Origin: the human T2T-CHM13v2.0 reference genome, Homo sapiens | DNA: 64,000 nucleotides | Direction: 5' to 3' (one strand) | Assembly: GCF_009914755.1 (NCBI RefSeq) | Contig: NC_060944.1 | Part shown: one piece after another, positions 1 through 64,000 of the stretch | Numbering within the stretch: position 1 is the stretch's first letter | Layout of the letters: every line of letters starts with the position of its first letter | Translations under genes and position numbers: made by a program | The notes under the pieces: model-generated | The model's database searches: none | The model's input: only the letters and a program-made list of their open reading frames with translations | Told to the model about the DNA's origin: nothing

Positions 1-49
1 ATTTAAAAAATACATCCTGAAGGAAACAGACTAAATCTTAATAATTCTT

Positions 50-260
50 GCACAATTAATTTGAAGTGCAATATACATGCAGATGAGTATACTAAACTTA
101 AATACAGTTTGACAAATTTTTCACCAAGTAAACACACACCTATGACCAGCACCCAGATCAAAACACTCAACATTGCCAGCACCTCAGAAGTTTCCCTCAT
201 GCTTCTTCTGGTCACTTCTTCTCTGCAAATGTGAACATTAATTTGCTTTCTGTGGGAATA
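50..260 (-). mobile_element. Old L1M (L1MC/ME-like) 3' fragment
   Basis: Resembles antisense L1M 3' UTR (cacacctatgaccagcacccagatcaaaacactcaacattgccagcacctcagaag). Confidence 0.55.
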
Positions 261-301
261 TTCTCTTAAAATGTGGTCACAATAAAGGGAATTCTGCAGA
301 G

Positions 302-915
302 TTTTTTTGTTTTGTTTTGTTTTGTTTTAAGATTCAGAGGGTTGGTGTGCAGGTTTGTTACATGAATATATTATGGAATGCTGAGGTTAGGGCTTCTATT
401 GAACCCATCACCCAAAGAGTGAACAAATGAACATAGTACCCAATATGTAGTTTTTCAGCCCTTGCCTCTCTCCCTCTTTCCCCACTTGTGGAGTCCCCAA
501 TGTCTATTGTTTCCATCTTTATGTCCATGTGTACCCAATGTTTAGCTCTCACTTACAAGACAGAACATGTGGCATTTGATTTTCTCTTTCTGCACTAATT
601 TTCTTAGGATAATGGCTTCCAGGTACATCCATGTTGCTGCAGAGGACATGGTTTTATTCTTTTTTATGGCTGCATAGTATTCCATGGAGTATATGAACCA
701 TGTTTTCTTTATCCAACCCACCACTAACGGGCACCTAGGTTGATTCCATGTCTTTGCTATTGTGAATAGTTCTGTGATAGACATACAAGTGCATGTCTCC
801 TTTTGTTAGAATGGTTACTTTTCTTTTGGGTATGTACCCAGTAATGGGATTTCTGGGTCAAATGGTGGTTATGTTTTTAGTTCTTTAAGAAGTCTCCAAA
901 CTGCTTTCCACAGGG
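302..915 (-). mobile_element. Older L1PA (roughly PA13-16) 3' end with poly(A)-derived tail; non-inverted half of a twin-primed insertion
   Basis: (GTTTT)n tail 302-328, L1PA 3' UTR; ORF 542..784 resembles the ORF2 C-terminus (LFTIAKTWNQPRCP...IYSMEYYAAIKKN). Confidence 0.85.
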
Positions 916-1648
916 ACAGAAGTAAAGCCACACACCTACAACCAACTGATCTTCAACAAAGATGAAAAAAATAAACAATGGAGAAAGGACACCCGATTCA
1001 AAAAACGATGCTGGGAAAACCAGGTAACCATATGCAGAAGAATGAAACTGGATCACTACCTCTCACCATATAAAAATTAATTCAAAATGGATTAAAGACT
1101 TAAATGTAAGACCTCAAACTATAAAAATCCTAGAAGAAAACCTACGAAATACTCTCCTGGGCATTGGCCTAAGCAAATAATTTATGACTGAGACCTCAAA
1201 AGCAAATGCAACACAAACGAAAATTGACTATTGGAACCTAATTAACTGAAGAGCTTCTGCACAGCAAAAGAAAAACAAAAACAAAACTATCAACAGAGTA
1301 AACCTACAGAATAGGAGAAAATATTTGTAAACTATGCATCTGACAGTGGACTAGTATCCAGAATCTGTAAGAAACTTTAACAAATCAGCAAGAAAAAAAA
1401 ACAAATAGCCCCATTAAAAAGTGGGCAAAGGACACAAACAGACATTTCTCAAAAGAAGACGTATAAGTGGCCAACAAACATGAAAAAATGCTCAGCATTG
1501 TTAATCATCGGAGAAATGCAAATCAAAACAAGATACTGTCTCATACCAGTCAGAATGGCTATTATTAAAAAGTCAAAAAAATAACAGATGTTGGCAAGGT
1601 TGCAGAGAAAGGGGAATACTCTGTTGATGATATTGTAAATTAGTGCAG
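916..1648 (+). mobile_element. L1 ORF2 3' segment; inverted half of the same insertion
   Basis: Sense ORF2 sequence (caactgatcttcaacaaa...gaagagcttctgcacagcaaaagaa...gtaaattagtgcag) ending where the minus-strand piece begins in L1 coordinates. Confidence 0.85.
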
Positions 1649-3159
1649 TGGTTTATTCTATCTTCTCTTGTACATTGTGTCATTTGTGAGAAGTTTTTAA
1701 CTTTCCTTAATCTTCCCTTCCACAGTTTCGTGCAGGAAAATGAGCCATTTCCTAAAATCACCCCTTCAGCACCACACGTTTTAAAGTCTGTTTTCTATGA
1801 TCTAGAGTGTATATACGATTATGCTTAAGTCTTCCTGACTGACAAACGTGATGCCAAAACGTTTGTTTTCTCCTAAGTTCCTAACAACTTTAATTCCATA
1901 ACCAATTTGTCTCTGTTGGTCAGAATTAGGTACAGAATAACAAAGCCCTAAGTCACTCTCTTGACCTTCTGAGTGACTAGATTGTCAGCAAGCAAATCAG
2001 GTATATTCTGGATACTCTGATATTTATCAGAGGAGAGGTGTGGCCAGTGTGCCTATGTCCAAAGTGCCCAGTCTTTTCAACAAAAAGAAATGAGCACTTT
2101 CTTTGTTCTCGGATTATATAAGTCTCTGGGGAATGGAAAAAAAAGCTGTATTTTCTATTTGATCTCTACTATACCCTAATTCCAGGTTTGTAATATATTC
2201 TGGGACAGTACAATATAATTTCATTTCCTTATCATTTTAATCTCACCCATGCTCCACTTCCCACTCCAGATTAAAATCTGCATGCAGGTATAAATCACCC
2301 TGGGGTAGAACACCGTGTCCTTACTGTTGTGCTCTGTTGAGAAATGCTTCTACTCAAGGCTCGGCCAGTGCAGCAATATTGGGTAACTCTCTGTCCCTTT
2401 CTGTGGCTCAATTTCCCCATCAATCAAATGATGGAGAATGGGGTAGAAAAGGCCACTTTGGTAGAATAGGCAGGCCACTCTACCAAGGTTGCTTCCAGTC
2501 CTCAATGCTGCGTCTGGTTTTAGCTACTGGCAGTACTCCTTTACTTTCAGTACTCAGTCTTCTTGATACTACTTCCTAATACCTCATTTCATGCAAATAA
2601 TTTTATTTATTTATTTATTTATTTATTTTGGTAGGCTGTTACCTACCTTATTACTCAAAATGCCTCATATCTGTATCTACTTATAGCCTCCATTTTAACA
2701 CTAGGTCAAGTCTGACTCATCTAACCATCCATCCATCCATCCTTCAATTATTTACTGAAATTTTAGGATGCCTCTTCAATTGAGGAGTTCACAGTGGAAC
2801 TGTTTAGGTCATCAAATGTCTCATAGCTGCTGTTTATCATCCAGAAAGACTTGGGTTAGGCTGCTAACCTGATCAAGAAGCCCTAGGTACCTGGCTAATA
2901 CATACAATTCTTACTTTACTGCTCTATTAGACTCCTCATTTAATAGGATGTAGATTTAACCCTGATCCCATAGTTTTCAAATAGTTTTCACATTATCCCA
3001 ACTTGTGTCTTTATTTTGTCTAAGACTGAGCTTCCCAGTTGATATGATGGAATTTAGACCTGACCTCAGCGTCTTTCCATAGTTTCCCCAGTAACTTTGA
3101 CTCAGGCCTTAATTCTCCTCTAAGACTGTGCTGAGATCCTGAAAGTCTACCTAATTTTT

Positions 3160-4000
3160 GTTCATGTACTCATTTGGTCAACTGCTCAACAGATATTTAT
3201 TGAATGATTACTATGTGCCACACATTGGGCTAGGTACTGGAGCTACAAATACAACCAAAGTAGACATGGTCCCTGTCCTCATAGAGCATGCAGACCTGGG
3301 GAGAGACAAACATTAGACAACCATTCTCACAAACAAGTATCTAATTAAAAGTTGCAATAAACACTGGGAGATATGCAATAAACACACATAGGTATGTATT
3401 TACTTGGTGAAAAATTTGTCAATCTATATTTAAGTTTAGTACAGTAAACTAAATGAGGTTGTGTTTAAAAGTTTAGTACACTAAAGTAAGTGAGAAGTGC
3501 CAGGTGCTGTGCATGTGTAAGGGAGATGGCATGGGGTGTGGGTGGGAAGGGAGATGGTCTGCTGCTTTTAGAAAGACCATTTAACCTTAGAAGTTAGACA
3601 CAGGAAGCATCAGGAAGGTCATCCCAGACTCAGACACAGACATGCAAAGGCCTGAAAGTGGGAAAATGCATGGTGCTGTTGAAGACATACAAAATTCTGG
3701 CATGGCTATCATCATAATGAATTACCTGAGGCATGATGTAAAACGAAGCTAGCGACATAAGACCAGGAGACCTTTTGGGACTATAGAGTTTTGGTCTATA
3801 TTTTAAGAACAACAGGAAGTCATTAAAGAGCTATTTAGGCAGGAAGAATTGAAATTTCAGGTTTAAAATTTTTAAAGGTAGAGGCTGTTACATAGAGAAT
3901 AGACTTACGGTGCAAGAGAAACAAGTTGGTGAGAAGAAGGTGGTGGTATAGTCGAATGATGAGATGGTGGTGCCTTAGACCAGAAGAGTGGCTGCAGTGA
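3160..4000 (-). mobile_element. L2 fragment
   Basis: caacagatatttattgaatgattactatgtgcca is the antisense L2 3' end. Confidence 0.65.
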
Positions 4001-4290
4001 TCCTACCTCAACCTTTCCCTACCTTTGGAAAGCATATTTTTGCTCTGTTTGACTCTAGAGCTCCCTCCCACCATCCCACCCCACCTCACGCATACGGATC
4101 AGCCTGGGCTTATGGTATTGACAGCGTTGGGTCCTTAGTCTAGCCTTCCCACAAACTGACTCTCCTTGACTTTCTTCCATTGCACTGACCCTTAAGCTAT
4201 TGTTTAGCCCCAATGGGACTCACTCACTTAACATGTTTGTTACCTGAAAGAAGCACTAAGAATTTTTTTTTTTTTTTAAAAGATGTCCTC

Positions 4291-4435
<145 letters not shown>

Positions 4436-5159
4436 TAATCCTTATAACAAGACTGTGAGGTGGATACGACAATGTCCATTTTTTTCTCACAAGATTAAAT
4501 AACATTTTTCAAGGTTACACGTATAATAAGCCAGGCTAAAATACAAAGTAAACTTCAAGCAAGTGGCCTTCTTTTCTGAGGTGTCTGTAAGGCAAATACC
4601 CCTTTGTCATTGAGGTCAGATGCTATGCTTTCTTGGGTTGCAGGCAGGCACACAAAGACAATGGGGCACAGCTTTCTTTGGAAAACAGGCTAAGTGGTTT
4701 GTGATATTACAAAATTCTGTTTGACTTGACGCAGGACCTTGAACAATCAGATAAGATCTGGAATCCTTGAGTAACTCAGAACCATTAGGACTACGTAATG
4801 TGGTAGCCTCCTCCTCAAAGGATAATGCATGAGGAATGCCTTTAAAGGGGTAACAGAAGCAGTGGGGCACTTGAGTGCTAGCTCACTAGAAAGCACGTAT
4901 GCTGGATTCTGCAGACCCTCAGTCACCAACAGTGAGTGGCAAGGTGCAGCCTCAGGTTGCAGGATAGGTGGCTATTGGTTACAGACACTTCTAACTGGAC
5001 AAATGTTCACTATCAACTTTATGAGATCTTCCTGGAAGGCATTAGGCTCCACTTGAGGCAATAGCCAAGGCCATGAGCCATACTCTAAGAAAGGAAGCCC
5101 CCAAGTAGCATGCAAGCCATTCGGAAAATTTAAAATCAAACCCAACCTCTGAAAATCTT

Positions 5160-5850
5160 CTTGTAAGTTTTATCTCTACTTGCTGACTCCATTGCCTCAA
5201 CTCTCCAAGTCTCTGGAACTCCCTTCAGTGAGACTACACTAAGTCCACTAAGACTTTTATATGGTCAGCACTCATAGTCACTGCTACAACTCCATCTTCC
5301 TTAATCTCTCATCAACATTAGCTGCAACTGACCATTCCCTCCTTGACCTGTTTAATTATCTTGGCTTTAAGTCATTCTACCTTCCAGACTTTTCTCCTAC
5401 TTCACTACCTGTTCTTTATCCCTTTCTTTGCCTATGTATTTATCCTTTACTTGACTTCAACACACTGGAGTGACCTGGAGCTTGGTTTTATATCCTCTTT
5501 CATCATTTGTATCCTAACTTTTTTAGGAGATTATAATAAATTGCAAGGATTTGAATATTATGTTCTCATGACTCCCAAAGTACTTTTTCTAGCATTGATA
5601 TTCCTGAGATCCAGGCTCATCTATCCATCTGTCTACCTGAAATACTCACAATCAAATATACAATCATCTAAAAGAATTGTTTTCTCTTTTATTTTCACTC
5701 CAAGCCTTACTCACCACTAATTTTCCATGTTTAAATAAATGTCACCATCATCTACTTAGTTGATTAAGCAAACAACCTAGGAGTCATTATTGATTTTTCT
5801 AGATATGTGACTTCCCACAGTCAATCAACCATTAATTCATGTTGGATCTG
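5160..5850 (+). mobile_element. L2 fragment
   Basis: Pyrimidine-rich L2 ORF2/3' region (gaccattccctccttga; aacctaggagtcattattga). Confidence 0.6.
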
Positions 5851-7669
5851 GGTAGTTGAAGAAATTGGTAACTATTTAACACCAAATTTTCCCACATATG
5901 ATTCAAAAACAACACAGGAAAAGAAGAAAAAAATAAAATTGTACAAAATCCACAATTTCAGCATAATTAATGTATAGAGAAGTCTTAAAATGTCATAGGC
6001 CTGTTTGGTACAAAAAGAAGAACCAGATATAAATGAAATATCTCTAAAGCTTTCAACACAATCACCCTTGTCATCCTATGTGGAGAACAAGAGCTATGTA
6101 AAAACAATTTGGAAGAGAAAAGAGGTAAGCTAGCAGAGAGTACATGGCTGATCTAAAATACGTTCCAGAAAGACAAAGACCACACTACACATGAAAGTGC
6201 TAAAACAATTCCTGGTAGATCAAAACTAAGAGTACAGGAAAAGGACTTGAAAGAACATGTGACTCAAGGTGGTAGTGTTCAACAGGTGAAATAGGTTCAA
6301 TGGGTGAAAATGAGATAAAAAGAAGGGAGAAGTACTCTTGGAAGATTGGAGATTGAAGGAAAAAAGGAAGCAAAGTGGGAATTTTTAGAATCACAAAAGC
6401 TAGAATAAAAACAAAAAGTCAGAACCTACACCCATTCCCTATGACATACACACAAAATCATCGACTGAAAAAAATACCTGTACTTTACTATCCAGTCAGA
6501 ACAAACTGTTTCTGAACTGAGAATCGTATAAGCCACTTTAAATCTAAAAAATTTTTTAAAATTTGAAAGAGCCTAATAAAGCTACTAGATGAAGAAAACA
6601 GAAAATGTCAAAACACCACAAATGATGAAAATCTACCCCTAACAAGAAAACAGTCTAGAAGTAATATTACAAACTGAATTAAATATCCTCAAACAACTTT
6701 GACTTACAGAAGCACAAGTGAAAAACCAAAATATACAAAAGATCAGGAAAAAATAAAAAGAAAGTTGATTTAACTCAGGAGAGAAATTTTTAAAAGATCA
6801 CCTCAGAAATGAAGATTAAATTACCAGATGTCAAAAACAGCAATTTAATAAGGGGCACTAAAGAAAGACAGAAACCCAACAAAGACAACAGAAATGAGAT
6901 ATAGAAAAAATTAACAAGGATTGGTGAAAAAGTGGTTTAAAAGTAAGGCAAAGAAAATCCAACATATATATAGTGAAATTTCTGAGCAGAGAGACAAAAT
7001 AGGTAGGTAAATATTTTATGACAATAACCCAAGAAAAATTATTGGAAGTAAAAGAAGTCCCAAGCCTCTATACTGAAAGAGTGCACAGTACCCTGGGGAA
7101 AATGCACCTGAAAAGATCAACTCCAAGACACAGCCTAGTAAACTATTAAACTTAGAATAAATACTCTCAAAGCCAAAGAGATTGAATAATGTACACATGC
7201 AAGAGAATTAGACTATCATGATACTTCTCAAAAACAGCATGCAAAGCAAGAAAACAATGTGGCAGCATTTTCCAAAAGCTCAGAGAAAGTATTAATATTA
7301 ACCAAGGACTTCATAGCTAGCCATGTGTTTTTCATATAGCAAAGCTATGGAAAAGTAGCTTTCAACATTCAAAAAGCCAGGGCATGCTGTACTTGTCTTT
7401 CTTGAAGGATCTACAGAAGATAAGTTCATCCAAAAAATACGACTGAGGAAACTTCAGCAAAAGGACTGATGGGTAAAAGTTTAATATGTTTAACTGTAAA
7501 TCTAAGACTGAAATAAGGTAGGGGTTGGATGAAAGTAGGATATATAAATGTTAAGTTTTCTGTCATTGCAGAAATAATACAACTAAAAATTGAGAGAGAG
7601 AGAGAGAGAAAGAGGAAGAAATAGGGAAAGAGAAGAGTAGTATTAGGTCATTTATTGTTGTACAGGCAG

Positions 7670-8029
7670 TGCTATGGTCTGGCTTTGTGTCTCCACCCAA
7701 ATCTCATCTTGAATTGTAATCCCCATGTGTTGGGGGAGGGACCTTGTGGGAGGTGATTGGATCATAGGGGTGGTTCCCACATGCTATTCTTGTCATAGTG
7801 AGTTTTCATGAGATCAGATGGTTTTATAAGGGGCTCTAGTTCCTTTGCTTCGCACGTCTCTCTTCTGCCACCTTGTGAAGGACATGTTTGCTTCTCCTTC
7901 CGCCATGACTGTAAGTTTCCTGAGGCCTCCCCAGCCATGTGGAACTGTGAGTCAAACAAATATCTTTTCTTTATAAATTACCCAGTCTCAGGTAATATCT
8001 TTATAGCAGTGTGAGAACGAACTAATATA
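7670..8029 (+). mobile_element. MaLR solo LTR, THE1D/THE1C-like
   Basis: tgctatggtctggctttgtgtctccacccaaatctcatcttgaattgtaatcccc...aactaatata; 5-bp TSD GGCAG/GGCAA. Confidence 0.9.
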
Positions 8030-8123
8030 GGCAATATGTGAAAGTTAATGGATACCAGAAAAATCTGACAAACCAGATAGCAAAAGATTAAACAAGAAAA
8101 GATGGGATTAAGAGTGCTAAATA

Positions 8124-8475
<352 letters not shown>

Positions 8476-8719
8476 CTAAATACCAAATGAAATTTTAAAA
8501 TAAAAGAGTAAAGAAAGCACACCAGAAAGTATTATAAAATTAATATAGTAAATTATGACATAAAAATATATGGCAGAGTTGAGATATCTCAGTCATATCA
8601 CCAAATGTTAATGATTTAACTCAAGTACTGAAATGTAAAAGATATTCATTTGGATTACAAGACAAGACCCAACTACCTTCTATGTATAAAAGTCACATCT
8701 AAAACATTGTTATTGTAAA

Positions 8720-8970
8720 CAGTGCTACAACAAACATAGTCAATAATAATTTATTTGTACATTTTAAAATAACAGAGTGTAACTGGATTGTTTGTAACTC
8801 AAAGGATAAATGCTTGAGGGGATGGATACCCCATTCTCAATGATGTACTTATTTCATATCACATGCCTGTATCAAAATGTCTCATTTACCCCATAAACAA
8901 AGAAATATATAAATATATCCTACTATGTACCCTCAAAAATACAAATTTAAAAAATTTCAAAAAAAGGTGA
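8720..8970 (+). mobile_element. L1MA-type 3' end fragment
   Basis: caaaggataaatgcttgaggggatggataccccattctc...tactatgtaccctcaaaaat. Confidence 0.8.
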
Positions 8971-10600
8971 ACAAAATAATTTTCTTCAGAAAAGTAAAAA
9001 GGAAGGAATGAAATAAGCTATAAACAGTAAATGAAAAAATAATAAAGATATAGTAGTGATCCTGATATAAAACAAGAATTCAACTAAAAAAGTATTACAC
9101 ATGGCAAAGGATACTTTTTATTGCTAAAATCCACAGCTAACAAAGAATATAATAGGTATAAACATCTATGCCCCCAAAAACATAATGTATTTACAAAGTC
9201 AATAGTAGTCATATATAAAACCAATACTCAGAGGACATAAGGGTAGCAAAACCCCATTACAATGGCAACAAAGATGAAATACTTGCTAATAGCAAGAACA
9301 CACAAAACCTGTATAAAGAAAACTTTACAGCACCCATGAAAGATAATGTAGACTCGAACAAATAGAAAGACATCCCTTATCTCAGGTAAGATAATTCAAC
9401 ATCTTAAAGATGTCATTTCACTCTAATTAATGTATAAATTTAATGCAATCCCAGAATTACTAATAGACTTTTTATGAATCTGGACAAGTGGACACTAAAA
9501 TTTATAGGGAACATGCAAGAAGAGCTAGAAACTCACTGAAAAAGGAAATCTCGATGGGGAACTTTCCCTCGCAGACATTAAAGTTTAGATCCCATAATTA
9601 TAACAGTGTGGGGCTGCTGCGTAAATAGCCACATAGACTGGTGGGATAGAATACGACATCCAGAAAAACACCCAAGAACATATGAAAATTTAAAATATGA
9701 GAAAAGCAGCATCTCAAATTATCGGGACAAAAATGGACTTTTAAATACATGTTGCTAAGACAACTAGACAGACATTTGGGAAAACAGATAAAAATTAGAT
9801 CCATAATTTACATCACACACAAAAACAAAGACCAAACATCAGAAAACTAAATATAAAAATACTAAAATACATAAGACTTAGAAGCAAACATGGGTAAATT
9901 CCTTTATAGCCTGAGTGTAAGAAAAAACTTTTTAACTGTGATTCAAAGTTTAAATGTAATAAAAGAAAAAAAATGATTCATCTGACAACATTTTATTTGC
10001 TGTGGCAAAAATATAAGCAAAGTCAACAGATAAATCACAAACTGGAAAAAACTGCAACATATATCACAGATAAAGTACTGATATCTCTGATATATAAATA
10101 ACTTTAAAAATTGATAGAAAAAGTAAAAAACAAACTGAAAATTGAGCAAAAGACATAAACAGGTAATTCAAAAATTACATAAAAATGGCTATTAAGTATA
10201 GGAGAATATAGCAATTTCACTTATAAGAAAAAGGAAATTAAAGCTATATTGAGATATAATTTCTTACATGTAAGTGTGACAAAAATGAAAGTTAGACCAC
10301 ACAAACTGTTTACAAGGCTGTGAGGAAACAGTCATACATTGCTGGGACAAATGCAAGTTGGTTTTACCCTTAAGGAAGGAAATTTAGTGACATCTAGCAA
10401 AACTGTGTATTAGTCCACCCTTTAATCCTACAATTCCTCTTCTAGGAATTCACTCTGAAGACGCACCTTCAACAATACAAAAATATATGTGCACAAGTTC
10501 CTTGATGCAGCAACATTTGCAACTGAAAGATATTGAAAACAATATAGCCACACATGAGAGTGGCCAAATAAACAGCTATAATCACATAATAGAGTACTGT

Positions 10601-10904
10601 GCCGGGCGCGGTGGCTCACGCCTGTAATCCCAGCACTTTGGGAGGCTGAGGCGGGCTGATCATGAGGTCAGGAGATAGAGACCATCCTGGCCAACATGGT
10701 TAAACCCTGTCTCTACTAAAAATACAAAAATTAGCTGGGCATGGTGGTGGGTGCCTTTAATCCCAGCCACTTGAGAGGCTGAGCCAGGAGAATGGCTGGA
10801 ACCCAGGAGGGGGAGGTTGCAGTTGAGCCAAGATCATGCCACTGCACTCTAGCCTGGTGACACAGCAAGACTCTGTCTCAAAAAAACAAAACAAAACAAA
10901 ACAA
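10601..10904 (+). mobile_element. AluSc-like
   Basis: Full dimer, (CAAAA)n tail, TSD AGAGTACTGTG at 10591-10601 and 10905-10915. Confidence 0.95.
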
Positions 10905-11153
10905 AGAGTACTGTGCAGCTGTAAAAAAAAAATAAGGAAGACATTTATGAAATAATATAAAGTGATACCCAAGTATCTATAGTATGTTAGCTTTTCTATA
11001 AGAAGGGGAAATATAACATACATTGACTTCAAAATTTTCACAAAAAAAAACCGCCAAGAAATTAATGACATTGGTTTCCAACAGGGGATGGTAGAGGTGA
11101 TGTAAAAGAAGTGATATGTGCTTTTCTGTATGCACTTGTTTGTACAGCTAGGC

Positions 11154-11197
11154 TTTTAGAACCACGTTATAATGTTTTTAGAACCACGTTATAATGT
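11154..11197. repeat. Perfect 22-bp tandem duplication
   Basis: TTTTAGAACCACGTTATAATGT x2. Confidence 0.95.
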
Positions 11198-11463
11198 TTT
11201 ACATATTAAGAAATCAACAGGGATGGGCAAAATGAAACTAAAATTAAAAACAAAGAGTCATAAACAAACCTAACTTAATTTCCAATAAATACATAACCAT
11301 ATTCTAGTGAAAGAAAAAAAATAAACCAAATAATTTTCAACACAACGGTTTGCATATATTTAGACTGAAGAGAGAACAGAAAATATATATTGAACCCTAG
11401 TTAGTAGGTTTGTTTTGCTAAGATTAATATTTCTGGAAATACTTCTTGAGTATTCTATGTTGA

Positions 11464-11909
<446 letters not shown>

Positions 11910-11938
11910 ACTTTTGCCTTTTATGATAGATAGCTAAA

Positions 11939-12244
11939 GGCTGGGTGTGGCGGCTCATGCCTGTAATCCCAACACTTTGGGAGGCTGAGGCAGGTGGATC
12001 ACCTGAGGTCAGGTGTTTGAGACCAGCCTGGCCAACATGGTGAAACCCCGTCTCTACTAAAAATAAAAAAATTAGCTGGGCATGATGGCCGGTGCCTGTA
12101 ATCCCAGCTACTCAGGAGGCTGAGGCAGGAGAATCACTTGAACCTGGGAGGCAGAGGTTGTAGTGAGCCAAGATCACGCCATTGTACTCCGGCCTGGGCA
12201 AAAGAGCAAAACTCCGTCTCAAAAAAAAAAAAAAAAAAAAAAAA
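11939..12244 (+). mobile_element. AluS (Sq-like)
   Basis: Full dimer, A24 tail. Confidence 0.95.
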
Positions 12245-12713
12245 TAGACAGAAAGATAGATGGATAGACAGGTAGAGGGATACATAGACAAAGAGCCTAG
12301 AATCAGTGGTACTCACTAACAATGATTCCCACTCGTTCCCAGGTCTGAGTTTCTATAATAAGTACCATTCCCCATTTAAAGGAACCAGAGCTGGGGCAAA
12401 GGAAGCACAAGATTCTGTCAGAAAGAAAATAAGTTTTCAAGAACTGCTGGAGACATTTCAGAATGACAAAAGAACCATCTTGAAGGGGCTCACACTAGCT
12501 AATTCTGGGACAATTTGAGCATAAAAGTAAATGATGATAGTACTGAAGTATAACCAACTGAATAAAAGAAGAATCTATAAATTTTTATCAATATAAATAA
12601 ATTAATACATTGAAAATAGGGGAGAAAGGAGAACTCATCCTCGGAATAGATGTCCACTAATAAATGTGGAACAAATGATGGAATTAGAAAATTGTCATTT
12701 GGCAAACATCTTT

Positions 12714-12964
12714 TTATTTGTATTATTATTATTATTATTATTTATTATTATTATACTTTAAGTTTTAGGGTACATGGATGAAATTGGAAATCATCATTCT
12801 CAGTAAAATATCGCAAGAACAAAAAACCAAACACCGCATATTCTCACTTATAGGTGGGAATTGAACAATGAGAACACATGGACACAGGAAGGGGAACATC
12901 ACACTCTGGGGTCTGTTGTGGGGTGGGGGGAAGGGGGAGGGATAGCATTGGGAGATATACCTAA
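12714..12964 (-). mobile_element. Young L1PA2-like ~250-bp insertion with 5' inversion
   Basis: Antisense tail + CATGTACCCTAAAACTTAAAGTAT (to ~12776), then sense 3' UTR to GGGAGATATACCTAAT; 14-bp TSD TGGCAAACATCTTT at 12700-12713 and 12965-12978. Confidence 0.92.
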
Positions 12965-14259
12965 TGGCAAACATCTTTGTAATAGTTGATTTCAACAAAA
13001 AATATCAGCAAATGCTAAAAGATGAAAGTTTGAAGAAGATTTTACATAGTCTAGAAATATGTGTGTACAAAACACTTATATATTACAAAGAAATAGTAGC
13101 TTTATAGTGGAGAAAACCTTAATGGACAACAGTTTAAGTAATCAAAGTTAATGTCACCAGTAATGGAACAAACTGATATCATGTGCCACCTAGTATGACA
13201 CATTGAGAAGGAAGCAACATCACTTTTGTGGTATTCCTGACAAAAATGCATAACTTGAATCTAATCTTGAGAAAACCTCAGACAAACCCAACTTGAGGGA
13301 CATTCTAAAAAATAACTGGTCTGTAATTTTTAAGAGTCAAGGGCATAAAAGTCAAGGCAAGACAGATATGAGAACTCTAAAGGGACCTGACAACTAAAGG
13401 CAACATGTGACCCTGGACCAGGTTTTTTTTTGTTATTGTTTAAATTTACTAAAAAGTATATGACTGAGACAATTGGCAAAACTGAGGCTAGTAGTATTAT
13501 GTGGACATTAATTTCCTGGTAATTGTATTGTAGTTATGTTGGAAATTGCGCATTAAAGCATTTAGGAGTAAAGGGGTGATTTATAGACAGATAGATAGAC
13601 AAACAGACAAATAGGGGAAGAAGAGAAAGAACAGGAGAGGGAGAGAGAGAAAATGGGATGGTAAATCTATTGTGGTAAACTGTTAGCAATTAGGGAATCT
13701 GTATAGAGAGCTTATTAACATTCTTTACACTATTCTTGAAACATCTCTGTGCATTTGAAACTACCTTGAAAAAAAGGAGTTAGACATATTGGTGGAAGAG
13801 AAAGTAAGTTGGAACAAAAACAAATTTGACGATGGGTTGATGATCATTGTTGAAGCTGAGTGACGGGCACATACAGATCAGTCTGTTATCATCTTGACTT
13901 TTGTATGTGTGAAACGTTTCTTAGCTAACAACGTGTGTTTTAAAGGTGAGAACAATACATATGGAGTATGTCATCAATAAAAAATTGAGACATTCAAATT
14001 TTGTTTTTCCCAACATGAGTGACATTGGGTACATTCCTTATTTTTTTTGACTTACAGTGTTCTCATCTGTAGAATGGGAGCAATACCCTCTGTACAACTC
14101 TCTAGGGTAAACAAAATTTTGTGAGCACAAGTGCCTTAAGGATGCAAATATATATGCATGACTTTATGATTCTAATAAATTGATATTGAGATTATAGGCA
14201 AGACAATTTTTTTTTCTTTTCCCTGTTTTCAACAGAATAAATGCCAAGTATTTTAGCAT

Positions 14260-14700
14260 GGCATACAAAGCCCAGCATTATTTGATATCTGCCTCTCTCT
14301 GGGCTTCATTCCATATCCCGGAACCAACACCGGGATTGTCTTCCCAAATGTATCAGGGAATCCCCAATTTTGGGGCTTCTGCTCAGGTGCTTCCTTTGCA
14401 AAACATACACTTTCCTCTGCCCCACTGTCTACCTGGAAAATATCCACTTACCTTCTAATAGCCAAGTCAAATGTCACTTCTTCTACAAGATTTTCCTAGG
14501 CACCTCCTCATCCCCTCTACCTCCAGGTTTATAGCTGAACACACCAGGTATTCTGCCACTGGGATTGCTGATAATTTATTGCCCACATTTGTCTTCATGG
14601 CTGTCTTCTCCACTGGATTGTGGGTTCGCTGAGGGCAGGAACTGTAACCTATTTATCTGTATTCCCAACTGACTCACAACAAGCCCATAATAAATAATTG
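14260..14700 (+). mobile_element. L2 fragment
   Basis: tcaaatgtcacttcttc...gagggcaggaactgt...tttatctgtattccca. Confidence 0.6.
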
Positions 14701-16329
14701 GTGGGTTTTTGGGGTTTTATCATCATCATTCATATCTCCTTACAGAGGAGCTCATGACCAATGAAGGCACAATTCTGCAGAGTAAACAAATGCAAATGGG
14801 GTGTGGGAGACTGGGTTTAAGCCATGGCTCTGATCTTGAGCAAATAACTTCCCCATACTGGACTTCAGTTTCCTTTTATCTGCTGAAAGAAGAGAACTGG
14901 ACAATCAATAAGCTCCCTTCCAATACTGCATTTTATACTTCCCATTCCTCAACAATAGGACTTTGAGGCTGTGTACAAACTATCCCCTAATTGAGAAGTT
15001 GGAAATGTAGTTTCTCTGCACCTCATGAAGAGGGACTTAGACTTTCTATTAGGAGCTGGCAACCCCCTGGTTTAAACCAACCCAAACCAGAGCAGTCCTT
15101 CATGCTTCCCTGCGCAGCTCTTATCTGACCTTAATGATTCCTGCTCTGTAAGAGATCCATTGAGCTGTAATTACTAATTGATGTTTGTAAAGTCTTTGAA
15201 ATTCTCAGGTGACAGATGTAATCAAAGGCCAATTTATTATGATAATTGTTATTAGTACAGCTCCTCACTATTTGTTGATGTTAATGGCAGGGCCAGCAGG
15301 TGTTTCAAGATTGACTGAGGGACTTAGGCTGGCCATGTTTGGCGGGAGGAAAAGAAAAATATGAGTGCATAAGGGATTTGGGACCCTCCTGGTTCTAGTG
15401 CACCCATATTCCTCTATGAAGCTATCTTGTGGGACTAGGGCTCGGCATGAAACGGAGCAGTAAATGCATAGGACTTTTAACTGCATTTTTCACATGCACA
15501 GATTCAACCCCAGCTCGTTCTCTTGTTTCTGGAGTATGCTTCAGCAAATCATAGCCTCTCACAGCCTTGGCTTGCTTGTGTGTTAAATGAGAATACATAT
15601 AGTGCCAATTTACACTTGCTGTGATTCGAGAATCTGTTTGAGACAAGCAATCGTGGATGTGGGAAGAAGCGTTAGGAGACTGTTGAGGTTGTCCAGGCAG
15701 AAGATGTTACTATCCAGAACTACGATGGTGGCACTGGAGATGAGAAAAGTGCATGGATTAGAGAGAGCTTCAGAGTGTAGAACAAAGAGAACTTGGTGAT
15801 GGCTGAATATAGAAGGTGATGTATAGCAGGAAACCCAGACTTTGCTGATAGGAAAGATGCAGGAATAACTTTGAAGGAGATGAATGAATCATTGCCTACT
15901 ATTTTCATCAGTGTCTTGTACATATGGTTCATGTCAATCTCTTCAACTGTGTAGCCCAATAAATTGCATTTATGGGTTTGCAAACTTGAGGACCATGATG
16001 TAAAAGATGACACTTGATGAAAATTCAGCCTCTAGGAGGAAAGGGACTGCAGAAGAATTGTCCCACTTCTCCACTTGCCTCTCCGTAAGTACGACATTCC
16101 CAAACTTCCTTTGACATCTCAATCCCTCTCTTTCTTTCAGGCAGCCAGTGTGTCAGCTGCCGTCTCTGGAAACCCTGGACTTCACTAATTTTTTTCCTCC
16201 TCCTGAATTCCCTGATCCCACGTCATGTTCATACTCTATTCAAATTTGATCCATGGGTTTAAAAACTCTGCCCCTGTGGATTCTGCTTGTTCTTTCCTGA
16301 GTGTACCTCTATGCTCTATCCCACCTGTG

Positions 16330-16530
16330 ATATGTAATAGCAATATCTGACATTAATTGGATGTTTATTGCATGCCAAGCACCGTGATAAGTGTTTTATT
16401 CATCTTATTATTTAATATTTAGAAACATTCTTATAAAGTTGATACTATGGGTGTTAATGTTTTCCAAAAGAAGAAGAGACTCAGAGAGCCTAAGTCACTT
16501 GCCTAAGGTCATGTAGCTGGTCAGTGACAA
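16330..16530 (-). mobile_element. MIR
   Basis: gagactcagagagcctaagtcacttgcctaaggtcatgtagct, MIR core. Confidence 0.7.
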
Positions 16531-17030
16531 TCTATGCAACAGGAAAGACCCCATGCTAGACATATTAATCAAAAATGCTGAGGTGAAACAAACTTGGAAA
16601 TTCACTAATCTTATTTAATAGCATTAATGCCATTTTATAGTGCAAGAAATAGAATCCGTGAGTGCAAATGTCTCCATTAACTTTTTATATTTTAACCTCA
16701 GATTTCATAGGATTGATATAAGAGGGACTAATTGAGTGTTTGAGCAAAAATGTTCTGATGACATTGACCAGCATCAACTCAGGGCTTCTTATACAAGGAT
16801 ATATGTGATAAATCACCCTCTTAGTGTCTTTCATGAAAAATATGTATGCTTCCTTCAAGTAAGAGAAGCTATGCAAACCTGCCACCTGCTCTTTTTTTCC
16901 TTGGCTTCGAGGAAGCTCAGGAGATACAGATAGTGTACCCTGCGCTAACCACCTATACTAGGCCTCTGGTGCAATGATTACTCTTTATTCCACTATAAGA
17001 TTCTTAGACTAATTTAAACTTTTTATTTTA

Positions 17031-17345
<315 letters not shown>

Positions 17346-17562
17346 TTAATTGAACATGTATACATACATACTCATATATACACATACATCTATATATATG
17401 CATGCTAAAATATTTATGTGTATATGCACATATGCTGAATTCTTGTTCTGTATATAAATTTCATAAAATTTACAGTTAAAAATTTAGATTCACATACCCA
17501 AGTGTTTCCACCAAAGATACTTCAAAGTTTTCCAATAACTGAATTGAGTATCAGTTTTAACA

Positions 17563-17605
17563 TGTGTGTGCACGTGTGTGTGTGCGTGTATGTGTGTGTG
17601 TGTGT
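17563..17605. repeat. Imperfect (TG)n microsatellite
   Basis: tgtgtgtgcacgtgtgtgtgtgcgtgtatgtgtgtgtgtgtgt. Confidence 0.9.
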
Positions 17606-19059
17606 TTTAGCAAGTATACCTTTACCTGAAAGGTCCTTTGCAAAGAGTTATCACGCCTACCATTTACTTGTTACAAAGGTCCTAGTGAGCTTGAAGGACA
17701 CATCTCATCCCTGTTTGACAGAGGGGAAACTGAGGTTTGGCAGGCAAGTATTCTGTCTATGGAGCTAAGAAACGGAAAAGCCAGTTCTAAAACCCATGGA
17801 TACCATTTCCAAATTCAGAAGTTTCTCTACTTTTTCACCATCTGAGGGCAATCAGTCCAAGCTTCACGAGGTTCCTTACATTGTAGGGGCCTGATGGAGG
17901 CAGAGATGCTGCTATATAGAAACTGAGGCTGCTATTTCCATGAACTTTGTTGGGACTGGAGTCTGGAGCATTTATCCCTGAAGGCCCAGGCTGACAAGAT
18001 TATCAGCTGTCAACATTTGGGTAACCTTCATCTCCCTTTCCAAATGAATTTAAAGTATATTTGCATGGGAAGGAAAATGTTCTTGCTCCCTCAGGTCTCA
18101 TACCATGATAATAAAATCTGTAGAAACTGTAAGTGGATGAAAAAATAAATTAGCAACCTGGGAGAGCTCATCTTGGTATCTGTACAAGGTGACACTTGGG
18201 GAATTTCTATCTTACCTAAGGAGAGAAGTCTGGGCCCCAACAGAGCTCCAGCAGGGGTTTAGAGTTTTAAGGCTCAAACAATGGAATGGAGGCCTGGAAG
18301 CAGGGATGCCCAAGTGAGTGGGTAAGCCCCAGGAGATGGAGTCCACTGAGGACTGGGAAAGAGTTCTAGGCAGATAAATGGGGCATGGAACCTAGGCTCT
18401 GGTGACAGACAAGAGCTGTGAGTGGATGTTTACCCGATTGAGATTTTCCTAAGGAGTAATGGAAAGGTTGTGATGATAATCCTGGAATCAAAGTGTCTAG
18501 TTCAGTCTTCCTCTCCACTTCAACAGGGCTCTGCAGAGCTAATAAAATCCAGGAATCGATTCCTTACATAGACTATAGTGACAAGTCAGCAAACGGTTAC
18601 GTGGGGGCCTCTGGGTCACAGCTCTCTGTTGCCTTGGCTCAGCTACCGATGGGTGGTAGAGGTCTAAGGTCTGCTGAGTTATAGAAGCATTGGAAGACCG
18701 TTGCTTTTCAGGGTGGAACAGCAGCACATTGAGTTTCAGGCATTTCTTTACCATTCCTCCATGGAGGTAAAGGGGAAAAGCTGTTACTAAAATCCCTCCT
18801 TCAGTGTGAAGTAACTGAGACCCCATGGGATTCCAGGGGCCTCTAGGTGTTCGTCCATCTACTGAAAAAATGTAGTCACTTTGTGAGACCAATCAAGGAA
18901 GCAGCATAGGTGAAAGCACCTTGCTTAATATCTGAGACACAGCAGATGCTCAAGCAATTGAAATTCCTCAGGATTTGTGGTATGAACTGCCCAGGTGCTT
19001 CAGGAGCAAGTCTGGGTATTATAAGAATATGAAGGGGAGGCTTAGTCATCATGGAAAAT

Positions 19060-19410
19060 TGTGGTAGTCATTGGGGAAGTTCTCAAATATTCCAGTTCTC
19101 CTAGGCATATAGAAGGCACTGCCTTATTCTTTCTGAAATTAAGTGTGGCCATGTGGTTAGCCTTGGCCAGTGGAATGTGAAAATGCTATGCACCACTTTG
19201 TATGGAAACTTGTAGAACGAATGCTCTATTTGCCACATTTTTCTTTCTCAGACTTGGTGGTGGTGTCAAGATGGACATTCTGTTGGCCTGAGTCTCTGCC
19301 TGCAACAAGCAGAGACCCTCTGCTGACCCATTTCAAATATATAGCAGAAGTGATCCAGTGAGATTTTGTTGTTGTTACTACAGAATAATTTAGCTTATCT
19401 TAACCAATAT
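19060..19410 (+). mobile_element. MLT1-type MaLR LTR (old)
   Basis: ttaagtgtggccatgtggttagccttggccagtggaatgtg...ttgttactacagaataatttagcttatcttaaccaata. Confidence 0.7.
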
Positions 19411-19673
19411 AGGAGTTTTCAAATAAACTTCCTGATGGGGTATCCAAGACCCAAACTGCCATGTGATCTCCTGATGATCTTAACTCGAACCCTCTAGAGC
19501 TTATATCTACAGCTTCTCATTCCATGTCTATCTGAGGTTTTCATAAGGACATGCGAACAGTCACTGAACTAACATGAGAAATAAGAAATGGGGTAGAAAG
19601 GGCAATATCATAACCAAAAGATAAGATCAATTGTGCCAAAAGACTCAACAGGAACAGATATCAGGCTTGAAAC

Positions 19674-20295
19674 TGTCAGAGACCTTTGAACCAGAGCAAC
19701 TCCATCTTGAATAGGGGCTGGGTAAAATAAGGCTGAGACCTACTGGGCTGTATTCTCAGGAGGTTAGGCATTCTAAGTCACAGGAAGAAACAGGAGGTTG
19801 GCATGAGATACAGGTCATGAAGATGTTGTTGATGAAACAGGTTGCAGTAAAGAAGCCGGCCAAATCCCACCAAAAGCAAGATGGTGACAAAAGTGACGGC
19901 TGGTCATTCTCCTGCTCATTATATGCGAATTATAATGCATCAGCATGCTAAAAGCCACTTCTACCGGCACCATGACAGTTTATAAGTGCTATGACAACAT
20001 CAAGAAGTTAGCCTATATGTTCTGAAAGTGGGAGGAACCCTCAGTTCCGGGAATTGCCCACCCCTTTCCCAGAAAACTCATGAATAATCCACCCCTTTTT
20101 TTTTAGCATATCATTAAGAAATAACCACAAAAATGGCCAACCAGCAGCTCATACTGCTGCTCTGTCTATGGAGCAGCCATTATTTTATTCCTTAACTTTC
20201 CTAATAAACTTGCGTGGACTTGCCTAGAATTCTTTCTTCCACAAGAACCAAGAATCCTCTCTTGGGGTCTGGATCCGGACCCCTTTCCAGTGACA
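19674..20295 (+). mobile_element. ERV1 solo LTR MER41B
   Basis: TGTCAGAGACCTTTGAACCAGAGCAACTCCATCTTGAATAGG...CCCCTTTCCAGTGACA; TG...CA ends; 4-bp TSD AAAC; contains the 43-bp GAS-bearing segment 20036-20078. Confidence 0.92.
20045..20074. promoter_or_regulatory. Tandem GAS (STAT-binding) motifs within MER41B
   Basis: TTCCGGGAA at 20045-20053 and TTCCCAGAA at 20066-20074, centres 21 bp apart; motif presence only, no functional evidence. Confidence 0.75.
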
Positions 20296-20339
20296 AAACC
20301 ATGTATGAGAAGTTAAACTAAGAGGAATACAGCCTGGGG

Positions 20340-20357
20340 TGAGTCATGGGTGAGTCA
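20340..20357. promoter_or_regulatory. Tandem AP-1 (TRE) motifs
   Basis: TGAGTCA at 20340-20346 and 20351-20357; motif presence only. Confidence 0.55.
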
Positions 20358-21679
20358 AGGCGGTCATCAGCTGGGACACAGACACAAGTCCTAAAGTCCT
20401 CCAAAGTTAGGAAGGTGTGTGCTTCTATGTGGAGTTTACTGGACAAATCGGTATATGCCAGGTAAGGATGCTCCAACCCTCTTCCCCCTCAGAAGAGGAG
20501 CCTCTGGAAAGCAGCCAAAAGAAAAAAGAACAAATAGTCCAACTGTAATGCGATAAGATACTTTAATATACATTGTCTAATTTACTCTCTCCCGATTTTT
20601 TTGAGGCAGATCATTAATCATATTTTCCATCTTGAGATGTTAAGTAAACTGTTCAAGTTCACATAGCTGAGAGCAGCCAAAATTCAAAGCCAAGTCTGTC
20701 TGATGCTCAACTCTCAGTTCTTTCCACTCTATCATGCCACAGAAAACCCATCCATGTGCAACCATTTCTTTAACAGTGGTTGGACACAAGTGAATATAAT
20801 TTCTCCCAATTCATTCAGAGACACAGAATTTTCCCTAACCTAGCTCTACCTAGATAATCCCCACTATTATAACGTGATTATACTGCAAGCATCATGACCA
20901 ATTCAACACAGCATCTGGTTTCCAAGTGCTCTCAAGAGGCAATTGAGTTCAAGAACTGGAGGAGGAAGTAGGAGAGAGAGAACAATCACCCTGCTACTTC
21001 CCACTTCTCTTATTTAGCTTAGCATTTGGCAGAGGCATCATCCAGGTTAAATGTACCCCTACATGATGGAAAGGATATGACAAGAAAAGACTTTTATCCT
21101 CTGCATAAATAGAACATGCATAACAGCATTGCCCAACAAAAGGTGGCTTCTGATGGATATTTGCATGAGTTTGCCACACTTGTTTTGCATCCAACCGTTA
21201 ATTATGGTCCTTTCAACTTCACAATTACGGCTAATGGTGGTGAGGATGCAGAGAACAGTAGATTCAGCAGACCTCATTCTGGGAAGAGTGTGAAACAAAC
21301 AATGCGAAACTGCACCCACCCGCTGTTTAGAACTGAGACAGCTACCCTGGGTACCATTTGGAGGATTTGGAGGAAATCAAGGCTGCCCAGGAGCCTGGAG
21401 CTTGGGAAATGAGACATCTGGGGAAAAAAATCTTACTACTATGATGGAGAAAAAAGGTCCTTTAGGACTCTTTTATCTATGGTGAAAATGGCTCAAACAA
21501 CATCTCTCATTCTACGCTGAATGGAAATTCAGACTGTACTGACACCTACTTGGTGCTTTTCATTATTCAATATCTTTTTCTTATTTAATCCTCAAACAGA
21601 CTGTGTGAAGTATATATTACTATTTCAATTTATAAGTGAGGAAACAGATTCATAGACAACAAGAAACAGTTCATAGTCT

Positions 21680-22100
21680 CATTCTTTCATTAATCCATCA
21701 AATGATTATTAGGTGTCTATTATGTGTTAAATAGTACACTCAGCATGGAGGATATAGCAGCTAAAAAAACAAAAAACCCAAACACACCAACCACAATTCA
21801 TCACTCTTGGAGCTCTCAGCATGCTGTGGGAGGCATGCAGTACCCAACAACATGTGCAAATAAAATACATATATATCTAGTGTAATATAGAAAGATAGTG
21901 GGTTAACATATGAGTGAGTGCTGGTGGGTGGTTCTTAGGTAATATGGTTGGACTCTTCTCTGGAGATGTGAGATTGAAACTCAGGCCTGAAAAATGAGAA
22001 GGTACTAGCTCTGCAAACAGTGAAGAAAAGACAGATGTAGGTAAAATGCACCCTGAATTAAGACCCCAAAGTGAAAAACATGTTGGAATGTTTGAGAAAT
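21680..22100 (-). mobile_element. L2 fragment
   Basis: cattctttcattaatccatcaaatgattattaggtgtctattatgtg, antisense L2 tail. Confidence 0.6.
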
Positions 22101-24849
22101 AATGTCTTAGGAAAGGTTCAAGACACGAGGCTTAGTTAAAATCTAGCAGGCATGTCTGAACCATATCTGAAGAACAGTGATAGGTTCTGGGCAACTCTTT
22201 TTGAGGAGAACATGATGGGGAAAATGAGCCTATCAGAGAAAAGGGTAAGTAGGATGAAGGATACCCAGAAATTATGCCATGTGAAAAATAAAAGAAGTAA
22301 TAGCATGTTAATTATCAATGAGAAATAACTTGAGTGGCCAGAGGAGGGTAGTTGGTACTGTCTTATTTTCTCTGAAAGGCTAACAAAGGAAAGAACGTTT
22401 TGATTTGTTCAAACCAATACAAGTGGCTACAAGGGGAGAGTCAAGGAGACAGAATTTAGCTCTATATGGGAAAAAAGCTTTAACAATTTTACCTGCTCCA
22501 CAAAGGAATCAACTCCCTTTCACTCCAGCAATTTGCATTGATCAAGCTGAAGCAATACAATGTGTTGCTAAGAATGCTTTATTGGAGATTTTTTTTTTGG
22601 CTTCTCGTCTAGACTAGATGACACTTCAAAGTCCTTCCTACTCTATGATGCTATAGTTCTATAATATTGCTATATCCAAAACAAATGGTTACAACATGGT
22701 CTAATTCATAAGAGACAGGTGTTGTGAATTAGGCACCAAAGACAGTGTGCCAGGACAAATGGGACTACATTTTTATCTGTAAGAAGGCATCAATGGATAA
22801 ATGTGAGATTACTAATTGGAACAAAATTCCCAACACAAGTGCCTGTGAACAACTCTTGTGTCATGAAAATGCCTGCAAGAACCCTGAGCAACATATCTTA
22901 TAGTGCATGCCACACTTGAACTCTGCATGGTGTTCACATGGCTGGATTAAAATACTTCATATTCACAGATCAACAAAGAGTCTATAAAATGTCTTTATCC
23001 TCATGCTGATAATAGTAAACATTTAATGACTGACTTCCACATTCCTAATGTGAAACCTAAGGATTCATTATTCGATACATTATTTCACTTATTTATTTTT
23101 GTTCTCTCCCCCACTAGAATGAAAACACGATGAGATCAGGGATCTTTGCTTGACTCACTGCTGCATTCTCAGCACTCAGAAAAATGCCTTTTTTGACATA
23201 TTGCATGTGCTTGACAGATGTTTCCTTAATTAATCCATCATATCTAATTATTTTAGTAGTTTACTGAAAGTCACACAGCTACTAGGGTTTTGTACCTAGG
23301 CAGTCTGATAGTAAAGGTTGAATTCATAGCCACTCTGTTAACCTGACAAACCATCCTTAACATCCGTAGAACAAAGATGTCCAGACCTCAGAATTCTCCT
23401 ACCCTTCCTTGACTAAAACTTGCAGGTAGAGTAGGGAGCAATGAAATTTGCTGATAGTAAATTATTCCACCTGGCTCACAACCATCCTGCAACAAATGCC
23501 CATTTCTGCTTTCCTTTCACTTGAGGTTAATATAACTCTATCTCATCCTTTGTCTTTAATCTTTTAGTGACAGAAATATGGGTAATTCTGATTTTTCTTT
23601 GACCTAAGCTGTTTTCTTTCTCTTTCACAATGGAGCAAAACAACACTTTTTTACCCCCCCGTCACCCCATATCAAATCTAGTGCTTTCATCTTCTGGCTT
23701 TTTTTATAGTTTTGATTTTCATGTTTACTTATAGTTTTCTTTATTTTCTTCATTTTTCTTCGTTGACTGTTGTTTCTCAGCTTTTTAAGTATAGATTGGA
23801 GAGCTGACTTTGTTTAAAAGAACTATACTTTTTAGTATTCTCAGTATCAGAAATAAAACAGTAATTATGTATTCCCTCTTGTCTAACATGAGAAAATGAG
23901 CAGATTTTTATTTACATTCATCCATCTTCCAACTTTGTCTTAGTTTTTGTTGATAAAATAGTGAATTATAGATCCAGATTAGAACTGTTAAGTTTTTACA
24001 TTATGCATCTTTGCCTTAAGTAGTTACATTTTACATTAACCTTCCATTTTGTAACACACTTAGAGCCATTATTGAGCATTAATGCTATGTTTAATTAGTT
24101 TTATGCTCACTGTAGGTCTTCGTATTCCACATTTCTCAATTCTTGATTTCTTTATTTTGATTAATTGCTCAGTCAATTGCTCTGTGAATGATTTATTAGA
24201 AGCAGGGAACGTGGGAGCCCCTGGATACCGAGAATGGCTTTCTGATGTATTTGCACACGAACAACAACTTGGCTGATAAAGAATTTGTGGATTATAACAC
24301 TTTCTCCTCAAAAATCCTCCAGGCTTAACATCATTGTCTGCTGCCCTTTATGATATGGAAAAATTTGAGAGGGACCAGGCAGAGATTTGTTAGACTGAGA
24401 ATGGCTGTTCTGCTTCAATGACCCTTTCACCCAACTCTTCTCAGTAAAATTTAATACTAAAGACAGTCATTTGAAACAGTGTGTAGTTTTTCCTTTGCCA
24501 GAAAAGTACAGCCTTCTGAGTGCCCAGCTCCCATTGCTTTTCCCCTGTCTGTTCCTGTGAGGTCAAGTGCACCCGCAAGACATGTGGCATAAGCACTCAT
24601 CCAATTCCATTCCTGCCTGTGTTTCGTTACTGGGAATCTTAGTTACAAAGCAAGAGTACATATGCATGGTGTGGAATAGAAGGCACAGGTAATTAAATGG
24701 CCTTGTTCATTTCTGAAGCAGTGTCAAAACTGCTTCTGAGATGAGGCAGTTTCAGAGTGAGATCCTTTTTTTTTTTTTTTTTTTTCCTCTATGGCAAATC
24801 CCTGAGTCTTGAAGAGGGAGGTCTCTGATATGATGTTTGGGGAGCAAAC

Positions 24850-25399
24850 TGTCGGAGGCATTTGAACCTGAGCAACTCCATCTTAAATAGGACCTGGGTA
24901 AAATGAGGCTGAGACCTACTGAGATGCATTCCCAGATGGTTAAGGCATTCTAACTCACAGGATGAGATAGGAAGTCGGTACAAGATACAGGCCACAAAGA
25001 CCTTGCTATAAAAACAGCTTACAGTAAAGAAGCTGGCTAAAATCCACCAAAACTAAGATGGCCATGAGAGTGACCTCTGGTAGACCTCACTGCTACACTC
25101 CCACCATCATCAGGACAGTTTACAAATGCCATGGCAATGTCAGGAAGTTACCCTATATGGTCTAAAAAGGGGAGGCATGAATAATCCACCCTTGTTTAGC
25201 ATATCAAGGAATAGCCATAAAAATGGACAAACAGCAGCCCTCAGGGATGCTCTGTCTATGAAGTAGCCATTCTTTTGTTCATTTACCTTCTTAATAAACT
25301 TGCTTTCACTTCACTATACGGACTTACCCTGAATTCTTTCTCACACGAGATCCAAGAACCCTCTCTTGGAGTCTGGATCAGGACCCCTTTCCTGTAACA
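24850..25399 (+). mobile_element. ERV1 solo LTR MER41A
   Basis: TGTCGGAGGCATTTGAACCTGAGCAACTCCATCTT...CCCCTTTCCTGTAACA; 4-bp TSD AAAC; lacks the 43-bp GAS segment (GGGGAGG|CATGAATAATCC). Confidence 0.92.
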
Positions 25400-26207
25400 A
25401 AACCTCTGTGGTTGGCTCAGGGCCAACCACTCTTATGGTGAGGACATTCCTTCTGATGTGCATTTGTTGGTTTCCCGGGTTCTATAGCCATGCTCTATTT
25501 CTAGGTTTTCTGAGTATCTTAGTGGGAAGAATAAAGTAAAGCTACTTCTTTCCCATCTCATCATGGAAACCCAACCACAACTTTTGATATGTGCCAAGAG
25601 CAGGGAAAGCCACACCTTCTTAGAGGGTTGTGCTGAACTGATAAACTGGCCAGTGTGGGATGCCGAGAACCGAGAACAAGATGAGTCCCAGATGCTTCTG
25701 CCAATTTTTATGTCTTCCTGCTCAATACATCAGAGTGCTTCATGCAGCGGGAAGACCAGATGGACAGGTGGAAGGCAGTCTGGCAGCTTCTCTTTGTAGT
25801 CTTATGCTCTCTGTGAGGAGTGTTGCTTGAACCAGTAATAAATGCAGAACTGAAATACCACAGTGGAATTTAAATGGGTATGTGGACATTCTAAATGTTA
25901 ATTAGTTCCTCAATCCGGGTTTCTCACCAAGCACTGACTGCCATTGACAGATTAAACTCTCAATCTTGGCCACCCAGAGCCTGCCCAGGCTGTTCCCCAC
26001 ACACTTCACCAAATCTTGCTTCTGTCTCAGGCTTCCCTTCTCCAGCAAGCTTCTCAGTTCTCCATGTTATACACTGCATAACAAGGCACATGACAGACTC
26101 CCTTACATTTCTATAAGCTCTTGGAGGGTACATACTACATAAACTTAATATGAACTGTAGGGCTTAGCATTTGTTGGTGTTTGTTAAAAGAAATATGACC
26201 ACTTTGG

Positions 26208-26594
<387 letters not shown>

Positions 26595-27054
26595 TTAGCT
26601 TGCAGAAAAGACAATCTTATGGGCACATTTATATAGAGAAGAAAAGGGTGTTAGAAAAGATCTTATGTAACTGAAAGACTATAAACCAAGAAGGTGGTTG
26701 CATTGGTTTTGTAGGATGCTAAGAGTGTGAATCAAGAACAATGGATAGAAACTTCAATAGGAAATATTTCAGTAAGTACATTAAAAAGCCTCCTTAGAGA
26801 CACAGCCCACTCCCTACTCCAGAAAACAGTAAAGCTACCTCAGAGATAAATGAGTTCTCTGTCATTGGAGGTATTCAAGAATAAGCACTAATGCCAGTTA
26901 ATTGGTGTTGTAGTATGGATAGAACCATTGTTTTGTGTGTGTTTGAGATTGTTGAATGACCTTTGATATGCTTTCCAGCCCTGTGATTTTCTAATATTAT
27001 GACTGGTGCCAATCCTCGACCAAAGAAATATTTGACACAAAAATGGTTACCTTG

Positions 27055-27171
27055 CGTGAACCCGGGAAGCGGAGCTTGCAGTGAGCCGAGATTGCGCCAC
27101 TGCAGTCCGCAGTCCGGCCTGGGCGACAGAGCGAGGCTCCGTCTCAAAAAAAAAAAAAAAAAAAAAAAAAA
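27055..27171 (+). mobile_element. 5'-truncated AluYb8/Yb9
   Basis: Diagnostic 7-bp duplication GCAGTCC-GCAGTCC, CpGs intact, pure A26 run, TSD AAAAATGGTTACCTTG at 27039-27054 and 27167-27182. Confidence 0.95.
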
Positions 27172-27376
27172 TGGTTACCTTGTTTTTGGAGAAACACTAT
27201 TTTCTAATGTGACCAATGGCAATGAAAAAGGGCGTATTAATCACTAATCAACTAAACCATGATTAGTGCATTCCTAGATAGCAAATTGATAGATATTATT
27301 ATTATATATGAAGAACTTAAGGATCAGAGAGGTCATGTAATTTCCTCAAGTAAAGCACCATCTCTTTACTTTAATA

Positions 27377-28058
<682 letters not shown>

Positions 28059-28059
28059 C

Positions 28060-29060
28060 TACAACAAAACTCCAGTCCTGAGCATCAGATTTTCAAACCT
28101 ACCACGTTGTAGAACTTTACCTCCACTTAGCTGTCTCAGAGCCAGCTCACACTAGACACATCTAAAACTCAACTTAGCCCCAACCCCTACAAACCTGTCT
28201 GCTCCTCCTTCTACATTTCCTTTCTTAGTAAATGGTAGCAGCATCTGACAAGTGGCCAGAATCTGAATCTAGGGCTCATCCTCAGTTCTTAACTCCTTCG
28301 TTCTCACTCCTCATCCTAATCAACAGCCTTACAGAAGTCTGTTGATTTGGCTTCTGCAGGTTTGCATCTGCCCCACCTCTCTTTTCTCCTTCCACTGATA
28401 ATGCCTTGGTTGGACACTTTCCCACTTACCCAGATTCAACTAGTCTCTTTGCCTCTAAGGCACTTGATTTATTAATCACTCATCCTAATCATATGGCTTC
28501 CTAATCATATAGCTCTTCAAACACTTTCATAGGCCTTCCATTGTCCAAATTATACAATCTGAACTCCTAATCTTGGCATTTGAAGTCCTCTGTGCCTGCC
28601 TTCTGTCTTCCATTTAGAAGGTCTTCTCATGGTGTTCCCATCTTCCAGCTACTCCAGACCCCATGCTATTGCACAGACATCTTTTGGATCTCACCTCATG
28701 CATTACTGACTTATGCTTCCTCTACCTGCAATGCCCTGCATCCTGGCCACCTCTGGTTTCCTCCAAAGGCTGAGCATGTCTTTCACTTCCTCTATGAAGC
28801 CTGTCCAGATATGTCCAGTCTGGATGAATTACCTCCCTCTTTAGTTCCCCTAGAGCTCATCTAATCTCCATCTGCTTTGTTTTCCAATATCATGAGATGG
28901 GACTACTCTTTCACTGGCTAGATTGTGACCTTTTACAAAGTAGGCATTGTTGCTTACTTATCTCTGCCTCATTCTCCACCCCCACCCCATACTGCCCAGC
29001 AGGATGCCTGTCACCCAACAAGTGATCAATGAATGCTTGTTCAAATGAATTAAATTGGAT
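28060..29060 (+). mobile_element. L2 fragment
   Basis: Ends gatcaatgaatgcttgttcaaatgaat; pyrimidine-rich L2 body. Confidence 0.6.
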
Positions 29061-32000
29061 TGAATTAAAATTGAAAGCAAACATGAAACCAAATCTGCCT
29101 GGATGCAGAAACCCTAATCGGATAAACAGCGATTGCCTTGAGTTCCTGTCTAGTGATCTCATATTGTTCCCTTCAAGTTAGAAGGATGTAAGAAGATGCT
29201 AGTGTGTGAATAGAGATGACTGATCCTTTATTGAATATCAACTGATACCCAATGTTAGACTCTCTTTGTAAAAGTTCTTTTAAGGTTTGTAAGTTGGAGA
29301 ACATTTTTCAATCTCTTTGAATGCCCCACAGTTTATAGTTCTCTGGAATAAATGCTCTTCTTTTAGAAGAGCTTTATTGCACAGATCTCTGGGACTCATG
29401 ATCTAAAACAGAAGATCGATTGCCCAAAGAGTACCCACTGGAGACTTCTGTGAATTAATGAGGTGGTTGCAGTAGGGGACCCCAAACCAATCATTTAAAC
29501 AGGGCATAGTGAACCAGCATGTGGTTTATCAAAAATGAAACGTGTTGCAGGCTACCATCCTTCAATCAGACTATCCATCTAAAGACACTTGATTAAGGAG
29601 TACAACTTGGGAGATGACAGAGACACAGGACTATTTCATTAAGGAAAAAAGGCTATGGAGAACTGCCCTAAGAAAATGTGACACACTCAATATGGCAAGT
29701 TTTCCCCTGAATTTTCTTGAGCATAGGAATTTTCAGGCATGCGAAAAGGAAGCGCTGGGCATATGAGTATATGCCACACTTAGATGAGTGCAGGTAAACA
29801 GCAGCTCAATGACCATGCCTGTTGTACATACACATCTGAGTAAGAACCTGACAGTTCAGAGTGCATGTGAGTGACATGCGAGTGGATGTGGACAATCTCT
29901 CAAGAAATGCACACTACATCTGAGGGTGTACCATTTCCAAGTGAGGATCTGTATTACCTGGGCATCTAACTCCAAATGAGTAAATATAACATTCAGATGA
30001 ACGTGGCTAACCTGAGTGTTTAGACTTCTAAATAAGTGTGTGTAACATCTGAGAAGGTGTTAACAATCCAAAGTTTGTGTGTGGGTGTGCACCATCTATG
30101 CATGTTCATAATGCCTGTTGAAGTCAATAAACGTTTAAATTAAATTATGATTTCAATAATCACTTCCTCCTCAACTCTGGGGTCCTTCTCAACTGTACAA
30201 TTCCTATGTTTATCAGGACAGCTAAGCTCAAAGCAGTCACTGAAAAATAGCACAAGGACCTAATACCCAAACCTAGAGGTTGCAGGGCAGAAGTGGAGGG
30301 GTGTTTGTAACAGAGTTTTCAGGACCTGCACTGCTTTATAAATAACAATATATTCAGGTAAATCTTTGAATCTGGCTTGAATGCTAATAGTAGCTCGACC
30401 AGTTGAGGGTCCATTACTTGTGGGACTCTGATCTGTGAGGGAAAGGGCAAACACAAAAGAGCTTCATGAAGCAGACAACCTCTTGGGCTCTCCTGCTGAA
30501 GCTAACAACAGACCTAAGAACACTGCATTGGATTTGGGAGCATGCAACCAAAGCAGTCCTCATATCCTCTTCAGCAGATTAGAAGGAACCAATAGCCTCA
30601 TCCCCAGGACCAGGAGTTGGAAAGAGCTGGGAGTCCCTGCTTTCTTCTGAGGGCCAGCCTATCCCTAATCACCGCTTGAATTGATCACATCTACATAACA
30701 AGGCCTTTGTCTTGCTTTCTCAGACAGACTTCCCATTCTACCTTAAATCCTTCTGTCATCTTTCCCCTCTAAATTGAGACCCCCGAAGCCTTGGGAGCTT
30801 CCCTGGGACTGAATCCCCCTCCAAGAATCAGTTCCTACTGTCTCTGGCCCTCCCGTGATGGGATGGATCAAGAGGAACCACATGGCTGTCCTCATTTACT
30901 GTCCACAACTAGCATAAGATTCCATAGTTGTGGCCAAGCAAGAAGATGGGTTCTCACTGGGCTCTGAACATTCAAATGCTGCCAAGGACTATTAGACACA
31001 GCCATAATATCTCTGTGAGGGTCAGCCTGTATATCCCCATCAGCTCTTTCTCCCCACCAATCTGATTACTGAAGATCCACTTGTCAATTCAACCAAGCTC
31101 AAAAGCCAGATTACACATGAGGAGGCTGAGGCCGAGAGGTCAAGTGATTCATGAGGGTCAAACTGCAGCAAAAGTAGAAACCCAGACTTTTCATTCATAG
31201 CTCAGTATCCTTCCTTTTTTTTTTTTTTTCTATTTTCTTCTCTTCCTACAAACCAATAAAACGTATAAAGGGGCTTCCAAGCATTTTTTTTTAACTTGGC
31301 ATCCTAAACTGCTTAGCTCTATCCCAACCAACTCCATATGAAATTACAAAGAATAGCAAAGGGTATTTTTTTTTGGTTTAAACTGTGCAGTCAACATATG
31401 GTTCACATACGATTGTGATTATTGTGCCAAAATATACCCAGCAACTCCTTCAGGCCCATGCATTCACAGCCTGTCCATTCAAAAGCAAACCTGCAATGCA
31501 GCCAGAAAAATTTAAATCATTTTGTTAGATAAATCTGTTTGCCAGTGGATTCAGCCTCTCTCAAAGACCACAGAACTCTGATTGAAGAGGTGGAGAGAAG
31601 AAACAGCACTCACAAGTTGTATAACTTTCCTTTCCTGACACTTTTTAGGAAAGGGTGGGGGAAAGAAACAAGAAATTGGGTATTATTTGTATTTCTTGCA
31701 ATAGCTTCATTCTCATTCTCTTGAGAATACATTTATCTAAGAGCATGTTCTTTTCAGCTTGCTGGTAATGATAAAATCATATCCAAATGTGAATGACCTC
31801 CCTTTTGGGGTCATATCTCCAGCTCAAAAACAGTGGTTGCAATAATCTATTCAGAATCATTTTTAAAGAGAAAGGATTTTTTTAGTAGGAAAAATCCCAA
31901 TAACATGAGAGAAGAATAACCTAAGACACTCACCACACAGCACATAGCATTTACTCATACATTTTCTCCTCTTGTGACACCCTCTCTGTTTCTTCCAATG

Positions 32001-32510
32001 AGAAGATGGGCATTTATGACCTGTTTTTTCATTACTTATGCCAAGGATCTCTTATTGCAAGGATCTAAGAGTTATACTGTGCCCCCAACTAATTTCATTC
32101 ACTCTAAGGTGACTTCTGTAAGGTCAAGGAGAGTTTGTACTCTTACTTTCAGTATCTCCTGCTGTCCATCCAAGGCAAAAACCCTCAGAACCTCTCCATA
32201 GGCTTTGGAAAAGCCTGCTGCTTGACCATCTTCCTCCCTCTGGACCCTAAGCTAATGGTTTAAATGGTGGCTTGAGATTCTCGGACCAGATTCCACTGAG
32301 GGGGACCAGGGACCTATCAGAGCCTCCTTCCATCAGTAACAGTTCCTGTGGCCCTCTTTCTATATCTAGAAAAGTTTCTAGCTAGGAGGTGTATCCTTTC
32401 AGAAAGTTGAAGTCAGGTGACAGATGGAGTGTATGCTTTAGCTCACAGGTACAGATTGCCCAACTTCAGAAAGATGCATATTTTAGTCCACGTTCTCCCA
32501 GAAGGAGGCA

Positions 32511-32960
32511 TGTCTGAGTTCAGGTTCTTCCAGAAACAGACCCTGAGCCAAAGTTTCACTGCAAATGATGTATTGAGGAAGTAGTCCCAGAAGAAACTAG
32601 TAAAGGAGTGAGAGAAAATGGGAGGAAGTGGAGCAAGGGTGTGATATCAGGCAAAGTCCCAGTCTTAGCCTGATCTCATAGGGAGCTCTGGAGCATAAAT
32701 TATACCCCCAGCATTTGTCTCATCTCAAACCAAAGGCTTTTGAACCTCCAGTGCTGGTCAGTTATTGGCTATGTCTGCACCAGAGAGACATAAACTCTAA
32801 GGCACTCCTAACTTTGTGTGAGGGTCAGACAAGGCGGCTCTGGCATCTTAATGGCAACATCCCACAGCAGGTCACACCTGGAAGCCATTTACATCAAAGC
32901 ACATGGAAGCTGGGAGACGGACACACAGCAGAAAAGGGGAGGTGACAGTGTCTGGGAGGC
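32511..32960 (-). mobile_element. Old ERVL LTR (LTR33/LTR16-like)
   Basis: tgtctgagttcaggttcttccagaaacagaccctgagccaaag...tattgaggaagtagtcccag. Confidence 0.6.
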
Positions 32961-33187
32961 CAGCAAGAGTGGCTCTGACAGGGCAGCTTTGGACAATGAC
33001 CATATGAGACTTGTGAAAGGATCAGAGACCTATTTTATCAAGGTAATTTTCAAACTTTGTTTCCAGCACTCCTCATCTGAGAGATACGGTAATCTCTCAC
33101 CAATCATAGTGGCTTCTCCATCACTGATTCTTCAAGTGAGGGCAGTGAACAGTCATCTCAGAATCTCAATGGAGGGTTGCTCAAGAT

Positions 33188-33350
33188 CAATAGTTCTCAA
33201 CTTGTGGCTGCATATTATAATTACCCAGAGGGCTTTCAGAATGCTTATTCCTTGGCTCTACTACAGATCAGCTGAATCAGAATCTCTAGGGGTAGGACCC
33301 TAGCATCAGTACTTTTTAGAAAAGCTCTCTAGATAGTTAAATGTGCAGCT
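33188..33350. mobile_element. MER5-type hAT MITE
   Basis: gttctcaact...ctgaatcagaatctctaggggtaggaccctagcatcagta. Confidence 0.75.
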
Positions 33351-33753
33351 ACAAAATCATAAACCTAGGTGATTCTGATGTTTATACGCTTGCCCTTATG
33401 TTTATTCTGATATTTATACCTGTATAGCCAACAGGGGCATTCCCCTCCAGTATTCTCACTCCCTTGGAAGACACACTGATTTGAGTCATTCCAATTTCAC
33501 CAAAGCATTAATACATAATTACCAGTATTCTGAGTCGTTGTACACCACATCTCCTGATTTATTTCTTCCACAGCTTTTATCATAATTGAAACATGTCTTA
33601 TTTAATTATTTGTTTACTGGCTTTACTGCTTGCCCCCAAATAGGCTGCCAACTTCATGAGGTCTGAGATCTTGTCATCTAATTCATTGCTTCTAATACCA
33701 TACTAGACACATAATGGTTTTTCAATAGGTATTTCTTAAAAAAAAGAATTTAA

Positions 33754-34026
33754 GGTCGAGCGCGGTGGCTCACGCCTGTAATCCCAGCACTTTGGGAGGC
33801 CAAGGCGGGTGGATCATGAGGTCAGGAGATCGAGACCACGGTGAAACCCCGTCTCTACTAAAAATACAAAAAAAATTAGCCAGGCGCAGTGGTGGGCGCC
33901 TGTAGTCCCAGCTTCTTAGGAGGCGGAGGCAGGAGAATGCCGTGAACCCGGAAGGCAGAGCTGCAGTTAGCCGAGATCACGCCACTGCACTCCAGCCTGG
34001 GTAACAGAGCAAGACTCTGTCTCAAA
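33754..34026 (+). mobile_element. AluYd-lineage element lacking a poly(A) tail, fused to L1
   Basis: 12-bp left-arm deletion (GAGACCACGGTGAAA vs GAGACCATCCTGGCTAACACGGTGAAA); ends GTCTCAAA and runs straight into L1-derived sequence. Confidence 0.85.
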
Positions 34027-34056
34027 TAAATGGAAGAACATTTCAACAAATGTTAA

Positions 34057-35743
<1,687 letters not shown>

Positions 35744-35744
35744 G

Positions 35745-36490
35745 AAAATATAAATTACAGCAACAATGAGAAACTATCACACACACCCATTATAACGGCC
35801 ATCAGACAAAAGACAGACAACCAGTGTTTGAAAGAATGTGGAAAAACTGGAACCATCATACATTGCTGTTGGAAAGGTAAAATGGTACAGTCACTCTGGG
35901 ACACAGTCTGGTAGTTCCTTAAAAAGGTAAACATAAAAGTACCATTCATCTAGTTATTCCATTTCTACCTATCTATCCAAAAGAAATAAGACATTTCCAC
36001 ACAAAAACTTGAATTAAACTGTTCATAGAAGCATTATTTATAATCGCCAAAACATAAAAACCATCCAAATGTTTATCAACCAATTGGTGAATGGGTAAAC
36101 AATATGTGGTATATCTATGCAATAGAATATTATTCAGTAACAAAAGAAATAAACTACTGCTACAATCTGCAGCATGAAGCTCCAAAACATTATGCTAAAT
36201 GAGAGAAATAAGACGTAGAAGACTACATATTGTATGATTCTATTCGTATTTATTAAGTTATGGAGAAAAGGCAAGGCCATAGAGACAGAAATCAGATTAG
36301 CAATTGCCTGGGACTGGAAGTGGAAATAGGAATCAATTGTACATGGGCATAGGGGATTTTATGGTGTGATGAAAATATTCTAAAATGGGACTGTGGTGAT
36401 AGTTGCACGATCCTATACATTTACTAAAGAATTGTACACTTAACATAGGTAAATTTATGGTATGTAAATTATACCTCAATAAAGCTGTTA
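35745..36490 (+). mobile_element. Old L1MB/ME 3' fragment
   Basis: Ends ggtatgtaaattatacctcaataaagctg. Confidence 0.8.
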
Positions 36491-37439
36491 AGAGAAACAG
36501 ACTGAATAATCTTCAATGTCCTTTCACACTTCAAAAGTCTATGCTTTGGCATTTAAGTATGCACAAATTTTAATACAAAATGCTATGATAAACCATTGGT
36601 TTTATAGGATAAGATGGGCTAAGAAACAAGTGTGAGCTTTGTAATGCCCAACAGAATCTAGCTTTGCAATTACATTCCCTGCTTAAAGGTCACTCAGAAC
36701 TATGGAGCTGAAATTTACAATGATATGTCTTAGTTAGCCAACCTTTCTTCCAAGACTCTGGGAATTCCTGTTTTTACTCACTATTTGCCTAGTCAAAATA
36801 GCTCGCAGAGGAGACAAGAAAATGGGAGGAGGTGTACATTCGGCAGATTAGTGTCAGAATTAGTGCACGTGCATCTTTGCTTTGCCTCTGACTAGTTCGG
36901 CGACCTATTGTCCTATCTGTCTGTCTTTTATACATTTATTCATCAGACATTTATTGGGTGATGATAGCTCAATAAAGTAAACATAGCAGGTTCAAATTTG
37001 AATGCAACCTGGCCACTGGGTACTGGGTGCTTAGAGCTCAGAGTGGAGAAATAATGAACTGTTCACTATAATCCAATGAAGTGAGGGCAGCAAGAACTCT
37101 GCCAGGGAAGGATTCTGGGAAGGAAGGAACCTACAGGGCAGTGCAAAGACTGAAATTACATGTCTAGGAAGTGCATTCTAGAAAGTGCTCTATGAAAGTT
37201 GGCTGGAGCCTTCACAATTGCTGCATGCATTATTATTACAATATTACTGAATTAGACACCAAAGAGTGGCTTTGTTTCTTATTTGGGCCCTTCTCCTATG
37301 ATTGAATTGCATTTGATACATTTAATGAAAGTGAATTTTGTGTAGAAATTTAGAGGAAGAAAATATGTTGGGTAAAGGAATCATGAAAATCCAGTTGAAG
37401 CATCCAAATAAGTTTTCCCTCAATCATGGCTCTTCTCTC

Positions 37440-38040
37440 TTTCAAAATACCATAGATTCAGTCCATAAGCAATTCCCATGGCTTCAGTTTCAATATACTG
37501 TATATTGAGAATCTGACTGCTTCTCAGCATCTTCATAGTTACAGCTCTGAACTAAGCTTCCATCATCTCTTAACTGGATTATTGTAATAGCCTCCCAACT
37601 GGTCTCCCTGCTTTCACTTTTGCCCCCAAAATTTATTCTCAAAACAGTGGCTAGAATGACTCCTTAAAAACATGACTCAGCTCAAGACTCCCCTCTGCTC
37701 AAAGCCCCCTTATGGCTCTGACCTTACTTAGAGTAAAATGCAACATCTTTACAATGTCTACAAGACTCACTCTTAAGAACTCTCTGATCTTACTCTTCTA
37801 ATTCTTCTCCAGTTACACTGGCCTCTTTGCTGTTCCCTGAACACCCCACACACGCTCCCATTTCAAGGCCCTTGCTCTCGCTATCCCCTTCCTTGAATGG
37901 TCTTCCCTTGGAGATAGGCAACCTAAGGAAGGCTTACTTTTTCACCTCTGCCAGGGAAGTCTGTCCTGACCACTTTATTTAAAATAGCAACCGAAATCCA
38001 CAATATAGCCAATTACACTTTCCCTCTTAATTTTTACCTA
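37440..38040 (+). mobile_element. L2 fragment
   Basis: ggattattgtaatagcctcccaactggtctccctgctt...ctctgctcaaagcccc. Confidence 0.7.
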
Positions 38041-39030
38041 CCACACCTAACAGATTAGGTCCTTTTAAGAGAGAACTGTAAGCACTGCAAATGTCAACCT
38101 TCCTTTGGGAAAAAGCGGCTGGATCAATATGGGGCCAGTTAGGCAATATTTGGGTAGATAACCTTGATATGGGGACCTTTGCTAAAGCAAGGTGGAGGTT
38201 TTAGTACTGGCTTCACACTCGCTGCTCTGTCTGCCATGCTGAGAAAGTCACTTTACCTCTAGAACTTGCCTCTAAAATGGAATAATTGTGACCAATGCAA
38301 TAAGACACAAAACAGAAGAGATACACATTTTAGAAAGGAAAGCAATTCATCGTCATTTGCAGATAACATGACTAGACCTAATATATTGAAGCAAATCAAC
38401 TGAAAGACTGTTAAAATTAATAAAAGAATTCAGTAAAGTAGTTTTGTAGAAGATGGAAATAAATACACTGTACACCATGGAAAACAAGCTAGAAGATGTA
38501 ATGAAAAAGCCTTTTAGAATAGAGTCCTTTAAAAATAGCTAAGGAAAACACAAATAAGAAACGTATAGGACTGACATTGGAAGGAAAATAAAACTCTACT
38601 GAATGATTTAAAAGACTATCTCCAGCCCCTAGCACACGGCTTGGTAGAGTGGGTGTTAAATAATTGTGCTGAACTGAAGATGAATAAATGGACAGAAAGG
38701 CTGAAATCCTGGAGGAAAGCATCATATATTGTAAAAATGTCAATTCTTGCCAAATTGATGTATTGTTTTCTTTGAGAAAAAGCAAATTGTATAAAATATG
38801 AGCCAGTTAGGTGATATTTGTGAGCCCTAAAGATGTGGATGGCCATAATTTGACAATTCCAGTAAGATTTGTTTTGTTCAAATGGGAAATATGGTTAAGA
38901 ACTTAAAAAAAAAAAAACAACAAAGGAATGAGGCTGAAAAACCACTACTGGATATTAAGTTATATTATGAAGTTACAATGATTAAACCATGGGTACTAGA
39001 GTATGAGTTAAATAAAAATGGACTAGGTAG

Positions 39031-39032
<2 letters not shown>

Positions 39033-39064
<32 letters not shown>
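39033..39064. repeat. (GT)16 microsatellite
   Basis: Direct read. Confidence 0.95.
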
Positions 39065-39067
<3 letters not shown>

Positions 39068-41424
39068 ACAGAGAGAGAGAAACATATAATTTTATGTATA
39101 AAATTACACGCAACATAAATTAATGAAAAAGAAAATTTTATCACTTAGTGTTTCAGAAATTCCATAATTATGAGATGAAATCATCAAATTTAAGACCTCG
39201 CTACATATGAAAAACCACATTATATTCCAATAGTTCAGAATTAATTTATTTACTGAAAAATTTTAGTATGCCCTTGCCAACCAAATACAATGTGTGATCC
39301 TTGATTGGATCCTGGATTGAATTTTAAAAAGCTTTAAAGGACAATTAATTGGGAGAATTGGGGAAATTTGAATGTGACCTATATATTAGATACCAGCATT
39401 ATGTCACTTTGAAATTTCCTGAGCGTGATGATTGTTTTGTGGCTATGTAACAGACTGACCTTTCCATAGGAGATACAAACTAAAGGTTTTGAAGCGTCAT
39501 GGTCACTACAAGTAACCCTCAAATGGTTGAATAACCATTTGAGAGACAAGAGAAAGAGAGAGAAACTAAATATGGCAAAATGCTTATGACTGGCAAATCT
39601 ATGGGAAGGATATGTGGATGGTTATTGTCTCATTCTTGCAATATCCTGTAGGTTTGAAATCAAAGAAAAAGATAATCTTGAGTGGAAAAGAATTGTTTAA
39701 GCTTAATAATAGAACAATTTACAAAAGACAAAAGAAAAATGACAGATTTGTCTATATGTAAATCTGAAATGTCTGAAAACAGAATAAAAAATAAAACAAC
39801 CAATTAGAAAAGCTATTCCCAGAAAATATGACAGAGAAGGAAGCAATATTTTAATATTTTAAAAATCATATCAGGTACAGCGGATAAAAATGACAAAGGA
39901 CACACATAAAAATCAATAAATTATCTGAATAAAGGTATAGTCTATATTCTGTATATATAATGGGATAGAACCAGAAATTGCTAAATCAAAATTCTGCACA
40001 AATGAAAACCTCCAACTGGGGAAAATAGGAACTTACCTTATATGATGCCTTATAAGTAATTCTCATATCAAATAGAAAATCAAAGCCACAATTTCCTGCT
40101 CTTTAGAAACTATTACTGTGAGAACAATAATGTTTAATGCTTATGGGACAGGACCAAACCTGTTTTCAGCATCTGAAAAGCCTTTGTTACTAAACAAAAA
40201 AGAATGACAATAAATTAATTAAGCATTCCATAAAGAGAAAATTAGAATAAACAACACTAGAGCCAGATGGCTTTTCCAATGAGTTCTTTCAATCTTCCAG
40301 GAATGGATAATTCCCATGTCATAGAAACAATTACATCAGACAGAAAAAGAGGAAAAGCATCTCAAATTGTTACAAACTATTCCTCTAACATACTATTAAA
40401 TTGGTGCTCCATAAGTGGATCATTTACTGCAGGTACACAAGACAGATTTAGTAATAGAAAATCTAGGAAAATATCACATAAATAAATCCAAGTAGAAAAA
40501 AGAAAAGTACGATCATATAAGTAGATACCAAAAAGGCACTTGATAAAATCACTCATTTTAAAAGAGTCATAAAGATAAACTATAGAATATAAATAGTTTT
40601 CCTTTTCAGATTTCAAAATACCTATTTCAAATCTACAACTAACATTATACGTAAGAGAAATTTGCTGGAGGTCTAGTGTTTGAGGTTGGAATTTAGACAA
40701 AAAGTTCAGCTATTAATATTATTTGGCAACGTTGCCCGGAAAGCTCTACCCAAAGCAACAAAACATAAAACCAAAACAAGAGCTATTGCAACTGTAATAG
40801 GAGGACATAAAATTATCATTATTCATAGATGGTGTGATTATTAGCTGGTAAACCAAGATAATAAAACTTAATTAAAGAAACTCACAAGAGGTTTCAGTGA
40901 ATGAGATGAAGAAAACACACACACCACACACACACTCTCTCACACAGTTTCCCTAAATACCAGCAAAAACCAGTTAGCAAACACAATAGGGGACAGATAG
41001 CAGAAGACACCACAAGCTTAATGTTAGTAAAACAATTTTAACAAGGTAGCTATGGATGGAGTCTACATGAGAGTCAATGCCTACGTCCTGAGAAATAGTC
41101 AAGACTCAGATGAATAGATAGGCTTGCCCTCTTTCAGTGTGGAAAAGCTCACGTTAATACATATAGTCATTTTAGATTAAGCAATAGTCTTAATATAATT
41201 TAGACCAATTCCATTGGGGATTGTTTAGAGAATATGATAAAGGGATTTAAAAATTCATAGGGAAACATAAGTGGGTAAAAATAGCCAAGAACATTTTGAA
41301 CAACAAGAAATAGGAAGACTAGATATTAAAATGTTTTGTAAAGCTATATTAAAATGGGTGATACAGACACAGTGACCAACAGAGAGGCAGATCTAATGGA
41401 ACAGTATAAACCAAGAATATAGTG

Positions 41425-41425
<1 letters not shown>

Positions 41426-41460
<35 letters not shown>

Positions 41461-41477
41461 ACACACACACACACACA
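41426..41477. repeat. (CA)~26 microsatellite with one TA interruption
   Basis: Direct read. Confidence 0.95.
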
Positions 41478-42140
41478 GGCAACATCACCGTTCAGTAAGA
41501 CTGGAAGGAGTATTCAATAAACGGTGTGGAGGAAATCTGTCAACTACTTGGAGAAACAAAAGAATAAATACTCCCCAAACATCATTAAAATGGTAATAGC
41601 TATCATGATATGTGGCAAAAGAAGGATGCAACATTATCAGGGAGGATCAACCTTACATAAAGCCTATTTTTTTTAATTTGGTGACTAAAAATAGGGAAAA
41701 TTTCCCAAATGTCAGTATTTTAAAAATTTTCCTATCATTTCTATATAAGCATGCATTATTTTGTGGTGACTCTAACTTAAACATCATTTAAAATAAAATG
41801 ATAACATTGTATGAATTACCTTAGTATTGTGATAAGGATCAAAGATAGGAATATGAAAATACTTTGAAAATATTTTTTTAATTTAATATGTTACAAAATA
41901 GCTGTAGTATCATATTTTTAATTGATGGATGGATTTATCCACATGAACGACATGGCATAATCTATGCCTAATACTCTCTACCCAGCTGGGCATTGTTGAC
42001 TATTCAATGTTTACGAAATAGATCCCATCCCTACTTGACTCCAGAAGTGCTATTTTCTAAGTACATGTTGAAAAGTATAATTTCAATCAGTCAAGAATCC
42101 AGTAATGTATAAAAGATATTTGACTCAGCTTAAAATAACT

Positions 42141-42453
<313 letters not shown>

Positions 42454-42542
42454 TTAAAATATCCACTAGCCAACAGCTCTATTAGCTTATGTTAATAACT
42501 CAATTAAACAATAACTTTAAGCAAGTCTATGTAGTCTATGTA

Positions 42543-42678
42543 GGCCAGGCACAGTGTCTCATGCCTGTGATCCCACTGCTTTGGAAGGATCAAGTTTGAT
42601 GCTGCAGTGAGCTATGATCACGCCACTGCTCTCCAGCCTGGGCAACATAGTGAGACCCCATCTCTACAAATAATAAAC
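42543..42678 (+). mobile_element. Alu monomer (FAM/FRAM/AluJ-like, internally deleted)
   Basis: ggccaggcacagtgtctcatgcctgt...gctgcagtgagctatgatcacgccactg...aacatagtgagaccccatctctacaaa. Confidence 0.75.
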
Positions 42679-42769
42679 TTGTTTTTTATTATTGTTATAC
42701 TTAACAAATAGAGCATTCAAAGCAAACAGTGCTAACCAACAGAAGCAAGAACAAGCAGAATGCTGCAGG

Positions 42770-42935
42770 GGCCCTGCTCCTGTGTAGTCACAGACCAGTA
42801 GCATCTTCATCACCTAAAAAGAAATGTGTTGGAAATGCAGAGTCCCAGGCCCCACCTCAGCTCTATTAAATTAGAATGTGTACTTTAAGAGGTCCCAACT
42901 TATTTCATTTGCACATTAAATTTTGAAAAGCAGTA
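42770..42935. mobile_element. MER5A-like MITE
   Basis: gaaatgcagagtcccaggccccacctcag...ttgcacattaaattttgaaaagca. Confidence 0.75.
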
Positions 42936-43819
42936 ATGTGAAACAGAACACATTAGGGGACTGGAAAGCTTGCTGGTTTTTGTTTTGTTTTGTTTTCTAA
43001 TATACATTCTGAATCATTTTCTGTACCCTAGTGGAGAGCCAGGCTGTTTTCTTTACCCCGGGCCTCTCAAACCTCAGACATCCTGGGAAGCAACCCCCTT
43101 TATACTCCTGTCAAGTTCTCAGTTGAAATGTCGTTTTCTAAAGTTACCTTACATGGTGAGAGGAGCAAATAAAAAAAATCAAGTTAAACAAGACTAGCTT
43201 CCATGGGGATTCAGCTCCTAACTTGGCGATTAGAACCCACAGCAATGCTTTTACAGAGGAAGATGTTATTGTTTTTAAAAGAGTAATCAGTAGGGCGCCT
43301 GGATGTCTCCCCTTGCAACAAAGACATTTGCTTAAGGAAAGGAAAGTATCAGGTGAAATCTCTCTGAACAGTTTTTTTTTTTTAAATATAATACCATCTG
43401 AAATCAATTATCTTCAAAAAGCCCTTCTAAGCTCTAAAAATGTAAATGGAATAATTACTAATTAAGCATTAAATTAATCGTAATAGCAGGCATACTTATT
43501 TGCCAGATAGGGCAAATAAATGCAAGAGAAAAATTATAACACCAGTTGAAATATTCTTCTTATGGGAAGACGTAACCTACTGTTGAGGATTGCAGAAGTG
43601 CAATGAGGTGAAAATCGTGTATGCACAGAGAATTGGAGGTTCTCATCCATCCAACAACAGAATTGCCTGTGAATTCTGGATTCCCATGATAGACCTCTGA
43701 GTGTGAGGCTTGGGAATGCAAATTTTGAACAGGTTCACCGTGATATTCTTATATATACCAAATTCCAGAGATGTCCTTTGGGAGTTCTTCAGACCCATTC
43801 AATGATTCTGTAACACTGA

Positions 43820-44460
<641 letters not shown>

Positions 44461-45294
44461 AGAAAAGAATATTTCTGTGATTGCTTGAACTGAATGCTAA
44501 ACTAGCCACATTTTTCATGAGGTACCTTTTTGTTAATTCTTGAAAGAATGACTAACGAACTGTGGTCATTCAGATTTGTATATGTGGAAAACATTTTTTT
44601 TTTTTGAGAATAAACGAAGTCTCTCTGTCACTGTAAAGAAAACTGACAGTATTTGTTGTCAAAGACATAAGGCAGCTTTCAAGTGAAAACTAGAATTTGG
44701 AAAACTTGTATCTGCCACTGTGAACTGTAAAGATCTTCAATAATTAAAAATTTTAATGATGAAATTGGTGGTGACAGTAGCAAATGTAATATTTTGATAT
44801 GGTACAACAAGATATATAAACATTTGGAATTTTTAAAATAAATCCATGAATATTTTTCAAATGACCAATGCATAACGTTGCAAAATCATGTAAGGCAAAG
44901 AATGCACTCAAGTGCAAGACAGATATAAATTTTAACGTAAAAGAGTATAAAAAGTTTACTGATATTTCATTGCAACTAAACTTTAGGAAACCACCACTCT
45001 GAGTTTTGGTGTCATATGAGAGGAGAATACCCACAATGATCTTAAATGGCTATTAAAATATTCCTCCTTTTTTTTCCCAATTATGTATCTATGTGATACT
45101 GGATTTTCTTTATTTCAACCAAAACAATTCATGAGGACAGATTAAACACAGAAACAGATATGATAATCCAATTATCTTCTACTAAGCTAGGCATTAAAAA
45201 AGATTTGCAAAATGTGAAACTGTATCTCTTCACCCTAACTTTATTATTTGGGGAAATAAAAATATATTATTTATATTAATATGTATAGGCTTAG

Positions 45295-45582
45295 TTTTTT
45301 TGAGATGGAGTCTCGCTCTGTTACCAGGCTGGAATGCAGTGGTGTGATCTCGGCTCACTGTAACCTCTGACTCCCTGGTTCAAGCAATTCTCCTGCCTCA
45401 GCCTCCCGAGTAGCTGGGACTACAGGCACAGGTGCCACCATGCCCATCTAATTTTTGTATTTTTAGTGGAGACGGGGTTTCACCATGTTGGCCAGAATGG
45501 TCTCAATCTCCTGACCTCGTGATCCACCCACCTCGCCCTCCCAAAGTGCTGGGATTAGAGGCGTGAACCACTGCGCCCAGCC
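45295..45582 (-). mobile_element. AluSc-like, short tail
   Basis: TSD AGGCTTAGT at 45287 and 45583. Confidence 0.93.
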
Positions 45583-45640
45583 AGGCTTAGTATTGTTTTT
45601 AAATGAATTTAAATATTTGTTAACATGTGGCTTTAATTCC

Positions 45641-45950
<310 letters not shown>

Positions 45951-46109
45951 TAATACAGTAAACATTGATAGACAAAACCCACATAAACAAAAGTTCTTTG
46001 ATGCCTTCATTAATTTTTAAGAGTGTAAAGGGGTCTTCAAATTTAAAAGATCAAGAACCTGTGAATCATACATTTTTTTAAAAAAAAGTCTATTAAGACC
46101 CCCATGGTT

Positions 46110-46329
46110 CAGAGTTTCTCAATCTTGGCACTACTGACATTTTGGGCTGGATAAGTCTTCGTTGTAGGGGGCTGGCTGTGCTGTGCATTGTGGGATGTTC
46201 AGCAGGATCCCTGACCCCCACTCACTAACTAGATGCCAGTATCACCTCCGACTTGTAATAAACAAAAATATGTCCTGACATTGCCAGATATCTCTTAAGG
46301 GACAAATTAACGCTGGTTGAGAACCACTG
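46110..46329 (+). mobile_element. MER20 (hAT-Charlie MITE), near full length
   Basis: cagagtttctcaatcttggcactactgacattttgggctggataa...ggttgagaaccactg; terminal inverted repeats; degenerate 8-bp TSD. Confidence 0.9.
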
Positions 46330-47819
46330 CCATAGGTAATTAGGAAAAGGATGTAAAAAGAAAATTCACAAAAAAGAAATGTTAATAGCATAAAAATACC
46401 TAGAAAAATATTCTGCCTTGCCAGTAAGCCAAGACATGCAAATCAAAATGACAATATGTTCCCATTTAAATGCATTAAATTAGTAAAAGTAAGCATAAAT
46501 TATAACAAGCCATTTCAGTGAAGCTGTGGTTGAACTGGTAGGATTCTACAATTCCAGTAGCATTTTTAATTGATTCATCAAATTGGGGAAAATAATCTGG
46601 CAATGGTTTTCAAGACATAAATGTTTTTATGACCTGGAAGTAAAAAGAGCATAGGCTCAGGAATCAGCATTAAACTTGAATTTTAGCTCTGAATCTCACT
46701 GGTTATGTGATCTTCCTTAATTTATTTAAATGATAGCATTTATAAGAACTGAATACGATAATAATGCCTCCATCATTTGTTATTTGAGAACTGCAATAGA
46801 CAATAATGTAAGTGAACTTCTAGTTAAAAGCGGAAGAATTAATGTACTCCATTTACCTCTTCTATCTCCTCACTGTTATTGCAGTGAAATGTGAAAAAGC
46901 ATAGAAATCCACAAGGAAAAAGAGGACAGGAGAGGGGACATCAGTGGATGAGCAGTTTTAAGAAAATTCTGGAAACCTAAAAATGGTCAGAGGAGAGGTA
47001 CCACATGTGATGAGATAAAGAAAGTCAAATTGCAAAGACATGTGAGTAAGAATGGATTTTATTTGCCCCACAGATTTCAAGAGAGATTCTGATGTTGGAG
47101 TAGTCAAGTGTGGACAGTGTGGAAGTAAAATGTGGGGCTGAAAAGGGGTGTTTATCAAAAGTCTGTACACAAAACCATCAAACCTTTGAACATGGAGAGC
47201 TATGTGTCTGCCCTCTACCCCTTAGGCAGGAGATAGGAAGAGGATTTCATTTCAGAATTTGAATGCCTCCGCCTCCAAAAGCACAGCACCTCCAGTCAAC
47301 TTTCTCAACACCTTACTTTTAAATATTGGCTATGGAGGTTCACTGGTTAGGTAAGCAATGCTTCCAACATGAAAGAGAGCAGTGAATTAAAAAAAATGAC
47401 TCTAGAAGAAACAGAGATAATACAGGAGTCAGAAAAGCTTCCCCCTTCTCCAAAATCAAAATCATATCCTGAGATGTTTGAGAAATGATTACTTCTATAA
47501 ATAAGAAGTGAATGTTATAAGAAAAAAAATTCAAAGAACAGTAAGTAGCTCAAAATGAAAAATTATGACTGCCAAAATTATAAACAAATTTGAGAATTTT
47601 TTTGAGGGAGTTGTTCTGTTTTGTTTTAGGAAATAGAAGAAATTGGCAGAAAAGAAAAGGGGAAAAAGAGTATTTAAAGGCAAACCTAAAATGATGGAGT
47701 TCTGTGGGAGGAAAAATGTATGAATAGTTTAATAAATAAACTGCCTGAAGAAATGAGAATAATTGTACATTCTATAACGAATTAAACAAAAAAGCCCACA
47801 AGAAGAGTAATTAGAAGTA

Positions 47820-48030
47820 GTATAACATAGTAGTACACTCCAGACTGTGGGGCTAGACCATTATGTTCAAATTTCATATCGGCTGCTACTAGCTGCATGA
47901 TCTTGAGCAAGTTAGTTAACCTTTCAGTACTTCAGTTTCCCCATCTGTAAAATAGGGATAATACTAGTTTCTACCTGGTAGGGTTTTGACGATAATCAAC
48001 TGAGTTAATATACATAAAGAACTTAAAATC
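47820..48030 (+). mobile_element. MIR
   Basis: tgatcttgagcaagttagttaacctttcagtacttcagtttcccatctgtaaaataggg. Confidence 0.8.
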
Positions 48031-49539
48031 TTAGCAAGCTTTAAATTAATTATGTAATAATATAATACTTACATATTATATTATACTGTAAAAGAAGTAA
48101 TATACCATTTGGCTCTGAAGTGACCTGTTTTTATGGAATTGTAAAGTTGGCCATTGTGTAGTTATTTAACAAAAAACTGTGGCTTAACTACATTGGAAAG
48201 AAGGAAGGGAGGTATTGGATGATTTAAGACAGACAAGTTACCATCTATCATAGCAGGAAATAAATAGATAATGTCTGCAATCAATAACTTTAAAATAGCA
48301 CATTATGTAGTGACATTGCCAATTCCCAGAAGAAAGAGCAAAGAATTAAAATGCATTTGCCTCTGAGGCACAGGACTGGGGGAGGGGGGGTTGTAAATGG
48401 TGGTGTTGGGAATGGTTGGGCTATTTGATTTTCCAACTATGTGTATTTGTTACTTTGAGATTTTTTAATTAAAGAATGAAAAAGGTTAATGTATATGAAT
48501 TGGCTGTCAGTGCCTGGCATATTAGAGAAGGCACTCAGTACACTGTAGTTCAATTTTTTTCATTTCAGTAATTGCATTCCTGGGGATTTTTGCTATTTAA
48601 AGGTACAATACCAAAAGAAAAACATGAATAAATTTGTGATTGCTTGGTTATTTATAACAAAAAAAACTGGAAATGACCCAAATTTTCAACCATATGGAAA
48701 TAGCTAAGAATTACGCAAAAAGCTGACAAAATTTCATAAACCAAGAACATGAGTTTATTGTTTCAGATGGCTGTGGATTAGCTAAAACTGACTGCACACA
48801 CACATACAAAGTCCCTGATGTGTTTAGACTAGGAAATAGAAACCTGAGAGAAACTGGATGTCTAAAGAGAGGAGGAGATGTAGTATATCTCTACTCTAGA
48901 CAACTTTCTGTGGCCTCCAGAGTCCTTAATAGGGGGCCTCGCAGCTACTTCAGTCACTGGGCAAGGGGAGTTTTTTCCCAAAACTGAAGAGTTTCTTTTT
49001 GAGCTGTGGCATGGTCTTTCATACTTAGAGTTTGCATCACTCTTCAGGAAGAATGCATACTCACAATTGATGCCACTAATAGCAATGCTTACAGATATTT
49101 AGAAGCCCCCCCTTCCCTGGCTCTACAGTTAGACTCACCATTAGCAAAGTCAAGCCTCACCTGGAAGTCATTCCAAGCTGTAGTTCGACCTCCAACTTAC
49201 AATGTGTCAGAAAACCCATTTCTTAGCAGAGCTATTGATGAAAATTATATGACAACAATGAAAAAATGTAACATAATGCATCTGAGTCTGCATCAGAACC
49301 TACAAGAGCTACAGGTCCTAAGATACTATGAGCTGAGCAAGCCATCTTCTCAGGATCTCAGTTTTCTCTACTGAGAACAGGGGATTATTTTTTCTACTTC
49401 AGGGCTGTATTGTGAGTGTACAGTCAATGAAAGGATGCTTGGTATCCTCAGGTTCTCATCTCAGGTTCTGATCTAGAGGAGGAGCTCAACAAAGCTCAGT
49501 TAGATGTGACTTTGAGTGTGTATGACCCACTCCTTAGGA

Positions 49540-49725
49540 CTGGGCTTCTCAGACTGTACACACATGAGCATCTCCTGGAGGACATGTTAAAACACAGATT
49601 GCTGGGCTTTACTCCTAGAGTTTCTGATTTAGTTGGCTGGGGACAGAGCCTAAACACTTGCATTTCTAAAAAAGTCCCAGGTAATACATCAGTATTCGAT
49701 CTGGGACCAAACTTTGAGAATTACT
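49540..49725. mobile_element. MER5A-like MITE
   Basis: aaaacacagattgctgggc...agagtttctgatttagt...tgcatttctaa...actttgagaa. Confidence 0.8.
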
Positions 49726-51998
49726 GTCTTACAGGCACAAAATACCGGCTTGGAAAATGGTTGAGACTTTGGAGAGGAAAAGCAAAGGCAGGACGGAAAA
49801 GCTTAATAAGGGTTCCTTATCTGCCTTGGTCCTGATGCCTACTAAATAGAGTAGAACCTTGGTGTGATGTCTGTACCAGCTCCACCTCCTTCCTAAGCTC
49901 CCTTCTAAGGCTCTCCCAGCCTCCAGACCTGAACAGAGCCTCCCGTGTCAGCTTCCTGAACTGAAAGATGACTACCTTTTCCATCTGCCTGGAGCCTATG
50001 GGCTGAGGCAGAGGCCACCTTTTTAGGTTCCAAGAAATTATGCATTCGTTATGGAGGAAATTAACACCTCAAAGCAAACTATAATTAGGAATTCTTCAAT
50101 TCAGTTTATGCTTTTTCAATTAGGCACTCTATAATTTTAATCATGGGAGCATTAACATGTTTCTGTAATTTATATACCTGCAGTATAATTAAGCCTGGGA
50201 AACACATTGCTCTAAACCTGAATGGAAGTGATTGTTTCCCTTCACACTTGCAGTATTACATGTCCCTGATAGAGAGATGGTGCCAGTTGCAGAGGAGCCA
50301 TTTGTGAGTTGGAGAGGCCAATGAGAGAACTCCTGGCTTTGGAAATATGATGGCTGTTGTAGACCATGTGATGCCTTTGAACATCTGCATCCCAAAGCTT
50401 CAACTCCTATTGTGACTTTCAAAACATTCCCACCATTGGAAACTGCTTTGGACAACTATTCTTGGAAACTAATTTCAATTAAGCAGGAACAGGGTGTCCT
50501 GGCAGGGGAGACGTTATCTGAGAGCCGTGGGAAGCAGATGGCTTTGAATTGAAGAAATTGAACAATAGGCTGAAACTTAGCCTGGATTGGGACCAAATTC
50601 CTTTTTTTGAAAAAAAACATTGATTCCTCTTCCTACTTTTTCTAACTCTGTTTCTCTCTCATAATTTCAGCTTTGCCTTTTAGCCACAAAGCAGGGCCTG
50701 AATCCTATGTGCAAGGTAGTTCTCTTGGGATTCTGAGAAGTTCTGCAAATTCAAGGAATTCAGAGGCACACTGAAAGTTTTTGTGCTTATTCAGACTGAA
50801 CCTCTGAACTGTCTGAAGGTTAAAAACCTTCATTTTTTCTCTCTTCTTCCTGCTCTCCCCACAATAGCAAATTCAGATTTGCTGACTACAATAAAAGGAA
50901 AAAGAACATAATCAAAACTGGCCCGGGGGGACAATGCATACAGATTCCAACCCAGCTGAGTGACGCGTGCATATTGCTGCAGCATTTTGGCACTCAATAT
51001 ATTTTGTCTGATCTAAGAAAATATGGAACTTTTTATAGAGTGAAAGTTGGAAGTGGATTTGTTTCTCCCAGGCTGCTCTAGCCTTCCACAAAAGAACACA
51101 GATTTGTTCAGATTCTGATATTCTGATATTCAGCCTCATCAAACATCCATCTTCTACCTAGTCCCCAACATCCGCATAGAAGTGACCGTATTCAGATATG
51201 CTGTCAGCATGCAACAACACAACATGAATTATTTTGACACCAGTTATTGTCATCATCATAGGAAAACAGAGGTGTGTTTTTAGCCCCCACGTGGACAGGG
51301 ATAGAGAAATAAGCTGGCAGAGATTCTAGTTCAGCTTTTAGGAGCTAAAACTGGTTATCCTCATGCTGAAACACACACTGAGAGAGACATGAGAGATCCA
51401 AAAGCTGTAAACTCAACAGGGGCAACTTCACAGAACAAGGCAAAACTATTGCTTCCCTATATCACAAGAATGAGCAAATATTGGTGCCATAGAAGAGATG
51501 ACTTGGTTCCCTGTACAGGTTCCTTTCTCCATACCTGAGGCCACCCATAGGCCACACCAGTAGTACTCAAGCGTGGTCCAAGACCAGTAGGTCACCTGGG
51601 AAATTGTTCAAAATGCAGATTCTCAGGCATTATCCTATAGTCCTTGGGGACAGGCAGGACTCTGCAGGCTTATTAGAACCCCAGCTGATTATGATGTTCA
51701 TTAAAGTTTGGAAACCTTGGGATTATACCACTTCCCACATTCTATATCCAGTGGAAGTGATGTGGGGAAATTTTAGAAGTCTAGCTCGGTAGATCAGAAT
51801 CTCCACAGTAAGTAAGCCCAGCCATAGGTCCCACGCTGTTTTCAGGACCTATACCTCTGTCTAAGTCTTCATTACATTGCTCATCTCTTATGATAGGATC
51901 CCTGGCCTTTACCTCTCTCCCCAAACGCCTGCCAAATAACCTCTCTGAAACCAAACATGGGCCTTGACCTCTTCTTACCAACCTTCTTAGGGTCTAGA

Positions 51999-52199
51999 GC
52001 AATGTAGTAAAATAGAATTTTCTGTCATGATGGAAATGCCGTCCAGTATGTCAGCCACTAGCTACTTGTGGCTATTGGGTACTTGAGATGTGGCTAATGC
52101 AACCAATGAACTGAAGCTTTAATTTTACTTAATTTTAACTAGCTTAAATTTAAATAGCCACATGTAGCTATTAATGATAGTTACTGTATTGGACAGTGT
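51999..52199 (+). mobile_element. MER3 (hAT MITE)
   Basis: aatagaattttctgtcatgatggaaatg...aaatttaaatagccacatgtagcta...tattggacag. Confidence 0.8.
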
Positions 52200-55100
52200 A
52201 AGTCTAAAGTCTAGCCCTCGATTCTTGCAGTTGTTACTGGGGGTGCTACATCTTGCTCTGGGCATGAATACTTATATGTTTATAAAATTCTTCGTAAGCC
52301 TATACCTAAGTGGAAATGCACTAAATAGCAAACCCTAAGCAGCTGTAGCCAGGTAAGAAAAGGGTGAATTGTATTCTGAGAGAGTAACCACACATTTTTT
52401 TGGCCCATTGGTGGAGACTCTAACTTTAAGATGTTATTTTCCTACCAAAAAGCCAGGGCTTTCAGAATCACTTCTCTCACTGTTGCCAAGTGGAGGCAAC
52501 TCCCTGAGCAGCCCTCAACAGCTGGAGCAGGCATCGTGCAGAATGCTTTTTGGATAAGAGCAAACCTCCTTGGATTCTAACATGGCACAGAGCCATGCTC
52601 TAACTCAGAAGAACATCAATAGATCAGGCTATAGAAATGCACTTGATGGAAGCAGACTTGAAAGTCTGACCTTTGGGCAGTTGCGGACAGAGACCGAGAG
52701 CCATCGGTTATCAGCTGTGCAAGATCTGAGACAAAGCAGCGATGCAAACTCTCATGGGGCCCAGAACAGTGGGAGAAGTAAAAGTCAGCAGAAAAAAAAG
52801 TTAGAGAAAAAGTAAGGACCAGGAGAAGGCATCTTGCAAGGTCACCGAGTTCTTTCAAGGAGTTTCACCAGTTCCCCAGGGTTGGAGGGTTTGTATTATA
52901 AGAACTACATCTACTTGGACTGCCCCTCCATCCTTAGTCTGGCCTCGTGTTCCTTGCAACATTTGGCTCCAATGACCTTCACCTTGAATCTATTACTGTC
53001 TGTTCACCATCACTGCCAATGTGGTCACACCGAGAGCCATCATATCCTATAGAAGAGTTTTATTACTGACACCTTATATTTGATCATCTTATTCTCCAAA
53101 TAGCACTTCCTGTCTTTCTACACTCTCCCTGCTTTGTACCCTCTGCACAAATTCTTCAACAGCATCCAGGTTGCCTGGCCCTCAATATATCTATTTTCTG
53201 AACAGCAACCTTCACATTCTTTTTAAAGCAAGCCTACACCAGATGGTCCATTTTCCAGCACTTTTGTTGACATTATCCATCATCTTCATTTCTCTGTAGT
53301 CCTGGATCAACTTGTGTGTCTTTCTTCTTTTCTACTACAAGAGCTTCTTGAAGCTCCTGGAGAAGATTAAACGATTAAAAAAAAATTAAACGATTCTTCC
53401 CTTGAATTTCTTGTTTTAAAAGAAAAGAAAAGTCAAAATGAAATATACAGCCCTGGTTTTCCTTCTACCTCTTTGGCCAGTCCTTCTCCATCTCCTGTGT
53501 GTTTCCTTGATAAAGTTTCGTAGCTCTCTGTTCTGTTTCTCATCTCTTCTAATCTACACTCTCCCAGGATGAGGTCATCCACTCCCCTCCATACTTGAAA
53601 TACCACCTGGATGCTAATGACTCCCAAATCTAAAACCCCTGCTCAGATGCCTCTCCAGCACTCCAGACTTTTGGAATTTAAATAGTCCCTATGGTAGGAG
53701 GTGAGCATGACAACCACTCTTCTTTCCCTCATGCCAGTAACAGTCCCTGTCTCCATCTCTCCAGATGGCAGACAGTCCAAAATAGAACACTCTTTCGATC
53801 TTCATGTTCCATCGACTGCTCCATTTAAAATATTCTTCCCCAAACACCTGTTTTTCCTCCTTGGTTGGAGCCTAAGTAATATAATCCAGAATCCTAACAC
53901 CAGAGCCAATTCTTGGTAAGCTGAGTTGTTGGTGGAGGAAGGAGCCTTATAAAAGGGGACCTGAAATGCAGTCAGGGTAAAAGCTGAAGTGAATGCAAAC
54001 CCACCTACATTATTTGGGTGTCACCTTTCTTCCCTTTTGTTTTCCTGAACAATCATCTAATTGCAGCTCTGTGCTATATCACCAGACTGACCTTTGTCTC
54101 CTAGGGTGATGTCTTTGGTGGTACACACATAACCCTTCAATATGTATCCCAATGGTTGGCATATGTAGACTGTGGGACAACCTCATGGAGAAGGGCACTA
54201 CAGTAACATTCATCCCTTATTCTTTATTTCTGGTTACCTCTTCATATATCTGGCTTCTCCTATTTCCCAATCTGGTGTGATGAAGTCCCAGCGTGATTTT
54301 AGGCATGGCTAAAAGTGGTGTTAACAAAGCTACGTCTTCTCCCAGGTTATGTCTGGGTATCTCTTATCCATGTCCCCCTAACCCCCAATACACCAAAGTG
54401 GGACCCATAGCATTCCTCATCATCAGGTCCCAGCAAAGGTGGCCCAGAGAACTGGGGAACTAAGTGAATAAATGAGGTTTGGAGAAAGAGTGTCTAAATG
54501 TAATTACAGTTTCTCATCTTTCCCAATGTGGACAAGGCCTCACAAACTCCTCAGGCTGCCCTGTGTCAATAAATCCTCTAAATGTTCGTTTCTCTTTCCT
54601 AATTGGACACCATCATATGCTGGTATCTGAGAATCAGACGGTAATGATTCCAATTTTGCTCACTGCGGCTTCATGGACCAGCAAAACCCCTCTGTGATTG
54701 TTTCATGTGCTCCCACTCTGGGCTTCACAGTTATTAAAGGAATCCTGAAGGAAATCTGGCAATCGTTTGCTTTTCTTCCCAATAAAGTTTCTTCTTTCTT
54801 TAAAAGTAGGCTGTATCTCCAATTGGTACTGTAGCTAATCACTGTGCAGTTCAGAATCTATGGTCTTAACTAACTGCACCTGTCAAATGCAAAAGGATCA
54901 CAGATTCTCATCAGGAGGTGAAGAGAACTTGCAATGACCTTTAGAAGTATATATCTTGTTACACTGTCTTCTAGGGTTCCATCTTTCATACCCCTGGTCC
55001 TCCAGGCTAGAATTCCCACACCCTGTGCACCATGCCTCAAGCAACCTAAGAAAGCAGGTCTCATGTCCTAACTGACCTTGTAAAAGGTCCCTTAGAAGTC

Positions 55101-55751
55101 CCCCACACTCTCCTAGACCACACGCCAGGTTGCAGCTGTCCTTGCTCAGCTGAGTTCCTAACTCCCCCATTCAGTTCCCAGACCACCTTTGCCACCATTC
55201 GCCTTTCCTGGATGAAATGTCCTCATAGACTCTTCCCTCCCTCGGCATCTATTGGCTCAGAGAATGGCACCACTTTCCATCCCACGAACCAAGCCAGAAA
55301 ACTGGGAGTCATGCTGGACAATGTCTTTTCCTTCACACCCCAACACCCTGCCCCTTGGAGAAGTCATCACAAGCCATGTCCATTTTACCTCTTACAAGTT
55401 GTATCTCATCGTCATAAGTACTCTAGTGGTGGGTCACCTTCATTTCTTATCTGAACAATGTAACTGTCTCCCAAGGGTGTTGCTCTTAACCCCGACTGTG
55501 CTGGCCCTTTGGCAATGAGATACTACAAGCTTGTCTGCTTGAATTTATATTTCGGAAAGGTGCTCATATCTGACCAAGTTCACAGACTCATAGGCACTTT
55601 CTTTTTCTGATTGTCTTTCCTATTTTTAAGGTAATGTTGTTTTGAAGATCACCCCTGGAGATGAGTGTAGGTTTCCTGATGTGCCCTACACTGGCCAGCA
55701 CTTCGCATGTAGTAGATCTCACATGAGTGCTGGAGGATACACAGCAGATAG

Positions 55752-56210
<459 letters not shown>

Positions 56211-57062
56211 TGATGTAGGTATTCCCATTTACCGACAAGCAACTTACGGTTCAGAGAAAATAAGTACCTGCTTCCAGTATACCCAGTGGGACAATTGGAT
56301 AAGACTGGTCTGATTTTAGGAGCCACTCCTGTTTCAGTGTATCCAACTGGGAAGTCAGCTATGGCAGGAAGAGCATAATGGTCTTAGGTCTGAGTGAGGA
56401 GCTCCGTATGGGACCCATCTCTGCCCTCAGGGAGGCCACAGTCTAGCAGAGGCTGACAACGCAAGGCACTGACAGAGGGATGACCATGACAGAGTGGCAA
56501 CTCAGAAGGAGCTGGTGCATTCTGCTGCAAGAGTGGAGATGGTCCTGGATGTGGCCAATGTGAACCGGATGTTGGAGAGGTGGAGAATGGCATGCTTGGT
56601 GGAGAGAACAGCATGGACTAGGGGCCTGTTTGCTCAGAGAAGGACAAACAGTTGGGCACTCACCTTCCCAATGTTCCACACTCCCTTCTGAACAAAGTCT
56701 AAATCCAGAGTGAAGACCTTCTTCACCTGGACCCTGCCTGCTCCTTTGCTTCTCTCCTCATCTCTCTGTCCCCACGCACTGAGCTACTTGTGGCTCCCCA
56801 AACACACCCTGTACCTTCTCTGTGTGCGCTTTTGCATAGGCTGCTCTTTCTTCTAGGTTACACTCTTCCCTTCTTCACTAACTCCTCCTCATTCCCTAGG
56901 TCTCAATTTAAGCAACACTGCCTCCAGGAAGCCCTCCCAGCTTCTGAGCTCACCATTCTACCAAGGGCTGCCTCTCTACTGAACTCTCATGGAAACTTCT
57001 GAACAAGCTGGCCAAACACAGGCTCATTGGCACCTTTTCTTTTTCTGATTGTCTTTCCTGTA

Positions 57063-57270
57063 GACCTTTACCATCCAAAATGGCAGTCAGTAGCCACATA
57101 TGGCTCCTGAAATTTAAATTAATTAAAATAAAAATTTTAAACATCAGTTTCCTAGTTGTACTAGCCATATATCTGGTGCTCAATGGCCATATGTGTTCAG
57201 TGGCAGTCATACCACACAGCACACATATAGGACATTTCTGTAACTGCAGAAAATTCTATTGAACAGCACT
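57063..57270 (-). mobile_element. MER3 (hAT MITE)
   Basis: tagccacatatggct...aaatttaaattaattaaaat...gcagaaaattctattgaacagcac. Confidence 0.8.
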
Positions 57271-57297
57271 CTTTTCAGAATAAGAGGTAGCTGAAGG

Positions 57298-57304
57298 CAT
57301 ATAT

Positions 57305-57337
<33 letters not shown>

Positions 57338-57509
57338 AAACTAGTTACTATAGATATACATATATATATAAAACTAGTTACTATAGATATACATATATAT
57401 ATAAAACTAGTTACTATAGATATACACATATATATAAAACTAGTTACTATAGATATACATATATATATAAAACTAGTTACTATACACACACACACACATA
57501 TATACATAC

Positions 57510-57558
<49 letters not shown>

Positions 57559-57560
57559 TA
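57298..57560. repeat. 33-bp minisatellite (~5 copies) flanked by (CA)n and (TG)n tracts
   Basis: Unit AAAACTAGTTACTATAGATATACATATATATAT starting at 57337, 57370, 57403, 57436 and 57469 (last partial). Confidence 0.95.
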
Positions 57561-59379
57561 TGATGCCAGACACTATCCCATGTAAAGGGAATTCAGTAGT
57601 ACCAAGCCTTCAGATTTCTTGGAGCTCACAGCCTATAGAGGGGTATGTAGAAACAACAGAAAACAAAACAAAAAATATATATATATGAACAGCTGTATAA
57701 CACAATTAAAGGCTCAGGAAAGAACTATGAAGGAACTATATAGGTCACTGTTGAGTAAAACCTGGTAAAGGGGCAGACGGAAATGAAAGGAAACCGGAAA
57801 CAAGGCTAAGGACAGATTCTGATGAGCCTTGAATTCCATGCTAAGAAGCCTGTACTTAATGCAATGGAAAACCAATGACCCATTTAAGAATTTTAAGCAG
57901 GAAAGTTAACTTGATCCAATTTGTGCTTCCAAAGGATCACTCCAGCAGTTCAGTGGGGGGTGGATTGAAGGATGAGAAGCTGCAGCAAGCACTCCAGCAA
58001 GCATATCCTGGCGGGTGCAGGTCCACAGGATGAGGCTGGAAAGTGCCAATGTGGGAGAAGAAGAGAGAGCTTGGCCCAGGTTCTGAAGTCCAGAGGACCA
58101 GTCTCCATGACTAATTAGATGGGAAGGGGAGGAATGAGGGGGAAAGAACATTTCCAAGGAAGTCTTCAGGGATCAGGGGACGGTCTGTTATAGAACCTGG
58201 GGCTCTGCCCCCAGCCTCACTTCAGGGACTGCATTATAGGTGACTAATTCATGGCTAAGTTACTTTCTTATGAAGGTTAGTACGGATCAGTCACACATCA
58301 GTGTGACAGGTGGGGCGTGGGGGAAGAAGGCTCGGCATGTTCAAGCCAGAACTGAATATTAGATTCTAGTCACTATTTGATTGATCTTTTAAGCAATTCT
58401 GGGATTCTGTCACTTAAAAACCAATAAATCTTTGAAGGCCTGAGGAAAGCAATACAAAAGCAATAAATCTCCATTGTGGAGTGTTAGAAAAATAGGCCAA
58501 GCTGCTGAGGTGGTTTGGCTGGAGGGATGAGGGTGCGGGAGCCCCACACAGCAACAGTCCTCCCTGCCACATCTCGCCCCCCTGCACACTCAGTTCTACC
58601 AGATAGAGTCAGATCCACAGGGCTTCAGAGGAGCAGTAAGTGGCAAAGCAGGGGCTAGAGTTTGGCTCAGCCAGGGTTGGAGCATCACTGGCAGAAAGAA
58701 GAGCCTGCCTGAGTGGGGTCTGAAGGCCAAAGTTTCTGTGTGAGTCTGTTTGAGAACACACAGCTCCACTCAAAGAGGGACCCACTGAAGCTCACAAGTG
58801 ATAGACCGGGCTCACACAAGGCAGAGTTGGAGGACCCCTGAGAATTCCTCTTGCCCACCCCTCATGCCCTGGTTGGTGGAGGTTTACTCCGTAGCACCCC
58901 CACAAAAGGGCCACCCGGTCATCACGTGACATACCAGGCAGAGGAACTCAGAACTTCCCAGGGGAGCCATGAACTCAGAGCCAGGATACTAGGTCTATGC
59001 ACTGTCTTTAACTGTAACAAGCCCCACAAGCTTGGGCCAATCAGTTAACATCTTAGACTTCAGTTTCCTGCTCCAAAATGGAGATGGTATTTCCCAACCA
59101 GCTGACTCACCAGGTAGGTGAGGATCAGATAATACAATGGAAGTAAAGGAACAATTCAGAAAACTAATTCAGAAAACTATTAACTGTAAAATTTATTCGA
59201 AGCATCCTTAACCCAGTGCATCTAGTGAGTTCTTTGAGTCCTGGGATCATAGAGTGTCCATATTGTTTTCTCCATCCTTCACCTCCCCAACTCACACAAC
59301 TGCACACTGCTCTGCTTTCCTGGGTGGTGCTCATCTGTCCAGCCAGTCTACCGCTTCTCTCAATCACTACAGTCAATGT

Positions 59380-59809
59380 ACCCAGTGGTTTCATATCATC
59401 TTACAGTGGAACTGCAGAAGCAGCTCAATACCCCTGGGTTGCAAGAAACATAAGCCGAGCACACCAGATGCACCAGGCATGACACCATTGGTGGGACCTA
59501 GGTGCTTGGACTAAGGAATGGGGATAGTTTAATAAGTGAACACCACATGGCATGATCCATGATTCAATAGCATCACCTCATGACATGATCCAGTCAGATC
59601 AAGTCTCCCACATCACGACATTGCAAATGTCCAATCAGATCACGCCATTACCTTCTGCCTATAAAACCTGTCCCCGCCTCCAAAAGCCTGACTCCTGTCT
59701 CCTTGTTCAGCAGCCTTGCAATAAACTTTTCTCTCTACAAAAACACAGTACTTCAGAGTTTGGCTTTCTATTGTGCATGGGCAAACAGACCAAGTTCTGT
59801 TCAGTGACA
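59380..59809 (+). mobile_element. ERV solo LTR (subfamily uncertain, LTR47-like; 5' boundary uncertain)
   Basis: CCAAT 59631, TATAAAA 59660, AATAAA 59720, terminal ...GGGCAAACAGACC...GTGACA. Confidence 0.65.
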
Positions 59810-60300
59810 CTTTTTTTGCTAATTTCATGATTTTGTTTGTTTGTGTGTTTGCTTAATGTCCCACCTCCCTGCCTCACTCACAAACAATTTACTGGAGCCT
59901 CAAGAGGACAGAGGTGTGGCTATCTTGTTCCTTACTGTATCCCTATTGCTTAGCTCACTTCCCTAAACATACTAAGTGTTCAATAAATATTTGTTGCATG
60001 ACCTAGTGGTCAACTACCTCTCATATAACATCCTACTGCCCAGAGTTCAAGGTGAATGAAGGTCAAGATAACTGAAATCCATTGTGATATTTCCACTTCT
60101 GTCCTTCCAGTTGTCCTGAAATTCGTGCTGGGTGGCATTGGTTAGTCACTTCCCCTTCTAGTCAAATGCTCAAGAAACAGTCTGGAAATAATTCCAGAAA
60201 CTGAGTCTACACCCACCCTCAATGCTCTAGAGCCTTGAGAGGAAAAGCAGCCAGACATTTCCAGACACCAACCATTTCCCCTTTGAGCAGTGACATTTCT

Positions 60301-60301
60301 T

Positions 60302-60340
<39 letters not shown>

Positions 60341-60345
60341 TTTTT
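60301..60345. repeat. (TTTA)n microsatellite
   Basis: Direct read, ~10 units. Confidence 0.95.
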
Positions 60346-60389
60346 GGATAAAAATGTCACCAAAATATATCATGCACACCTTTCTCCTA

Positions 60390-60600
60390 GGAGGTGGTAT
60401 AGTATAGTAAAATGAGTGTTGGCTTTAGGTCATTTGAACTAAGTTTAAATTTTGCCTGTACCGTTTGCTGGCTTTATAGCCTGAGTCAACTGACTTAGCT
60501 TCTGTTTGTCTCAATTTCTATATTTGCAAAATGAGGAGACTATTATACAATGTTGCGAGAATACAGGTAGTGTTATATATAGAGACAAGCTGGTAGCAAG
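60390..60600 (+). mobile_element. MIR
   Basis: ggtggtatagtatagtaaaatgagtg...tctcaatttctatatttgcaaaatgagg. Confidence 0.65.
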
Positions 60601-61199
60601 TGCTTGTTCCTTAAATGAAAGCTAGCAGGCTCCTGTAAGTTGCAGACCCATCTTTTCAGGGTAAACCAGGACCAAGTAATAAACACGAATGGCTATGAGG
60701 GATGACAGCATGTAGGCCTGCTTGATTTTTGAGTCCCTGTGTCTGTTTTGTAGAGTTGCGCTATTCCTTTGCACCCTGACAACTGTCATTTCTCATTGCT
60801 ACTGGGAAACTTTCATCCCCTTATCCCTCCTCATAATTTGTTGAGTCTTACGATATATAAGCTTGTTAAGTAGACATGCAAAACCAAGAGTATAGAGATT
60901 CAGAGGGAAAGTGTAAAGACTTCTCTGACTTAGGGGGAGCATTGTCCAAAGACTTCAGACTACATAGGAACTTCTAAATTGGTGGTGGTTGGTTCTGTCT
61001 ATTTCAATGCCTATCATTTCTAGATGAAGCTGGATACAGGATAGACAATGGCTAGCTAGACCATCTCAAAAGCCCCCTTCTGGGCTGGTGTCCTAGCCTC
61101 CAGTGACACAAGGAGTGAGGCTGCATGCATCTCTCTAGTAGCTGCCCATGTCCTTCAAACAGGCCTGAGCCTCTCAAACACACTCCCATTCTCATCCCA

Positions 61200-61567
61200 G
61201 CACTCCCACCTTGATGTTTATGTTAAAGCAACAACCGCCCTGGTTGCTCCCTGTTATAGCATGCTGTCTCTCTCCTCCATGCCTGTGCTCACACTGGACA
61301 CTCTTACAACGTTGGTGAAATCTTAAGCATCATTTAAGATACAGCTCAGTGTCCCCACTGGGAATTCTCTCCTCTGAGCTCTTATGCGTATCTCCACAAC
61401 GACACACTGTACTGTAATTATGTTTCTGTCTCCCCAACTAGAGTTTGACTTTCTTTAGGATGTGACTTATCCATGGCTAGTTCACTGCTGTGTTTCCAAG
61501 CACTTAAGCATTGCCCGAGACAGGGTGGATTCTTAAAAAAAAATGTTTGTTGAATGAATGAATGAAT
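61200..61567 (+). mobile_element. L2 3' fragment
   Basis: Ends aatgtttgttgaatgaatgaatgaat. Confidence 0.7.
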
Positions 61568-62094
61568 GGTTTTTAGGCCTTGGGCCCCGCCTCATTCCTG
61601 GTACATAACATACTGAGTTTATGCTTGATGAATTGAACTGAGCAATTTGAAAGTTGTTCCACTCAATGCTCTGCTTCATTTTAAGGGACTGTAGTCCTCC
61701 TTCCTGGAGTTCTGGGCAAAACCGGCAGTCAATATTGCTGCCCTTGTGCAAAGTGTATCTTGTTTAAAAGAGATGCCCACGCTCCTGATATCATGAACTA
61801 GCAGTGGTCAGTTTAACTATGGAGATGCATCAGTGTATTCCTGATCTCCAACCACGTTTGGTAAAATCAGCAGTTTTACCTTGACAGCAAGTGCCCCTAT
61901 GGGACTCCAGCACCCTACAGCCTTAAACTGGACCAGTCCCCAGGTCTTGTCAGATTTGTGATATCTGAGCAGGTTGTTTTCAGTATTCAGCAAACCTGTC
62001 TATCTGGCTGTTACTGGCAGTGACACAAAGAAAAGTGACCTTTCCAGGAGACTGTGTTCCAGGCCACCGACCCCACTAACTAAATTTACCATAA

Positions 62095-62414
<320 letters not shown>

Positions 62415-62572
62415 CCTTTGAACTGGGCTTGGGGCTGCTGACCTCCTTCCTCCGAGGAAGCTTTGCTCCTGGCCAGTCTTGCCCATGGGCATTGCCAGTC
62501 ACATGATTCAACTGGAGGCCCATGTGGCACAGAGAAGAAAAACTGCAGACTCCAAGTGAAGAACCATCCTCA

Positions 62573-62785
<213 letters not shown>

Positions 62786-64000
62786 TTAGGAAAGGGGTTG
62801 GATAAGAAGCCTTCCAGGCCTTCAGTAAAGGAGGCCCCGATGCCCAACCTGCCCATAGTAGGTTTCTTCAAGGTGCAGTAGTGTGGGGAAGGGTAGCAAT
62901 GATCTGTCGAGTAACCTGCATGAACCAAAACGTTCCACACCTAATAAACAGATATGTGCAGGGAATATAAGTACTAACAAAGAAGTGAAAGCAGAGTCAA
63001 CCTTGCCAAACACATTTAAAATGCAAATTACATCAATTATGAACTACTTCCCCTCTACCTTTTTTTTTTTCCTTCATGAGACCTCCCTTCCCTCATACTC
63101 AGCTGATAGGAATGCGACTATATCTATTCCTTTGGGAAGGTAATTTAGCCATTTGTAGTAACAGCTATTAAAACCCACATCCTTTTTAATTCAGTTTTTC
63201 CAAATTCTGAATTTATTCCTAAAGCTATAATCCAAACCAATGAATTAAACTTTATTTTGTAACATGTTTATTGAAGCGTTATTTTGTAAAGACACGGAAG
63301 CACCAAATATATCCAACCACAGGGGAATGTATAATTAAATTACGTCCATCCACTTGACAGAACATTATAACGAAAGCAATGTAGCAACATAGGAAACACT
63401 TATGGGATAAAGATAAGAGAAAACATTAAGCTACAAAAAAAACATGTTTTTCTGGAAAACCATGTGCAAAATATGTATGTATGCAGACCAGAATTGCATA
63501 CATATTTAGGATAATGAAAGCTGTAAAAAAGGTTCTGAAATAATTCTGCATTGTTGCTGTCTAGTGGCAGAGGGGGCCCTACGGGTGATGGCAGTCTGTA
63601 ATTTTGGACTACTGTGGCCCTATAATAGTAATTCATTCATTCATTCATTCATTCATCAGGTATTTCATGAGAACCTGCGCTAATGTCTTGTTCTGGCAAA
63701 AAGAATGTTCCTGAAAATGAATTTAATAACCAACTTGTGTGCAATATACATTATCTACACACACGTGTACTATTTAATGCAACCCTGTGGGCAAATTATT
63801 TAGTGGCTTGCCACCTAATTAATCTAATTTTTACACTTTAGGAAGTTCATCACTTAGATTTTCTTCATAGGAGACAACAATGGTAACTCACTAGGGACTG
63901 GATCGTCCTAATTCCACCCATATCACAGGGTGACAATTCAAGAAAAATTTCCACTTCAAGGAAAATCAGGAAGTGGGGGTGAAACAACCTTTTTTCCTTT

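What the first reader, a model, noticed from the sequence alone, without database searches (positions are those of the whole stretch)
19674..20357. MER41B LTR with intact tandem STAT motifs inside the gene for a STAT3 phosphatase: candidate primate-specific JAK-STAT feedback enhancer
Seen: a complete MER41B solo LTR keeps both GAS motifs (TTCCGGGAA 20045-53, with its CpG not decayed, and TTCCCAGAA 20066-74). Their centres are 21 bp apart (two helical turns), and the LTR lies ~7.4 kb 3' of the PTPRT exon. Established: MER41B copies carry tandem GAS sites and some act as IFN-gamma-inducible, STAT1-bound enhancers (e.g. at AIM2); PTPRT dephosphorylates STAT3 pY705. Inference: a STAT-responsive element within PTPRT could form a lineage-specific feedback loop, either by inducing PTPRT or by driving an antisense transcript, since the LTR faces opposite to the gene. 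Motifs alone do not show activity, and the PTPRT promoter is far outside this window.
Basis: partly seen in the sequence, partly recalled or inferred. Interest (0 to 1): 0.72.

Follow-up and report, generated by a model that had tools for sequence, protein, structure and literature searches.

The report
Ordinary MER41B solo LTR in PTPRT intron
This is a real, roughly 45-million-year-old retroviral remnant (a MER41B solo LTR) that still carries the pair of STAT-binding motifs typical of its family, but hundreds of sister copies do too, and nothing here shows that it regulates PTPRT.

Summary
A full-length LTR lies on the + strand, antisense to PTPRT, in intron 12. Its true bounds are 19674-20295 (622 bp, TGTCAG...GTGACA), with a 4-bp target-site duplication AAAC. 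Both GAS motifs sit at the stated coordinates, with centres 21 bp apart.

It is the MER41B type. It carries the 43-bp block (20036-20078) that the neighbouring LTR (24850-25399, MER41A type) lacks. It also matches elements that papers name MER41B better than that neighbour does. Divergence from 29 sister copies gives about 44 My (35-65), in line with the published 45-60 My. It is a solo LTR: the 4.55 kb between the two LTRs is single-copy DNA.

The motif pair is inherited, not special:
- 15 of 29 sister copies keep it.
- The genome holds 1343 such tandem sites against 573 for the control pattern.
- 183 places match this 30-bp core within two mismatches.

The LTR lies 884 kb from the PTPRT start site. 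No functional element is annotated on it, and no paper mentions both MER41 and PTPRT. The feedback-enhancer idea is untested and unlikely a priori. This is a known kind of element, of low interest.

The parts
19674..20295 (+). MER41B-type solo LTR, 622 bp. Termini are TGTCAG...GTGACA, a 5-of-6 inverted repeat.
   Evidence: It aligns end to end with 29 other genomic copies at 80-85% identity. The termini are shared. It gives a better match than LTR2 to elements that papers name MER41B.
19670..19673 (.). Left copy of the 4-bp target-site duplication AAAC.
   Evidence: A 4-bp duplication is the family pattern: the left and right 4-mers match at all four bases in 10 of 29 B-type and 7 of 11 A-type copies, and at three of four in 13 and 2 more.
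20296..20299 (.). Right copy of the target-site duplication AAAC.
20036..20078 (+). 43-bp block holding both GAS motifs. It is absent from the neighbouring MER41A-type LTR.
   Evidence: There is a gap of exactly 43 columns in the LTR1/LTR2 alignment. This matches the published MER41A versus MER41B difference (passage of PMC9963469).
20045..20053 (+). GAS motif 1, TTCCGGGAA, with its CpG retained.
20066..20074 (+). GAS motif 2, TTCCCAGAA, centred 21 bp from motif 1.
   Evidence: A 21-bp spacing is stated for the MER41B consensus in PMC2897888.
20203..20208 (+). AATAAA polyadenylation signal of the LTR. It fixes the sense of the LTR as + strand.
   Evidence: LTR2 has the same signal at 25293.
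20300..20357 (.). Together with the right AAAC copy at 20296-20299 it makes up the 62 bp overrun.
   Evidence: No sister copy aligns past about 20295-20310. The stretch 20296-24849 matches only itself in the genome, apart from fragments of about 110 bases or less.
24850..25399 (+). Neighbouring MER41A-type solo LTR, 550 bp. It has the same orientation, no GAS motif, and is also flanked by AAAC (24846-24849 and 25400-25403).
   Evidence: It is 86% identical over its full length to the BBS10-promoter element named MER41A in PMC6473030.

Best explanation
The feature is a MER41B-type solo LTR. A gammaretrovirus-like MER41 provirus integrated at an AAAC target in what is now intron 12 of PTPRT, about 45 My ago. 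Recombination between its two LTRs then removed the interior and left one LTR. The formation steps are inferred from established retroviral biology; the anatomy is shown here. The tandem GAS module is an inherited part of the family's U3 region, and this copy happens to have kept it intact. The sequence is therefore competent in principle to bind STAT dimers or tetramers. That is an inference from motif identity: both 9-mers are letter-for-letter those of the element upstream of AIM2. In vivo it is most likely one of the many unbound or inconsequential copies, with no effect on PTPRT. Its antisense orientation is what is usually tolerated for LTRs inside introns (recalled knowledge).
For: Anatomy: TG...CA termini, a 4-bp AAAC duplication and AATAAA on the + strand.
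Family: 29 full-length sister copies at 80-85% identity. The 43-bp block is present (PMC9963469 passage). Against the CEP290-promoter MER41B it scores 444 bits, versus 223 for LTR2. Against the MER41B elements near IFI6 it scores 416, 329 and 168 bits, versus 226, 215 and 150 (names from PMC6473030, and PMC6292174).
Solo status: the 4554 bp up to the next LTR is single-copy. The two LTRs are further apart (K2P 0.257) than either is from its own subfamily (0.195 and 0.134).
Age: half the mean K2P to 29 copies is 0.098, which gives 44 My at 2.2e-9 per site per year and 35-65 My over the other rates and site sets tried. Print gives 45-60 My.
Ordinariness: 15 of 29 copies keep both motifs at 21 bp. 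There are 1343 tandem sites genome-wide against 573 for the control. There are 183 places within two mismatches of the 30-bp core, 5 of them exact. LTR1 has 7 CpGs against a mean of 5.9 (2-11), and ranks 26th of 30 by closeness to the others, so it shows no sign of constraint.
Context: 884 kb from the start site, with no RefSeq element on it and no + strand transcript annotated in the window. No paper holds both MER41 and PTPRT.
Against: Inertness is not shown. No chromatin, binding or expression data could be consulted. The 30-bp core is fully intact, including a CpG. Its two 9-mers equal those of the element upstream of AIM2, which differs at 2 of 30 positions, both in the spacer. A RefSeq 'OCT4-NANOG hESC enhancer' lies 532 bp away, so the neighbourhood is not wholly silent in every cell type. 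In print, some MER41 elements contact promoters over distance, and MER41B carries STAT3 sites. Subfamilies C, D, E and G could not be excluded by direct comparison. MER41E also has the 21-bp tandem in print.
Confidence: 0.8

Rival explanations
1. The LTR is a cytokine-inducible STAT1/STAT3-bound enhancer or antisense promoter inside PTPRT. It couples JAK-STAT activity to the level of a STAT3 phosphatase, giving a primate-specific feedback loop.
For: The tandem GAS is intact at 21 bp, with the same two 9-mers as the element upstream of AIM2. In print, MER41B is the subfamily most strongly induced for STAT1 binding (PMC2897888) and carries STAT3 sites (PMC6473030). PTPRT dephosphorylates STAT3 Y705 (PMC6164089).
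Against: The LTR is 884 kb from the canonical start site, and about 594 kb from the predicted internal one at window coordinate 613,990. It is one of several hundred equivalent sites. GAS occupancy is low even for the best motifs: under 18% in HeLa. In print, only 3 of 175 IFN-gamma-induced genes contacted a MER41 LTR (PMC6292174). PTPRT is described as expressed largely in brain and spinal cord. The reviews read describe it as a phosphatase silenced by promoter methylation, not as a STAT target. No antisense transcript is annotated, and no paper holds both MER41 and PTPRT.
Confidence: 0.05
2. The LTR is, or belongs to, a constitutive enhancer specific to one cell type (trophoblast or pluripotent cells). 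It would be driven by factors other than STATs and would have no link to JAK-STAT feedback.
For: In print, MER41A/B/C are enriched in placental and trophoblast-stem-cell enhancers bound by GATA2/3 and MSX2, and these are a different set from the IFN-induced ones (PMC10069462). A RefSeq 'OCT4-NANOG hESC enhancer' lies at 20827-21510, 532 bp from the LTR.
Against: The annotated enhancer does not overlap the LTR. No element is annotated on the LTR itself. No target gene other than PTPRT lies within the window.
Confidence: 0.08
3. The two LTRs (19674-20295 and 24850-25399) are the 5' and 3' LTRs of one degraded provirus, so this is not a solo LTR.
For: They have the same orientation, lie 5.2 kb apart start to start, and AAAC lies outside both.
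Against: The interior, 20296-24849, is single-copy, with only fragments of about 110 bases or less matching elsewhere. AAAC also lies on the inner side of each LTR, so each has its own duplication. The LTRs belong to different subfamilies, with indels of 43, 37 and 14 columns. Each aligns full-length to its own set of copies. They are more diverged from each other than from their own subfamilies.
Confidence: 0.01

Closest known systems
MER41B LTR of the MER41 endogenous retrovirus. In print it is primate-specific, gammaretrovirus-like, has six LTR subfamilies (A-E, G) and 7190 copies.
   Same: Full-length colinear match to 29 genomic copies. Shared TGTCAG...(G/A)TAACA-type termini and a 4-bp duplication. 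The 43-bp block with two GAS motifs 21 bp apart. A better match than LTR2 to elements that papers name MER41B.
   Different: Nothing of substance differs. It is slightly shorter than the median copy (622 against 629 bp) and slightly more diverged than most of the sample (rank 26 of 30).
MER41.AIM2, the MER41B element 220 bp upstream of AIM2. It is reported as the IFN-gamma-inducible, STAT1-bound enhancer needed for AIM2 induction (Chuong et al. 2016, seen only through a passage of PMC9963469).
   Same: Both 9-base GAS motifs and their spacing are identical. The 30-bp core matches at 28 of 30, with both differences in the spacer.
   Different: The AIM2 element is promoter-proximal to an interferon-induced gene, whereas this LTR is 884 kb from the PTPRT start site, in an intron. 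Outside the core the two are only 61% identical over 253 columns. No binding or activity data exist here. That the match at chr1:158,214,339-158,214,368 is MER41.AIM2 is my inference: it is the only LTR1-like match in the 80 kb fetched across AIM2.
MER41A LTR, represented by the neighbour at 24850-25399.
   Same: Same family, termini, duplication length and orientation. Mean column identity is 83%.
   Different: It lacks the 43-bp GAS block and a further 37 columns, has 14 extra columns after the polyA signal, and has no TTCNNNGAA at all.
STAT-induced negative-feedback inhibitors of JAK-STAT signalling (SOCS type).
   Same: Only the logic: a pathway inhibitor whose gene carries STAT sites.
   Different: No evidence that PTPRT is STAT-induced was found. 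In the review read, 'negative feedback' is used for SOCS, not for PTPRT.

Membership tests
MER41B solo LTR | LTR termini TG...CA with a short inverted repeat | tested here: met
   TGTCAG at 19674 and GTGACA ending at 20295. 26 of the 29 other copies in the table start with TGTCAG (my count of that table).
MER41B solo LTR | Matching short target-site duplication on both sides, with no internal retroviral sequence adjoining (solo state) | tested here: met
   AAAC on both sides. The 3' flank 20296-24849 is single-copy. The 74 bases 5' of the LTR matched nothing else.
MER41B solo LTR | Full-length similarity to a multi-copy family of LTRs about 630 bp long | tested here: met
   39 scored matches out of 4034 first-look candidates. 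29 were fetched, at 80-85% identity, and all but one (L026) align over nearly the whole 622 bp.
MER41B solo LTR | Presence of the 43-bp segment with the STAT1 motif that the MER41A consensus lacks (print) | tested here: met
   A 43-column gap in the MER41A-type neighbour at exactly 20036-20078. Criterion taken from PMC9963469.
MER41B solo LTR | Two GAS motifs 21 bp apart centre to centre, as in the MER41B consensus (print) | tested here: met
   PMC2897888. In the same table MER41E also has this spacing, so the feature is not exclusive to MER41B.
MER41B solo LTR | Closer to elements named MER41B than to elements named MER41A | tested here: met
   CEP290 MER41B: 444 bits for LTR1 against 223 for LTR2. 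BBS10 MER41A: 334 bits for LTR1 against 631 for LTR2.
MER41B solo LTR | Assignment against the curated consensus library (Dfam/Repbase), including exclusion of MER41C, D, E and G | not testable with these tools
   No repeat library is on hand.
MER41B solo LTR | Primate-restricted orthologous insertion of matching age | not testable with these tools
   No other primate genome is available. Divergence dating gives about 44 My, against 45-60 My in print.
IFN-gamma-inducible MER41 enhancer (MER41.AIM2 type) | Intact tandem GAS | tested here: met
IFN-gamma-inducible MER41 enhancer (MER41.AIM2 type) | Cytokine-induced STAT1 occupancy and an enhancer chromatin state | not testable with these tools
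   No ChIP-seq or ATAC data are available, and papers' supplementary tables are closed.
IFN-gamma-inducible MER41 enhancer (MER41.AIM2 type) | Lies near (220 bp to about 20 kb in the published cases) or contacts the promoter of a cytokine-induced gene | tested here: not met
   It is 883,646 bp from the PTPRT NM_007050.6 start site, and there is no other gene in the window. Contacts could not be tested. No evidence of PTPRT induction was found in print.
Provirus (two LTRs plus interior) | Retroviral interior between paired LTRs of one subfamily | tested here: not met

The most novel reading that the evidence does not exclude
In some cytokine-exposed cell type that expresses PTPRT (neural or epithelial), this intact tandem-GAS LTR is bound by STAT1 or STAT3. 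It then modulates PTPRT, or drives a + strand antisense RNA through intron 12, giving anthropoid primates a STAT3-phosphatase feedback arm that other mammals lack.
Probability: 0.03. Interest if true: 0.6.

Novelty: already known. Interest (0 to 1): 0.12.

Why it matters
As the evidence stands, the value of this check is negative. The features that made the copy look special are family inheritance shared by hundreds of copies: the intact tandem GAS, the 21-bp spacing and the undecayed CpG. They therefore give no locus-specific evidence of function.

Tried and rejected
1. Provirus reading of the two LTRs. Rejected: the interior is single-copy and the LTRs belong to different subfamilies.

2. 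Rejected in favour of 20295.

3. CpG retention in GAS 1 as a sign of protection from methylation. Rejected. By my count of the listing, 5 of the 44 places with the other 28 core positions identical keep the CpG, and 39 differ only there. LTR1's total CpG count (7) is ordinary for the sample (mean 5.9, range 2-11).

4. Naming by the AIM2 element. The first 10-kb fetch gave no match. The 80-kb fetch gave only a 48-bp hit at 85%, extendable to 253 columns at 61%. That serves for the GAS core but is too diverged to name the subfamily. I therefore used the elements near IFI6 and in the CEP290, GCSH, DDHD2 and BBS10 promoters. DDHD2 gave only a fragment of 66-71 bases, which fits LTR2 slightly better (93 against 80 bits). 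PMC6292174 places the IFI6 MER41B 'downstream'. I found LTR1-like elements only 18-24 kb on the upstream side in the 70 kb fetched, so equating them with the published element is an inference.

5. Rfam scan of 15000-30000: 0 matches. The composition profile showed nothing notable.

6. Literature. MER41 plus PTPRT: 0 papers. PTPRT plus 'negative feedback' plus STAT3: 49 papers, all 10 listed being reviews. The one I read uses the phrase for SOCS only. Chuong et al. 2016 is not held, so what I say of it comes from passages of PMC9963469, PMC6473030 and PMC6292174. Papers' supplementary tables, which may list the STAT1-bound MER41 copies and could settle whether this copy is bound, were closed and I did not see them.

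7. Limits of the samples. The 29 B-type copies are the best-scoring of 4034 candidates. They are therefore biased towards long, less diverged copies, and ages derived from them are probably underestimates. The rate of 2.2e-9 per site per year is recalled, not taken from a call.

Full report
OBSERVATION. The window holds TTCCGGGAA at 20045-20053 and TTCCCAGAA at 20066-20074, with centres 21 bp apart. A lone TTCNNNGAA means little: the window has 28 against 24.2 expected from shuffles. The pair lies inside a repeat. A query of 19600-20420 found 4034 first-look candidates in the genome. The 39 that were scored align to query positions of about 75 to 696, which is 19674-20295. In an alignment with the 29 fetched copies, the element starts TGTCAG and ends GTGACA, with AAAC on either side. 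At 622 bp against a median of 629 (610-641), the LTR is essentially complete. It lacks one 14-column stretch after the polyA signal that 13 of 29 copies carry. AATAAA at 20203 fixes its sense as + strand, antisense to PTPRT. It lies in the 33.2-kb intron 12 of NM_007050.6, 7380 bp from exon 12 and 883,646 bp from the start site.

SOLO LTR, NOT A PROVIRUS. A second LTR in the same orientation lies at 24850-25399. The 4554 bp between the two match nothing else in the genome beyond fragments of about 110 bases or less. Each LTR has AAAC on both of its own sides. The two differ by gaps of 43, 37 and 14 columns. Their K2P distance of 0.257 exceeds the distance of each to its own subfamily (0.195 and 0.134). 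They are two independent solo LTRs.

FAMILY. No repeat library is available, so I named the element from print.
- A review passage states that the MER41B consensus holds a STAT1 motif that the MER41A consensus lacks because of a 43-bp deletion (PMC9963469). The neighbour lacks exactly 43 columns, 20036-20078, which cover both motifs.
- PMC2897888 states that the MER41B consensus has two GAS sites 21 bp apart, and that MER41A has a single or distant site.
- Against elements named in papers, LTR1 scores 444 bits on the CEP290-promoter MER41B, against 223 for LTR2. It scores 416, 329 and 168 bits on the two MER41B-type elements 18-24 kb from IFI6, against 226, 215 and 150. LTR2 scores 631 bits on the BBS10-promoter MER41A, against 334 for LTR1 (names from PMC6473030, and PMC6292174).
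- Two comparators were less clear. DDHD2 gave only a fragment that slightly favours LTR2. GCSH, named MER41B and MER41E, favours LTR1 (290 against 175 bits).

So LTR1 is the MER41B type and LTR2 the MER41A type. Subfamilies C, D, E and G were not directly excluded, and MER41E shares the 21-bp tandem in print. Print describes the family as derived from a gammaretrovirus. That a 4-bp duplication fits this class is recalled knowledge. The duplication itself is seen here: the two flanking 4-mers match at three or four of four bases in 23 of 29 B-type and 9 of 11 A-type copies.

AGE. The mean K2P distance of LTR1 to the 29 copies is 0.195, or 0.152 without CpG-prone columns. Half of that is taken as the branch length to a common source. 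At a recalled rate of 2.2e-9 per site per year this gives 44 My. The range is 35-65 My over the rates and site sets tried. The sample consists of the best-scoring copies, so this is more likely an underestimate. Print gives 45-60 My and 83-91% similarity to the consensus. Orthology across primates could not be tested.

IS THE INTACT STAT MODULE SPECIAL? It is not.
- Among the 29 sister copies, 20 keep motif 1, 22 keep motif 2, and 15 keep a pair at 21 bp.
- Genome-wide, the tandem pattern occurs 1343 times against 573 for the reversed control. That is an excess of about 770, and many of the listed sites have the MER41 spacer, including both elements near IFI6.
- The 30-bp core of this copy occurs exactly 5 times. 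It occurs 51 times with one mismatch and 183 times within two mismatches, against a control count of 0.
- By my count of that listing, 39 of the 51 one-mismatch places differ only at the CpG of motif 1. So 5 of 44 otherwise identical cores keep the CpG, and the usual decay products still fit TTCNNNGAA.
- LTR1 has 7 CpGs against a mean of 5.9, and is the 26th of 30 in closeness to the others. Nothing suggests constraint or protection from methylation.

By inference this is the published MER41.AIM2. The motif content here therefore equals that of a copy reported as functional.

FUNCTION. What is shown is sequence competence only. The following count against a regulatory link to PTPRT.
- The 884-kb distance to the start site.
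- No RefSeq functional element on the LTR, and no + strand transcript annotated in the window.
- No paper holding both MER41 and PTPRT.
- Published occupancy below 18% even for top-scoring GAS sites, and 292 STAT1 peaks within MER41 annotations in IFN-gamma-treated HeLa cells (PMC2897888).
- Only 3 of 175 IFN-gamma-induced genes contacting a MER41 LTR (PMC6292174).
- PTPRT being described as expressed largely in brain and spinal cord (PMC6164089).

That PTPRT dephosphorylates STAT3 Y705 is confirmed in print. The reviews read do not describe PTPRT as STAT-induced. My best reading is therefore a neutral solo LTR with a latent STAT module (confidence 0.8). The feedback-enhancer model stands at about 0.05, and a STAT-independent enhancer role in trophoblast or stem cells at about 0.08.

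VERDICT. The identification is right. The functional idea is untested and unlikely a priori. This is a known kind of element, of low interest.

Noticed in passing
window 19670-19673, 20296-20299, 24846-24849, 25400-25403; loci L016, L042, L044 (also L009, L019): Both solo LTRs in the window have the same 4-bp duplication, AAAC, read in LTR sense. So do 3 of 40 other fetched MER41A/B-type copies on both sides, and 2 more on one side. The reverse complement GTTT occurs in 0 of 40. The frequency of AAAC in the window is 0.7%. P(at least 2 of 11) is 2.6e-3 for the A-type sample, whose query carried no flanks. The query for the B-type sample included the flanks, so that sample may be mildly biased. 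Flanks beyond about 8 bases are unrelated. The sites before insertion resemble TG-AAAC-CA. This may be an orientation-specific target preference, or it may be chance.
   Followed up: partly
window 20827-21510: RefSeq lists an 'OCT4-NANOG hESC enhancer' in the single-copy DNA between the two LTRs, 532 bp 3' of LTR1. It is the only functional element annotated in the window.
   Followed up: no
window 24850-25399: A MER41A-type solo LTR of 550 bp, antisense to PTPRT like LTR1, with no TTCNNNGAA. It is 86-88% identical to its best genomic matches, which gives about 30 My by the same top-hit-biased method.
   Followed up: yes
window 10598-12244, 17032-17337, 26208-26513, 27054-27174: Several repeats of about 300 bases with A-rich tails, in both orientations. 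They look like Alu elements; the name is recalled and not tested.
   Followed up: no
window 19683-19788, 20028-20137: The soft-masking of the assembly covers only two pieces of LTR1, each just over 100 bp, rather than the whole element. Masked stretches therefore understate old repeats here.
   Followed up: no
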